Positions 1 to 50,992 of a stretch of DNA of 50,992 nt are shown here, one piece after another. Under the pieces are notes generated by a model. That model worked only from the letters and a program-made list of their open reading frames with translations. It did no database searches and was not told the DNA's origin. The position numbers and the translations under genes are program-made. The first letter of the stretch is position 1, and each line of letters begins with the position of its first letter. This DNA is from Candidatus Asgardarchaeum abyssi (lineage in GTDB: Archaea > Asgardarchaeota > Asgardarchaeia > Asgardarchaeales > Asgardarchaeaceae). The stretch covers positions 1-50,992 of the forward strand of contig JBECUL010000012.1 of the NCBI GenBank assembly GCA_040225955.1. Reading direction: 5' to 3'.

Positions 1-164
1 TCCGTATTGGCTGCGGTGTGGCTGCACTCCTTGCCGAGTGGAATGCCCATCCGAGGGCGAATCCAATCAAATACGCAACTATGGTTGTGTATTCTATTTC
101 TATCATTTTTTCACCGACAAAAAGGAGTGCGGCGGAAAAATAATTTTTTCGCAGCCAATACGGA
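1..164 (+). ncRNA. Structured element / candidate ncRNA (long stem capped by two hairpins)
   Basis: 1-15 TCCGTATTGGCTGCG is the exact reverse complement of 150-164. 21-32 pairs with 122-133 (one G-U). A further inner stem pairs ~31-43 with ~108-120. Hairpins are GCCC-atccga-GGGC and AATACGCAAC-tatg-GTTGTGTATT (70-93). The wobble pairs read as G-U on the + strand. Confidence 0.5.
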
Positions 165-192
165 TTTTTCACCTATTAGTGCGGAAGTACTG
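1..192 (+). mobile_element. Probable right end of an ISH3-like insertion sequence (truncated by window start)
   Basis: GC-richer, non-coding, structured segment ending in GCGGAAGTACTG (181-192). This resembles the ...GAGGTACTG right terminus of archaeal ISH3-family elements as I recall it. No transposase is inside the window. Confidence 0.45.
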
Positions 193-228
193 TAAACCAT
201 CAAGTAACCTAATTATTATTTTGATGGT

Positions 229-2286
229 CTAAATAGAAATACTCTGTATTTTTGAAAGGAGAAAACGTTTTTCAACACCCTCTTTTTGATCTATTGCAAA
301 CAAATACCCGCTCTCAATGCGTTGCGGCAATATTTCATATTCCTCTAAATGACCGTTTCTTTCATAACTAATGGATATTTTCTTTCTTCTAAGTGTAGCG
401 TTTCTTAACCGACTTTTTATAGTATCATATTGGTTCTGGTATCTCAAATAATTTATAATCTCATCTTTCAGCATCTCCAAATTGCACATTTTAGTAGTTT
501 TTCTCACATAATAAGGAAGTAAAGAGAAATAGCGTTTATTTCTATAGCGTTTATCGCCGAGAATAAAAAGAGCTTTATCATCCTCAGCTCTTAATGCTCT
601 TCCTAAGGCTTGAGATGCTCTTCTTAAAGCTGGGACAATATATGATAAATAATATCCCCTTCGCATACCATAAAGTTTAGTATAATATTTAACATAAAGT
701 TTAGTTCTAGCAGTAACTCTATCGAAGGGTATACCCACTAAAAAGATACCTTCCAGTTCCTCACCTGGGAAATCAGCTCCTTCTGCAAATCTACCAGACA
801 TCGATGCTACAAGTATTCCGTATATCCCAGTTCTTGGGGATTTCTTAAATTCATCTAATATTTTTCTTCCCTCATCTCCAGGCATCCCCTCATATTCAAT
901 AAAAATATTTCTTTTATGCTTTCTTGCTATTTCTTTCAATCCGTCAAGAAGGATCTCTTGGATACGATAACTTGCATTAAATATTGCAATATTTTTCTGA
1001 TAGTTTGCAACAAAAATATCAATAGCTTGAAGATATAATTCTCTCATATCCTCTGGAATATCCTCACCTTTCGTTGTAAGGTCTGTCATTAGGAGTGTAC
1101 GAATGCGATTTATATCAAAAATATACGGAACTATTTTTGACTTGTACTCATGTTGAGCAATTCCTGTAGTTTCAGCAAAAGCGTTCATGGGCCGTAGGGT
1201 TCCAGAGCAAAAGACAATACCGTAAAAATCAGGCCATTTATCTTTAAGTATTTCAGCTGAACGCATGTCCCATCTTTCTAAGATTATATTTTCTTTTTCT
1301 TTTGATGCAATAAATGCAATTCCATCGGTACCATAAAGCTCTAAGGAGTCTTGCCAAAATTTCCCAAAGTGGTACAAGGAAGATCTGGGTGCTTTCCCCA
1401 TTTCAAGCCTTTTGCTTCTAACTTTCATGCCTAAATTTATCGCTTCGTCTATAAATTTGGTGTCAAACTTAGCCAAATCAAGAAACTTTATAGGATCAAA
1501 TTCTTTCTCTTCCTCAAAACCCTTACCAAATTTTATTACAAATTTTAAAAAATGATTAAAAGCTTTATATATATCGCTCTCTCCCTTTCTTAACTCTTTT
1601 AGTTCATTTATTGCACGCTTAATAGTAGTTAGTGTTATTTTATCTGAAAATAAACTTCCAGCAGCAAATTGAAGATTATGAGCTTCATCAACAACTAAGT
1701 AAGACTCATAGAAAGGAATTATTCTTCTGATGCTCCATCCAAGGTCACTTACTATGTAATTGTAACTAAGACTAACAACATTTGCAAAGTTCAGCATTTC
1801 TCTTTCAAGATAATAAGGGCAAATATTAAAACTCTTTGCATATTCTAAGATCTCTGAATACAATAACGGCTCTTTAGGTAGTTCTGGAAAGCGGAAGTGA
1901 AGAAAGTTCCTATAATACTTACATTCCTTGCGTTTCTTTTGACATATATATGAAACTTCAGAATAGCTGGTAATATTCATTTCGCGAGCAAGCAAGCACA
2001 TATCCTTTTTACCACGATAAGAGATACCAAAGATTGGTACGTTTATCTTTTTTACTATCTCTTTTAATTCCTCAATTGGTCTATCCGTCTCATTTCCTGT
2101 ACGAACAGCCCAGATTATATGTTTTTTATTTTTAAGAGCCTTTTCTAAAAGAGCTGCAAGAATAACTGGTGTTTTTCCAAATCCCGTTGGAGCTTCTATG
2201 AAGATCATTAACTCATCTATATTTTCTTTTATGAAATTGATTAGTTCTTTCTGGTAGGGACGATAATCGTATGGAAATAAATTCAT
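229..2286 (-). CDS. xpd: XPD/Rad3-family Fe-S DNA helicase with C-terminal WYL-like domain
   Basis: Q motif (YRPYQ), Walker A APTGFGKT, Fe-S cysteines (DMCL..ICQ..ECKYY..ICPYY), DEAH, SGTL, QALGRALR. The last ~65 aa (ISISYE..EYEILP..GYLFA..KRFLLSKI) match the WYL pattern. Confidence 0.92.
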   Translation of the reverse strand: MNLFPYDYRPYQKELINFIKENIDELMIFIEAPTGFGKTPVILAALLEKALKNKKHIIWAVRTGNETDRPIEELKEIVKKINVPIFGISYRGKKDMCLLAREMNITSYSEVSYICQKKRKECKYYRNFLHFRFPELPKEPLLYSEILEYAKSFNICPYYLEREMLNFANVVSLSYNYIVSDLGWSIRRIIPFYESYLVVDEAHNLQFAAGSLFSDKITLTTIKRAINELKELRKGESDIYKAFNHFLKFVIKFGKGFEEEKEFDPIKFLDLAKFDTKFIDEAINLGMKVRSKRLEMGKAPRSSLYHFGKFWQDSLELYGTDGIAFIASKEKENIILERWDMRSAEILKDKWPDFYGIVFCSGTLRPMNAFAETTGIAQHEYKSKIVPYIFDINRIRTLLMTDLTTKGEDIPEDMRELYLQAIDIFVANYQKNIAIFNASYRIQEILLDGLKEIARKHKRNIFIEYEGMPGDEGRKILDEFKKSPRTGIYGILVASMSGRFAEGADFPGEELEGIFLVGIPFDRVTARTKLYVKYYTKLYGMRRGYYLSYIVPALRRASQALGRALRAEDDKALFILGDKRYRNKRYFSLLPYYVRKTTKMCNLEMLKDEIINYLRYQNQYDTIKSRLRNATLRRKKISISYERNGHLEEYEILPQRIESGYLFAIDQKEGVEKRFLLSKIQSISI

Positions 2287-2500
2287 TGATACTCACCGGT
2301 CAATTTAATTTTTTGAATGACCCATATATTAATTGCACGAATTATCATCTTGTGCAGAAGAGTAAGTGTTTTGAACGGAAAATCAAATGTTTTTTAATAA
2401 ATAAATAAAAATTACAAAAAAATAGAAAATTCAAAAACACAAAACTTTTTTATAATGTGAGCGTTTAATGAAACTATAAAGCGGTCATTGAGGGACAAAA

Positions 2501-2818
2501 ATGTCAAAAGATAAGATTTATGGTGCTGGGCTACTTATAATTGCAATAGTAGTCCTCTTATACTATACATATTGGGTTATAGTAATGCCTATTTTTGGTG
2601 ATGTACTTAACTTAAGTTGGCTTTTTCTAGGAGAAGAGTGGGCATGGCGATTACCACTATGGCTAGCAATTACCGTAGTTTTGCTTATAGCGGCATGGAT
2701 TGGCTGGACTATGTTAACTACACCACCTCCAGAGCCATTAGAAGAATTAGAGGTTGAAGAGATAACAGAAGAAGAGGAAAAGAAAGAGGAAGAGAAGAAA
2801 GAAGAAACAACTCAATGA
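2501..2818 (+). CDS. Two-TM membrane protein resembling DPM2 (dolichol-phosphate-mannose synthase regulatory subunit), with acidic tail
   Basis: D..G.GL.....YYTYWVIVMP......FL...A..LP pattern follows eukaryotic DPM2 (YYT.WVI..P...FLP..YA..IP). Ends in TPPPEP and a Glu-rich tail. SD GAGGG upstream. Confidence 0.6.
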   Translation: MSKDKIYGAGLLIIAIVVLLYYTYWVIVMPIFGDVLNLSWLFLGEEWAWRLPLWLAITVVLLIAAWIGWTMLTTPPPEPLEELEVEEITEEEEKKEEEKKEETTQ

Positions 2819-2887
2819 TTTTGTTTGAAATATCATTATCTACAAATTTTCTTTCTTTTTGTATTTTATTGTATAGAGGTGTAAATT

Positions 2888-3859
2888 TTGATAACATTTA
2901 AAAATAAGACAATAGTGGTTACTGGTGGCTGTGGTTTTATAGGTAGCCACTTAGTTGATAAACTTATTAACTTAGGGGCTACAGTAATAGTGATTGACAA
3001 TTTGATTTCATCGACGACTGAGTACATAGAAAGATATATAGGAAAAGAAAATTTCTGGTTCTATGAGGAGGACATAAGAGATTTCGAAGCTATGTGCGAT
3101 ATCTTTAGTAGGCATGATATCGATATTGTTTTTCACTTTGCAGCGGACCCTGATGTGAAAAACAGTGTTGAAAAGCCATTTCTCTCATTCTATATAAATG
3201 TTGAAGGCACGTTAAACATTCTCGAAGCTATGCGAAAAAATGATATTGATACCATCATTTTTGCATCCTCTGGGGGGACTCTCTATGGGGATGTTGAAGA
3301 ATTTCCAGTGACTGAAGATACACCACCAAAACCAATTTCGCCCTATGGAGCTTCAAAAGTGTCTGGAGAAGCTTATCTATCAGCTTACGTAGGTGCATAT
3401 GGTTTTTCTGCAATTTCACTAAGGTTAGCAAATATTTTTGGACCGCGTTCTACACATGGAGTAATGTTTGATTTTTTCCATAAGTTAAAAAAGAACAAAA
3501 ATGAGTTACTAATCTTAGGAAATGGACTCCAACGAAAATCATACCTATATATATCTGATTGTATCGATGCTATTATGGCTATTACTAATCATATTAACAA
3601 AGGATTTGATGCCTATAACATTGGTTCAGAGGAGTGGTACACAGTAAACGAAATAGCAAATCTTATAGTAAAAGCTTTAGGTTTATCTAATGTAAAATTT
3701 AAGTACACAGGAGGAGAGAGAGGCTGGGCTGGAGACGTCAAGAGAATGCTTCTTTCCATTGATAAACTAAAGTCAATTAATTGGAAACCTAAAGTAAGCT
3801 TTGAAGAAGGTGTCAAGAAATACGTGTCATGGCTAAAAGAAAAATATGGGTGGCCCTGA
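2888..3859 (+). CDS. NAD-dependent nucleotide-sugar epimerase/dehydratase (GalE-like extended SDR)
   Basis: TGGCGFIG Rossmann motif, HFAA, YGASK catalytic motif, NIFGPR. Confidence 0.92.
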   Translation: MITFKNKTIVVTGGCGFIGSHLVDKLINLGATVIVIDNLISSTTEYIERYIGKENFWFYEEDIRDFEAMCDIFSRHDIDIVFHFAADPDVKNSVEKPFLSFYINVEGTLNILEAMRKNDIDTIIFASSGGTLYGDVEEFPVTEDTPPKPISPYGASKVSGEAYLSAYVGAYGFSAISLRLANIFGPRSTHGVMFDFFHKLKKNKNELLILGNGLQRKSYLYISDCIDAIMAITNHINKGFDAYNIGSEEWYTVNEIANLIVKALGLSNVKFKYTGGERGWAGDVKRMLLSIDKLKSINWKPKVSFEEGVKKYVSWLKEKYGWP

Positions 3860-4231
3860 TTAAATAATTCCTATTTCTTTCAGCGTCTTTTTCAAGATTC
3901 TGCATTTTTTCTGAAATTCTTTTTTACTTACTGTATACCATAGATGGCACTCTTTATCAATAATACATTTTCTTTTAGAGATGTCGTAAATAACTGGGTA
4001 GACCCTGCAACCAATTGGTCTATAGGGATATATGGTACATCTCTTTTTTGATGGATCCCAGAAAACACAATGTCCGTTTATATTCTTTAATTTTAATATT
4101 TTCCCATCAACTCTAACAAAGAAGTCCTTTGAGAATCCAAGTTTCTGTATTCTTCTTATATCATTTTCTGTGAGCAACATTTCCGTTTCTTGGCAACAGT
4201 AGCCACAATGATCGCAGAGCATAAAAATCAC
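3860..4231 (-). CDS. YkgJ-family (CxxCxxCC) cysteine-cluster protein
   Basis: CDHCGYCC...CVF...CTIYPYRPIGCRVYP. Confidence 0.88.
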   Translation of the reverse strand: MIFMLCDHCGYCCQETEMLLTENDIRRIQKLGFSKDFFVRVDGKILKLKNINGHCVFWDPSKKRCTIYPYRPIGCRVYPVIYDISKRKCIIDKECHLWYTVSKKEFQKKCRILKKTLKEIGII

Positions 4232-4335
4232 TTATATTGCTTTTATCATATCTCTATTGTATTAAAAATAATTAAGGTGTATGTATATTTTGTTATAAGA
4301 TATATGCTCTTTGAAAACATCATGGTGACGTGTAT

Positions 4336-4870
4336 GTGCGGTTTGGAATCGTAGCGTTTCCTAGGATGAAAGTTAGTGAGATTATAGAATGGGTAAAATA
4401 GCTGAAAATGTGGTTTTGACTACATCTGGATGGTAGATGAATCATCATCACCAGGCTATAAAGATGTTTTTGTCTTACTAACGGCCTTGCAATGAATACA
4501 GAAAAAGCAATTATAGGTATATCAATCATAAATCCATATACCAGACATCCAGCTATAGTAGCCAATGCTTTTGTATCGCTCTGAGAATATGCAAAAGGAT
4601 AGGCTAATTGTTGGTATAGTGCTGGTGGAATATTAACATTAGGACCTTTAGGAATCAAGATGTGGGGAAAAACCAATAAAAAGCTGTACGTGATACTGTT
4701 GTTGTAATGAGAAAATTATTTGCAGGCGAAACTGTAAATTTTGAAAATGAATTCTTCAAGGTTGTAAATCTGAAATTAGAACCTACGCCCCTTAACATAT
4801 CAATCTGCATTGCAGCTCATGGTCCACAGATGCTTAAGCTTGTAGAAGATGTGGTGATGGTGCTTATCAA
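4336..4870 (+). pseudogene. Degraded LLM-class (Mer-like, probably F420-dependent) oxidoreductase
   Basis: Fragments in shifting frames with in-frame stops: RFGIVAFP.., CGFDYIWMVDE, LAMNTEKAIIG..NPYTRHPAIVA, RKLFAGETVNF, IAAHGPQMLKL. Homology ends at the hypF 3' end. Confidence 0.8.
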
Positions 4871-7224
4871 TTATCATCTTTATATATCATTTTCCCATAA
4901 ATCGCTTGCCCGAATGATATTCCTCCATCGCCCGGTGGTACCTTTTGGTGAGTTATAAAAGTTAGATTATTTTTTGTAACAATTTTTCTTATTGCTCTTG
5001 TAATTATTGAATTGTAAGCAACCCCTCCAGTAAATAATACCCTTCTTATATCATTTTCCCTAGCTATCTGTATTGCAATTTCGCCTATTTTTTCTCCAAT
5101 AACATGTTGTAGTGTGGCTGCAATATCATGTATATTCTCACCGTTATTTTTTAATTCTAAAACTTCATAAAGGAGCTGTGGAGTATCCAATATTATACCA
5201 TCGTTGGAATTAACTATGATTTCTAAGTTGTTAAGAATATCATTCTTGATTTTACCTGTGCAACCTGCAGCTTCGAGTTTTATTGCTGGCTCCCCTTCAT
5301 AAGTTCTCAGATCACATATTCCTAAAGTAGTTGATACAGCATCCAAAAATCTGCCTAAGCTTGAAGTCATTGGGGTGTTAATTCTATTCCTTATCTGCTT
5401 GATTACTATATCTATCTCTTTTTCACCATACTTAAAAGAACTTTTATAGAGGCTTAGAATTTCTCTAAGTTCGTCATAACTAAGAATCTCACTAAGTAAA
5501 CCTGCAACCATTCTAATTGGGTATTTTGTGGCCAAGTCGCCTCCTGGCATTGGGACATACTTAAGATGCCCTACTCTTTTATATTGTGTGTAACTGGCAA
5601 TAAATATCTCGCCTCCCCAAGCATTGCCATCATCACCTAAGCCAAATCCATCTGCCGAAATAGCTACTACCTCCTCCTCTGGAGATATTCCATATTCACC
5701 TAATAGTGACACAACATGAGCGTGATGGTGTTGAATCGTATAGTGCGGAATGCTTAGCTCGTTACTTATTTTTTCTGCAAGTCTAGTAGTGTAAAACACT
5801 GGATGGGCATCAGAAACAACAGCATGTATTTCCCTTGCAACAATAACTTTTTTAAAATTGTCAATAGCATTTTCTAAGAAGTTGATCATTTCCAGATTTT
5901 CAACATCACCAATATGTTGCGAAATATACGCGTGTTTGCCCTTTAATATCGTAAATGTAACATTTAACTCCGGACCTAATGCTAAGATTGTAGTATCGTC
6001 GTTCCTAAAGAATGGAATTTCTATAGGTTCTGGAACATAACCTCTTGATTTTCGTAAAAATACAGTCTTTCCATCTATGATCTTCACAACAGAATCATCA
6101 TTCCTATTAACGATTCTTCTATTATGAAGAAGGAAGTAATCAGCTATATTTTTCAACTGTTTAAAAGCCTCTTCGTTTGTAATAGCCATGGGCTCGCCTG
6201 GATAGTTCCCGCTTGTCATAACAAGTGCTGGATCTTTTGTGTAATGCATTAAAATTTCATGAATCCCTGAATATGGTAGCATAACTCCAATTGTATCTAG
6301 ACCTGGTGCTAAATGCTCTGATAAGGGAAACGGTATTTTCTTTTTTAAAATTACAATAGGTCTTCTATAAGATAGGAGAAGCTCTTCTTCAACCTTATCT
6401 AAGACCGCAAAGCTTCTAATGGTTTCTATATTTTTTGCCATTATAGCAAATGGTCTTTGAGGTCTTCTTCTACGTTTTCTTAAAAGGATTATTGGGTCAT
6501 CATCCGTTGTCTTTGTAGCAAGATGGGTTCCGCCTATTCCTTTTATTGCAACTATATATCCCTCTTCTATTAGCTTGGCAGCCTCTCTTATAGGGTCCTT
6601 GACATCAATAATCTCACCATTTTTTTCATAGAGGATCATTCGTGGTCCGCATTTCGGACAACATATTGGTTCAGCGTGATAACGTCTATCTAGAGGATTC
6701 GTGTATTCACTATAACATTCTTCGCACATGGGGAAGTCTCTCATACTAGTTCTCTCTCTATCATATGGCAACTCTTCTATCACGGTGAATCTGGGACCAC
6801 AATGGCTGCAAACAATAAATGGATACATATACCTTCTATCATTGGGATCAAAGAGCTCATGTTTACATTTGTCACATAGAGCTATATCTGGAGGAATGTA
6901 TGATACTCCCTTGGACTTGAGAGATTTATCACTTGGTTTAACTTCAAATTTATCAAACTCTCCTGTATATTCTTCCCAATTTATTACAAGTTCGCTATAA
7001 TAAGCTAATGGGGGTTTATCGTTTTTTAGAGAATCTATAAATTTAAGGATCCTACTTTTTTGTCCTTCAACAATAATTTTTACTCCTGCATCCCCAAGAT
7101 TAAGAACGTATCCAACTAGACCATATTTAACAGCAATTCTATAAACAAATGGTCTAAATCCGATTCCTTGAACAACACCGCTGCAAAGGATAACAGCTCT
7201 CTTTAAGCTCTCATTATTTTTCAA
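4867..7224 (-). CDS. hypF: Carbamoyltransferase HypF
   Basis: Acylphosphatase GVVQGIGFRPF, zinc fingers (CDKC, CSHCGPRF, CEEC, CPKCGP), KGIGG, QHHHAH, PPGDGGISFGQ. Confidence 0.97.
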   Translation of the reverse strand: MKNNESLKRAVILCSGVVQGIGFRPFVYRIAVKYGLVGYVLNLGDAGVKIIVEGQKSRILKFIDSLKNDKPPLAYYSELVINWEEYTGEFDKFEVKPSDKSLKSKGVSYIPPDIALCDKCKHELFDPNDRRYMYPFIVCSHCGPRFTVIEELPYDRERTSMRDFPMCEECYSEYTNPLDRRYHAEPICCPKCGPRMILYEKNGEIIDVKDPIREAAKLIEEGYIVAIKGIGGTHLATKTTDDDPIILLRKRRRRPQRPFAIMAKNIETIRSFAVLDKVEEELLLSYRRPIVILKKKIPFPLSEHLAPGLDTIGVMLPYSGIHEILMHYTKDPALVMTSGNYPGEPMAITNEEAFKQLKNIADYFLLHNRRIVNRNDDSVVKIIDGKTVFLRKSRGYVPEPIEIPFFRNDDTTILALGPELNVTFTILKGKHAYISQHIGDVENLEMINFLENAIDNFKKVIVAREIHAVVSDAHPVFYTTRLAEKISNELSIPHYTIQHHHAHVVSLLGEYGISPEEEVVAISADGFGLGDDGNAWGGEIFIASYTQYKRVGHLKYVPMPGGDLATKYPIRMVAGLLSEILSYDELREILSLYKSSFKYGEKEIDIVIKQIRNRINTPMTSSLGRFLDAVSTTLGICDLRTYEGEPAIKLEAAGCTGKIKNDILNNLEIIVNSNDGIILDTPQLLYEVLELKNNGENIHDIAATLQHVIGEKIGEIAIQIARENDIRRVLFTGGVAYNSIITRAIRKIVTKNNLTFITHQKVPPGDGGISFGQAIYGKMIYKDDN

Positions 7225-7227
7225 AAA

Positions 7228-7455
7228 TCAACCCTCGCTAAAATAAGCACTAATTTCCCTTAACAATTTTAAAGTTTCTTCAGCTTCCTCAGGTCTCAAC
7301 TTTTCAATTGCATATCCTGCATGAACAATAACGTAATCACCAACCTTTACATCATCTAATAGTGCTATAATAGCTTCTCTCTCTACACCACCAAAGTCAA
7401 CTATTGCTATTTTTCCTTTTATTTTAACAATCTTTCCGGGTATACCTAAACACAA
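7228..7455 (-). CDS. hypC: Hydrogenase maturation chaperone HypC
   Basis: MCLGIPG N-terminus, VGDYVIVHAGYA. Confidence 0.97.
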   Translation of the reverse strand: MCLGIPGKIVKIKGKIAIVDFGGVEREAIIALLDDVKVGDYVIVHAGYAIEKLRPEEAEETLKLLREISAYFSEG

Positions 7456-7467
7456 ATCTTTTCCCTC

Positions 7468-8568
7468 CTATGGTTTTATTGTTACACCTCTATATTTATA
7501 CCATATTCTACATGTGCCCTCTTGAGAAACCATGCATGGCCCGTATGGTCTCTGCGGGGTACATGCTTTCCCAAACATAGGGCACTCGGGTGGTTTTATT
7601 TGTCCAAGTATTACCTTATTACAAGAACATCCTGGAGCTATGTCAAGCGAGGGTTTTTCCAACTTTATTTCAAAATTCTTCCTAGCATTATGATCGTCAA
7701 ATTCTTTTCTTAGCTCCAGTCCAGATTTCGGTATAACTCCTAATCCTCGCCAAGCCGCATCTATAGTCTCGAAAGCCTCATATAAAATTTTCTGAGCTTT
7801 TTTATTTCCCTCATATGTTACCGCTCTGCTATATTCATTTTCAACTTTGGGCTCATTTTCTTTCAATTGTTTCAAAATCATCACAATAGCAAATAGAATA
7901 TCTATAGGTTCAAATCCTGCAATTACGACAGGCAGTTTATATTTCTTCGGAAATATTTCATATGGTTTTACCCCGATTATTGTTGAAACGTGACCTGGGG
8001 CTATAATTCCGTCTATCATTATTTTTCCTGAGGATAGAAGAGCATCCATAGCTGGAGGAATTAATCTATGAGATGAATATACATAAAAATTCTCAGGAAG
8101 CCCATCAACTATTTCAGAAGCCACACCAGGAGCCGTTGTTTCAAAACCAACAGAGAAAAAGATTATTTTTTTCGTAGGATATTTTTCCGCAAGCTTTATG
8201 GAATCATGAGCGCTATATACTATAACTACATTAGCACCACTAGCTCTAGCTTCCCACAAGGATGTTTCAGTAGCTGGAGTTTTTACCATATCACCATATG
8301 TTGCAACTATGATATCTTTCTGCTTTGAAAGGTATATTACCTCATCGATATCCTTTGCGGGACATATGCAGACTGGACAACCAGGACCCGCTATCAAATC
8401 TATTGTTTCGGGAAGCAAATTTCTTAAGGCATATCTTGCAATTGTATTTTCGTGAGTTCCACAAACATGCATGATTTTTATAATTTTGTCTTTTGGTGCA
8501 AATTTTCTTATCTCTTCTACAATTCTCGCAGCAATTTCTCTGTCCCTGAATTTTTTCAAAATTTCCAA
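7468..8568 (-). CDS. hypD: Hydrogenase maturation protein HypD
   Basis: MHVCGTHE, GPGCPVC, GFETTAP, PGHVS, C-terminal CPMFGKACTP..GPCMVSQEGTC. Confidence 0.97.
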   Translation of the reverse strand: MEILKKFRDREIAARIVEEIRKFAPKDKIIKIMHVCGTHENTIARYALRNLLPETIDLIAGPGCPVCICPAKDIDEVIYLSKQKDIIVATYGDMVKTPATETSLWEARASGANVVIVYSAHDSIKLAEKYPTKKIIFFSVGFETTAPGVASEIVDGLPENFYVYSSHRLIPPAMDALLSSGKIMIDGIIAPGHVSTIIGVKPYEIFPKKYKLPVVIAGFEPIDILFAIVMILKQLKENEPKVENEYSRAVTYEGNKKAQKILYEAFETIDAAWRGLGVIPKSGLELRKEFDDHNARKNFEIKLEKPSLDIAPGCSCNKVILGQIKPPECPMFGKACTPQRPYGPCMVSQEGTCRIWYKYRGVTIKP

Positions 8569-8583
8569 GATTTATACACCACC

Positions 8584-9612
8584 TTAGCATATTCGAGGTA
8601 AGGGTTCTCCTAATGGTTTTTCTAAAAATCTAGTGCTTCCTATTTCCGTTCTGAGAAACACTTTTCCGGGATGCTCTTTCCTTACTTCTCCAATAATTGC
8701 AGCGTCTTTTCCATGTTTTGTTCTTCTAATGGCGTTTAACACATCCTCAGCTGTATTAGCATCTGTTACTATAATGGCTCTACCTTCGCAGATCAACTCA
8801 AGTGGATCAATTCCTAACATTTCGCAGGCTGCTACAACAGCATCCTTAATTGGTATTTTTTCCTCATCTAACCATATTCCAACGCTTGATTTTTCAGCAA
8901 TTTCATATATCGCTTGGACCATTCCACCCCTAGTTGGATCTTTCATTGCATGAATTCCTCCAATTTTCAAAGCCGCTTCTACAACATCCCATATTGGTGC
9001 AACATCTGACACTATTTTTGTTTCGAATTCCAAACCTTCTCTTGCGGATAAAAGTGCAATTCCATGTTCTCCAATAGTCCCTGTCACTATAACTTTATCT
9101 CCTGGTTTAGCTCCACTATCTAGTATTGGATTTTTGGTTTGCAGAATACCTATTCCTGTGGTTGATATTACTATTTTATCAAGCTTGCCTTGAGGCATAA
9201 CCTTGAAATCTCCTGCGATTATTGCCACGCCCACCTCTTCTGCAACTTTATTCATAGAATTAAGTATTTGTTGTAAATCGCTCACTTTAAAGCCCTCTTC
9301 CACTACTATTGTGTCCAAAATTGCAATTGGTTTAGCACCCATGACTGCGACATCATTTATTGTACCACTAATTGCTAAGCTACCAATATCACCACCTGGG
9401 AAAAATATAGGATCTACTGTATGGGCATCCGTAGTTACAACAATCTCATGTCCATCAATTTTCATAGATGCACCATCGTCAAAAGCGTCAAGACCAATAC
9501 CGTTTAAGACGCGTCTTAGTGTAAAGTATCTTATTATGTTTTTTTGAATAAATTCTTCCATTACAGCTCCGCCTGAACCATGAATAATTGAAATTACCTC
9601 ATCTTTTGGCAT
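8584..9612 (-). CDS. hypE: Hydrogenase maturation protein HypE
   Basis: HGSGG, FFPGGDIG, GTINDVAVMGA, DPTRGG, terminal PRIC. The likely start is the ATG at 9612 after a GGTG SD; the ORF is open to 9645. Confidence 0.97.
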   Translation of the reverse strand: MPKDEVISIIHGSGGAVMEEFIQKNIIRYFTLRRVLNGIGLDAFDDGASMKIDGHEIVVTTDAHTVDPIFFPGGDIGSLAISGTINDVAVMGAKPIAILDTIVVEEGFKVSDLQQILNSMNKVAEEVGVAIIAGDFKVMPQGKLDKIVISTTGIGILQTKNPILDSGAKPGDKVIVTGTIGEHGIALLSAREGLEFETKIVSDVAPIWDVVEAALKIGGIHAMKDPTRGGMVQAIYEIAEKSSVGIWLDEEKIPIKDAVVAACEMLGIDPLELICEGRAIIVTDANTAEDVLNAIRRTKHGKDAAIIGEVRKEHPGKVFLRTEIGSTRFLEKPLGEPLPRIC

Positions 9613-9776
9613 TCTAAGCACCATGATATTTTTGAAGAAAATCAACGATTAAATATAAAAAGATAAGGTTTTTTAATAATACCTTACATATAAATAGATG
9701 TTTAGAATATGATTATGTCTTTTAGTAGCACAAAAAATTTTTAACAAAATCCGCAAAATCTATAAATGGAGGTTAA

Positions 9777-10601
9777 GTGATGATTTTTGGTTTCGTGATA
9801 GTCGATGCGGAAACTGGTTTTCCTTTGGTTAGCAGATTCTATAAGAATCTTGGGATTGAGCCAGAGAGGATCGCAGCTTTTCTCTCTGCACTATGGACTC
9901 TGTTAGAGTGGACAGCATCCGCACCTGATGAAAAAGGAAATATCAGAAGTGAAGTTATTGCAGGTTATCGGTGGTCATTCTTAAAGGAAGGAAGGCTTCT
10001 TTTTGCCGGAGTTGCCGATGTCAAGTACAATCCCCTTTGGCTTGAAGAACAGCTGAAGTACTTGAGAGATGAATTTTTCAAACATTTCCCAGAAATGACG
10101 GACCGGAAAAAAGTCGATCTAATATTATCCGAGGCAAAAGGGGATCCATCTCGTTGGGCAACATTTGTTAATACTATTGATGAGGCTGTTGAGAGTTGGT
10201 TAGAATCTAATAAGAGAGCTTACGCAGCTCAAGTTCTTGATATAATTGAAGTATATCAACAGTTTATTAATGTTTACACATATCCTCTGTCAGAAGAAGA
10301 AATGAACGCTTTTGCAGTCCAAATTGAAAACATAGCTCAACAATATGGTGTGGTGTTAAAACCATCTGCCAATCCATTAGACATATCCGACAGGATAGAC
10401 GTATTAGAAGCTAGTTATTCCTCAGTGAGAGGATTCTTGATGGCTTTATTTGATGTACTTTATGAGATTGTCAGAAAAAAATTAGGTAGCGATTATGTAA
10501 AATTTGTTCAAGAGAAAGTTAATAGGCTTGTCAAATCAGAACTGGATAGAATAGATATATACGATTTAGAAAAAAATATTTTCCCTAAAATTTTAACCTG
10601 A
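9777..10601 (+). CDS. Protein with N-terminal longin-like domain and helical C-terminal region
   Basis: MIFGFVIVDAETGFPLVSRFY...IAAFLSAL...YRWSF..LLFAGVAD...LKYLRDEFFKHF fits the beta-beta-alpha-beta-beta-beta-alpha longin pattern common in Asgard archaea. SD GGAGG. Confidence 0.65.
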   Translation: MMIFGFVIVDAETGFPLVSRFYKNLGIEPERIAAFLSALWTLLEWTASAPDEKGNIRSEVIAGYRWSFLKEGRLLFAGVADVKYNPLWLEEQLKYLRDEFFKHFPEMTDRKKVDLILSEAKGDPSRWATFVNTIDEAVESWLESNKRAYAAQVLDIIEVYQQFINVYTYPLSEEEMNAFAVQIENIAQQYGVVLKPSANPLDISDRIDVLEASYSSVRGFLMALFDVLYEIVRKKLGSDYVKFVQEKVNRLVKSELDRIDIYDLEKNIFPKILT

Positions 10602-11129
10602 TGTTTTTTCATAGATTTCAAATATTTTTTCTATCAAGGCTTCAAATGGTTTTTCAACGTTCTCCCCTGTTTTAGCACTAGTTTCAAAAAATTGCATACC
10701 ATAAGCCTCTGCTATTTTTTTCCCCTCTTCAGGGGATACTTGTCTTTGATCTTCTAAGTCCTTCTTAGTTGCTACTAATACCATTGGTATTTCTTCGCAA
10801 TGCTGGTCAACTTCGCTTATCCATTTTGGAATATTCTCAAACGACTTTTTGTTTGTTACATCATAACATATTATTGCACCAGAGGCGCCTCTAAAGTACG
10901 AAGTTCTTATGTAATTAAATCTCTCCTGTCCCCCGGTATCCCAAATATCTAGAACAACTGTTTTATTGTTATACTCAACAACCCGTTTTAGGAAATTTAC
11001 CCCTATCGTTAATATATAAGTCTCACTGAAGTAATTTTTTGCATATCTTATTGCAAGTGAGGTCTTTCCGACATAAGCGTCTCCCACGACAATTATTTTA
11101 AAAATATAGGTTTCTTTTTTTTCGCCCAT
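10593..11129 (-). CDS. Rab-like small GTPase (Ras superfamily)
   Basis: G1 GDAYVGKT, G2 TIG, G3 WDTGGQE, G4 TKKD, G5 ETSAK. RabF-like IGVNF, RFNYI, YFRGA. No C-terminal prenylation motif. Confidence 0.93.
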   Translation of the reverse strand: MGEKKETYIFKIIVVGDAYVGKTSLAIRYAKNYFSETYILTIGVNFLKRVVEYNNKTVVLDIWDTGGQERFNYIRTSYFRGASGAIICYDVTNKKSFENIPKWISEVDQHCEEIPMVLVATKKDLEDQRQVSPEEGKKIAEAYGMQFFETSAKTGENVEKPFEALIEKIFEIYEKTSG

Positions 11130-11180
11130 AGTGACACCTCTTTACAAAATAGTATATTAGGAATCTAATAAAAATTTCTT

Positions 11181-11213
11181 ATTGCTTGATTGATGATTGC
11201 TTGATTGATGATT
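11181..11213. repeat. 15-bp tandem duplication ATTGCTTGATTGATG (x2.2) upstream of the Rab-like gene
   Basis: attgcttgattgatg attgcttgattgatg att read directly. Confidence 0.85.
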
Positions 11214-11451
11214 TTTTCCCTTTCTGTCAGTTTTCTAAATTAAGATTTCTCTGTAATAGTAATTTAAAGTGCATAATTATTAAAATTAAAATTATTAATT
11301 TTTTTTGTCCAAATAAGATATTAACAACGTTATAAATATCTCAAGTTGTTTTATTTCTTACTATTATTTAAAAAAATACTACTTTATGTACCTATGGTTC
11401 CATGTTCTATAAAGACATTGTATTTTTTAGCAGGATAATAAATAATAACTA

Positions 11452-13077
11452 TTACAGAAAAGTGTCAAGACCTTTTAGTTCCTTTTTTTCGTTTTTTGTT
11501 TTTTCTTCGCGTTTTCTTCCTCCTTTAGAAATAAGAATTTGTAATGGTTTTTCCTTAAATCGATAGTAAGCCGTCTTTCCAACCGAGATTGGCATGTCTG
11601 TTGCCTTTATTTTTACAATGAATGACTGATTTATCTTAGAAGCCGATGATTTAACTAGAGCCCAGCCTCTTGGTAATAATGAAACCTCTTTTGCAACATC
11701 CCCCAGAATCTCTGTCAATCTTGCTAGGTCAACATCTTCAACCCGATGAGCAATTATATTTTGCCCGAGTTGAGTAGTAATTGTCTTATCAACAAGAGCA
11801 GGTCTTTGAGTGGCAAAAAATGGCGTCACTCCATTTCTTGGACCAGTTGTTGCAATAAGCTTTATAATATCTTTAAGCATTTCAACTTTTTCTCTATTTG
11901 TAAGTTCTATACCGCCCCTTTCAGGAACGAATAAGTGTGCCTCGTCCAATACTATTATTGCGCCAAAATTCTCATCGTATATAGCCTCATCGTATATGAG
12001 CTTTAATATTATTGCAAGTTTCTCAAATACATTGGCCCAATCTCTGGTCTTAGATAAATCGATGTGAACAATACTTATTTTCTTTAGAAGTAAAGCTATA
12101 TCATCTGTAGTGATACCTTCTTCCTTCGCCTTAAAGCATTTCTTCCAATTATAAAGAGCATTTCTTACACTCTCTCTCATTTCGGGTGATGTAAGCCTAG
12201 GAATTATTTCTTCTTCTACAAAATCTGGTTCAAATCTCAGTTCAACACCGTCTCTTACTGCAGATTCCACTGCCACATTTATTGCCCTTGCCTCTTTGCT
12301 ATTTGGTGCAATTCCCAATACTCCAAATAATCGCTTTCTAAAGTCGTCTGGGCTTCTAAAAATCTGGCTTCCTAAAGAAATTTCATCTATATGAATCCGT
12401 CTATAGTTTTCCTCACCAACTAAAGATACTAATTTCTGAGAACCATACTCTCCATCCTTGTCAATTATAAGTAAATGAGGCTGGCTCCCCTTATTTAATA
12501 ACACTTTCATTATGTTATATATTACTGTAGCCATTGTTGTTGTTTTTCCAGTACCAACTCCTCCAACGACTAAAAGACCTTGTCGCATAAGTAAAGGTAA
12601 TTCTAGGCTCATTTCTTGCTTAAAGGACGGATATATTTCTCCTAAAACTATATAGTCTTGTTCTGGTCGGAGAAGAAGCTCCAAAATTTCCTCGCTTGGC
12701 TTATAGACTGGAGATTGAGGTATAACGTGCTGCAAAAGCATCCTCAGCTCGTCTCTCTTACCTAAATTCTCAAGCTTAGTATAATAACCTATTTGTTTTG
12801 CTACGGCTCTAGGGTAGTTCCTCGAAGAATCTTTTATAATTTTACCTAATCGTAATAGATCTTCCTCGAACGACTTTGCTTTTCTTCTAACAGGCACTCG
12901 AATAACTTGATAAAATACAGGCACTCCTTCAAGAGTTGGATGTTCAATGCAGACGATTTCACCAATTTCTACATGAGCATTAAGCTGAACAGTGAACGTG
13001 ATAACATCTGGCTCATAAGTGCCATATTCGCTGAATAAATATCCCACTAGCTCATGAAAAATCTTATCTCTCTCCAT
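11452..13077 (-). CDS. herA: HerA/FtsK-family ATPase (HAS barrel plus P-loop)
   Basis: N-terminal barrel (VEIGEIVCI), Walker A GGVGTGKT, IIDKDGEY, Walker B IVLDEAHLF, ATQRP. Coupled to the upstream nurA. Confidence 0.85.
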   Translation of the reverse strand: MERDKIFHELVGYLFSEYGTYEPDVITFTVQLNAHVEIGEIVCIEHPTLEGVPVFYQVIRVPVRRKAKSFEEDLLRLGKIIKDSSRNYPRAVAKQIGYYTKLENLGKRDELRMLLQHVIPQSPVYKPSEEILELLLRPEQDYIVLGEIYPSFKQEMSLELPLLMRQGLLVVGGVGTGKTTTMATVIYNIMKVLLNKGSQPHLLIIDKDGEYGSQKLVSLVGEENYRRIHIDEISLGSQIFRSPDDFRKRLFGVLGIAPNSKEARAINVAVESAVRDGVELRFEPDFVEEEIIPRLTSPEMRESVRNALYNWKKCFKAKEEGITTDDIALLLKKISIVHIDLSKTRDWANVFEKLAIILKLIYDEAIYDENFGAIIVLDEAHLFVPERGGIELTNREKVEMLKDIIKLIATTGPRNGVTPFFATQRPALVDKTITTQLGQNIIAHRVEDVDLARLTEILGDVAKEVSLLPRGWALVKSSASKINQSFIVKIKATDMPISVGKTAYYRFKEKPLQILISKGGRKREEKTKNEKKELKGLDTFL

Positions 13078-14204
13078 TATAATCCTCCTCCATAAATACT
13101 TAGTATTGCAATCAACTCTTTTATATCTCTCCCTCTCTCAATAATTCTCTTTATGTAATCGTGTATCAACTCATCATGAATCTCTCTAATAAGCTGTGAA
13201 CCGATTTTTGTTTCTTCATCAGCTTTCATAACGGGGTACGGTATACCTTCCAGTGTGGACATATCAAAAAGATAGCGTAATATACCCTTAACATCATGAA
13301 ATGTTGGACCAAAGTCAACTCTAAATGGAGCACAACTCTCATTCATCTTGATATATGTAAATTTAGGTTTTAGATCATTCAATAGCCTAATGAATTCAGT
13401 ATTTCTTGCAAGCCTAATTGGATATCCTAATGGTGGACAGGGATAAAACTCTCCTACATTTAAGACTCTTGAGAGAATCAAATGGTCATAACTTTTCCAA
13501 TTATGTTTTTTAGAACGAGCTAAAATTAAAGAATGAGGTCTTTTAACAAATCCAATCATAGTTATTTTCTTATTGGTTGCAAGTGTATGCGCGTTATAAA
13601 CGGCAGTCTTAAATCTAGAGAATGCAACAAGCTTGTAATCTCTCAATGACTTTATCTCTTCCAATCCCTCCTTAACCTTATTAAGAACACCTTCTGGAGG
13701 AAAAAGAGCACCAGGAGGTATTAATGGGCCATCTATTATTAGAAGCTCTGGTTTCCATTCCTTTATTACCTCACTTGCAAGCTCAAAAACTTTTGCCTCT
13801 CTGAGTCTATCAAGTACGTCACGCATCGATTTCTCCTCACTGAAAAGAGTTATGTGTTCTATTTTATTTGGCACAATTTCTGGTTTACCAATTCTTCTCT
13901 TTTCAATTCTATCTCCATTGAATAATAACGCTACTGAGGCACAAATGCCAATCATTCCCACATTTAGTGTGAAAACATTACTACCCCCATCAATAACTGC
14001 AATCTTCCTGACACTGATTGGTTGTATACCATTTAAGTTGCCTATACGTGTATTTTCTAATGAAACTACTTGTTGCTCCATGTATTCTTGAATTTTAGAA
14101 AAATATTTATCAAGCTCTGTTCGTAAGCTATCGATCAACTCTGATGATACAGTAATTAGCTCATCTACACTTTTTTCTTCTCTTGAATTGATCAAATCGA
14201 TCAC
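13077..14204 (-). CDS. nurA: NurA-family nuclease
   Basis: AVIDGGS, LIIDGPL, IGFVKR, RVDF, GIPYPVMKADE. Stop/start overlap with herA at 13077. Confidence 0.85.
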   Translation of the reverse strand: MIDLINSREEKSVDELITVSSELIDSLRTELDKYFSKIQEYMEQQVVSLENTRIGNLNGIQPISVRKIAVIDGGSNVFTLNVGMIGICASVALLFNGDRIEKRRIGKPEIVPNKIEHITLFSEEKSMRDVLDRLREAKVFELASEVIKEWKPELLIIDGPLIPPGALFPPEGVLNKVKEGLEEIKSLRDYKLVAFSRFKTAVYNAHTLATNKKITMIGFVKRPHSLILARSKKHNWKSYDHLILSRVLNVGEFYPCPPLGYPIRLARNTEFIRLLNDLKPKFTYIKMNESCAPFRVDFGPTFHDVKGILRYLFDMSTLEGIPYPVMKADEETKIGSQLIREIHDELIHDYIKRIIERGRDIKELIAILSIYGGGL

Positions 14205-14377
14205 TTCTCCTACTATTATGTAAAAAGTGTATGTACGAAAATAAGAATATATCGTTTTATCACAAAATCTGTAGTATTCTTTACTTAATATATGACTATT
14301 TTTTGTTTAACCTTAGTTAAGATAATTTTTTAAATAATGTCTCAACTATAATCTAATATCATTACTTACTGGGGCTG

Positions 14378-15064
14378 ATGCCAATGCGTTTAACCCGCAA
14401 ATTCACAAAATCATCTGGCAAATTATTTTTTAAAGATGCCATCCGAAAATATATTCGGTTGGTTAATCCATTTCTCTATGTTAAAAAAGAAATAGTTATC
14501 GAAATAATTAGGGAAACAACAATTGCGCTTATAGTTTTTAACTTTTTCTTTGAGTTAATTGCCGGGCACTTATTTTCTGAAATAAGTATTTACTATAAGC
14601 TTCTTCCTGGGATTTTTCTGATAATTCCTGGTCTTCTTGAACAAAGAGGCAATATAGCATCCAGCTTTGCTCAAAGAATAGGAAGCGCAGTACATTTGGG
14701 TATTGTTGATTGGAGTAAAAAGTTCAATGACGAGATGATAGAGAACCTTAAAGCTGTTATGATAATGGCTTTTCTGAATGCAATAGTACTTGCTATTGGT
14801 GCTTATCTACTAGCAACCCTTAAGCAAATACCCTCAATTACTATAATTGGATATTTTCTATTTGCGATAATAACAACATCAATTGCTATATTAATGGCAC
14901 CGGTGACAATTATCATTTCATTATATTTCCATAGAAAAGGTATAGATCCTGATAACGTTGTTATTCCAATACTTTCATCTCTGAATGATATTTTTGTCGT
15001 CTGTATAATCATCACTGTACTTCGTTTAATGTTATGGCTTTCCAATTTCATTCCAATTGTCTGA
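14378..15064 (+). CDS. MgtE/SLC41-type divalent cation transporter membrane domain, half 1
   Basis: IPGLLEQRGNIAS..QRIGSAVHLG and GIDPDNVVIP..SSLND motifs. Confidence 0.85.
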   Translation: MPMRLTRKFTKSSGKLFFKDAIRKYIRLVNPFLYVKKEIVIEIIRETTIALIVFNFFFELIAGHLFSEISIYYKLLPGIFLIIPGLLEQRGNIASSFAQRIGSAVHLGIVDWSKKFNDEMIENLKAVMIMAFLNAIVLAIGAYLLATLKQIPSITIIGYFLFAIITTSIAILMAPVTIIISLYFHRKGIDPDNVVIPILSSLNDIFVVCIIITVLRLMLWLSNFIPIV

Positions 15065-15073
15065 GGGAGTTAT

Positions 15074-15628
15074 ATGACCATATATAAAGCTAGTAAAATA
15101 ATTAGGGAGAGTATGCCGTTTTTTCTTCTGTTACTTATTATCAGCTGGATTACAGGTGATATTTGGGAAAATATAAGCGGTTTACTATTGGGAAAATATT
15201 CTATTTTTCTTATCATACTCCCTGGATATATTAGCGCTATTGGTAGTATTGGAAGTGTATACGTTTCTCGTCTGTCTTCACACATCTTGATTGGTGATCT
15301 TGATGAACATTTTAAGCCACGCTCCATCTTTTTAGCGAATATATTAGGGCTTTTTGTATCTTCTATCATTTACTTTTCTATGTTGTCCATCGCTGGATTC
15401 GTACTTGCTACACTTTTTCAGTTTCCTGTACTAGCTTTAAACATTTTTATTATAACTATAGGTGCTGGTTTAATTTCAATTGCTTGTATAATGATTGTAG
15501 GCACCATTGTTACATTCTTTGCTTACAAAAAGGGGCTAGATCCTGATAATTTTACATCACCATTAATGTCAAATTTAGGTGATTTATTTGGGTCACTTTT
15601 CCTTGGAATATTTGTTTTATCGTTTTAG
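15074..15628 (+). CDS. MgtE/SLC41-type divalent cation transporter membrane domain, half 2
   Basis: LPGYISAIGSIGS..SRLSS and GLDPDNFTSPLMSNLGD motifs. Confidence 0.85.
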   Translation: MTIYKASKIIRESMPFFLLLLIISWITGDIWENISGLLLGKYSIFLIILPGYISAIGSIGSVYVSRLSSHILIGDLDEHFKPRSIFLANILGLFVSSIIYFSMLSIAGFVLATLFQFPVLALNIFIITIGAGLISIACIMIVGTIVTFFAYKKGLDPDNFTSPLMSNLGDLFGSLFLGIFVLSF

Positions 15629-15698
15629 AATTTAGTAGTTATGTTAAACTTTAAATAAATTAAGGCATCATTGTATAGTAGAGTGAGGAGGAATAAGG

Positions 15699-16898
15699 TT
15701 GAAACTTAAAGAAGTAAAATATGAACCAATTTCCGTTAAAGAATTATTAAAGCGTATGAGTACTTGTTCTTCGCTAATGGTCGACCTAGCTTATACCTCC
15801 TTCTTGTTCAATAACAAACAACTCGCTGAAGAAGTAATGAAACTTGAGGAGAATGTTGATTACTTGAGTTATCTTCTTCTAATGAACTCTTCACTTGCTG
15901 TTCGTGATAAAGAGGATGCTGAGCAAATAGCTGGCATCTTGAAAGTAGCTTCCGCGGTTGATGCTATATCTAATGCCGCAGCAGATATCGCAAATTTGGT
16001 ACTTTTAGGTATTACCGCACATGACCTAGTTTGGTACGCATTTGAAGATACATACGAAACGGTTGATGTCTTTGAAATTCCTCCAAATCGGGGTTTTGAT
16101 GGAAAGACCTTAGAAGAATTGAGTTTCGAATCGAAGCTTGGTGTTAATATTATTGCTATTAGAAAAGGAAGCAGATGGATCGTTAACCCTCCAGATAATA
16201 CACCCTTAGAGGTTAATGATGTTATCATAGTCCGTGGTGGTGTGGATAGCATAGAACATATGGAGCAGCTCTTTGGAATAAAAAGAGAAAAACTTATGGA
16301 AAAAGTTTCACCAGAGTGGAAGAAAGTAGGAAAGATGATAGAAGATCTAAAGGATATAAGCGAATTGATGACATATTTAGCATATTCTGCTCTAATGTTT
16401 AACGATAAGGAGTTAGCTAAAGAGGTTCAGAGGTTAGAAGAATACGTAGATGATTTACATATGAACTATGAATTATCAGTTCTAAGGATGAGCAGTAGCC
16501 TTTCTAAGGATGAAAAAACAATTTTGGGTCTGTTGCGACTTGGTATTGCAACCGAAAACATGGCGGATGCAGCTGCTCTAATGGGCGAGATTACACTACG
16601 GGGTCTTGCACCGCACCCAATATTAAAGTCTGTTGTTAATGAATCTGAAGAGATTATAATTCCTGTGAGAGTAACCGAAAAGTCTTCAATTGCAAATAAG
16701 AGACTTTACGATACAGATCTTGAGGAGATTGGAGCCATAGTTCTAGCCGTTAGACGAGACAGAGAATGGTTTTTCGAACCTGATGAAAACTTTGTTTTTC
16801 TTCCTCATGATGTTTTAATAGTCAGAATATATCCCGAAACAAAGCATGAGCTAATCAGACTAGTTGGGGAACCAACTACTGCTGAAAAAGAAAAGTAA
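15699..16898 (+). CDS. Tandem PhoU-like plus TrkA-C (RCK-C) domain protein (duplicated module)
   Basis: Two repeats of S.LM.DLAY..L.FN.K.LA.EV..LEE.VD, each followed by a TrkA-C-like segment (GVNIIAIRKG; GAIVLAVRRD). This is a usual neighbour of archaeal MgtE genes. Confidence 0.85.
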   Translation: MKLKEVKYEPISVKELLKRMSTCSSLMVDLAYTSFLFNNKQLAEEVMKLEENVDYLSYLLLMNSSLAVRDKEDAEQIAGILKVASAVDAISNAAADIANLVLLGITAHDLVWYAFEDTYETVDVFEIPPNRGFDGKTLEELSFESKLGVNIIAIRKGSRWIVNPPDNTPLEVNDVIIVRGGVDSIEHMEQLFGIKREKLMEKVSPEWKKVGKMIEDLKDISELMTYLAYSALMFNDKELAKEVQRLEEYVDDLHMNYELSVLRMSSSLSKDEKTILGLLRLGIATENMADAAALMGEITLRGLAPHPILKSVVNESEEIIIPVRVTEKSSIANKRLYDTDLEEIGAIVLAVRRDREWFFEPDENFVFLPHDVLIVRIYPETKHELIRLVGEPTTAEKEK

Positions 16899-17077
16899 AA
16901 TTAAAATAGTCTAATTTCTTATAGGGCCGAAAATAAATTCATAAAGATAATTCTCAAAAAATTGAAATAGTACTTATTTGCCTATGTTAATTAGTTGTTA
17001 TATTTTCAAATTTTATTGATATTGATTGAAATATCATTATATTTTCATACTGTCGCTTATAAAAAGAAGCAAATACG

Positions 17078-17539
17078 GTGAGACCATTGAGAAATAAATT
17101 AGATCCTCAAACAAAAGAAATTTTGAAGATTTTGTTTAAAAATTCGAGAGCAAGTTTTGTTGAAATCTCTAAGCTTACGAGTATTCCATTTAGCACCGTA
17201 AGATATAAAATACAAAATCTTACAAAGAACAGATTCATTAAGAAATTTACGATAATTATTGATCCCGAAAAGATAAATGTTGTTAGTGCTATCTTATTAA
17301 TAAAAACCGATGGCCAGACCGAAGAAGTAATCAAAAGATGTAGTGAACTGCATAATTCCGCTATAGTGGCTACCCTGATAGGAAGTTATGACGTATTTAT
17401 GGAAGTTATAGGTAAAAGTCTATATGAATTAAAAGAACTTACCGATGAGATAAAGAACTTTCCTCATGTTTCGGATGTTGCTGTTAGCGTTGTTATAAAG
17501 TGGGACAAATGGGAATTCCCTGCTGATCTTATAGGCTGA
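17078..17539 (+). CDS. Lrp/AsnC-family transcriptional regulator
   Basis: LD..KEILKIL..NSRASF.EIS...STVRYKIQNL wHTH, followed by a RAM domain (GSYD). Confidence 0.9.
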   Translation: MRPLRNKLDPQTKEILKILFKNSRASFVEISKLTSIPFSTVRYKIQNLTKNRFIKKFTIIIDPEKINVVSAILLIKTDGQTEEVIKRCSELHNSAIVATLIGSYDVFMEVIGKSLYELKELTDEIKNFPHVSDVAVSVVIKWDKWEFPADLIG

Positions 17540-17577
17540 TCCTTAATTACTAATGAAACTTTGCGAGGTGTATTAAA

Positions 17578-18762
17578 TTGAAAAGAACCTTGTTACTAAT
17601 ACTAGTAATTATCTCGCTAGGGCATTTCATGAACCATGTTGCGCTAGGAGTCCTACCTGCTTTATTTCCAATTATCAGAAGAGACATCCCACTTAGTTAT
17701 ACTGAGATGGGTATGCTTGGAACAGCTGTAGCATTAATAGCTGCTATAACAAATTACTTGTCTGGAAGACTAGCAGATAAAAAAGGCGCAGAGAAAATCT
17801 TAGCAGGAGGTCTTACTGTACTAAGTCTCGCAGTGCTTGTAACTGCATATATTAAATGTTTCTTAGAATTCCTTGTAACCAGAATCCTAGAGGGTATTGG
17901 GTCGGGAAGCTGGCATCCTCCAGCCGCTACATACACCGCAAAAAAATTTCCTAAAAAACGCTTAGGTTTTGCTTTTTCAATACAAGGATCCGCTGGTATT
18001 GTAGGTTCCGCCGTAGCTCCACTTTTTGTTGTTCCACTTGCTGCCATATATAACTGGAGGGTAAGTCTATTATTTTCTGGTGGGATAGTATTACTCGTTG
18101 CCATTATACTCCTTTTCACCCTAACCAGAAAGGATATTGTAGAGGCAGATAGTTGCAACAATACAATAGAAAATAGTAGTAGAAGTAATATAGAGATGAG
18201 TAGGGGAATATCAGCAGTCTCCTTTGCGCATTTTATAATTTTGATGATACTACTTGTTATAGCTCGTAACTCCGCATTTAGAACAATTATTTACTTCACA
18301 TCAATATTCTTAAATGATATTGGTAATTATGATCCAATCATGTCAGGACTATTAACATCTGTAGTTTTAGGATTCGGGGCTATAGGAGGATTATTAGGAG
18401 GTAAAGTTGTAGATAGATTTAGTAGTCTATTCACTCTCAGAATATCAACTTTCTCAGCTGGTGTTATATTTGTAGTCTTATTCTTTTATCAGAAAAATAT
18501 ACTATTTCTTCTTAGTCTTGTAACTCTTCTCTTCTTTTTTGGTATGCCTGGTTTAGAATCTTATGTAGTAAAAATGTCTTCGAGTGAAAAGAGGGGTGAA
18601 GTATACGGTATAATTTTTTCGGTAGGCCCGATTGTTAGTGCTTTTTCACCTATGTTTTTTGGATACATCGCTGATTTATTCGGTCTTCAATATGTTTTTA
18701 TAATAGTGGCATTTTTATTAATATCTGGGTTTGTAATAACTCTTCTATTACCAAAAGATTAG
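17578..18762 (+). CDS. MFS transporter
   Basis: About 12 TM segments, motif A SGRLADKKG, WHPPA, GYIADLFG. Confidence 0.92.
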   Translation: MKRTLLLILVIISLGHFMNHVALGVLPALFPIIRRDIPLSYTEMGMLGTAVALIAAITNYLSGRLADKKGAEKILAGGLTVLSLAVLVTAYIKCFLEFLVTRILEGIGSGSWHPPAATYTAKKFPKKRLGFAFSIQGSAGIVGSAVAPLFVVPLAAIYNWRVSLLFSGGIVLLVAIILLFTLTRKDIVEADSCNNTIENSSRSNIEMSRGISAVSFAHFIILMILLVIARNSAFRTIIYFTSIFLNDIGNYDPIMSGLLTSVVLGFGAIGGLLGGKVVDRFSSLFTLRISTFSAGVIFVVLFFYQKNILFLLSLVTLLFFFGMPGLESYVVKMSSSEKRGEVYGIIFSVGPIVSAFSPMFFGYIADLFGLQYVFIIVAFLLISGFVITLLLPKD

Positions 18763-18773
18763 TGGTGTTTTAG

Positions 18774-19547
18774 ATGGGATTGAAGCATAAAATGATTGCC
18801 TTCTTTGCTAATACTTATTTAAAATTAAAATCGCCTGAGGAGCGAATAGTTAGACTTATTTTAGATTGTTCGATAAAGGATATTTCTGAAAACATCATTT
18901 TCCCAGCTACGCCATTTTATGTAAAGCAAATAGTAAAACATTTTAAAGCAAAGAAAAAAGGCGATATAATATATAAGATTCCTGGATATGATGCGATTAT
19001 TGTTCCAAGTGGTATTGGTGCCCCTAGCGCTGCAATGTATATAGAAGCTTTAAGACGAGCTAATATTAAACGTATATTAAGAATAGATTTCGCAGGGTCA
19101 TTAAGCAAAGAAGTAGGTCCGGGGAAATTCTTCATACCAGAAAAAGCAATACTTGCGGATGGCACTTCTCGAGCATATTTACCTAATAGAGAATACGGAT
19201 ATCCGTCAAAAGATTTACTTGACATGATTAAAAAAGTTCTAAAAAAATTAGGATTTGAATATAAGACGGGTACTATTTATTCTCATGATTTACTATTTTT
19301 AGAAGATCCCGAATTAATTGAACATATGGTTTCCAAAGGCGCAAAAGCCGTTGATATGGAAACAGGTCTCGTGTATGCTTTGGGTGAGCTTTTCAAAATA
19401 GATGTTGTAGCACTTCTGATTATTACTAATTATGCTTTAGAGGGAATTGAGAAAGAAATATCCTCAATAGAATCATCATTCTTTGAGGGCATTGACAAAT
19501 CACTTCTATTCCTTAAGTACTTTTTATTGGAGATGTCTGAATTATAA
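18774..19547 (+). CDS. Nucleoside phosphorylase family protein (PNP/UDP fold)
   Basis: GIGAPSAA..EAL, RIDFAGSL, DGTS, AVDMETG. Confidence 0.85.
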   Translation: MGLKHKMIAFFANTYLKLKSPEERIVRLILDCSIKDISENIIFPATPFYVKQIVKHFKAKKKGDIIYKIPGYDAIIVPSGIGAPSAAMYIEALRRANIKRILRIDFAGSLSKEVGPGKFFIPEKAILADGTSRAYLPNREYGYPSKDLLDMIKKVLKKLGFEYKTGTIYSHDLLFLEDPELIEHMVSKGAKAVDMETGLVYALGELFKIDVVALLIITNYALEGIEKEISSIESSFFEGIDKSLLFLKYFLLEMSEL

Positions 19548-19619
19548 AAAGAAATAATAATATATATTATTTTTTATTTAGAAAATAATGTTTCTCATTA
19601 CTTGCTAAAGGTTATACAA

Positions 19620-19847
19620 TTAAGCTTCCACAGGCATTACTATCTCTGGAGCAAATATATTGCACCGTAGCTTCATGCTTCTCATTTTTCTACATAAATC
19701 AAAAGCATATGACATAGCTTCCTCTTTTGATTTGAAGAATAGTTTTTCAACCGATGTCACGTAGCTTCCACTAGTAACTATAACTGTCGCAACCCATAGG
19801 TCTTCCTCATTATCATACCATATCTTAATATCAACGCTTCTAACCAT
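19620..19847 (-). CDS. Small hypothetical protein (75 aa)
   Basis: ATG at 19847 preceded by an AGGTG SD. Predicted beta-beta-beta-alpha pattern (IWYD..WVATV..FKSKEEAMSYA). Confidence 0.65.
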   Translation of the reverse strand: MVRSVDIKIWYDNEEDLWVATVIVTSGSYVTSVEKLFFKSKEEAMSYAFDLCRKMRSMKLRCNIFAPEIVMPVEA

Positions 19848-19968
19848 GCAAAACACCTTTTTTTGGCTAACAGATTTTTAGCAATATTTTAATAATTTTG
19901 CGGAAAAAAAGAAAAACAATTGCCAAAAGTTAACGCAAAAAATTAATTAAAAATAGAAAAATGTTGAT

Positions 19969-22680
19969 TTGGTGATATCATTTATGGATACAAAACCATT
20001 ACTCATCGAAAAACCTCATTCTAAAACAGTTGACGAAGTACTGTCTGAGCTAGAAACTTCTGTTAATGGACTTTCAGATGAGGAAGTGAGAAGAAGGTTA
20101 GAAATTTATGGACCTAATGAAATTGAAGAAAAGGTACGTTTTAAGGCTCTTAGGATTCTAATTAATCAGTTTAAAGATATTTTTGTAATGATCTTAATAG
20201 TCGCTGTGCTGATATCGTATTTCATAGAACATTCTGTAGTTGATTCAATAACAATCGGAGCTATTGTTATTCTAAATACAATTGTTGGCTTTGTTCAAGA
20301 ATATCGCTCTGAAAAAGCTATTGAGGCCATGAAACAGCTAACAGCTCCTAAAGTATGGGTTATACGGAATGGACAGCCAACCTTAATTCCAGCAAAAGAA
20401 GTAGTTCCTGGAGATATCCTAATACTAGAAGAAGGTACAAAAATAGCTGCTGATGCTAGATTAATCGAAGCTATTGAATTAAAGGTCAATGAGGCATCTC
20501 TTACTGGGGAGTCTACACCTGTGAAAAAATCAGTAGATCCACTGCCAGAGGATTCTGATGTCGTGGAAATGAAAAATATGGTTTTTATGGGAACATTTGT
20601 TGCCTTTGGAAGAGGCAAGGCTGTAGTTACTCATACTGGTTTTAATACGATGTTTGGAAAAATTGCTAAGCATGTTCAAGAAATAGAAGAGGTTGAAACA
20701 CCTCTAAAAAGAAAATTGTCTGATTTTGCTAAAAAATTGGCTAAGTTCACAATTCTTATAGTAGCTTTAATATTTGTTCTTGAGTGGATACGTGAAGGGC
20801 AAATTATAGAATCTTTTATGGTTGCTATTGCCCTTGCGGTTTCTGCAGTTCCAGAAGGGCTTCCTGCGGTTGTTACAATAACTTTGGCTCTGAGTGCAAG
20901 AGAATTGACAAAGAAAAATGCTTATGTAAAACGTTTAGCATCCGCAGAAACACTAGGTTCAACTACCGTAATTTGTTCGGATAAGACTGGAACAATAACA
21001 AAGGGTGAAATGACCGTAAGGAAAATCTATGTGAATAATAGCCTAATAGATGTTACAGGAGTGGGATATAGTCTACAAGGAGAATTCCTTTTAGATAGGT
21101 CTCCAATAAATCCAAATGATGATATTCATCTTTATAAAGCTTTGCTCATTGGAACACTTTGTAATAATGCAAAAATTGAAAATGGCCAACCAGTAGGTGA
21201 TACAACAGAAGTAGCACTAGTTGTCGTAGGAATGAAAGGAGGACTCGAGAGAAACAAAATAGAGGAACATTACCAGAGAATTGGTGAGATTCCATTTAGT
21301 TCGGAAAGAAAAAGAATGTCAGTAATATATAGAGTTCCAAATGGGAAAACAGAGGTTTATGTGAAAGGTGCACCAGAAATAGTGCTGGAGCATTGCAAAT
21401 ATATCCTAGAAGATGGAAAAGTAAAGCCTCTTTCTGAAGAAAAAAGAAATGAGATAAACAAAATAAACGATTCTATGGCAGAACAAGCCCTTAGAAGTCT
21501 TGCATTAGCTTATAAAGAAATAGAAGACTTTTCTGGAGAGTTTAATGAAGAGGAACTTGAAAACGACTTGATATTCGTTGGTATCGTTGGTATGATCGAT
21601 CCTCCAAGGGATGAAGTATACGACGCAGTTGAGAAAGCTAAGAGAGCTGGAATAAAGATTGTTATGATAACAGGAGACCATAAATTAACGGCTGTTGCCA
21701 TTGCAAAAGAAATAGGTATTATGGATGAAAATGGAATTGCTGTTACTGGAAAAGAGCTTGAGCAAATGAGTGATGAAGAGTTCTTAGAAAAAGTTGAAAA
21801 AATAACTGTATACGCCAGAGTTTCTCCGCTTCACAAACTCAGAATAGTTAATGCACTGAAAGCAAAAGGGCATATAGTTGCGATGACCGGTGATGGTGTA
21901 AATGATGCTCCTGCGCTTAAAAGAGCAGACATAGGTATTGCTATGGGAATAACTGGAACTGATGTGGCTAAAGAAGCATCTGATATGATATTAGCCGATG
22001 ATAATTTCGCAACAATAGTAAAAGCAGTAGAGGGTGGTCGAATAGTATATAACAACATTAGAAAATTTGTTCGCTATCTCTTAGCCTGCAATTTCGATGA
22101 ACTAACTGTAATAACCGTAGCTGCATTATTGGGATGGCCAATTCCACTATTACCTGCTATGATTCTGTGGATCAACTTAGTTACTGATGGTGCACCAGCA
22201 GTTGCATTAAGTGTTGATCCTCCTGATGAGGATGTAATGAATCAACCGCCACGTGATCCTAAAGCTGGTGTACTCCATGGTATGCTACTATTCATTTTCG
22301 TTTCATTTTTACTACAGTCAATAGGGACTCTAGGAATATTCTATGTCTCTTATTTCCTTTGGAATGAACCTGTTGAAGAGGCACGAACTATGGCCTTTAT
22401 ACAAGCAGCATTCTTTGAGCTATTTGTAATTTGGAACGTTCGTTCAGAGAAACATAGTGTATTTAGACTTGGATTTAAGGGAAATAAATTCTTATTGATA
22501 TCTGTAATTGTCGCTGGCTTATTAACTGCATCACTAACATTTATTGAACCATTTACAATAGCATTTCATTTAGTCCCCCTAACACTTTATGATTGGATAT
22601 TAGTAATTGCAATTTCGTCGGTTGGATTATTGGTTTTACCAGAGTTTCTCATGAACAGGAAGTTCCTAAAATGGATGTGA
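19969..22680 (+). CDS. P-type ATPase, type IIA (probable Ca2+ pump)
   Basis: TGES, VPEGLP, CSDKTGT, KGAPE, DPPR, TGDGVNDAPALK, LWINLVTDG. Confidence 0.96.
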   Translation: MVISFMDTKPLLIEKPHSKTVDEVLSELETSVNGLSDEEVRRRLEIYGPNEIEEKVRFKALRILINQFKDIFVMILIVAVLISYFIEHSVVDSITIGAIVILNTIVGFVQEYRSEKAIEAMKQLTAPKVWVIRNGQPTLIPAKEVVPGDILILEEGTKIAADARLIEAIELKVNEASLTGESTPVKKSVDPLPEDSDVVEMKNMVFMGTFVAFGRGKAVVTHTGFNTMFGKIAKHVQEIEEVETPLKRKLSDFAKKLAKFTILIVALIFVLEWIREGQIIESFMVAIALAVSAVPEGLPAVVTITLALSARELTKKNAYVKRLASAETLGSTTVICSDKTGTITKGEMTVRKIYVNNSLIDVTGVGYSLQGEFLLDRSPINPNDDIHLYKALLIGTLCNNAKIENGQPVGDTTEVALVVVGMKGGLERNKIEEHYQRIGEIPFSSERKRMSVIYRVPNGKTEVYVKGAPEIVLEHCKYILEDGKVKPLSEEKRNEINKINDSMAEQALRSLALAYKEIEDFSGEFNEEELENDLIFVGIVGMIDPPRDEVYDAVEKAKRAGIKIVMITGDHKLTAVAIAKEIGIMDENGIAVTGKELEQMSDEEFLEKVEKITVYARVSPLHKLRIVNALKAKGHIVAMTGDGVNDAPALKRADIGIAMGITGTDVAKEASDMILADDNFATIVKAVEGGRIVYNNIRKFVRYLLACNFDELTVITVAALLGWPIPLLPAMILWINLVTDGAPAVALSVDPPDEDVMNQPPRDPKAGVLHGMLLFIFVSFLLQSIGTLGIFYVSYFLWNEPVEEARTMAFIQAAFFELFVIWNVRSEKHSVFRLGFKGNKFLLISVIVAGLLTASLTFIEPFTIAFHLVPLTLYDWILVIAISSVGLLVLPEFLMNRKFLKWM

Positions 22681-22726
22681 CAATAAATGTCTCTACTTTA
22701 TTTTTCTTTACGACATAAGAGGTGGT

Positions 22727-23023
22727 TTGATGATAACACAATCACAAGTCGATAAAATTAAAAAGGCTGTGGAACGCTATAACATATTTCATGGGGGAGA
22801 ATCCCAGGCTACTATAATAAAAATCGAAGGCTCAAAAATATATGTAAAATTTGAAGGTACATTTTGCATAGCATGTGGTGCAGATGAATATATTCTTGAT
22901 TTAAAATATGAGCTGGAAGACGAGTTAAATTGTCCTGTAAAGTTATGTCTTATGGATCTTACAAAACTTGAAGATTATGAAGCAGAGGCAATTTTCGAAA
23001 TAGAGTTTGATAAATGTTATTAA
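22727..23023 (+). CDS. NifU-C-like small protein
   Basis: HGGE...IYVKFEGTFCIACG pattern. Confidence 0.6.
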   Translation: MMITQSQVDKIKKAVERYNIFHGGESQATIIKIEGSKIYVKFEGTFCIACGADEYILDLKYELEDELNCPVKLCLMDLTKLEDYEAEAIFEIEFDKCY

Positions 23024-23047
23024 AAATAAATTTATGAAAAAGGTGTT

Positions 23048-23710
23048 TTGGTGCTAAAAATGGGTTTGTTCATAACAATTGAAGGGATAGATGGTTCTGG
23101 AAAAACAACTTTCGCCAAATCTCTAGTAGATGCTATCAAAAGATCAGAATTGATAAAATCTCCATATTATACTGGCGTAGTTTTTGGTAGAGAACCATCA
23201 GATGGCTTCTATGGATCACGCGTTCGTAATATATTATCTGGCAATATAAAGGCAACTTCATGGCCTTGGGAAAAAGCTTTACTCTTTGCACTAGATAGAG
23301 CTGAAGATGTTGATACTCTCATAAAACCGAATCTCGCTAAAAATAAAATTGTAATTCTTGATAGGTACATTCATTCACAATTGGCTTATCAAGCAGCCGA
23401 AGGATTAGATCTTAATATTCTAATAAGCTTAAACAAAGAATTTCCACAGCCAGATATTGTATTCTTCCTAGATATAGATCCTACATCAGCATTAGAAAGA
23501 GTTAAAGATAGGATTAATAAAACATACTTAGGAAAATTAACTCTTTTTGAGAAGATTGATTTCCTCAGTGAGGTTTCTAATAATTACAAGAAGTTTATTG
23601 AGAGGAGACTATTAGCTAAACATTTTGTAATTTTAGATGCTTCTAATCCTACAAATATTCTTGTTGACAAAGCACTTAAAATAATCAGAAAAATAGCTGA
23701 TGATGTTTAA
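23048..23710 (+). CDS. tmk: Thymidylate kinase
   Basis: FITIEGIDGSGKTT, REP, LLFALDR, LDRYIHSQLAYQ, PDIVFFLD. Confidence 0.95.
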   Translation: MVLKMGLFITIEGIDGSGKTTFAKSLVDAIKRSELIKSPYYTGVVFGREPSDGFYGSRVRNILSGNIKATSWPWEKALLFALDRAEDVDTLIKPNLAKNKIVILDRYIHSQLAYQAAEGLDLNILISLNKEFPQPDIVFFLDIDPTSALERVKDRINKTYLGKLTLFEKIDFLSEVSNNYKKFIERRLLAKHFVILDASNPTNILVDKALKIIRKIADDV

Positions 23711-23816
23711 AAAGTAAAGAAGCTTGATAACCCCATTGGTGTGTACTTCTTTTTTCAAAAAAGGTTAATAATTTTAAATTACTTTTAATTCATTATTTTA
23801 AGAGAGGTGTGTTTTT

Positions 23817-24353
23817 ATGAGTCATAGACCTTCTAAAGAGGAGTATTACTTAGAAATTGCAAAAGCCGTTTCTAAGAGATCAACATGTTTACGTAGGAGA
23901 TTCGGGGCAATAATTGTAGTAAATGACGCAATTGTAAGCACTGGGTATAACGGTCCTGCTCGTGGAGTAATTAACTGCTATGAGGTTGGTTGCTTAAAAG
24001 ATGAATTGAATGTTCCAGAGTATGGTGGTTATGACGTATGTCCTGCTGTACATGCTGAAGAAAATGCTATCATAAACGCAGCTCGTAATGGGGCGAGTGT
24101 AAATGGTGGTATAATGTATATATATGGGGAGTATGTAAAAACTGGAGAGCCATCAGAATCTATTCCATGTGATCGTTGTAAGCGGGCTATTATAAATGCT
24201 GGAATTGTTCAGGTTATCACAATGAACTCAAAGGGCCAGATAGTTCGTTATGATGTTCGTGATTGGGTAAACTACGATACTCAACGGTATGTTAAAATGA
24301 TAAATGATGTTCGGATGAAAAAATCTACAAAATCTGGAGGAGAGAAACCTTAA
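23817..24353 (+). CDS. dCMP deaminase family protein
   Basis: RSTCLRR, GYNG, HAEENAI, PCDRC. Confidence 0.93.
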   Translation: MSHRPSKEEYYLEIAKAVSKRSTCLRRRFGAIIVVNDAIVSTGYNGPARGVINCYEVGCLKDELNVPEYGGYDVCPAVHAEENAIINAARNGASVNGGIMYIYGEYVKTGEPSESIPCDRCKRAIINAGIVQVITMNSKGQIVRYDVRDWVNYDTQRYVKMINDVRMKKSTKSGGEKP

Positions 24354-24390
24354 TTTTCATATATATTAAGATTTTATTAATGGTGAGAAT

Positions 24391-24822
24391 ATGCCAAAAA
24401 GGAAAGCGAAAGCAAAGAAGAGGAAAAAGCCAAAATCTCATAAGTGGAAAATGATAGTAGTAATGATTATTCTCTTAGTTGTAGTGTATTCATACGTAAG
24501 TTATCCAAGAGCAATATACTCCAAGCAGATATCATCAACATCGGTAGGTACAACAGAAGAAACTTTCGAAGTACCTATGTTGAAATATCGAATGAAAATA
24601 ATAATTGAATATGAAATTACTGGTTATACAAATATAACAATTATAGATCCAGATGGTAAGACTTTATTTACATGGGAAAAATCTGTTATTAGGAAAGATA
24701 GTGGATCAATAACTCGTAGCTTTGACATTAGCAAAAGTGGTGAGTACACAATTATTTATCAGACATTGGGCTCGTACGCTTTAAATATAATGATCTATGT
24801 CTTTAATCCACCCTTTAATTAA
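24391..24822 (+). CDS. Membrane-anchored (type II) beta-sandwich protein, GOLD/p24-like
   Basis: Lys-rich N-tail, one TM segment, then a beta-rich domain with ITIIDPDGKTL and F....SGEY patterns. Confidence 0.55.
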   Translation: MPKRKAKAKKRKKPKSHKWKMIVVMIILLVVVYSYVSYPRAIYSKQISSTSVGTTEETFEVPMLKYRMKIIIEYEITGYTNITIIDPDGKTLFTWEKSVIRKDSGSITRSFDISKSGEYTIIYQTLGSYALNIMIYVFNPPFN

Positions 24823-24935
24823 CACAAGAACTATCTGAAAAGGCTAAAAAACATTTATGTATTAAGAAATTTCACATTGCAAAAACTTAATTAAATCAAT
24901 GTATAAAATAGTTTTCTGTTAGAGAGGAGTTAGCA

Positions 24936-25490
24936 ATGTCTGAGGAAAAACCATACATTTTCAAAATTGTTATGGCTGGAGATGGCGCTGTTGGAAAAAC
25001 AAGCATTGTGCGTCAGTATATCACACATACTTTTCAGAAAGACTATCTCTCAACACTAGGTGTCCAAGTAAGTACGAAAGAAATCCGGTATCCAGACCTT
25101 GCTGTAGTAAAACTGATAATCTGGGATGTTGCTGGGCAGCAGATCTTTGGCTCTGTTAGGCCGATGTACTATAAGGATGCATCAGTTGCTGTGTTGGTTT
25201 ATGATATTACTGATAGAGCAACCTTTGAGAGTATCCCAAAATGGGTTAAAGAAATACATGAAAATGAGCCTAACGCATCAATAGTATTAGTCGGTAACAA
25301 AATAGATTTAGACTATGCACGAAAAGTTTCAAAAGGAGAAGGTGAAAAACTCGCTAAGGAGTTAAATTTAGGAGGATTTGTTGAAACATCTGCAAGAACG
25401 GGAGAAGGAATTAACAAATTATTTGAGATAGTAGTAATTCTTTGTTTGAAAAAGAAGATAGAAGAGCTAAAGAAATTGGCTGGTGTATAA
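24936..25490 (+). CDS. Rab-like small GTPase (Ras superfamily)
   Basis: G1 GDGAVGKT, G2 STLGV, G3 WDVAGQ, G4 GNKID, G5 ETSAR; YYKDA, LVYDIT. SD AGGAG. Confidence 0.93.
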   Translation: MSEEKPYIFKIVMAGDGAVGKTSIVRQYITHTFQKDYLSTLGVQVSTKEIRYPDLAVVKLIIWDVAGQQIFGSVRPMYYKDASVAVLVYDITDRATFESIPKWVKEIHENEPNASIVLVGNKIDLDYARKVSKGEGEKLAKELNLGGFVETSARTGEGINKLFEIVVILCLKKKIEELKKLAGV

Positions 25491-25492
25491 AA

Positions 25493-26542
25493 ATGGTATT
25501 TGCCCGAAAATTTCCAGAATTTTCTTTCCCCGAGGCTGTACGCAAGTTGATGAACTATATGTTAGAGAAACCTCATTTTATAGTAAAGCCTGCTTTTTCG
25601 GAAAAAGAGATAATAACATACCCAGATTTAATTTCTATAACTGGTTTAACTATTGAAGATGCTATAAAGCTTCTAAAAGAGCTTGTTGATGCAAGATGGG
25701 TACGTGCCAAAATTTCAAGTAATGTTCCCATGTGTCCTAAATGTGAGTCATTAAAATTGGTTTCTCACCTAGTTTGCCCAAATTGTGGAGATGCGAATAT
25801 AACTTCTGGTTCTGTTATTAAACATCTTAAATGTGGATTTTCTGGTTTTATTTCCGACTTTAAAGAATTGGACGAATTTGTCTGTCCAAATTGTGAAACT
25901 AAGTTAAAAATAGACGAATTGGGTGTAACTTGGATAGTACCTGGTATTCAATATCAATGTAATAACTGTCGATCATTTTTCGAATCACCAAAAATTGAAT
26001 TTGAATGTCTAAATTGCCGTAATAATTTTTCTCATCATGAAGCAAAAATTTTCAGCATCTATGAATATTATCTTAATCCAATTAATTTGAATATAATAAC
26101 AGAATATACCGGCTCATTTACTGACTTAATAAATGCTTTAGCGGTAAAAGGTTGGGAAATTGCATATCCCGCAAACTTATATGGCAAAGCGCCATCTCCT
26201 CATACATTCACTTTTAACTTCAAATACAAGGATCTCATAAATTGCGTTGTAGATGTTATATATTCACCTATAGGATTTGTTGATAAGACACATGTACTGA
26301 ATTTCATAAGTAAGATTGTTGAGCTTGAGGTAACTCATAAGTTAATAATTGCAGTTCCAGAGGCAAACCAAGAAGCTAAAGAAACAGCTGAACTCTCTGG
26401 TATAGTACTAATTGAAGCAAAAACAATAGAAGAAGTTAAAGAAAAAATTATAGACTTTCTAGAAAGAAGTGTCGAAGAATTAAGTAAAGAGAAAGTATCT
26501 GCTGAAATTGAGAGAATCAGTAGATTACTTGAAGGCCTTTAA
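25493..26542 (+). CDS. TackOD1-like multi-zinc-ribbon protein with degenerate restriction-endonuclease-like C-terminal domain
   Basis: CPKC, CPNC, HLKC, CPNC, CNNC and CLNC at TackOD1-like spacing. C-terminal alpha/beta domain (HTF..VVDV..LIIAVP..EAKE.A..SGIVLIEA). The ATG lies 2 nt after the GTPase stop. Confidence 0.72.
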   Translation: MVFARKFPEFSFPEAVRKLMNYMLEKPHFIVKPAFSEKEIITYPDLISITGLTIEDAIKLLKELVDARWVRAKISSNVPMCPKCESLKLVSHLVCPNCGDANITSGSVIKHLKCGFSGFISDFKELDEFVCPNCETKLKIDELGVTWIVPGIQYQCNNCRSFFESPKIEFECLNCRNNFSHHEAKIFSIYEYYLNPINLNIITEYTGSFTDLINALAVKGWEIAYPANLYGKAPSPHTFTFNFKYKDLINCVVDVIYSPIGFVDKTHVLNFISKIVELEVTHKLIIAVPEANQEAKETAELSGIVLIEAKTIEEVKEKIIDFLERSVEELSKEKVSAEIERISRLLEGL

Positions 26543-26553
26543 GGGGATCTGTT

Positions 26554-28083
26554 ATGGAAGGAAAGACAAGGAAATCAATAGCGAAAGGGCTCCTAACATT
26601 AATCTATTTTGTAATCTTTGGAAATGGTCCATGGTTAATTGCAGTTATGTTTACTGTTTTTCTTGGTTATCTGCTAATTCCTTTATTATCGCAACAGTCC
26701 ATAGAAATATATTCAAAGGTAGTTATCCCGTCTCTTCCAATTAGTTTAATTTTATCAAGTTGGATTCAAGTCCTAGTCACTAAGAAGATTTTTGACTATG
26801 AGGCTTTAAGAAAAATATATTCAGCCAGAAGACTAATCATATTCTCTGTTATACTTACTACAGCTGTTGTGACATCCTTCTATATGATCTTTTTTGGTAT
26901 AAACATAATTGGCAAAGGCGGCGGTATTAATGAAAGTGATATTCTTCAATACCTAATGACTCTTGCTCTATCTTTGATGTGGGTGGGGTTAGCTCCTCTC
27001 AATGGTCTTCAAAAATATTTTCAGATGACAATGCTATTTTCATCTGGAATGTTATTCAGCGGTGTGCTTGCCTATTATTTTACTGTAATGGGATTTAATA
27101 TAACATACATTCTAATTGCATATGTTATTGGTTACCTCATCTCTGCTGTTGCGATGTACTTTTATCTCCTTTTTGGAATTTTCCGTTCTCCCAAGCTTAC
27201 CGTTAAGTTAGATAGAGCGCTTATTAGCAAAATAATAGAAGTATCACGTAATGTTGATAGCGGTGAAAAATTAGCTAAATTGCTTCCTATAATTTTAAAA
27301 GTTCAAGAAAGATTATCTCCCGATCAAGCTCTTATAATTTTAAATAAGGCTGAGCTTGAGATGGGGCAAACTGAAAGCTTAAGAGAAATGTTATCTGGGA
27401 ACTTCTGGCTACTTGTTTCTAATCTGTTATATTTCCTCTTTATATGGCAAGATCGATTCATCGTGTGGATTAAAGAAGGAATGCATGTTGAGGGCTTATT
27501 TATAGGATTCAATAGCTTTTATGAAATAGGAATAAATGTGGTTCAATGGGCTCTAATTCCAACAGTTGGTGTGGCAGCTTATTTAATGTCTGAGTTTACA
27601 CCAACGCTCTTGAAATCTTTAAACAAATTGTATACTGGAACGCTTGATGAGATAAAAATATCATTAAGGAGATTTATACACGATATATACTATAGAGCGG
27701 GCCTTCTCTTGGTCTTCGTAACCTCTATTACTTTGGTTTTTGTAATATTCTCTGATCATATTCTTATGTTTTTTAATCTTAAAAATGAGGTATCAAGCTT
27801 TGTTCTACATGTTGGAGCCGTAGGAGTTATTTTTCATGCTCTTATGATATATGAATTTCTTGTTCTTATGTATCTTCAAAGATTAAAGGACAATGCACTA
27901 ATAATGAGCGTAGGGCTTATTACCGCAGCATGTATAGACGTTTATTTCTTTTTATTTGGAAGCTATCATTATATTATCTACAGTTATGTAATTGGAGCTC
28001 TAGTCACAGCCACAGTTGGTATCATTTTAATAAAAATTAGAGTAAGCGAACTATATTATTATTTCCTTTCAAAAGCAATATAA
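26554..28083 (+). CDS. pelG: PelG-like exopolysaccharide exporter (MOP flippase fold)
   Basis: About 12 TM segments. Contains N-terminal GPWL, mid-protein LY.LFIWQDRFIVW, YE.G...Q..LIP and a Y.G...EI helix, all characteristic of PelG. Confidence 0.72.
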   Translation: MEGKTRKSIAKGLLTLIYFVIFGNGPWLIAVMFTVFLGYLLIPLLSQQSIEIYSKVVIPSLPISLILSSWIQVLVTKKIFDYEALRKIYSARRLIIFSVILTTAVVTSFYMIFFGINIIGKGGGINESDILQYLMTLALSLMWVGLAPLNGLQKYFQMTMLFSSGMLFSGVLAYYFTVMGFNITYILIAYVIGYLISAVAMYFYLLFGIFRSPKLTVKLDRALISKIIEVSRNVDSGEKLAKLLPIILKVQERLSPDQALIILNKAELEMGQTESLREMLSGNFWLLVSNLLYFLFIWQDRFIVWIKEGMHVEGLFIGFNSFYEIGINVVQWALIPTVGVAAYLMSEFTPTLLKSLNKLYTGTLDEIKISLRRFIHDIYYRAGLLLVFVTSITLVFVIFSDHILMFFNLKNEVSSFVLHVGAVGVIFHALMIYEFLVLMYLQRLKDNALIMSVGLITAACIDVYFFLFGSYHYIIYSYVIGALVTATVGIILIKIRVSELYYYFLSKAI

Positions 28084-29400
28084 GAGCCTCTCATAGACTC
28101 TTAATAATTCATCTGAAAAATTCCTTACAGAAAAGTTGTTAGTAATATAATTTCGTCTTAAGACTTTCTTTCTGTTATATTTGCCATTTGTATATTCTTC
28201 TTTTGCTCGCATGATTCCTTTAGCTAGAGCAAGTGAATTATTCTTAGGAACATAGTAACCTAAGTTGGAAATAACCTCAGAAACTCCACCAACATTTGTA
28301 ACAACAGACGGTATCCCCATAGCTGTTGCTTCAATTAAAGAGAACGGTAACCCCTCAATAAGACTCGGCATTGCAAAAATATCGATCTCTTTTAATGCAT
28401 CATTGACGTTCCAAGTTTCTCTATGAAAAATGAAATAATTTTCTATATTAAGATCCTCGACTAATGACCTTAGGAAATCATAATAATCATAGTCATCTAT
28501 TGGCCCATATATATTAAATATCCAATTACTATTGCTATCGATTATTTCTTTTGCTGCAAGAATTAAACTTTCAAAGCCTTTTATTGGATTTATCCGAGCT
28601 ATCATTCCAACCTTTATTTCTTTCTCCTCTGGGTGATCTTTCATAGGATAACATTGCGTGGGAATTCCGTTTCTCAGAATGATACTTTTTGTTTCCTTTA
28701 TTCCTAGAATTTGTTTATTTCTCTTAACGTGAAACTTAGCTACTGGCAATATTACATTGGCTTGTGATATTGTATACTGCAAAATATTATGTACATCATT
28801 TAACGAACTGTTTAAATCATCGTTTTTCTCCTTCAACTCTCTTGGATATCGAATTTCACCAAGGAAATAAGGATTGATTAAACGTAATTTCCATTCTTCC
28901 AATAAATCTCCATGCTGAGAGATTAGAATAGGTACATTTATTGTTCTCTTAATTGCGATGGCAAGTAATGCTGCAAGCCCAGGGTTTGCCGCGTGTATTA
29001 TATCTCCTACTGGTAGTGAGAAATGTTCTATAATCTTAAATAGTGGCGATATAAAATGTTCAAAAGCTAATTCATTTTCTCTTACTCTAATGCTTAAATG
29101 TCTCTTGATCTTGTCTATTACTTTATCATTAAAAGTTATATAATTGCATTCTACATCGGAAAATCGAAAAGCTTTGAATCTTCCACTCCAGGGATCTATG
29201 TTAAGAATCATAGAAAGAGAGTTCCAATTTTTGTTTTTCTCTGGAGCATCTTCAATGTCAGATGTTATATTAATTATTGAAAAGTCACATGAATAATTTC
29301 CAATAGACGAAAGTATACTCCTAATCCACGTTAGAATGCCATTTGGATTTTTAAATGATAATCCTTCCGTAATGATCGTTACCTTTTTCAAATCAACCAC
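28069..29400 (-). CDS. GT4 glycosyltransferase, divergent PelF-like
   Basis: IITEG...GILTWI (degenerate DUF3492 start), IHAANPGLAALL, SQHG, ARINPIKG, GPIDD..YY, EGLPFSLIE (EX7E). Confidence 0.82.
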   Translation of the reverse strand: MVDLKKVTIITEGLSFKNPNGILTWIRSILSSIGNYSCDFSIINITSDIEDAPEKNKNWNSLSMILNIDPWSGRFKAFRFSDVECNYITFNDKVIDKIKRHLSIRVRENELAFEHFISPLFKIIEHFSLPVGDIIHAANPGLAALLAIAIKRTINVPILISQHGDLLEEWKLRLINPYFLGEIRYPRELKEKNDDLNSSLNDVHNILQYTISQANVILPVAKFHVKRNKQILGIKETKSIILRNGIPTQCYPMKDHPEEKEIKVGMIARINPIKGFESLILAAKEIIDSNSNWIFNIYGPIDDYDYYDFLRSLVEDLNIENYFIFHRETWNVNDALKEIDIFAMPSLIEGLPFSLIEATAMGIPSVVTNVGGVSEVISNLGYYVPKNNSLALAKGIMRAKEEYTNGKYNRKKVLRRNYITNNFSVRNFSDELLRVYERLLYCF

Positions 29401-29642
29401 ACACTTACCTTATATATTAAAAATCGATCTTATTAGGATATATAATACATGTTACCAATTTAAAGTTATCCATTCAAACAATAAAATTAGAAATATTAGG
29501 TGACCATTAATAAATGTATCAAAATATAACTTGATACTTAGGGTATTATTGCTTCCTTTTTGTTTTTGCCCTACAGATTGTGATTATCTTTAATAATGTG
29601 ATAATTCTTTATGTTCTAAGAGAAAGAATCTTGGTGTTTGGC

Positions 29643-30398
29643 ATGAAAGAGATTCGACTGATCGGATTAACATCAATTCCAATAGTTAAGCCGGGAGATG
29701 ATATTGCTCAACTAATATTTAACGCTCTGAATAATGAAAATGTTCCTCTTGATGATGGTGATATTATAGTTATCGCTCAAACAATAGTTTCAAGAGCTGA
29801 AGGAAGAATAGTTAATTTAAATGAAATAACACCATCGAAATTCGCTGAAACTATTGCTAGTACATATAATAAAGATCCTCGGCATGTTGAAATAATATTG
29901 CGTGAAAGCAAATCTATAGTCAGGATGGGTAATGGTCATATAATCACTGAAACTCATCATGGATTTGTTATGGCAAATAGTGGTGTTGATAGAAGCAATG
30001 TTCCTGGGGATAATACAGTCTCGCTTTTGCCTATAGATCCCGATAAATCAGCTAGAATGATAAGAAGTAAATTGAAAAAACTGACTGGTAAAGAAGTTGC
30101 TGTTATAATAATAGATTCTATGGGGCGTCCTCTTCGAAATGGAATAATTTCGGGTGCCATTGGCGTGTCGGGGATAAAACCTCTTAAAGATATCCGTGGA
30201 GAGAAAGATCTCTTTGGGTACGTTATGAAAACCACTGTAATCGCTTTAGCTGATGAATTAGCATGCGCTGCTGCATTGGTGATGGGTGAAACTAATGAAG
30301 GAATACCTGTAGTTATTATAAAAGGCGTCAATTATGAGAAGGGTGAATATAGTGCAAAAGAATTAATAATGCCAATTCAAAAAGATTTATTTAGGTAA
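29643..30398 (+). CDS. cofE: Coenzyme F420-0:L-glutamate ligase
   Basis: IPIVKPGDD, IVSRAEGR, ANSGVDRSN, LLPIDPDKSA, DSMGRPLR, ADELA, MGE..EGIPV. Confidence 0.95.
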   Translation: MKEIRLIGLTSIPIVKPGDDIAQLIFNALNNENVPLDDGDIIVIAQTIVSRAEGRIVNLNEITPSKFAETIASTYNKDPRHVEIILRESKSIVRMGNGHIITETHHGFVMANSGVDRSNVPGDNTVSLLPIDPDKSARMIRSKLKKLTGKEVAVIIIDSMGRPLRNGIISGAIGVSGIKPLKDIRGEKDLFGYVMKTTVIALADELACAAALVMGETNEGIPVVIIKGVNYEKGEYSAKELIMPIQKDLFR

Positions 30399-30470
30399 TT
30401 AATTTCTCATTATTTCTAACTCAACTTTGCTAATACTACAAACAATAAGACTTGAAAGAATGGTGATTTT

Positions 30471-31874
30471 ATGAGGGTTGCAATAATAACTGAAGGAACG
30501 TACCCCACAACCTTGGGAGGAGTTTCTTATTGGGTACATAATTTGATAGATGGCATGCCAGATATAGAATTTGTTGTCGTTGCAATAGTACCGACTAAAG
30601 AACCCACCATTCGATTTGCAAAACCACCAAATTTAAAAGAAATAATATTCGTACCGGTACCTCATAAACTTGAAGAATTTAGCGATATTGAAAAAACAGA
30701 CCTTGTTGACGAAATGGTAGAGGAGATTATTCAGTTTCATAAAAATATAAAGAATTTTAAGTTTGTAGAAGCTTATAAAAATCTTAAAAAAGTGTATCCT
30801 ATTTTTTTAGACAATCCTATGAAAATATGGCGTCACAAACTTCTTTGGAAATTTCTTGAAGAATACTATAAGAAAATAAATCCCAAAACTGCTTTTTTCA
30901 AATGGCTAGTATCTTGGAAAAATACACATGCTCCTCTGTTATCACTACTAGCTACAAAAATGCCTGAGGCTGACGTTTATCATGCAACAAACTCTGGTTA
31001 TCCCGGACTAGCGGCTCTTTTAGGTAAAATTTTATACGGCGGTCGTACACTTGTAACAGATCATGGTCTTTTTATTCGCGAGTTAAGAATTCGCATTGAG
31101 GCTTCTCTTTTAGATAAGATAGAGAAACTATTATGGATTCGCACTGGCGTTAGTATAAGCATAATGAACTACCATTTATTTGATTTAGTAACCACAGTTT
31201 GTGAATTCAACAAGAGATGGGTAATCGAAAACGTCGGAATACCCGCTGAGAAAATCAAAGTAGTTTATAATGGGATAGATACCGACTATTTCCGCCCCCT
31301 CTTAGTCCCTCGTGATCCCTACTTGGTAGGAACGATAGCTCGTGTCTATGATATAAAGAATATAAAAGATTTCATAAAAGCTGCAAAATATGTTGTAAAA
31401 CGTGTTCCAGAAGCAAAGTTCGTTGTAATAGGCCCTGTAGATGACCCTGTATACTGGGATGAATGTAACAGATTGGTTGAAATGCTGGATCTGAAGGAAA
31501 AATTCCAGTTCCTAGGTCCGACAACTAATACTTTATTCTGGTATAATTCGATATCAGTCTTCGTGCTATCAAGCGCTAGCGAAGGTTTTCCGCTGAGTAC
31601 TATAGAAGCCATGGCATGCGGGACTCCTGTAATTGTAACAGATGTTGGTGGTGCAGGTGAAGCTGTTGGCAAATGTGGATTTGTAGTTCCTCCGTACAAT
31701 CCTAGAAAGTTAGGAGAAAAAATTGTATGGCTTTTAACACATCAAAAGGAAAGAGAACAAATGGGTTTGTGTGCTAGAGAAAGAGCTGTTAAATATTTCT
31801 CACAAAAGAAATTTATCAGAGAATTTAAGAAGATATATACAACCTTGGCTCGTAAAGAGAGAGTTTTGGCATGA
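30471..31874 (+). CDS. pelF: PelF-like GT4 glycosyltransferase (DUF3492 plus GT-B)
   Basis: EGTYPTTLGGVSYWVHNLI (PelF/DUF3492 signature), YHATNSGYPG, TDHGLFIRE, ARVYDIKNIKDFI, SEGFPLSTIEAMACG. Confidence 0.85.
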   Translation: MRVAIITEGTYPTTLGGVSYWVHNLIDGMPDIEFVVVAIVPTKEPTIRFAKPPNLKEIIFVPVPHKLEEFSDIEKTDLVDEMVEEIIQFHKNIKNFKFVEAYKNLKKVYPIFLDNPMKIWRHKLLWKFLEEYYKKINPKTAFFKWLVSWKNTHAPLLSLLATKMPEADVYHATNSGYPGLAALLGKILYGGRTLVTDHGLFIRELRIRIEASLLDKIEKLLWIRTGVSISIMNYHLFDLVTTVCEFNKRWVIENVGIPAEKIKVVYNGIDTDYFRPLLVPRDPYLVGTIARVYDIKNIKDFIKAAKYVVKRVPEAKFVVIGPVDDPVYWDECNRLVEMLDLKEKFQFLGPTTNTLFWYNSISVFVLSSASEGFPLSTIEAMACGTPVIVTDVGGAGEAVGKCGFVVPPYNPRKLGEKIVWLLTHQKEREQMGLCARERAVKYFSQKKFIREFKKIYTTLARKERVLA

Positions 31875-32311
31875 CATTAACAATTTTCACTGTTGGGCAT
31901 TCAAACAGATCCTTTGAAGAACTGATTCGAATATTAAAAAAGTACAATATAGAAACTATAGTTGATGTTAGGAGTTTTCCAACAAGCAAGAAATATCCAT
32001 GGTTTAATAGAGAAACCTTAGAGATTGAACTTCCCAAGTTTAAAATTAAGTACATATGGCTCAAGGATCTTGGAGGGTATCGCAGGGGTGGATATGAAAA
32101 GTATCAAGAGAGTGAACAATATAAAATAGCGTTAGATGAATTGATCAGCTTAGCTAAAGAGTCGCGAGTTGCAATAATGTGTGCCGAAAAGCTTTGGTTT
32201 AAATGTCATAGAAGGTTTATTTCAAACGATTTAGTAAGAAGAGGAATCGAAGTGATTCATATTATTGATCTTAAACGAATACAAAAACACAAACTGAAGA
32301 AGCAAGTTTAA
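31871..32311 (+). CDS. DUF488-family protein
   Basis: IFTVGHSNRS, VDVRSFP.S, LGG, MCAE..W..CHR. ATGA overlap with the pelF-like gene. Confidence 0.9.
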   Translation: MTLTIFTVGHSNRSFEELIRILKKYNIETIVDVRSFPTSKKYPWFNRETLEIELPKFKIKYIWLKDLGGYRRGGYEKYQESEQYKIALDELISLAKESRVAIMCAEKLWFKCHRRFISNDLVRRGIEVIHIIDLKRIQKHKLKKQV

Positions 32312-32431
32312 CTGTCATGTATTATTGTTCATAGCTGAAACTTAGTTTTTTAACGGAAATAAATTTTATAATTCCATAAGTTCTCATAAATATCTAGCCT
32401 ACTAAACATAAATATCATGAGCGTGTGATCT

Positions 32432-33091
32432 ATGAGAATTGGAATTATTGGTGGTACAGGCGATCTTGGAAGAGGTCTTTCTTTAAGATGGGCAAAAAAT
32501 CATACTATATTTATAGGGTCCAGATTTAAAGAAAAAGCTGAGCGAATAGCTGATGAATATAATAAAATTGCAAAAGATTACTATAAAATGGATGTTGAAA
32601 TAGTTGGTCTTGAAAATAAGAAGGCCGTAGAAAAATCAGAGCTTGTCGTTCTTTCAATACCTGCGGAATTCATAAAAACAATAGTTGAATCTTTTAAAGC
32701 TGAGCTTTCAGGAAAGATTATAATATCTCCCATAGTTCCTATGAGGAAGGAAGGCAATAACTTTATTTATATACCACCCCCTGAAGGAAGCGCAGCTCTC
32801 CTGTTAAGGAAAATAGTTCCAGAAACAACGAAAATTGTTGCAGCGTTTCATAATCTATCTGCTATCAAATTAGCAGAACTGGGACGTAAGCTAGATTATG
32901 ATGTAGTGATGTGCGGCGATACTGAAGCAAAATCTGTAGTATCCGAGCTTATCAAAGAAATAGAAAACCTTAGACCATTAGACGGAGGGCCGTTAGAAAA
33001 TGCTTATCTTATTGAATCCTTGACTCCGCTTTTGCTTAATGTTGCAATTAGAAACAAGCTTAAACTGCCATCAATAAAGTTTGTACTCTAA
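32432..33091 (+). CDS. npdG: NADPH-dependent F420 reductase
   Basis: IGGTGDLGRGL, IGSR, GSAA, AAFHNLSA, DGGPLENA..IESLTPLL. Confidence 0.93.
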   Translation: MRIGIIGGTGDLGRGLSLRWAKNHTIFIGSRFKEKAERIADEYNKIAKDYYKMDVEIVGLENKKAVEKSELVVLSIPAEFIKTIVESFKAELSGKIIISPIVPMRKEGNNFIYIPPPEGSAALLLRKIVPETTKIVAAFHNLSAIKLAELGRKLDYDVVMCGDTEAKSVVSELIKEIENLRPLDGGPLENAYLIESLTPLLLNVAIRNKLKLPSIKFVL

Positions 33092-33099
33092 ATAATTTA

Positions 33100-34467
33100 T
33101 TATATCTCCTCTATAGTTACTTTTGTACTAAATGTTTCCTTTGGTACTTTCCAGTACTGTCTACTTTCATCCCAATACGGTGCCAAGATCGTTATTGGTC
33201 TCCTTCCTATATTTACATATCTTGGTATTAATTTATATGCAGCTACGTTATCTCTTAAAATAGCATCTAAATGATATGCTATTGTTGCTAATTTTGTTGA
33301 GGGAATTTCAATAAAACTTATGATGCCATCTGTTGTTTTTGCTAAATAGTACAACGGATAAGAATTAGAGAAATATCGAATGAATACCTCCATATCATCC
33401 TCACTATCTTTAAATGGTTCAATATAAACCATCAAAGAACCATCTAACATTATATTATTTACACGAACGACAGGATAATAGTACTTTCTATATTTTTTCT
33501 TAATTCTACATATGGTTGCTTCGCTGACGTTCAGATTGAAGTTCCTTTTTATAATTTCCTTTAGTTGCCTGATAGGTGCTCTAATATCAAATGTTGATAA
33601 TGTGTATACAATGAATTCCTTCTTTGTGAAAAATCTCTTTTCAAACGAATATTTAAGAAACTCAGGTCGTTGTAAAAACTCGTAATGATCTTTCATGAAA
33701 GAGTATGAAGAAACTATATCTTTGTGAACATCTAGATTCCAATCTCTCCCCTCAAATAGGAAGAAATTCATCCCGTAAGTGATTTCTCTTATTTCTTGCA
33801 GTTCATAATCAGTTATTAATCTGAATCTAAAAAGATTAACAATCCACCGCTTAAATCTTTCAATAACAGATACTTGATTAGGTATAGCAAAAGTCACCCA
33901 TCCATCTATTCTTCTCTCATACACTGCAAATGTATCAAGATTTATTGTTAGGGTAAATGGTGTCCAAAGAACATTCTTTACAAAAGAAACAGCCTCCCTA
34001 GGAATTGTTAAAAAAAGCACAAAGTGCCTTAACTTAAATATTGTAGGGTCTATTAGTGAATAGAATCTTAATCTATATTTATTTGATAACCTATTGACAT
34101 ATGCTCTAGCAGTTCTATAGTTCACCCCAAGATACTTTGCCAAATCTCTTGATTTAGCAGTCGGATTATTAACAATGAACTCTAATGTCTCTAAATCTCT
34201 TTTAGTTATCTTCTCTTGAGCGATAAAAATGGTTGAAAGAAATCTCTTAATCATTTCTTTATTTGTTATTCTATATTTTTCAATTATTCTAAGCCTGCTT
34301 TCTACCATCATCTTAAGGTTATCATCATTAGGAAGGCTAAAACCAGAAGGAGTTTGAGCTTTAAGCAAAATCTTTTTAGGTTCGTTATTCAAATATGCGT
34401 TTAATGCTTGGTATATCTCAATAATTTCATCGTCATCAATTGGTGGTTTATAGAATTTTTTTCTCAT
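33100..34467 (-). CDS. Large putative transcriptional regulator with two winged-HTH / Lrp-like modules
   Basis: HTH1 RDLETL..NPTAKSRDLAKYLGVNYRTARAYVNRL and HTH2 RAPIRQLKE..LNVSEATICRIKK, each followed by a ferredoxin/RAM-like alpha/beta segment. Confidence 0.7.
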   Translation of the reverse strand: MRKKFYKPPIDDDEIIEIYQALNAYLNNEPKKILLKAQTPSGFSLPNDDNLKMMVESRLRIIEKYRITNKEMIKRFLSTIFIAQEKITKRDLETLEFIVNNPTAKSRDLAKYLGVNYRTARAYVNRLSNKYRLRFYSLIDPTIFKLRHFVLFLTIPREAVSFVKNVLWTPFTLTINLDTFAVYERRIDGWVTFAIPNQVSVIERFKRWIVNLFRFRLITDYELQEIREITYGMNFFLFEGRDWNLDVHKDIVSSYSFMKDHYEFLQRPEFLKYSFEKRFFTKKEFIVYTLSTFDIRAPIRQLKEIIKRNFNLNVSEATICRIKKKYRKYYYPVVRVNNIMLDGSLMVYIEPFKDSEDDMEVFIRYFSNSYPLYYLAKTTDGIISFIEIPSTKLATIAYHLDAILRDNVAAYKLIPRYVNIGRRPITILAPYWDESRQYWKVPKETFSTKVTIEEI

Positions 34468-34697
34468 ATCAAACCACTATTATATTCAAATTAAAAAAAT
34501 GTACTATGTATATTGAAATAATATCAATAACTTACATTTAAATTTTTACACTTTTTTTCATATATAGTAAGAAAAAATCAACTAAAATCAGGTTAAATTA
34601 AAAAATAAGGATTATTACTAATTATTATTTATTTTTCAGAAAAAAGTCATCTTATTTTTGGAAAATAAGATAAAATAGTAATTATTTGCTCCATTTT

Positions 34698-34760
34698 GAA
34701 ATACTATTTAAATAAATGTGATGTTACAATTAATCAAAAAAGACAGGTAATAAGGGTGGT
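34698..34760 (+). promoter_or_regulatory. Putative BRE/TATA promoter and SD for the 13-aa micro-ORF
   Basis: GAAATAC-TATTTAAATA (34698-34714) lies about 50 nt upstream of ATG 34766. SD AGGGTGGT at 34753-34760. Confidence 0.5.
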
Positions 34761-34765
34761 AGTTT

Positions 34766-34807
34766 ATGAGAGACGATGCAGACCCAATTGACCCAACCCC
34801 ATTTTAA
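34766..34807 (+). CDS. Candidate micro-peptide MRDDADPIDPTPF (13 aa)
   Basis: ATG AGA GAC GAT GCA GAC CCA ATT GAC CCA ACC CCA TTT TAA, with an SD 5 nt upstream and a TATA-like box. It forms a GC-richer island in an AT-rich spacer. Confidence 0.55.
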   Translation: MRDDADPIDPTPF

Positions 34808-34971
34808 CATTGCTGTAAGTTAAGCATATCAAATCATAAAATAATTTTTATTGTTTATGCTCTTTAATCTAATCTCTTAATCCTTTTTTAGAAATAAGAA
34901 TTGGAGTTTTAATTTGTAGCGCCTTTATCATTATGATAATAATAAGAAAAAATAAAGGTAGGTGATTTGAT

Positions 34972-35199
34972 ATGTTATTTGCAGAAGCATTATTAGAGTT
35001 AGAAAATGATATAGTTGTAAATCCAAAGACTGATAGTTTGGTGTTGCGAGCAATTGCAGCAACCTTTGAGATACTAGAGGCTGACCTAAAAACAGTGTTC
35101 TCCCCAAAGGGGAAGCTGACATTAACTTTCGAAAATGGACTTGTCAAGGTGGTGATCAGAAAAAATGAAAAAGGAGATGTTGTCATTTCAACAGAATAG
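34972..35199 (+). CDS. Hypothetical protein (75 aa)
   Basis: SD AGGTGA upstream. Overlaps the next ORF by 35 nt. Confidence 0.65.
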   Translation: MLFAEALLELENDIVVNPKTDSLVLRAIAATFEILEADLKTVFSPKGKLTLTFENGLVKVVIRKNEKGDVVISTE

Positions 35200-35560
35200 C
35201 GGGGGAAAGGTAAAGGGAATAGGGCCAAATGCATTCTTCTTATTTTACGGTCCCGATTTTGTGGATCATTTGTTGAAGAACGGTTGGCTTCTGAAGGTTA
35301 TCTCTGTTCGCTGGGATACCGAGTACGGGTCGGGTATTTTCAACATGCATATTGTTCGGGGTAGTGTTTCGTCGTTCATCAGGAAGCACATTCTTGACAT
35401 TGTTAAGATAGAGCTCTATTACATATCCCCCAAGGGGATCGCGACCCTCAGGCTGACACCTTATGGGACAAATCTTGATGGCATGACTGAGGAGGAATTT
35501 AAACGTTTCATAAGTAATAAGAATTTCCCAGAGGAGATAAAGTCCTATCTACCCTTCTAA
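35165..35560 (+). CDS. Unknown-family protein, copy 1
   Basis: SD GGTGGTGA. The central part is identical to the ORF at 43937-44344. Confidence 0.75.
   Translation: MKKEMLSFQQNSGGKVKGIGPNAFFLFYGPDFVDHLLKNGWLLKVISVRWDTEYGSGIFNMHIVRGSVSSFIRKHILDIVKIELYYISPKGIATLRLTPYGTNLDGMTEEEFKRFISNKNFPEEIKSYLPF
35249..35502 (+). repeat. 254-bp perfect inverted repeat, left copy
   Basis: Exact reverse complement of 43995-44248 by base-wise reading. Confidence 0.93.
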
Positions 35561-35644
35561 CCTTCTCCTTTATTTATACAGTTGCTTTGAGTCTGTGCTT
35601 AGTTAGCTTTTCATCTAACTATGCTTAAAAATAAAAATAGAAAA

Positions 35645-36586
35645 TTAAAGATTGCTTACAACCTTATAAGCCCTTAAATAGGTTTCATAAATAGCCTTAG
35701 CTGCTTCTATAATTTGATTTTTTTCAGATTCCTGTAGTTCATTCCATATATCCGAATTTAAAGAACGTGAAATTTTTCCAGGAACTGTTACAAATACGGG
35801 TTCTGGGACATCGCTGAAAGTTCTAGGAATTGCGAAACTAAGTACTTTCCCCGTATTTAAAATTATACCTCTGATTATCTCAATAAATGAACCTGCTGGT
35901 CCCCATCTTGTTCCTCCTAGAGCTTTAATTACTTCCATGCTAATGTTCTTAACATAGGATTCTACATCCGCCTTATTAAGCTCTTTATTATTATTTTCCA
36001 AATATACATCAATCGGTGTTCCGTCTATCCGAACAGTACTCCAAAGAGGAACCGCGGAAATTCCGTGTTCTCCTCCTACAAATCCCTCAACAAGTCTAAG
36101 TGGAACATTCAATTTCCTTGATATTATTGTTTTGAACCTAACAGTCTCTAAATTTGTGCCAGTTCCAACTACAATTCTTTCTCCATTAGTAAGTTTGTAA
36201 GCTAGCGTTGCCATGGCATCTACTGGATTGGTTATAACAAAATACCATGCTTTGGGATTTTTCTCAAATGTTGATGTAACTATATTATGTATTATCTTTG
36301 CATTTTCGTCTGCTAGGTCCCTTCTAGTCATACCCGGCTTTCGTGGAAAACCGGCAGAGATGACAATTAAGTCCGCATCCTCTACAAACTCAGAGTGTTC
36401 ACAAGCCTCTATGGTTATATCAAATCCATGAGCTGCGCATGCATGATACAATTCTTCTTTTGTCATCTCAGCAATTTTTGGTTTTATATCAACTAGTGTG
36501 AGTTTGTCTACATATCTTTCGAATATCAGTGTATATGCAACAGCTTGGCCTACACGACCAGTACCAATAACTGCTATATGCACCAT
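35645..36586 (-). CDS. mdh: Malate dehydrogenase (LDH/MDH family)
   Basis: GTGRVG, AGFPRKPGMTRRDL (Arg in the specificity loop, MDH type), TNPVD, GEHG. Confidence 0.85.
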   Translation of the reverse strand: MVHIAVIGTGRVGQAVAYTLIFERYVDKLTLVDIKPKIAEMTKEELYHACAAHGFDITIEACEHSEFVEDADLIVISAGFPRKPGMTRRDLADENAKIIHNIVTSTFEKNPKAWYFVITNPVDAMATLAYKLTNGERIVVGTGTNLETVRFKTIISRKLNVPLRLVEGFVGGEHGISAVPLWSTVRIDGTPIDVYLENNNKELNKADVESYVKNISMEVIKALGGTRWGPAGSFIEIIRGIILNTGKVLSFAIPRTFSDVPEPVFVTVPGKISRSLNSDIWNELQESEKNQIIEAAKAIYETYLRAYKVVSNL

Positions 36587-36931
36587 AAAGATCCCTCAAA
36601 ATGGTATTCAGTAAGACAACTAATAGACAGACAGTAATCTTGTCAAAGTTAAAAATAAGATATTTTTATAGGTTTGCATAAAAAAGAAAGTTCTACGCTT
36701 TATAATTTCCTGAATAGAAGGTAAATAAGTTATTTTATTAATTGTACAAAAGCAAAGCTTTAGAAGCATAGTATCTGACTTCTAATCGATGTTATATATG
36801 TTCTTGTTCAATATTGTTGGTGTGATATTATCGATTAAAAATAGATTCTACTTTTCACTTAGGTTGTGAATTAACAACATTAATAATTTGGAATTCAAAA
36901 TTCTTTATATTCATTTTAAATTTCCCGAATT

Positions 36932-37897
36932 CTATTCTCCTCTCTCTTCGACTTTTATTTCTGGAAATCCTTTTTCTTTAATAAAATCTATAACTTCATC
37001 TAATCTTGGAAGGGCAGTTCTGGCTCCTATTTTTGTTATTGCTATTGCTGCGCATGCTGTGGCATAACCTAGAGTTTTTTCATCATCATATTCTCTAAGA
37101 ATACCTAATACTAAACCTGCTGTATAGGCATCTCCTGCACCCGTTGTATCAACTGGTGTTACTTTATATGCAGAAGCTATGTACTTTTTTTCTCTTGTAA
37201 ACATGATAGAACCCAGAGGCCCCCTAGTGATAATAATTTTCTTAGCACCCATGTTTAATAAGAAATCTGCTGCAACGTCAAAATCTTTACCAGTTCCAAC
37301 TAAACTTATCAGTTCCTTTTCGCTTAATATGAGGACATCACAATTAGCTATCATATCTTTGACGAAGTCAAAACCTAAGGAAATCATTACACCACCTGGA
37401 GAATATACTATCTTTATTTTCTTGTCTTTTAGCCCCATTATGAGAGCTCTTGCAACATGAGGAAATATTTCTCCAACTACTAAAAGTTTAGAATCAAGGA
37501 TATAGTCCATCGGTAATTCTTCTGGCTTCTCTAGAAGTGCCTTCCCTCCAAGAGCAAATATTATTCTTTCCCCTTCCTCATTAACTGCAATGAACGTTGC
37601 AGCAGAATAACCCTCAGAAATTATGACTCTTGATACATCAACATTTTCTTTTTTAAATTCCTCTAATAATAACTTTCCATTTTCATCATTTCCTACTTTT
37701 CCTACAAATCCAGTATCTACACCTAATCGTGCCAAACCAACTGCTATGTTTGCTAATGACCCACCTGGATATTTATCAAAGGCATCGACCGGTACTATTT
37801 CATCCGGCTTTGGGAATCTCTTAACTTTTGCAATTAAATCAACAGCCGCAGCTCCGATTACAACAACTTCTTTCATCTTATCCAACCTACCTATCAT
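36932..37897 (-). CDS. PfkB/ribokinase-family carbohydrate kinase
   Basis: GGSLANIAVGLARLG, GKVGND, DTTGAGDAY. Confidence 0.93.
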   Translation of the reverse strand: MIGRLDKMKEVVVIGAAAVDLIAKVKRFPKPDEIVPVDAFDKYPGGSLANIAVGLARLGVDTGFVGKVGNDENGKLLLEEFKKENVDVSRVIISEGYSAATFIAVNEEGERIIFALGGKALLEKPEELPMDYILDSKLLVVGEIFPHVARALIMGLKDKKIKIVYSPGGVMISLGFDFVKDMIANCDVLILSEKELISLVGTGKDFDVAADFLLNMGAKKIIITRGPLGSIMFTREKKYIASAYKVTPVDTTGAGDAYTAGLVLGILREYDDEKTLGYATACAAIAITKIGARTALPRLDEVIDFIKEKGFPEIKVEERGE

Positions 37898-38891
37898 AAT
37901 TCATCAGATTTGTAAGTTTTCTTGCATAGTTTTCAAGCCCAATCTTATTAACTTCCTCAACAATTTTTAACTTCTGTTTATCTATCTTACTTATACCTCT
38001 AAATGCTCCCGCAATAGCACCACTTATTGCACCTATAGTGTCTGTATCTCCTCCAATATTTGTAGATAAGATAATAGCATCCATGGGATTTCCTTTTGCA
38101 ATTATCAAGATACCAAAAGCTGCTGGTATTGCTTCTGCAGAATGTATCCCGGTTCCAATTATTTCATATATTTCTCTCGTTGCCTTTTTCGGGTCATTAA
38201 ATTTTTTGGCTATATCTACAGATAGCCTTATTCTTTTTTCTACAGATGGCGATACAACATCTCTTCCATAATCTGCGCCTATTCTTGCTCCATTAATTGC
38301 AGCATCAATTATTTTGTCAAGAGCAGCATCCTCACTTAAGGATATAGATATAGCAGCAGCTACGGCTGATGCGGCCGCTATAGCAGGTTTACCACCATGG
38401 GTTACTCTTGATATTTCAGCTGCTTTTTTAGCTGCAACCTCAGGTCTTCCTGGATATAAAAGACCTATAGGTGCAATTCTCATTGCGGCTCCACAAGTTA
38501 CATTTCTCTCCCCAGCAAGTTCGATAGGCACTCCATTTAGAATATTTTCTATTGCTTTTCTTGTACTTGGTCCTACATAAGGTTTCTTATCAAGTCCCTT
38601 CTTAGCCCAATCTATTAGTTTTTCCGAAAAACTCTCAGGGGTTATTATCCCTTTATTCTCAATTATGGCATCGATTAAAACCATCGTTTCCTCCGTATCG
38701 TCTGTTATATGACCTTCTGGTAAGAAAGAATTCGGATGTCCATCTGGGGCTCTCTTAAAAGTAGTGACATAGCCAAAGATCTGTTGAATTTCGTTTGGAG
38801 TAAGACCTTCAGTCGGCATTCCTAAAGCATCTCCGATGGCCAAACCAGCTAAACACCCATATATCTTATCAAAAAAGTTGTTATTTGCCAT
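37887..38891 (-). CDS. ADP-ribosylglycohydrolase family protein
   Basis: GDALGMPTE, TDDT, GAAMRIAP, TH, GGDTDTIG. Confidence 0.94.
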   Translation of the reverse strand: MANNNFFDKIYGCLAGLAIGDALGMPTEGLTPNEIQQIFGYVTTFKRAPDGHPNSFLPEGHITDDTEETMVLIDAIIENKGIITPESFSEKLIDWAKKGLDKKPYVGPSTRKAIENILNGVPIELAGERNVTCGAAMRIAPIGLLYPGRPEVAAKKAAEISRVTHGGKPAIAAASAVAAAISISLSEDAALDKIIDAAINGARIGADYGRDVVSPSVEKRIRLSVDIAKKFNDPKKATREIYEIIGTGIHSAEAIPAAFGILIIAKGNPMDAIILSTNIGGDTDTIGAISGAIAGAFRGISKIDKQKLKIVEEVNKIGLENYARKLTNLMNYDR

Positions 38892-39119
38892 CTTATTCGC
38901 ATCCCTTAATCTTTTGTTTTAAACAGTTCATTAAGCGGTGGTTTACTAAGATTTTAATGTCTAATATTCCTTTTTGAAGGGTATTACCGATATATATAAT
39001 TCACTTTATTAAAATAATTTTTCTTATTTGTGGTGAATTTCTAGGAGTTAGTGCAGAAATATTTACAAATTCTATCAATCCTTTTTTATGTTAATGAGTG
39101 TTCGAATTTATAGAGTAAT

Positions 39120-40565
39120 ATGCCTTATATGACACATATGTTATGTGGTGATTTCATGATATCTCCAAATCTTGAAGTTATTAATGAATTAAAGAATATA
39201 ATACCTCCTACAAGAATGACCTTTGACTACGTAGACAGGGTCTTCTACTCTCGAGATTTGTCCATGGACCCTACAGAGTTGCCAGACGTCGTTTTACTCC
39301 CAAAAACAGTCAGTGAAATAGCTAACGTGATAAAGTTTGCTAATAAACGCAAAATTCCAGTATATATCTTTGGTCGTGGTTCTACATTGCTCGGTTTTCG
39401 TGTTAAGAAAGGAAGTATCGTACTTAATTTAACTGGGATGAACAAAATTTTGAATATTGATACTGCACATCTTACGGTTACTGCCGAAACAGGTGCTGTC
39501 TGGTTGGCAGTAAACTCTGCACTATGGAAAATGGGCTATGAATTATCTTCTCAATGGCATGGCGGCGTAATTTCTTCAACGCTTGGTGGTGCAGTAGCAG
39601 CTAACGCTATTGCAAGAACCGCCGAACCAGGTACACAAGTTGGAGATACCGTAGTCTCCTTAGAAGTTGTATTACCAGATGGGACTGTAATAAAAACTGG
39701 ATCAGCATCAAATGATAAGAGTATACCCTTTGAGAGATACTGTTTAGGTCCCGATATAACTGGTTTATTCATAGGTTCTGCTGGTACGTTTGGTGTGATT
39801 ACAAAGGTATCTATGAGAATTAGACGAAAGCGAGAGCAAACTGAATACCTAAACTACGTGTTTAAAGATTATGAAAGTGCCATTAACGCGGTTGAGAATC
39901 TTCAGCAAGAAGAATTAATTCAATTTGCACTTTATATTCAGGGTGCTCTGCCTGAAGGTATAAACAGTAAGCTTCATGTGATAATTACAGGAAATAAGAA
40001 CACTATTGGATTTAAGAAAAAGATGGCCGATACTATATGTAAGGCTTTCGGAGGAATTCCTGATAATCCTGAGCACACAAAATTGTTCTGGGAAACATAT
40101 TATTACTCTTGGCTTAGAGGGATTCCAACTCAATTTTACTACGTGAGAACTGGGATTCCATACTTCTGTCCAGAGGTAAATGCATATTTCCCAACAAGAT
40201 TATTGCCAAAGGCATATGATGTGTTCTGGGACTATTGGAATTCGCATCTCGATGAAATAAAGAAACTTGGTGGCCTTCTCAAAGGAATTGATACATTTAT
40301 AATGTATAACGGAGGCTTTATATGGGTTGACCCGCTCTTTCCAAAGCTTAATGAGGAAGCCGTTAAATATGGCTTGAAACTAAGAGCTGAGCTATTTGAA
40401 AAGTTTATGGAAATCGGTGGATGCCCTGCTGCTATAAGTAGCCATTTATCATCATTAATTCTTCCAAAAACAGGTGCAACTTATGAATTTATGAAGCTTT
40501 TAAAGAAAGCAATTGATCCTAATAACATTCTAAATCCAGGAGTATTATTCCCGGAGGAGTTGTAA
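39120..40565 (+). CDS. FAD-binding oxidoreductase (GlcD/D-lactate dehydrogenase-like)
   Basis: PDVVLLP, GRGST, STLGG, LEVVLPDG, FIGSAGTFGVIT, DPNNILNPG. Confidence 0.9.
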   Translation: MPYMTHMLCGDFMISPNLEVINELKNIIPPTRMTFDYVDRVFYSRDLSMDPTELPDVVLLPKTVSEIANVIKFANKRKIPVYIFGRGSTLLGFRVKKGSIVLNLTGMNKILNIDTAHLTVTAETGAVWLAVNSALWKMGYELSSQWHGGVISSTLGGAVAANAIARTAEPGTQVGDTVVSLEVVLPDGTVIKTGSASNDKSIPFERYCLGPDITGLFIGSAGTFGVITKVSMRIRRKREQTEYLNYVFKDYESAINAVENLQQEELIQFALYIQGALPEGINSKLHVIITGNKNTIGFKKKMADTICKAFGGIPDNPEHTKLFWETYYYSWLRGIPTQFYYVRTGIPYFCPEVNAYFPTRLLPKAYDVFWDYWNSHLDEIKKLGGLLKGIDTFIMYNGGFIWVDPLFPKLNEEAVKYGLKLRAELFEKFMEIGGCPAAISSHLSSLILPKTGATYEFMKLLKKAIDPNNILNPGVLFPEEL

Positions 40566-40566
40566 A

Positions 40567-41727
40567 ATGCTGTATGATGACATTAAGAAATATGAAAATA
40601 TTGTAAATAGATGCATTGGATGTAATTTCTGTATCGAGAATAGCTGGCTAGGGCCTTATCATGGGTGTCCAGTATATGATATAAAAGAATTCGAGTCCTA
40701 TGGGCCACGAGGACGAAATCTTATAATGTCATTACTCATAGCTGGTGATGAAAATTTAAAACTCGATAAAAAATTAGCAGAGAGAATATTCTTATGCGCT
40801 GATTGTGGTTTTTGCGAAGAATTCTGTATGACTGGTTTACCATTAGAAGAGCTTAGGCTCGCCCTAAGTAATTATATATTGAAAAATGCATCTGAACTTC
40901 CAAAAAGCGTAATTCAAGCTAAAGAAAGACTTTTAAAGACAGGAAATATCTTTGGGAAGAGTGACAAAGAAAAACTATCTTGGCTTGATGACAAATCGGT
41001 AGTTGATAAAGAAAATGCAGAAATAGTTTACTTTGTGGGATGCTCAACTCACTACAGCCAGACTCAAATTGCTAAAGCAGTTGTTGAAATACTTAAAAAA
41101 ACAAATGCGAATTTTACAATACTAAGCTCAGAAAAGTGCTGTGGATATCCTCTCTTTGCAGTTGGCGATATAGAGAATGGAATAAAATTTATAGAGGACA
41201 ATATTCAACAAATTAAATCTGTAAAAGCAAAGACTGTTCTATTTAACTGTCCCGGTTGCATGAAAACCTTTACACGGACATATACCTTAGTTACTGGTAA
41301 GCAGTTTCCGTTTAAAGCAATGCATAGTACCGAATATCTAAATAATTATCTGAAGGAGCGAAGATTAAAACTAAGGCTTGATTTATCAACTACTGCAACA
41401 TACCATGATCCTTGCCATTTGGGTCGAGGCCTTGGTATCTATGCTGAACCTAGAGAACTTATAAAGAGAATTGAAAATCTACAGTTAATTGAAATGCCTA
41501 GATCAAAAGAGAAGTCATATTGCTGTGGTGGTGCTCTAACCACAACCAATCCACGAATAAAGGAAGAAATTTCATTAAGAAGATTTGAAGAGATGGAGAA
41601 ATTAGGCGTTTCTATATTTTTACAAGCATGTCCTACATGCGCAATGAATCTAAAAAGGGTTGCTGAGAAGAAAAACAGCAAAGTAAAAGTTATGGATGTC
41701 ATAGAATTGTTTAACATGCTATTATAA
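40567..41727 (+). CDS. Fe-S oxidoreductase (GlcF/HdrD-like, CCG domains)
   Basis: CIGCNFC..CP, CADCGFCEEFC, YFVGC, CCG, CPGC, YHDPCHLGR, CCGG, ACPTC. Confidence 0.92.
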   Translation: MLYDDIKKYENIVNRCIGCNFCIENSWLGPYHGCPVYDIKEFESYGPRGRNLIMSLLIAGDENLKLDKKLAERIFLCADCGFCEEFCMTGLPLEELRLALSNYILKNASELPKSVIQAKERLLKTGNIFGKSDKEKLSWLDDKSVVDKENAEIVYFVGCSTHYSQTQIAKAVVEILKKTNANFTILSSEKCCGYPLFAVGDIENGIKFIEDNIQQIKSVKAKTVLFNCPGCMKTFTRTYTLVTGKQFPFKAMHSTEYLNNYLKERRLKLRLDLSTTATYHDPCHLGRGLGIYAEPRELIKRIENLQLIEMPRSKEKSYCCGGALTTTNPRIKEEISLRRFEEMEKLGVSIFLQACPTCAMNLKRVAEKKNSKVKVMDVIELFNMLL

Positions 41728-41835
41728 TAAGAAAATATTAAAGAAAATAGAAAGCCAATGCAAATAATGATGTTATTCTCTTTTTTATTTTTATCATCAT
41801 TTTTATAGTTAAAATAGCCTACTAATTATTTCTAG

Positions 41836-43248
41836 GTGAAGAATATGAATTTAATAGTAAAAGATGGCATAGTAATAACTATGGATAAGGAAAGAAGGAT
41901 CATCGAAGATGGCGCAGTAGTCATTGAAGGGAATAAGATCGTTGATGTCGATAAAACTCACAAAATTGAAGAAAAGTACAACATTTCTGAGTATGAATTA
42001 ATTGATGCTAATGGAATGGCTGTGCTTCCTGGATTTGTTAATACTCATGCACATATGTATCAAAACTTTATGAAGGGCTGGCATGATGATCTTCCATTAA
42101 AGGAATGGTGTGATTTTGTTCTATTTCCAGTTGTAAAATATGCAAAAACTTTTGAAGAAAATGGATTTAATGAGTTCTTCTACTATAGTAATATGTTGGC
42201 TGCAATAGAAGCAATAAGATCTGGAATTACAACAATGCTCAATTTTGGGGCTGCTAAAGAAACAACATTAAGGGTTTTTGATGAAATAGGGATGAGAGGG
42301 ATCATGGGTATTACTTTAGCCGATAAGTGGATTCCAGAGGAGCTAATAAGACCCACAGATGAGGTACTGCGGGATGTTCAGTCAATAATTGATAAGTGGC
42401 ACAACTCACGTAATGGCCGCTTGAAAGTTATGTATGCGCCATCTACACCATTTATTTGCACTCAAGAATTTCTTCAAAAAATAAAAGAACATTCTGAAAA
42501 GACGGGCGTACCCATAACTATACATACATCGGAAACTAGGTATGAAGTTAAATTAATAAAAGACGAAACTGGCATGAGACCAATCGAATACTTGGACAAA
42601 ATTGGTTTTCTTGGAAAGAATGTTCTTGCGGTCCACTGTGTATGGGTAAGCGATAATGAAATAAACTTACTTGCGAAACATGATGTGAAAGTTTCTCATA
42701 ATCCAAAATCTAACATGAGACTAGCATCTGGGATCGCACCTATTGTAAAGATGAGACAGAAGGGAATCACCATTGGCTTGGCTACAGATGGTGCTGCAAG
42801 CAATGATAATCTTGATATGATCGAAACCATGCGAGCTGCTGCATTTTTAGCTAAAGTTTCCACCCTAAGAGCTGGTTCTCTTGTTGGTAAGGATGTACTT
42901 GAGATGGCCACAATTGAAGGAGCTAGGGCAGTATTCATGGAAAATGAAATAGGTAGCCTAGAACCAGGGAAAAAAGCAGATGTAATACTTATAGATTTAA
43001 GAAAACCCCATCTACAGCCAGTGTGCAATGTAATAAATACTATCGTTTATGTTGCAAGTGCCTGTGATGTTAATACTGTAATTATTGATGGAAAGATCAT
43101 TATGAAGGATCGAAAGATTTTAACTGTTGATGAAAATCGCATATTAGAAACTGTCAAAGAGAAGTTTGAGCCAGCATTAAAGGAAATTTATAATCAAACT
43201 CTTAGTATGGAAAAGGTTGTGGAGTCGGAGGATATACAAATAGAATAA
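41836..43248 (+). CDS. Amidohydrolase (MTA/SAH deaminase-like)
   Basis: PGFVNTHAH, IHTSE, VHCV, HNPKSNMRLASG, ATDGAASN, GSLEPGKKAD. Confidence 0.9.
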   Translation: MKNMNLIVKDGIVITMDKERRIIEDGAVVIEGNKIVDVDKTHKIEEKYNISEYELIDANGMAVLPGFVNTHAHMYQNFMKGWHDDLPLKEWCDFVLFPVVKYAKTFEENGFNEFFYYSNMLAAIEAIRSGITTMLNFGAAKETTLRVFDEIGMRGIMGITLADKWIPEELIRPTDEVLRDVQSIIDKWHNSRNGRLKVMYAPSTPFICTQEFLQKIKEHSEKTGVPITIHTSETRYEVKLIKDETGMRPIEYLDKIGFLGKNVLAVHCVWVSDNEINLLAKHDVKVSHNPKSNMRLASGIAPIVKMRQKGITIGLATDGAASNDNLDMIETMRAAAFLAKVSTLRAGSLVGKDVLEMATIEGARAVFMENEIGSLEPGKKADVILIDLRKPHLQPVCNVINTIVYVASACDVNTVIIDGKIIMKDRKILTVDENRILETVKEKFEPALKEIYNQTLSMEKVVESEDIQIE

Positions 43249-43332
43249 GCATTTTCTCCTATTTTCTCTTTAAGCATGAAAAGTTAATATAAAGCGAATC
43301 TTTATTGAAGATAAGAATAACCACATAACATC

Positions 43333-43851
43333 GTGATAAAAATGAGTGAGTTATTAGATGTGATTTATAATCGAAGGAGTATCAGAAAATATAAGCCTGA
43401 TCCAATACCTGATGAAATTATAGAGAAAATACTCAATGCAGCTCGACTTGCACCATCCGCGCATAATATACAACCATGGCATTTTATTGTTGTTAAAGAT
43501 AAAAAGCTTCGAGAAGTGCTCTCACGGTGGCGATGGAGCAGATTTCTTAAAGATTCACCAGTCGTAATTGTTGGTTGTGGGGATTATAGGTTATCTCCTA
43601 AACTTTGGATAGTTGATGTCAGCATTGCGTTACAAAATTTAGTAATTGCCGCAACAGCATTAGGTTTAGGTACTTGTTGGGTATGTGACTTTGAAGAAGA
43701 TAAAGTGAAAGAACTCCTAGATATTCCCGAGAATTATCGTGTTGTTGCGCTAATAGCTGTTGGATATCCAGATGAGAAACCAGAAATACCTAAGAAGAAA
43801 GAGCTTGCTGAAATAACCAGCCTTAATAAGTTCGGAAAGCCATTAAAATAG
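43333..43851 (+). CDS. Nitroreductase family protein
   Basis: RRSIRKY, APSAHNIQPWHF, GLGTCWV, VGYP. Confidence 0.93.
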   Translation: MIKMSELLDVIYNRRSIRKYKPDPIPDEIIEKILNAARLAPSAHNIQPWHFIVVKDKKLREVLSRWRWSRFLKDSPVVIVGCGDYRLSPKLWIVDVSIALQNLVIAATALGLGTCWVCDFEEDKVKELLDIPENYRVVALIAVGYPDEKPEIPKKKELAEITSLNKFGKPLK

Positions 43852-43936
43852 AAATTTGAATGACTAAAAATGCTTTGGTAAATCTTTCATTTATTAAAAT
43901 TATATCATTACGCAAAAACTCTAATATTTCAAAAGC

Positions 43937-44344
43937 TTAGAAAGATAGACAGTTCTTTAAATCTTCTGGAAATCTTTTACTATTTATAAAGTGCTTAAAT
44001 TCCTCCTCAGTCATGCCATCAAGATTTGTCCCATAAGGTGTCAGCCTGAGGGTCGCGATCCCCTTGGGGGATATGTAATAGAGCTCTATCTTAACAATGT
44101 CAAGAATGTGCTTCCTGATGAACGACGAAACACTACCCCGAACAATATGCATGTTGAAAATACCCGACCCGTACTCGGTATCCCAGCGAACAGAGATAAC
44201 CTTCAGAAGCCAACCGTTCTTCAACAAATGATCCACAAAATCGGGACCATAAAATAAGAAGAACATATTTGGGCCTATCTCTTTTTCTCTATTAATTTTT
44301 TGATGCTGTATAATCCCCTTTTCTAAAATTTTCGACACCACCAT
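43937..44344 (-). CDS. Unknown-family protein, copy 2
   Basis: Core identical to 35165-35560, with a different N-terminus and a diverged C-terminus of the same length. Confidence 0.75.
   Translation of the reverse strand: MVVSKILEKGIIQHQKINREKEIGPNMFFLFYGPDFVDHLLKNGWLLKVISVRWDTEYGSGIFNMHIVRGSVSSFIRKHILDIVKIELYYISPKGIATLRLTPYGTNLDGMTEEEFKHFINSKRFPEDLKNCLSF
43995..44248 (-). repeat. 254-bp perfect inverted repeat, right copy
   Basis: Exact reverse complement of 35249-35502. Confidence 0.93.
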
Positions 44345-44680
44345 AATAATTATTATTTATTCTAATACAAGCGGAAAATCATAACATCTTATTAACGATC
44401 TAAACACTTAGAATCTTAACATAATTTTGTAAATATGATTCTTGAGCTCACACGTAATTCTTGAAACTTATTCTATTGGGTCTATAAAAGTTAAATAAAA
44501 ACAATAACTTATTACATAATATAATTAAATTACATAGTATAAATTCTTTTTTATTGTTGCAACTTGGCAGAGGCTCTTTTTAATTGCCTTTTTACTTTAA
44601 AGTATTTTTTGTAATTAGTAAAAAGTAAAAATTTATGCCTAATAATAAAATTAAAGAATTAAGTTTAAAATGCTAATCCT

Positions 44681-45499
44681 TCATTCATAAATCCTTTTTA
44701 ATCTTTCACACTCCTCAAGCCATCCAATTTCTCTTAGCCCTATAAGCATAAATCGAAGATATGCGGGATTTGGTGGGCATTCTGGAACTTTAAACTCATC
44801 AGAAGCTGTATACGTTTCAGCATATACGTATCTGCCATTCTTCAAAAATATTCTTACAGTAATTCTTCTATAATGAACTGGTACCTTTTCATGCATGTCA
44901 AGCTGCTTTATATCAGGATACAGTATCTCATACAAGGCTCCGTAAACGATATCCCCCTCTGACTTTTCTATATTCGCACAGCAATTATCCATGCATCTTT
45001 TGTTAAAAGTAAGTTTATAATCCTTTAAGAAAGCAGGATATTTAGCTAAGATTTCAATACTACGTTCTTTCATTCTCCGAGTATAAATATCCGAGCCATA
45101 GGCAAAATAATTTATTTTTCCTGTTCTCTCTTTTTTAAAAGTATAATCCCCACTTTCAATAAGTTTACTATCTTTAGGTAAATCTCTATTGTACACATAA
45201 ATAATTACTTTTTCTTTATAATCGCCAAAAAAAGCGAACGTTTCCTCTTTAATATATAGTCCAGCGCTTGGATTTTCTCTATCTACGCCTTCTACACTGT
45301 CTAATGTATCCATTAATCTCTCATCGACCTCGTATACCTCACCGTGTACGATACCTGAGCCTGGAACAATTGCTGGGAAGAATTCCAAATCATAGAGATC
45401 ATATCCCTTAATTATAGCTCTACCTAAGAAAGGGTATTTCTTTAAATAAAAATGGAGATTGAAGCCGTGCATTAAAGTCCCATAAACGAACAATTTCAT
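44681..45499 (-). CDS. Tandem gamma-glutamylcyclotransferase-domain protein
   Basis: Domain 1 LFVYGTL..VHGEVY..LDSVEG; domain 2 YFAYGS..ANI..VYGALY..LDMHE. Confidence 0.88.
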   Translation of the reverse strand: MKLFVYGTLMHGFNLHFYLKKYPFLGRAIIKGYDLYDLEFFPAIVPGSGIVHGEVYEVDERLMDTLDSVEGVDRENPSAGLYIKEETFAFFGDYKEKVIIYVYNRDLPKDSKLIESGDYTFKKERTGKINYFAYGSDIYTRRMKERSIEILAKYPAFLKDYKLTFNKRCMDNCCANIEKSEGDIVYGALYEILYPDIKQLDMHEKVPVHYRRITVRIFLKNGRYVYAETYTASDEFKVPECPPNPAYLRFMLIGLREIGWLEECERLKRIYE

Positions 45500-45657
45500 A
45501 ATAAAACCTCATTATTATGTATTTTACATTATAGTAATGAACAATATATTACTCTTTCTATAATTATCTCTAAACACTATAATATGCATAAATATAATTA
45601 TAAAATTACAATAAAATATTAAAGTATAACTGTATAATAATAAAAATTTCTCTACTT

Positions 45658-46047
45658 TTAACAAGTTATATGAAATATTGCAATTACTCCTTTATTTCTA
45701 CTTCTGCTTATTTTTAGAAATTCATCAATAGCATCCTTTGTCTTCTTAATTATATATTTTATCCCTCTCTGTTCTAAGAAATCTAAGGTATCCTTTTCAA
45801 TAGGTAGCGCACCATAATGTCCTGTACCAATAATTAGAGTATCGATAACTCTAAATCTCTTTATTGTTTCTTCTACTTCCTTTTTAGTTAGTGGGGTATG
45901 TCCATATTTTACTTTTAAAGGTTTAGATATCTCTTTTAAGCGTTTAGTAATAGTGCCATCAGAAGAAACTATCACATCTTCACTATACTGCACTCCATTA
46001 ATTACTATTTGACCAAATGTGACACTTATTTCCATATGAATCACCAT
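45658..46047 (-). CDS. Mth938-like domain protein
   Basis: FGQIVING..Y.EDV, YGHTPL, LIIGTG, T.DAI, FHITC. Confidence 0.88.
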   Translation of the reverse strand: MVIHMEISVTFGQIVINGVQYSEDVIVSSDGTITKRLKEISKPLKVKYGHTPLTKKEVEETIKRFRVIDTLIIGTGHYGALPIEKDTLDFLEQRGIKYIIKKTKDAIDEFLKISRSRNKGVIAIFHITC

Positions 46048-46102
46048 TAAATAGTAAGGTAAAGAAAATTTATTGTTTAATGATAATAAACGTTCTCAAT
46101 TA

Positions 46103-46660
46103 TTAATATTCAAAGTTCATAGCATTATAGATTTCCTTAGGAAGATTGGGGCAGTTCTTATCAAGGTAATATTTGCTTTCTATTACTTGAGCATGTAGTA
46201 GGACTTTAAATTCGTCATCCGAAAGATATGTAGTTGGCATTAATTCCCTAAATCTTTCTTGAGATATACCTGGCACTTCTACAGGTATCAATACTTTTTC
46301 CCACACTAAGTGTGATTTCACAGCCCTTTTGTAGCTTGCAGGAGAAAAAGCTCAGTTTCTTCGATAGTCGGTCTTGTACCTCCCATGGCCTTTGGTATAC
46401 CATTCACTTCAATCAGTATAGGCTCTGGTACCATTACTGTCTTATTTCCTAATTTCTTTCAACCCATTTATACCGGGCTATTATTCTTCTTGTGGTATTG
46501 AATTGATAAACTTCTACTGGATCTCCTTTCTCCTTTTCAGATATTGATAAAACCTAACTACATGAGCTGTATTTGTGACATCAGTTGTAAATGGCTGTGC
46601 GTATCTTGCAACATACCTAACCCTGCCGATAACTTCTTTTGCTTGAGCAGGATGCTCTAT
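46103..46660 (-). pseudogene. Decayed 3' remnant of an unknown gene
   Basis: Coding-like fragments in shifting frames (EHPAQAKEVIGRVRYVARYAQPF; GNKTVMVPEPILIEVNGIPKAMGG; KSHLVWEKVLIPV...NFEY) interrupted by stops. Confidence 0.5.
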
Positions 46661-46950
46661 TGTTTTCTGATAAATAATGAAACGTTGCTACGAATAATAT
46701 GTATGTTAAAAATTCCCGACCCGTACTCAGTGTTCCAACGAACGGAGATGGCCTTCAGAAGCCAACTGTTTCTTAACAGATGATCTACAAAATCTGGTGC
46801 ATATAGCAAGAAAAATGCATGTGGTTCAATATTTTTTGCATCATCTGATCTTTGCTCAGATAATATTTTCTTATTCACGTTTCTTACATCACCGATTTTT
46901 CTCTTTGCTTGGCAAAAATTACAAATTATCAAATTTTGCGCTTTATCCAC
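46657..46950 (-). pseudogene. Unknown-family protein, copy 3 (diverged, C-terminally truncated)
   Basis: FFLLYAPDFVDHLLRNSWLLKAISVRWNTEYGSGIFNIHII matches copies 1 and 2. Homology stops abruptly at FIRKQ*. Confidence 0.75.
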
Positions 46951-47357
46951 CCTTTCTTTATTTCTTCTATTTCGTACTTTCTTATGGCATCTTCTAATAA
47001 CTTACGAGCTAATTCAAAAAACCTTTTATCAGAGTGTATAATAATACCTCTTTTAAAAACTTCCAGAGGTGTTGTATGGCCTTTTTTACACAGCTCTAAA
47101 AACTCATTAACTTTTAATCCTATAGGTTCTATTGGTATGCCAAACTCATCAAGTTGTAGAAGAATACTTAATCTATCTAGCACATGATCTGGTAGGTTGT
47201 CACTTACGATTATTAAATCAATATCACTTCCCAATCCAAAAGTTCCTCTAGCCAGAGAACCTATTATAGCTACTAGTTTCGGTTTTATCTCCTTAATTAA
47301 CTTATTTAGATAAAGTTCTAATTCGCTCTTAAAAGGAATGTCAACACTTATATCCAT
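46929..47357 (-). CDS. Minimal nucleotidyltransferase (MNT, putative antitoxin)
   Basis: GSLARG....SDIDLIIV motif; overlaps the HEPN gene. Confidence 0.92.
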   Translation of the reverse strand: MDISVDIPFKSELELYLNKLIKEIKPKLVAIIGSLARGTFGLGSDIDLIIVSDNLPDHVLDRLSILLQLDEFGIPIEPIGLKVNEFLELCKKGHTTPLEVFKRGIIIHSDKRFFELARKLLEDAIRKYEIEEIKKGWIKRKI

Positions 47358-47767
47358 TCTCTTGCCTCACTTTTGATAAATTTTATAATCTTAGTCGCAC
47401 AATCTATAGCTTTTTTAGCTGTGGGCTCATCGTAATATTCGAAGGGTGATCCGCTGTAGAAAGCATTAGCATACCGTGTAGGAATATAATGTCTATCTAA
47501 TTCTCTAGAGCATACTTCTATGTCTGTATCTATCTGAATTCCTTTATTTTTTAATTCTCTAAGTAGTGAGCCTATTGAATGGCCAAACGCTGCTATGCCT
47601 AAACCATACAATAGTGCTTTTACTGAAAATTCTGCGGCTTGTTGTGCCTTAAATGAAGCCCACGAGTAGTCACCACCGAGTAAATCCTTTTTCGCACTCT
47701 CTAAAGTGTATTCTGCTTGCTTCATCCATCTCTCATATTCATCTATATCAAACATTATTTCCACCAT
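47348..47767 (-). CDS. HEPN domain protein (putative toxin)
   Basis: W..QAE..L..A, SFKAQQAAE..VKALL, GHSI, LDRHYIPTRYAN. Confidence 0.92.
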   Translation of the reverse strand: MVEIMFDIDEYERWMKQAEYTLESAKKDLLGGDYSWASFKAQQAAEFSVKALLYGLGIAAFGHSIGSLLRELKNKGIQIDTDIEVCSRELDRHYIPTRYANAFYSGSPFEYYDEPTAKKAIDCATKIIKFIKSEAREWI

Positions 47768-47861
47768 TATTTACAGCAAATTTTGAAAATATCCAAGCTA
47801 TAACTCATTTTACGTTTATATAAAACCTCACTATAAATAATTAATGTTCGGGAGTGAAAAC

Positions 47862-49349
47862 TTACATTGTTAGAAATATGGGTTCCAGTGCCGGATAAAG
47901 TTTTTTAAATGTTTTATAGCTTTTATCGTATGTTTGTTTATTATTTGTGCTAGGAATTATTTCTTCTTTTATCTTAACCATGTTTTCTGCAGCTGCAGGC
48001 AAATCCTTATACACATTTAAAGTTACAGAGGCTATTATTGCTCCTCCGATCAACTCTGCTGTAATTATCATTGGGACTTGTAATGTTGTGTCTAAAACAT
48101 CAGAGATTATATGAAGCCATAACGTGTTCTTCGTCATACCTCCACCAAATTTTATTATTTTAGGTTTATCAATGCCCATTTCCTCAAAAATTTCAGTATA
48201 TAACCTAAACATGAATGCAATTCCTTCAAGAACCGCTCTTGAAAAGTGTTTCCTGTTATGCGAGAGAGTAATCCCTATAAAAGCTCCTTTTGGCACATCA
48301 CTCCAATAAGGTGATCTCTCTCCGGAAAGGTGTGGAAGAAATAATAAGTTATTCGATCCAGCTGATACTTCATGAGCTTCTTTAATAGCCGCGTTATATC
48401 TTTCTTCCTCACTACCTAGGAAAAAATTATTAACGAACCACTCGAAGGCTCCTCCTGCAGTAGACATAATAGCTTCTACTTCCCAAAGTTTATGGTTTAT
48501 TCCATTTGGCTTGCTGAGAACTCTATTTTTGGGATCTTTTACCCTTCTTTCAACTAAAATACTGTAAGATGCTGAAGTTCCTCCGATTATCCCTGCATCA
48601 CCTGGCTTTACTAACCCAAGACCTATCTTTCCAACATCTGTATCGTAAGGTCCTCCAGCAATTATTGGAATATTTTTAGGCAAATTTAGTTCTCTTGCAA
48701 CTTCTGGCAATATATAACCTACAATCTCACCAGAAACAAAAAGCTCAGGCATTATATCACTTGGGATACCTAAAATACTTAACTTTTCAGAGTCCCATTC
48801 TCTTTTTTCAAGGATATATAGTAAATCCTCAAAGTGGAAATCAACAGCAAATCTTCCTGTTAGCTTATAATACACATATCCCTTGCAACTTAGTGCTTTA
48901 TAAATTTTAGAAAATGTCTTGGGCTCATTGTTTCTCAACCACAACAACTTAGGAAGGTTGAAAGTCGGAGGGAAAAACACCCCAAGAGCTTTTTTAATAT
49001 AATTACTCTCCTTGTGAGAACGATTATCCATCCAAATCATAGCATTTCTAAGGATTTTACCATTCTTATTAACTACTACAAGTGTTTGGTCTTGGCCAGT
49101 TACAGTTATGGAAACTATATTATCTCTCTTTTCCTTTATCTGTTTTAAGCAGTCCCTTACTGTTTCCTTTACAGCTACCCAATATAATGTAGGATCTTGT
49201 TCAATCCAACCCGGACGTGGTGAGAAAATAGGATACTTAAAAAAGGAGTTGGTGATTAACTCACCCTTTTCATTAATGACTCCACATTTACATCCCCTGG
49301 TTCCTAAATCTAGTGTCAAGAAGAGATAGGTCATAGAAATCCCACTCAA
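47862..49349 (-). CDS. FGGY-family carbohydrate kinase (xylulokinase-like)
   Basis: LDLGT, GWIEQDP, WMDNR, PKLLWL, LPHLSGERSP, RAVLEGIA, GGG. Confidence 0.93.
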   Translation of the reverse strand: MSGISMTYLFLTLDLGTRGCKCGVINEKGELITNSFFKYPIFSPRPGWIEQDPTLYWVAVKETVRDCLKQIKEKRDNIVSITVTGQDQTLVVVNKNGKILRNAMIWMDNRSHKESNYIKKALGVFFPPTFNLPKLLWLRNNEPKTFSKIYKALSCKGYVYYKLTGRFAVDFHFEDLLYILEKREWDSEKLSILGIPSDIMPELFVSGEIVGYILPEVARELNLPKNIPIIAGGPYDTDVGKIGLGLVKPGDAGIIGGTSASYSILVERRVKDPKNRVLSKPNGINHKLWEVEAIMSTAGGAFEWFVNNFFLGSEEERYNAAIKEAHEVSAGSNNLLFLPHLSGERSPYWSDVPKGAFIGITLSHNRKHFSRAVLEGIAFMFRLYTEIFEEMGIDKPKIIKFGGGMTKNTLWLHIISDVLDTTLQVPMIITAELIGGAIIASVTLNVYKDLPAAAENMVKIKEEIIPSTNNKQTYDKSYKTFKKLYPALEPIFLTM

Positions 49350-49428
49350 GAAAGCACTAAATTTTCAAAACCTTTTGTTTTTCAGCCAGTTCTATTACTT
49401 GTCGTATGTTTTCTACCTATCATTCCTC

Positions 49429-50229
49429 TCATCTAAACATCTCTTTCATTACTTCTTCTGTTGTGTAATTGTCATGAATAATTTTATATAATGCTTTTGC
49501 CATGATTCTTGCATCTCTTTTATGCCAGACATTGCGGCCAAATATAACACCTACTGCACCTGCATCTAATGCATCCTCCACCATTTGGAAAATTTCTCTT
49601 AGAGATTCCTTTCTTGGGCCACCAAGAATTGCGATTGGTATTTCTACGGCATCTATTACTTCTTTGAAACTTTCTTTATCTCCCGTATAATATGTCTTTA
49701 TTAAATCAGCACCAATTTCGTATGCGACTCTGGCACAATTCTTAACAAATTTTGTACTCCATGGTGGTAAATCGCTTTTCCCTACGAATTTCATTTCAGC
49801 AACTAATGGCATCCCCCAGTTTTCACAAGCTTCAGCAATGACTGCTAAATTAGAAATACTTTCAAACGCAAAGTTATGCCCTAAAAATCCATTAATAGCA
49901 ACGGCATGGGCACCTAACTTAACAGCCCTTTCAACAGAACTTGAAAGTAGGTTGATCATATCTTCATTTTTTGTATTTGGTAAGTAAGCTATATCAATTC
50001 TCATAATTATTCCTAATCTAGCTCTGGCTAGGATTTTAAATGCGTGTCTCAATATACCAGCATTTATAAGAACGGCATCACTAAACTCCGAAACATCATT
50101 TATTGTTTTTTTAGTGTTTTCGATCCCTTCTAATACACCATCTGATAAACCATGATCCATTGCTATTGTAACTGTTCTATCATCAATAGGATTTATAATC
50201 CTACTTAGTCGTATTTCCTTTCCAGTCAT
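49429..50229 (-). CDS. DhnA-type class I aldolase (FBP aldolase/ADH synthase/LsrF family)
   Basis: IAMDHG, GADLIKTYYTG (Schiff-base Lys), LGGP, GRNVW. The likely ATG is at 50229 after GGAGG. Confidence 0.9.
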   Translation of the reverse strand: MTGKEIRLSRIINPIDDRTVTIAMDHGLSDGVLEGIENTKKTINDVSEFSDAVLINAGILRHAFKILARARLGIIMRIDIAYLPNTKNEDMINLLSSSVERAVKLGAHAVAINGFLGHNFAFESISNLAVIAEACENWGMPLVAEMKFVGKSDLPPWSTKFVKNCARVAYEIGADLIKTYYTGDKESFKEVIDAVEIPIAILGGPRKESLREIFQMVEDALDAGAVGVIFGRNVWHKRDARIMAKALYKIIHDNYTTEEVMKEMFR

Positions 50230-50384
50230 ATAAAACCTCCTAATTAGGCTATTGCACACTACAGCATTTTATATTTTTTTTATAATTGTTGTAGTAGAAT
50301 TTTTGTTAGCTGTCTTATTATATAATTTAACATATTAGAAATATCAAGAATTCTTAGTAAAAATAAGATAAAAAAAGATATGTG

Positions 50385-50911
50385 CTATAGAGGAATTATT
50401 GCCAATGGGAGTGCAGGTAGGTTCTGAAAGATTGTAAGTGCTGCAGAAATTATTAGATATGCATAGCCGATCTTCTTTTTATCACTTTCCTTGAGAAGAA
50501 ACATAGGCATGTTTTCAAGTTTTACATAAATGTCGTAGTAGTCAGATAAATTTACAATATAGCTTAGGTCCTCCTCTGAAAATTCCATACTTAGCTTTTC
50601 AGGAGTTCTATAGACTAATTCTGTTATTTTTTTGTAAATTATTTTCTTTGCATTTGCTAGGATTTGTTGAACCAATAAATAAAAATCAGAAATTAGGTGC
50701 TAAGACTACGAATATTGTGAGTAGAAAATAAACGGCTATCACGCCAATGATTATATAAAATGATAAGTATCTAAGGCTGACAAAGTTTGGTATGAGTAAC
50801 ATTGTTGTTAGTACAGCAATTCCTGCTCTTACTGATACGCCACCAAATGAGTAAAGGTAATCTGGGACTATTCCAACAGAGATGTATATTTTAGTAAGCT
50901 CGATTTGAGTT
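50385..50911 (-). pseudogene. Probably disrupted membrane-protein gene
   Basis: A start-less hydrophobic frame (TQIELTKIYISVG...LLTIFVVLAPNF*) runs from ~50910 to ~50686. The 96-aa ORF 50385-50675 follows in another frame. The 5' end abuts the putative IS end. Confidence 0.5.
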
Positions 50912-50992
50912 CGGCGGAAGAGTTAAGATTGGTCTCGACAGCAACCTCATGAGCCTTGACATTTTCCATCCCGAAAAAGGATGGATTAAGGT
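50907..50992 (+). mobile_element. Probable left end of an ISH3-like insertion sequence (truncated by window end)
   Basis: GAGTT-CGGCGGAAGAGTT resembles ISH3-family left ends as recalled (GAGTT-CAGTAGAAGAGT). There is a compositional shift and a hairpin TCCATCC-cgaaaaa-GGATGGA (50965-50985), and it cuts a reading frame. Confidence 0.45.

Follow-up and report, generated by a model that had tools for sequence, protein, structure and literature searches.

In a deep-branching Asgard archaeon, the genes for a Rab-like small GTPase, a TackOD1-family protein and a PelG-family membrane protein form one tight plus-strand run within the window, the 50,992-nucleotide stretch of DNA analysed here. The first two genes are a self-contained, widespread two-gene Asgard module that is usually found far from Pel genes. 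With a probability of roughly 0.5, the pair is a GTPase-switched, probably DNA-binding regulator that has been recruited to a minimal Pel-type exopolysaccharide cluster and sets transcription of its pel genes. Asgard genomes contain dozens of genes for eukaryote-like small GTPases, for almost none of which, to our knowledge, a partner or output is known. Genome layout is rarely informative about such partners because Asgard GTPase genes generally lie outside the operons of their regulators (Tran et al. 2024, PMC10933270), whereas the Rab-like subgroup of the window GTPase is operon-linked to a single partner family, TackOD1. This linkage provides an otherwise orphan Asgard GTPase with a testable candidate partner and output, and in the window lineage it connects the pair to a defined physiological output, the Pel-type cluster. 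No publication on the GTPase-TackOD1 pairing or on its link to Pel genes was found.

Gene order and Pel-type content of the locus

The identities given to five genes of the locus by a first-pass annotation are borne out by open reading frames at the coordinates in Table 1 and by agreeing profile matches, and its reading of the gene spacing is confirmed on the sequence. A 2-nt spacer separates the GTPase stop codon from the TackOD1 ATG (25493), an 11-nt spacer with a GGGGAT Shine-Dalgarno-like site separates the TackOD1 stop codon from the pelG start, and the minus-strand GT4 gene converges on pelG and overlaps its end by 15 nt. A Shine-Dalgarno-like site, GAGAGGAG, can also be read 7 nt before the ATG of the GTPase gene. 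The gap of approximately 1 kb that separates the two GT4 genes is occupied by cofE, which is a lineage-specific interloper outside the module, since two related loci (L012 and L203) have no cofE between GT4 and PelF.

Table 1. Features of the Rab-like GTPase, TackOD1 and Pel-type gene run (positions in the window)
Feature	Position	Strand	Basis
AT-rich region 5′ of the GTPase gene, presumed promoter/leader	24823..24935	+	Direct sequence reading
Rab-like small GTPase, 184 aa	24936..25490	+	Pfam Ras, 166 bits
TackOD1-family protein, 349 aa	25493..26542	+	PF18551, 122 bits (cut-off 32)
PelG-family polytopic membrane protein, 509 aa, putative Pel-type polysaccharide exporter/synthase subunit	26554..28083	+	PF16933
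Second GT4 glycosyltransferase, 443 aa, PelF paralogue	28069..29400	-	Weak DUF3492, sub-threshold NCBIfam PelF
cofE (F420-0:gamma-glutamyl ligase)	29580..30398	+	TIGR01916, 289 bits
PelF-type GT4 glycosyltransferase, 467 aa, DUF3492 + GT4	30471..31874	+	NCBIfam PelF, 208 bits

The membrane protein, initially described as PelG-like, is a true member of the PelG family that scores 95.4 bits against PF16933 (cut-off 29) over profile positions 14-450, contains approximately 10-11 hydrophobic segments and is encoded by a single-copy gene in the genome. Both GT4 proteins had been described as PelF-like, and the second is a true PelF, which passes the NCBIfam NF038011 equivalog cut-off of 100 with 208 bits, matches DUF3492 (PF11997) with 172 bits and carries the EGTYP..GGVSYW (ITEGTYPTTLGGVSYW) and EX7E motifs. 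The minus-strand GT4, a PelF paralogue, matches DUF3492 weakly (38 bits) and stays under the NCBIfam PelF cut-off of 100 with 78.6 bits; its DUF3492 N-domain is degenerate, and it keeps the EX7E motif.

The c-di-GMP machinery is undetectable in the genome (2.6 Mb, approximately 93% complete), and the earlier statement that no PelD/GGDEF or PelA deacetylase is recognisable in the window extends to this scale for GGDEF and the deacetylase. GGDEF (PF00990) has no match in the genome, with matches in 8 of 14 controls, and PelD (PF16963) has none either, although its model found no match in any control genome and the blank is therefore weak. No CE4 deacetylase (Polysacc_deac_1) is matched anywhere in the genome and no PelA gene (GH114 plus CE4 deacetylase) is present in the window; a single free-standing GH114 gene is found among unrelated genes on a different contig (C14:19158-20120). 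With PelG, PelF and an additional PelF-like GT4 but no recognisable PelA, PelD or PelE, the locus represents a reduced archaeal Pel-type cluster, and by analogy with bacterial Pel the polymer made is probably GalNAc-rich.

The Pel synthase complex of Pseudomonas aeruginosa is composed of PelD, PelE, PelF and PelG, and Gram-positive bacteria carry pelDEA(DA)FG clusters. The window shares with these systems a PelG-family membrane protein and a PelF-type DUF3492 plus GT4 protein, both above curated thresholds, and its GH114 gene is of the PelA-hydrolase type, though encoded away from the locus. In contrast to bacterial Pel, PelB/C, PelD, GGDEF and the CE4 deacetylase are undetected in the locus or genome, an additional PelF-like GT4 paralogue is present, and the upstream regulators would be a Rab-like GTPase and TackOD1 rather than a c-di-GMP receptor.

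The GTPase and TackOD1 proteins

The GTPase contains canonical G1 (GDGAVGKT), G3 (WDVAGQ, with the catalytic Gln of DxxGQ), G4 (NKID) and G5 (ETSAR) motifs, and its best 60 PDB sequence matches are all Rabs (60/60), including Rab6, Ypt6, Rab21 and the Thor-Rab 7ezb. Its C-terminus reads ...KKIEELKKLAGV and has no prenylation Cys motif, and neither the GTPase nor the TackOD1 protein has a TM segment or lipidation motif. The Rab-like fold and motifs are common to the Asgard small GTPases with roadblock/longin partners (PMC10933270), and the window protein falls in a GTPase subgroup that is mostly TackOD1-adjacent.

In its AF2 model (pLDDT 96), the TackOD1 protein comprises a MarR-like wHTH (residues ~13-80), a Cys-rich zinc-ribbon array (~81-195), a restriction-endonuclease-like alpha/beta domain (~196-310) and a long C-terminal helix (312-348), and the invariant Cys columns of the TackOD1 (PF18551) domain are C81, C84, C95, C98, C131, C156 and C159. 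The modelled N-domain matches MarR/ArsR wHTH structures (Z 7.4-8.6), and the modelled C-domain matches AF1548 (Z 10.1, rmsd 2.3 Å, 100 residues aligned) as well as the Bax1/NucS/Can2 nuclease fold (Z ~10). The model suggests a soluble, nucleic-acid-binding protein with wHTH, Zn-ribbon and restriction-endonuclease folds. The first-pass description of a zinc-ribbon adaptor is not supported in that form, as the predicted architecture suggests nucleic-acid binding and not a PelD/PelE-like membrane receptor. The near-invariant family motif G-x-S-G-x-x-H-x-F(D) reads GKAPSPHTFT in the window protein, and the Pel-linked TackOD1 clade has its own motif change from GxSGxxH to Gx(A/S/G)PxPH. The Asp of the 'VxD' strand varies across the family, and K274 and D/E277 are conserved. 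Pfam detects Response_reg in 10 and Mrr_cat in 12 of 39 longer family members, and neither a receiver (REC) domain nor Mrr_cat in the window protein.

Published TackOD1 architectures include REC-TackOD1 and REC-wHTH-TackOD1 (Galperin et al. 2018, PMC5847659), and these response regulators, from Thaumarchaeota and other TACK archaea, contain the same unit of wHTH, Cys-rich TackOD1 and Mrr-like domain. An input switch coupled to a TackOD1 output is common to these regulators and, presumably, to the window pair. The receiver is fused in the TACK regulators, whereas the presumed input of the window pair is a small GTPase encoded separately.

Distribution of the pair and of the Pel-linked block

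A strong Ras-family gene directly adjoins 15 of the 86 sampled Asgard TackOD1 genes, in all 15 cases on the same strand and with true gaps of approximately -4 to 42 nt. The 15 GTPase-linked TackOD1 genes belong to five TackOD1 subclades and at least eight Asgard families, and the adjacent GTPases cluster (12/15 in one group of 16). Outside the window lineage, the neighbours of the pair are heterogeneous (amino-acid kinase, Nre, methyltransferase, URO-D, adenylate kinase), and approximately 62 kb separate the pair from pelFG on a complete Odinarchaeial chromosome (G303). The GTPase-TackOD1 pair is not Pel-specific in this survey and is mostly found beside unrelated housekeeping genes. Complex prediction for the GTPase and TackOD1 with GTP and Mg gives 0.43, 0.38 and 0.44 (best of three controls, 0.00), a result graded as weak support for binding. 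Of 80 solved complexes, 58 reach the mark applied, and of 110 mismatched pairs, 2 do; scores at 0.60 or below account for only 7 of the 80 solved complexes and for both of these mismatches. Contact agreement between runs is at least 0% and partner pLDDT at least 85.

At least four further metagenomic contigs carry the GTPase-TackOD1-PelG-GT4-PelF block, with PelG 42-60% identical. The whole order including flanks is kept at 60% identity (L010/L011), and at 42% (L012) the block persists between other flanking genes and cofE is missing. L202 retains GTPase-TackOD1-PelG-GT4 and L203 retains TackOD1 (C-terminal part, 44% identity)-PelG-GT4-PelF. The GT4 gene has the same position in L010, L012, L202 and L203, and the spacers are 2-49 nt. 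At L009, PelG (47% identity) stands alone, with GTPase, TackOD1 and GT4 absent within 10 kb. Synteny of the GTPase with pelG is present in related contigs, once with changed flanks, and among the clusters compared is confined to the window lineage.

PelF/PelG cores without recognised PelD/PelE or c-di-GMP are present in several archaeal phyla, a composition shared with the window. Neither GTPase nor TackOD1 is near the PelF<->PelG cluster of Odinarchaeia or the Nitrososphaeria clusters (Nitrosopumilales/Nitrososphaerales: GlmS / unknown-PelF-epimerase-PelG-like-ATP-grasp-Spherulin4). Among these clusters, the GTPase occurs only in the window lineage and TackOD1 only there and in a Heimdallarchaeota MAG, and the accessory enzymes differ. 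The Heimdallarchaeota cluster consists of PelF, a coiled-coil/wHTH protein, TackOD1 and a deacetylase::PelG fusion, with no GTPase. A tree holding the four Pel-linked TackOD1 proteins together, a group named post hoc, is 10.7 log-likelihood units above the free quick search (p-AU 0.76). At L039/L040, a TackOD1 gene is directly adjoined by a Ras-like gene whose G3 motif is eroded, and is divergent from a chitin-synthase-like GT2.

Because the neighbours of the pair outside the window lineage are heterogeneous housekeeping genes, the Pel link could be an inherited accident, in which a module with its own Pel-unrelated role came to lie ahead of pelG in the ancestor of a poorly sampled class. The mutually unrelated neighbourhoods of the pair, the solitary PelG of L009 and the position of the window genome as sole representative of its class among the genomes compared are consistent with such uncoupled juxtaposition, and the GTPase-linked Pel loci may count as a single event since all are from one lineage. 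The persistence of the block to 42% PelG identity and through changed flanks, the short spacers suggestive of co-transcription, the independent link of TackOD1 to Pel genes in the Heimdallarchaeota MAG and the link to a polysaccharide synthase at L039 make this explanation unlikely.

Possible modes of action of the pair

In the preferred explanation, a mobile GTPase-TackOD1 signalling module was placed ahead of the reduced Pel cluster in the window lineage and probably controls this cluster. The Rab-like GTPase would be the GTP/GDP input switch and would bind the TackOD1 protein as its effector. This effector would most likely work at the level of DNA and determine how the pel genes encoded alongside it are transcribed. 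The separately encoded GTPase would thereby replace the fused receiver domain of the TACK REC-(wHTH)-TackOD1 regulators. It is plausible that the pair regulates the Pel genes, with a transcriptional mode more likely than direct gating of the synthase. A k-mer search found no shared operator motif in the promoters, and a shared operon with pelG would be compatible with a structural or post-translational role too. Three testable hypotheses are that the two proteins bind in a GTP-dependent manner, that DNA is bound and that polymer synthesis is under the control of the pair.

In the direct alternative, the GTP-bound Rab-like protein and TackOD1 would bind to membrane-located PelG/PelF and turn on polymerisation/export in place of PelD/PelE. 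Consistent with such a post-translational gate, the three genes are tightly spaced in one run, making equimolar co-expression with PelG likely, PelD and GGDEF are undetected in the genome, TackOD1 adjoins PelG in two distant Asgard lineages with differing gene orders, and the Pel-linked TackOD1 clade has its own motif change. These observations are outweighed by the missing TM segments and lipidation motifs, the modelled TackOD1 folds of DNA-binding type, the location of most TackOD1 members and most GTPase-TackOD1 pairs far from Pel genes, and the PelFG clusters of other archaea that have neither gene. The L039 pair, beside a non-homologous GT2 synthase, also fits generic regulation better than a PelG-specific dock. 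It is doubtful that such docking occurs, and the stronger claim that the GTPase directly gates PelG/PelF through a TackOD1 adaptor and functionally replaces c-di-GMP/PelD signalling is improbable. Of the initial switch reading, regulation by the pair is retained as plausible, and PelD-like gating of the synthase is less likely, given the soluble, DNA-binding-type predicted folds. If direct gating were true, it would represent prokaryotic small-GTPase-controlled secretion of a cell-surface polymer with c-di-GMP/PelD functionally replaced.

A GTPase-licensed, active Mrr-like endonuclease with a role in defence or DNA repair unrelated to polysaccharide is suggested by the C-terminal restriction-endonuclease fold, by Mrr_cat in the longer relatives and by a wHTH plus nuclease-fold layout resembling Can2/Card1-type effectors, but is very improbable, as no PADLOC family matches any locus gene, defence-island hallmarks are absent at TackOD1 loci, Pfam gives no Mrr_cat on the window protein, the 'VxD' Asp is unconserved and the family motif is altered in the window TackOD1.

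A conserved five-gene block

The assembly from which the window derives (2.6 Mb, 189 contigs, ~93% complete, the window being its contig C12) is the sole member of its class among the Asgard genomes compared. Profile searches confirm the five gene identities of the first-pass annotation together with their spacing, comprising two spacers of 2 and 11 nt and a 15-nt convergent overlap (see table). The membrane protein is a true PelG match and is encoded by a single copy in a genome-wide PF16933 search. Both GT4 genes had been called PelF-like; the downstream one passes the PelF family cut-off and the convergent one scores under it. By inspection, the Rab-like GTPase has no C-terminal Cys motif, and its best 60 sequence matches in the PDB are all Rabs, with Thor-Rab (7ezb) among them. 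Neither the GTPase nor TackOD1 has a transmembrane segment.

Features of the Pel-linked locus (window coordinates) and domains of its TackOD1 protein (residues)
Feature	Position	Strand	Evidence and details
Rab-like GTPase	24936-25490	+	Pfam Ras 166 bits; motifs GDGAVGKT / WDVAGQ / NKID / ETSAR
TackOD1	ATG at 25493	+	PF18551 122 bits; starts 2 nt past GTPase stop
PelG	26554-28083	+	PF16933 95 bits (cut-off 29); starts 11 nt past TackOD1 stop; GGGGAT ahead
GT4	28069-29400	-	15-nt overlap with pelG end; weak DUF3492 match; NCBIfam PelF 78.6 (cut-off 100); EX7E retained
cofE	29580-30398		Between both GT4 genes
PelF	30471-31874		NCBIfam PelF 208 bits (cut-off 100); DUF3492 172 bits; motif ITEGTYPTTLGGVSYW
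Winged helix	residues ~13-80		AF2 model
Beta-rich zinc-ribbon array	residues ~81-195		AF2 model
Alpha/beta domain	residues ~196-310		AF2 model
Long terminal helix	residues 312-348		AF2 model

Close PelG homologues are scarce (7 clusters), and a search of the genome contigs with the single PelG protein as query gave no confirmed relative. In the compared loci L010 and L011, where PelG is 60% identical, the entire neighbourhood is kept, including the upstream housekeeping genes. Locus L012 (PelG 42%) retains GTPase-TackOD1-PelG-GT4-PelF, with GT4 again convergent and a different upstream flank, L202 retains GTPase-TackOD1-PelG-GT4, and L203 retains the TackOD1 C-terminal region (44% identity) followed by PelG, GT4 and PelF. 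These loci show the five genes to be conserved together in the window's lineage; cofE, missing between the GT4 and PelF genes of L012 and L203, is a local insertion. The exception is L009, from 'Ca. Asgardarchaeia archaeon' (GCA_052584825.1; PelG 47%), in which PelG stands alone (L009:8768-14483), its neighbours being a HEPN gene, a small DZR zinc-ribbon gene and one encoding 958 aa of the nSTAND-NTPase/FHA type, and could be a decayed or re-purposed copy.

Several other features of the locus were recorded. A 143-aa ORF at 24391-24822 was rejected as a module member, having no family match and being missing from L010. No PADLOC defence family matches the GTPase, TackOD1, PelG or PelF, and a weak Cas11f match on the GT4 was dismissed as meaningless. 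At 30471-33091, the placement of pelF in the gene string cofE-pelF-DUF488-npdG (F420 reductase), in which the pelF stop and DUF488 start overlap as ATGA at 31871-31874, apparently puts a Pel glycosyltransferase in co-transcription between two F420-cofactor genes, an odd arrangement. Strong Ras-family genes number at least 17 in the genome. The best match (206 bits), on the window contig at 10593-11129 (-), shows no relationship to the TackOD1-linked subgroup in the GTPase tree; the nearest paralogue of the Pel-linked GTPase is at C36:18028-18501.

Pel-type clusters in other archaea

PelG matches over the cut-off are confined to 6 of the 400 Asgard species genomes searched. In four Odinarchaeia, divergent PelF and PelG genes are followed by a 161-aa protein without an assigned family and a coiled-coil protein (downstream of PelG at L032:11482-12759), and neither TackOD1 nor a GTPase lies within 10 kb. 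Nitrosopumilales and Nitrososphaerales MAGs carry a divergent GlmS gene next to a 176-220 aa protein, PelF, an NAD-dependent sugar epimerase, a PelG-like membrane protein (22 bits, under the cut-off), an ATP-grasp protein and Spherulin4, again with neither TackOD1 nor a GTPase in the cluster (L126:1250-10002 and L127:7503-16772). The fungal hydrolase Sph3, which acts on galactosaminogalactan, belongs to the Spherulin4 family. The Odinarchaeial and thaumarchaeal clusters share the PelF/PelG core with the window; the GTPase-TackOD1-PelG synteny, present in L010/L011, L012 and L202, is absent from them. The papers searched contain no description of archaeal PelF/PelG clusters or of the thaumarchaeal arrangement.

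One Heimdallarchaeota MAG encodes PelF, a 606-aa coiled-coil protein with a wHTH-like C-terminal end, TackOD1, and a 1383-aa protein in which a Polysacc_deac_1 domain (PelA-like CE4) is N-terminal to the PelG region (L036:3789-11115; JBHIFL010000038.1). TackOD1 is inside a Pel-like cluster here as in the window, although the gene order differs and no GTPase gene is present. Two lineages far apart thus have TackOD1 within a Pel-like cluster, each in its own gene order. Among non-orthologues, the Heimdallarchaeota copy stands closest to the window clade in the TackOD1 tree, and a tree uniting the four Pel-linked proteins lies 10.7 log-likelihood units above a quick free search (p-AU 0.76); as this group was named after the tree had been seen, the result indicates only compatibility with a single origin of the link.

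A PelF+PelG core without recognisable PelD and PelE appears to be the archaeal norm. The lack of a detectable PelD, which distinguishes the window cluster from bacterial Pel systems, is therefore not peculiar to the window. The rest of the genome likewise gave no match to GGDEF (found in control genomes), Polysacc_deac_1 or PelD_GGDEF, the last being a weak blank because the model matched in no control genome either. What does occur is a single stand-alone GH114 gene of the PelA-hydrolase type (endo-alpha-1,4-polygalactosaminidase; 85 bits) at C14:19158-20120 (-), equivalent to L037:9158-10120, among unrelated genes including a HAD hydrolase and an FMN reductase. If the Pel-like cluster makes a GalNAc-type polymer, this enzyme could trim it.

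The GTPase-TackOD1 pair as a module

TackOD1 is present in 107 of 400 Asgard genomes, and the family as a whole has ~1,900 cluster representatives, mostly of 300-370 aa and spanning the whole unit. Across 80 Asgard loci with 86 TackOD1 genes, whose neighbours were labelled with locally built HMMs, 15 of the 86 directly adjoin a strong Ras-family gene. In all 15 pairs the two genes share a strand and are about -4 to 42 nt apart (larger negative gaps being over-extended ORF starts), and the GTPase comes first in 12, the three reversed pairs all belonging to one subclade. The pairs are spread over 5 TackOD1 subclades and at least 8 genome families, Odinarchaeia included, and 12 of the 15 GTPases fall in one 16-member group of a tree that includes the paralogues of the window's genome. 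The neighbours of the pair elsewhere are mutually unrelated, including amino-acid kinase, Nre, methyltransferase, URO-D, adenylate kinase and saccharopine dehydrogenase genes. The pair is an autonomous module and is not specific to Pel genes. A second, non-homologous polysaccharide-synthase context is found for one further pair, in L039 and L040, where TackOD1 and its Ras-like neighbour, eroded in the G3 motif, are divergent from a chitin-synthase-like GT2. No Ras-TackOD1 fusion was seen among the best 150 family representatives.

Other TackOD1 subclades are without a GTPase neighbour, and several are near KaiC-like ATPases, in line with a paper connecting arCOG06883 with type IV pilus/KaiC loci (PMC4858521). 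The second TackOD1 gene of the window's genome, on contig C13, belongs to a different subclade from the window copy, has no adjoining Ras gene and precedes a KaiC-like ATPase. It encodes 377 aa with an N-terminal extension, between deoxyhypusine synthase and the KaiC-like and macro-domain proteins (C13:37623-39582; L008:7623-9582); KaiC-like genes are also near TackOD1 in L045, L055, L069, L071 and L075. In family f14 (L043, L048, L050, L051), TackOD1 is bracketed by Arf/Roc-like GTPases of 300-370 aa with N-terminal extensions and a double-zinc-ribbon protein; these GTPases are of another type than the 175-212 aa Rab-like partners.

Possible coupling of the module to the Pel genes

In the AF2 model of the window TackOD1 protein (pLDDT 96, pTM 0.85), the N-terminal domain matches regulators of the MarR/ArsR type with Z scores of 7.4-8.6, which the search tool itself cautions are borderline. 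Pfam annotation of 39 longer relatives recovers Response_reg (10 proteins), Mrr_cat (12) and wHTH families (3), consistent with the REC-TackOD1 and REC-wHTH-TackOD1 architectures on record (PMC5847659). The reading we favour, with a probability of roughly one half, is a minimal Pel-type cluster placed behind a signalling module in which the GTPase would be the input and TackOD1 its effector, analogous to REC-TackOD1 response regulators, with an output on the pel genes that is most likely transcriptional. An operator search in 5 loci for 9-mers common to the sequence ahead of the GTPase gene and the GT4/PelF intergenic sequence, run without a control, returned only AT-rich low-information words. 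The GTPase/TackOD1-Pel link is of interest because it is directly testable. The literature found on TackOD1/arCOG06883 mentions neither GTPases nor Pel, and no publication was found linking an Asgard Rab-like GTPase with a zinc ribbon.

The complex of TackOD1 and GTPase was predicted with an own alignment for each and with GTP and Mg included. Its scores of 0.43, 0.38 and 0.44 (best of three controls 0.00) were returned as 'weak support', at a mark that 58 of 80 solved complexes attain, as do 2 of 110 mismatched pairs; with scores up to 0.60, it is attained by only 7 of the 80 solved complexes and by both passing mismatches. The runs share at least 0% of contacts, with partner pLDDT of at least 85. 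The prediction amounts to a small nudge and not to evidence of binding.

Direct gating of PelG/PelF by the GTPase and TackOD1, as first proposed in place of a c-di-GMP receptor, is unlikely; the place of the pair directly ahead of pelG in L010/L011, L012 and L202 speaks for it, and the occurrence of the pair beside genes unrelated to Pel speaks against it. Co-location of the pair and the Pel genes without functional coupling seems improbable to much the same degree; the varied genomic contexts of the pair speak for it, and its retention in the block and the recurrence of TackOD1 in the Heimdallarchaeota cluster against it. A GTPase-licensed nuclease is very improbable: the TackOD1 C-domain has the restriction-endonuclease fold, matching AF1548 (Z 10.1, rmsd 2.3 A, 100 residues), Bax1, NucS/EndoMS and Can2, but the near-invariant family motif G-x-S-G-x-x-H-x-F reads GKAPSPHTF in the window protein and GKSPTPH, GSGPIPH and GSAPAPH in its Pel-linked orthologues, and the strand Asp of the fold is variable across the family, which makes nuclease activity doubtful.

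Follow-up and report, generated by a model that had tools for sequence, protein, structure and literature searches.

A predicted proline-rich micropeptide gene divergent from a tandem Lrp/AsnC-type protein recurs in Asgard archaea

Peptide-regulator systems and the Asgard locus

Leaderless communication peptides with RopB-type receptors have been described in Streptococcus, Enterococcus, and Limosilactobacillus (PMC10518010). Such peptides of 8 to 9 codons (8 to 9 amino acids) are made in their final form from a gene that is divergent from that of a cytoplasmic DNA-binding receptor; their genes often precede the regulated genes, and their import is independent of Opp (PMC10518010). A similar arrangement is present in the window, the 50,992-nt stretch of Candidatus Asgardarchaeum abyssi DNA (contig JBECUL010000012.1) analyzed here. 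A leaderless gene of 13 codons lies head-to-head with the gene of a putative regulator, with 298 bp between the two start codons, and is followed by an operon (Table 1). The two arrangements differ in their parts. The RopB receptor is of the TPR-type RRNPP class, whereas the putative receptor in the window has a tandem Lrp/AsnC fold. The bacterial leaderless peptides are hydrophobic, whereas the peptide in the window is acidic and proline-rich, and its host is an archaeon.

Systems of the RRNPP(A) group (Rgg/SHP, Rap/Phr, PlcR/PapR, NprR/NprX, and AimR/AimP) likewise place a small peptide gene beside or divergent from a regulator gene and can occur as many orthogonal pairs per genome. Their exported propeptides, with a short active C-terminal part, resemble the long forms of the Asgard peptide at five loci (L037, L002, L003, L005, and L046). 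However, no component is homologous between the two, the receptor fold differs, and the Asgard cassette contains an additional Roadblock-like gene. An Opp-type peptide-binding protein (PF00496) was also not found in this 93%-complete genome, which encodes two OPT-family transporters.

TABLE 1 Predicted genes and DNA elements of the micropeptide locus (window coordinates)
Feature	Positions	Strand	Basis or detail
455-aa tandem Lrp/AsnC-type DNA-binding protein	33100..34467	-	ORF, translation, AlphaFold2, Foldseek
24-nt block with ATTTAAAT	34536..34559		Near-identical in ortholog L037 (DNA alignment)
Near-palindrome	34629..34668		Repeat search; 18-nt arms, 83% complementary, 4-nt spacer
TATTTAAATA, likely archaeal TATA box	34705..34714	+	52 nt upstream of micropeptide ATG
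Shine-Dalgarno-like AGGGTGGT (GGTG core)	34753..34760	+	5 nt before micropeptide ATG
Micropeptide gene	34766..34807	+	ATG at 34766; 13 sense codons and TAA
Two oligo-T runs	34845..34889	+	T5 at 34845-34849 and T6 at 34884-34889; 38 and 77 nt past micropeptide stop
75-aa Roadblock/LC7-like protein gene	34972..35199	+	HMM, model, VIA-align; second gene of the cassette
131-aa protein gene, family unassigned by matches	35165..35560	+	Third cassette gene in this lineage

The 13-codon gene and its relatives

Judged by comparative sequence evidence, the micro-ORF is a genuine and conserved protein-coding gene for a tiny acidic, proline-rich peptide, and it is from this conservation that we infer its expression. 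The predicted product consists of Met-Arg and an 11-residue acidic tail terminating in D-P-T-P-F, and an in-frame TAG lies two codons 5' of the ATG. An earlier note on this DNA had reported the ORF, a Shine-Dalgarno-like site 5 nt upstream, a palindromic box about 50 nt upstream, and a head-to-head distance of about 300 bp to the 455-aa gene, and all of these coordinates were confirmed. GGTGAT-type sites at an equal distance precede the prepeptide genes of loci L037 and L002 as well as the 75-aa gene of the window. The palindromic box is most simply read as the likely TATA box of a micropeptide promoter, and an A/T box is similarly placed ahead of the prepeptide gene of L037. Given the spacing between TATA box and start site that is general to archaeal promoters, transcription would start near 34736 and leave a leader of about 30 nt. 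The T5 and T6 runs past the stop codon could act as archaeal terminators, in which case the peptide might have a short mRNA of its own. Folding of the RNA from 34736 to 34895 gave no significant structure and nothing more stable than shuffled sequences (z +0.71), and Rfam and tRNA scans of the window returned no match.

The intergenic region has a G+C content of 22%, yet the micro-ORF holds four CCN proline codons. When the 504-nt intergenic region was shuffled 20,000 times, any ATG-initiated ORF of at least 8 aa ending in P-x-P and 0 to 3 further residues arose in 48 shuffles, and an ORF of at most 16 aa with at least 4 prolines arose in none. A chance ORF at this position was rejected on the basis of these shuffles. 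A copy of the locus on an independent JGI metagenome contig (L034) is 100% identical.

One homologue, P0003, is 58% identical. The ortholog at locus L037 was located among JGI metagenome contigs, on a contig of the same metagenome. Its prepeptide is 50 aa long and includes a signal-peptide-like segment, and the last 11 residues of this prepeptide are identical to the window peptide at 9 of 11 positions. Across the 33 nt of the tail there are 8 differences, 6 of them at third codon positions, and the two residue changes are both conservative; the probability that 8 random substitutions would change two residues or fewer is approximately 0.003. Between the same two loci the Roadblock-like proteins are identical at 40 of 75 residues and the N-termini of the regulators at 51%. 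In the neighboring gene, 21 of the 40 codons for identical residues differ, which places its synonymous sites near saturation. This pattern argues that the tail of the micropeptide is under coding-level selection. This acidic C-terminal tail, with several prolines and a P-x-P-hydrophobic ending, appears to be what matters functionally in the peptide.

The genome also carries two paralogous long-form cassettes (L002 and L003) on contig C6, whose regulators match the 455-aa protein at 6e-70 and 4e-29. The tails differ among the cassettes of this genome, and the regulators are only 25 to 32% identical; by analogy, several cassettes per genome resemble orthogonal peptide-receptor pairs. In L037 and in both paralogues, the tail is preceded by a signal-peptide-like segment that ends in hydrophobic-hydrophobic-Ala directly before Asp. 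The long forms are 40 to 55 aa in length, and their hydrophobic segment is followed by only 9 to 14 residues. Neither a signal peptide nor a hydrophobic segment occurs in any of the three frames of the window form. Since the export signal of its closest relative is missing, the window gene is predicted to encode the mature part only, and the comparison identifies it as a putative leaderless derivative that specifies Met-Arg and the predicted mature tail. That a signal peptide is hidden by a frameshift or assembly error was rejected, because no hydrophobic segment occurs in three frames and the L034 copy is identical. The segment may have been lost through a clean in-frame deletion or through decay and a new start, the alignment with L037 being ambiguous in this AT-rich stretch.

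The leaderless form in the window stands in a lineage with otherwise exported copies; in other families, leaderless forms of 8 to 17 codons are the usual state. A switch between exported and leaderless forms with retention of the tail was seen twice, once between the window and L037 and once between L005 and L006, the regulators of which are 50% identical. The same tail is therefore provided either outside the cell or within it, which is compatible with a cytoplasmic final target, the cytoplasm being the compartment of the regulator. The earlier note had raised a peptide signal as one option; as the window copy would not be exportable through the Sec route, the term "signal" is unsupported for this copy.

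On the regulator side of the intergenic region, the 24-nt block shared with L037 sits approximately 70 to 90 nt upstream of the ATG of the 455-aa gene, and the intergenic DNA outside it has diverged between the two loci. The block is a candidate promoter (TATA) element or operator of the 455-aa gene. The near-palindrome lies in the middle of the divergent region, conservation in L037 was not seen, and it is a candidate operator.

The regulator, the downstream genes, and the cassette across Asgard archaea

The AlphaFold2 model of the 455-aa protein (pLDDT 90.4, pTM 0.84) comprises a helical N-terminal region of approximately 85 aa, two modules that each combine a wHTH with a RAM-like domain (residues ~89-233 and 282-416), and a C-terminal Trp motif. 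A Foldseek search of the PDB with this model returned the fused double-Lrp protein NirDL (4ch7, E 3e-9), followed by many single Lrp/AsnC regulators with E values from 3e-5 to 4e-3, including PH0140, PH0061, FL11-type, AsnC, and Lrp. The model and these matches support the description of two wHTH plus ligand-domain-like modules given in the earlier note, which had also pointed out that Rgg/SHP receptors have a different fold; the modeled fold is indeed of the Lrp/AsnC type. A TPR-type peptide-binding domain was not encountered in the 455-aa protein, the model of which matches Lrp/AsnC and NirDL folds only, and TPR/Rgg families are absent from the 23 Pfam families matched by 66 members of the protein family. 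Among these 66 members, HTH_24 was matched in 41 and an HTH_AsnC-type family in 19, and the Pfam RAM family AsnC_trans_reg was matched neither by the 455-aa protein (P0001) nor by any other member at E ≤0.01. For the 455-aa protein, PADLOC gave only weak wHTH-type matches.

The protein resembles the Lrp/AsnC (FFRP) regulators in its wHTH and RAM modules, and NirDL in joining two of them within a single chain. Canonical Lrp/AsnC proteins are about 150 aa in length and sense amino acids, which are their usual ligands rather than peptides. In the NirDL / AhbAB group, NirDL is an enzyme of heme d1 synthesis, whereas the 23 Pfam families reported for the 66 members include no siroheme-decarboxylase-type family. 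The 85-aa N-terminal region and the C-terminal Trp motif are additions of the 455-aa family relative to both groups. From the model, we infer that the two RAM-like modules in one chain would form the usual ligand-sensing unit of Lrp proteins. The near-invariant residues of the family are mostly Trp and Pro; proline-rich peptides are typically bound by aromatic cradles. As far as seen, the family is confined to approximately 180 cluster representatives.

By gene order, the micropeptide gene appears to be the first of a unit with the 75-aa and 131-aa genes, divergent from the tandem Lrp/AsnC-type regulator. The 75-aa gene was detected (E 1.4e-20) with an HMM that identified homologues after the micro-ORF, in 22 loci at first and as 24 ORFs once further loci were added; the same genome holds only three such genes, one per cassette. 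With the 75-aa model (pLDDT 85.8), VIA-align placed the Odinarchaeota Roadblock protein 7f8f at the top (Z 6.2) among approximately 20 Roadblock/LAMTOR/MglB/longin rows, and Foldseek gave Roadblock rows with probabilities of 0.9 to 0.98 but E values of ~0.1. The 75-aa protein is shorter at its N-terminus than canonical Roadblock/LC7 members and has no Pfam match, Robl_LC7 included, and neither it nor the 131-aa protein has a match in Pfam, NCBIfam, PADLOC, or Atlas. The models thus lend modest support to a Roadblock-like assignment of the 75-aa protein. Homologues of the 131-aa protein come after the Roadblock-like gene in L002 and L037. Further neighbors in the window (a glycosyltransferase, DUF488, an F420-type oxidoreductase, malate/lactate dehydrogenase, and a PfkB kinase) are not common to other loci, and the gene annotation agrees with the earlier remark that no modifying enzyme is adjacent. 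That the Roadblock-like gene is part of the cassette and that the peptide corresponds to the tail of an exported prepeptide family goes beyond what had been noted before, as does the reading of the palindrome as a TATA box.

Of 400 Asgard genomes, 133 yielded homologues of the 455-aa protein in a profile search; the window gene is itself part of the profile and scores E 3.5e-218, and values down to 1e-72 were obtained for the nearest genomes of other families. An order-level search of the genome collection found no other genome of this order. A short ORF ending in P-x-P-hydrophobic, with 0 to 3 further residues allowed, is present in 20 of the 23 cassettes that face a small Roadblock-like gene, or in 21 when a GTG start is counted. 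Such ORFs occur in 28 of 80 divergent flanks compared with 3 of 80 on the opposite strand, and the shuffles averaged 4.1 such flanks and reached at most 11. All four proline codons and all three stop codons are employed in the motif across loci. The D-P-x-P-F-type ending of the window peptide is shared by the ortholog L037 and by the prepeptides of family f31, and Cys occurs in some tails (L002 and f31).

The micro-ORF is invariably first in the operon, with 11 to 164 nt to the next gene, and the Roadblock-like gene follows it directly in 20 to 21 of the 23 cassettes, often at 11 to 22 nt. Loci L010 and L011, with a longer Roadblock-like gene, have no recognizable micro-ORF, and in f31 the regulator is kept while the ORFs after the peptide have no detectable similarity to the Roadblock-like family. 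Only 12 of the 57 regulator homologues without a detected Roadblock-like neighbor have a motif ORF; many of these 57 are tandem second genes or have short flanks. What stays constant in the cassette seems to be the pairing of peptide and regulator. The window itself combines a tandem Lrp/AsnC homologue, a divergent motif ORF, and a Roadblock-like gene directly downstream. A check that the earlier note had proposed on homologous regulators turned out in its favor, with comparable divergent micro-ORFs in several Asgard families. By these sequence comparisons the cassette recurs across Asgard archaea, with the regulator family in about a third of the sampled genomes, and a full-text literature search found no publication describing it.

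Possible roles of the peptide

By analogy with the bacterial pairs, the micropeptide may be the effector ligand of the neighboring tandem-Lrp protein, a reading to which we assign a probability of about 0.4. It draws on the conserved divergent pairing, the selection on the tail, the tail-preserving switches, the several cassettes per genome, the tandem Lrp/AsnC architecture with its near-invariant Trp and Pro residues, and the bacterial precedent. Against it weigh the amino-acid ligands of canonical Lrp/AsnC proteins, the Opp-type protein not found in this genome, the lack of a recognizable micro-ORF in L010 and L011, and the lack of a motif ORF beside most regulator homologues that have no detected Roadblock-like neighbor. 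The tail would bind the regulator, and binding would alter the action of the regulator on the shared 300-bp promoter region, with feedback onto the peptide operon and perhaps also onto the regulator gene. For forms that carry an export signal, the circuit could monitor the exterior, as cell-cell or self signaling. In the window form, the peptide would be made final in the cytoplasm and would then act inside the cell or leave by a leader-independent exit, like the leaderless communication peptides of Firmicutes. Complex prediction for a paralogous cognate pair (the L002 regulator and prepeptide residues 26-55) gave no answer (score 0.00) and speaks neither for nor against binding.

The Roadblock-like protein is equally adjacent as a candidate partner, which we counted against the effector reading. 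The peptide may act on this co-transcribed 75-aa protein (or on the 131-aa protein), with the tandem-Lrp protein merely controlling the operon through another ligand; the small protein would then bind the proline-rich tail as profilin-type alpha/beta folds bind polyproline. The tight spacing and recurrence of the Roadblock-like gene directly after the micro-ORF would fit such a partnership, as would a fold resembling Roadblock/longin-type interaction modules, with profilin lower in the same VIA-align list. We nevertheless consider it rather unlikely, as f31 keeps the regulator while its ORFs after the peptide are not Roadblock-like, L010 and L011 retain the Roadblock-like gene without a recognizable peptide, and export would put the peptide out of reach of a cytoplasmic Roadblock-like protein as much as of the regulator. 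The peptide could also be without a role of its own if the micro-ORF were a cis-acting leader, in which ribosomes slow at the D-P and P-x-P codons close to the stop, depending on aIF5A or on the supply of proline, and their stalling governs transcriptional read-through or the translation of the downstream genes. Proline and aspartate slow peptide-bond formation and termination (EF-P/eIF5A-dependent motifs), the conserved part is the Pro/Asp-rich last 5 to 6 codons before the stop, the micro-ORF always comes first, and oligo-T runs follow it in the window. This reading appears quite unlikely given the variable spacing to the next gene, the lack of significant RNA structure downstream of the predicted start, and paralogue tails that are very different within one genome despite the same ribosome; the signal-peptide-like segment of many members, with its conserved small residue before Asp, would be needless in a leader. 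A force sensor of the SecM/MifM type is physically implausible by tunnel length, since the hydrophobic segment, with only 11 to 13 residues behind it in a 50-aa chain, would not yet have left the ribosomal tunnel when the stop codon is reached. In this the Asgard forms differ from the force-sensing types among the arrest or leader peptides (SecM, MifM, VemP, and TnaC), as the targeting segment would not be exposed outside the ribosome and the window form has none.

It is very unlikely that the window copy is a decaying relic, inactivated when it lost its signal peptide so recently that a 13-codon frame still survives. The long form is found in the closest ortholog and in both paralogues of this genome, and the window form lacks a hydrophobic segment in all three frames, as a relic might; yet a start codon, a canonically spaced Shine-Dalgarno-like site, and a TATA-like box stand right before the tail, and the regulator gene is intact, as are the Roadblock-like and 131-aa genes. 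Changes in the tail are synonymous with almost no replacements, despite near-saturated synonymous sites next door, and leaderless forms are normal in other families, with the tail kept in the second, independent long-to-leaderless switch (L005/L006). A RiPP-like precursor or modifying-enzyme substrate, the other option of the earlier note, would agree with a short, Pro/Asp-rich peptide that sometimes contains Cys (the L002 and f31 tails), but it found no support and is extremely improbable: no maturase or other enzyme-like gene is common to the cassettes, and, in contrast to RiPP precursors, the window form offers a modifying enzyme no leader to recognize. Arrest-peptide and RiPP readings are disfavored, as is chance.

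The effector reading could extend to an Asgard peptide-signaling system, in which a proline-rich peptide of 8 to 15 residues, a single-chain double-Lrp receptor, and a Roadblock-like adaptor would be widespread, diversifying, and free to switch between exported and leaderless forms; we regard this extension as somewhat unlikely. To our knowledge, neither regulation nor communication by peptides has been demonstrated in Archaea, and a literature search found no case. Genes as small as 13 codons are invisible to annotation, and the reality of this one is indicated by comparative evidence. The repeated switching between exported and leaderless forms amounts to a natural experiment on the site of peptide action. 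If the signaling reading is true, the parts of the system would be unrelated to the bacterial ones, and the window would hold a natural "mature peptide only" variant. Archaea would then have their first communication system based on peptides, the ligands of the Lrp/RAM fold would include peptides as a new class, and a new type of regulatory circuit would be present in the prokaryotes most closely related to eukaryotes.

The micropeptide gene and its signals

Reading of the frame divergent from the 455-aa regulator confirms the 13-residue peptide quoted in the earlier note, with an in-frame TAG two codons 5' of the ATG. The SD-like site, the upstream box, and the head-to-head layout described there are likewise present, with 298 bp between the starts of the micropeptide and regulator ORFs. 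At 22% G+C, this intergenic DNA would not be expected to supply four CCN codons within a frame of 13. Among 20,000 intergenic shuffles, ATG ORFs of at least 8 aa with a P-x-P ending (plus 0 to 3 residues) arose 48 times and at least four Pro within 16 aa or fewer never arose; a chance ORF is excluded by this test. The independent metagenome contig L034 matches the micropeptide locus at 100% identity. A scan of the window returned no Rfam family and no tRNA, and folding of the putative peptide RNA is not unusual (z, +0.71).

Features of the micropeptide locus and of related genes elsewhere in the window
Feature	Position	Strand	Remark
Regulator gene	33100-34467	-	455 aa
24-nt A/T-rich block	34536-34559		Contains ATTTAAAT; nearly identical in ortholog L037, surrounding intergenic DNA diverged; probably the regulator gene's promoter or operator, candidate control site
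Near-palindrome	34629-34668		Candidate control site
Upstream box	34705-34714		TATTTAAATA; most simply a TATA box, predicted transcription start near 34736
SD-like site	34753-34760		AGGGTGGT; ends 5 nt before the ATG
Micropeptide gene	34766-34807	+	ATG, 12 sense codons, TAA
Two oligo-T runs	34845-34889		Possible end of short transcript
75-aa ORF	34972-35199		Model pLDDT 85.8
131-aa ORF	35165-35560
Stand-alone 131-aa copy	43937-44344	-
Cyclotransferase-like gene	44681-45499	-	272 aa; two gamma-glutamyl cyclotransferase-like (GGACT/AIG2) domains
Stand-alone 131-aa copy	46642-46950	-
HEPN gene	46929-47357	-	HEPN domain, E 2e-31
Nucleotidyltransferase gene	47348-47767	-	Minimal; NTP_transf_2, E 2e-8

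Conservation of the tail and loss of the leader

A profile of the regulator matched 133 of 400 Asgard genomes, often in multiple copies, and only 183 proteins among 1.84 billion cluster representatives. As the earlier note's proposal of a peptide-regulator pair would have it, comparable micro-ORFs were found opposite homologous regulators in the fetched loci, namely short divergent ORFs at about 230 to 380 nt that end in polar-P-x-P-hydrophobic. In family f12 these have 10 to 14 codons without a hydrophobic segment; one is present in the 33- to 52-codon ORFs of L005, L046, and several f31 loci. The motif ORF occurs in 28 of 80 divergent flanks versus 3 of 80 opposite-strand flanks; shuffled flanks averaged 4.1 and never exceeded 11. 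Where a Roadblock-like gene follows, the micro-ORF lies between it and the regulator at 20 of 23 loci (21 with a GTG start counted); two loci of f2 genomes, L010 and L011, have no recognisable Pro-rich micro-ORF in this position. The Roadblock-like genes of these two loci (3194-3529 and 3201-3530, respectively) are longer, encoding 110 to 112 aa with an N-terminal extension.

Since the motif is written with all four Pro codons (CCA, 40; CCG, 24; CCT, 19; CCC, 13) and all three stop codons, the peptide, and not a DNA or RNA element, is conserved. By sequence criteria, these comparisons show that 34766-34807 is a real micropeptide gene under selection, with constant pairing to the tandem-Lrp protein and frequent pairing to the Roadblock-like gene.

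At the f31 loci (L053-L086), the regulator is usually a two-gene tandem, a form of about 360 aa that lacks the N-terminal region followed by one of about 480 aa. Where the flank is long enough, a hydrophobic prepeptide of 33 to 50 codons precedes the pair, its tail ending C-E-D-P-x-P-F; the D-P-x-P-F ending is common to the window peptide.

The window's genome holds two full regulator paralogues on contig C6 (32% and 25% identity), each facing an ORF of 50 to 55 codons and followed, after that ORF, by a homologue of the 75-aa protein. Both prepeptides have a basic N-terminus, a hydrophobic segment, a hydrophobic-hydrophobic-Ala junction followed by Asp, and a Pro-rich tail of 13 residues ending P-x-P-I plus two residues. 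A further, more distant copy on contig C24 (L084, 23400-28100), the fourth, has 541 aa and lies opposite a 26-codon Pro/Trp-rich ORF.

Contig L037 belongs to the L034 metagenome series. On it lie the beginning of a regulator with 51% identity, a Roadblock-like gene of 73 aa with 40/75 identity, and the beginning of a homologue of the 131-aa protein; this is thus the ortholog of the window cassette in a related organism. The peptide gene there comprises 50 codons and has a signal-peptide-like segment (Kyte-Doolittle maximum, 2.9); over the last 11 residues it departs from the last 11 of the window peptide at two positions (N/D and V/I). The tail DNA differs at 8 of 33 nt, six of these at third positions; eight random substitutions would leave at most two residue changes and no stop with a P of about 0.003. 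Among the 40 codons of the neighbouring gene that specify identical residues, 21 already differ. Upstream of the window tail, no hydrophobic segment was found in any frame (maximum, 1.1 to 1.6, with stops present). The window gene thus corresponds to Met-Arg plus exactly the stretch that cutting the long form between Ala and Asp would leave. Its origin may lie in an in-frame deletion, or in decay with a new start. The long form of L005 and the 11-codon form of L006, with regulators 50% identical, have the tail core P-Q-D-P-aromatic-P in common, which is a second, independent switch. Such comparisons show that putatively exported forms and leaderless ones have interchanged repeatedly while the tail was retained.

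The regulator and its neighbours

Alone, the 455-aa protein gave only a sub-threshold HTH_24 match, and among 66 relatives HTH_24 was matched in 41 and HTH_AsnC-type domains in 19. An AlphaFold2 model from the alignment of these relatives is confident (pLDDT, 90.4; pTM, 0.84) and bears out the two wHTH domains proposed earlier, as two successive wHTH plus beta-alpha-beta modules between a helical N-terminal part of about 85 aa and a Trp-containing C-terminal segment. The best Foldseek match in the PDB is NirDL (4ch7; E, 3e-9), in which two Lrp/AsnC-like modules are naturally fused; many single-module Lrp/AsnC regulators rank after it, e.g., PH0140, PH0061, ST1022, AsnC, and Lrp. As modeled, the regulator is a tandem, extended form of the Lrp/AsnC fold class; Trp and Pro occupy its family's near-invariant positions.

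The best structural neighbours of the 75-aa model are Roadblock/LC7, LAMTOR, and MglB proteins, Asgard Roadblocks among them (VIA Z, 6.2; Foldseek probability, 0.9 to 0.98, but E about 0.1), which lends modest support to a Roadblock-like protein. Searches of Pfam, NCBIfam, PADLOC, and Atlas with the 131-aa protein matched nothing known, and the cassette's further neighbours are ordinary metabolic genes.

The genome contains only four members of the 131-aa family. Neither stand-alone copy in the window is accompanied by a regulator, a micropeptide, or a Roadblock-like gene. The intact one (85 to 87% identity) adjoins the cyclotransferase-like gene, and the other (64% identity over the first 80 residues, with a TAG interruption) directly adjoins the overlapping HEPN and nucleotidyltransferase genes, a classic HEPN/MNT toxin-antitoxin-type pair.

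Proposed role of the peptide

The tail would be the functional unit, acting in the cytoplasm, since the regulator and the Roadblock-like protein, both free of hydrophobic segments, are located there. We tentatively favor the regulator over the Roadblock-like protein as receptor of the putative peptide ligand (probability, about 0.4), because it has a ligand-sensor fold, because a Pro-rich ligand suits its invariant Trp and Pro, and because several divergent peptide/regulator pairs coexist in one genome. It is also the constant partner, as ORFs after the f31 peptides have no similarity to the Roadblock-like family; that the Roadblock-like protein is the peptide's partner instead appears unlikely.

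The micro-ORF might act in cis as a Pro-stalling leader, but this is distinctly improbable given that spacing varies, RNA structure is lacking, tails diverge within a single genome, and the signal-peptide forms are not long enough to sense force. Still less probable is a decaying relic in the window, as translation signals and partner genes are intact and drift is synonymous only. A RiPP precursor, also raised by the earlier note, is very improbable.

We found no description of the Asgard cassette in the literature searched. Its closest functional analogues would be the RopB/LCP and Rgg/SHP cassettes, to which it does not belong: their receptors have a TPR fold whereas the Asgard regulator has an Lrp/AsnC fold, and no component is homologous. 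Firmicutes leaderless communication peptides (LCPs) of 8 to 9 residues are encoded divergently from the receptor gene, with demonstrated leader-independent exit and re-entry and import without Opp (PMC10518010). No Opp-type binding protein was detectable in the window's genome, which has two OPT transporters. The leaderless window peptide would act within the cell, or would exit and re-enter by leader-independent routes.
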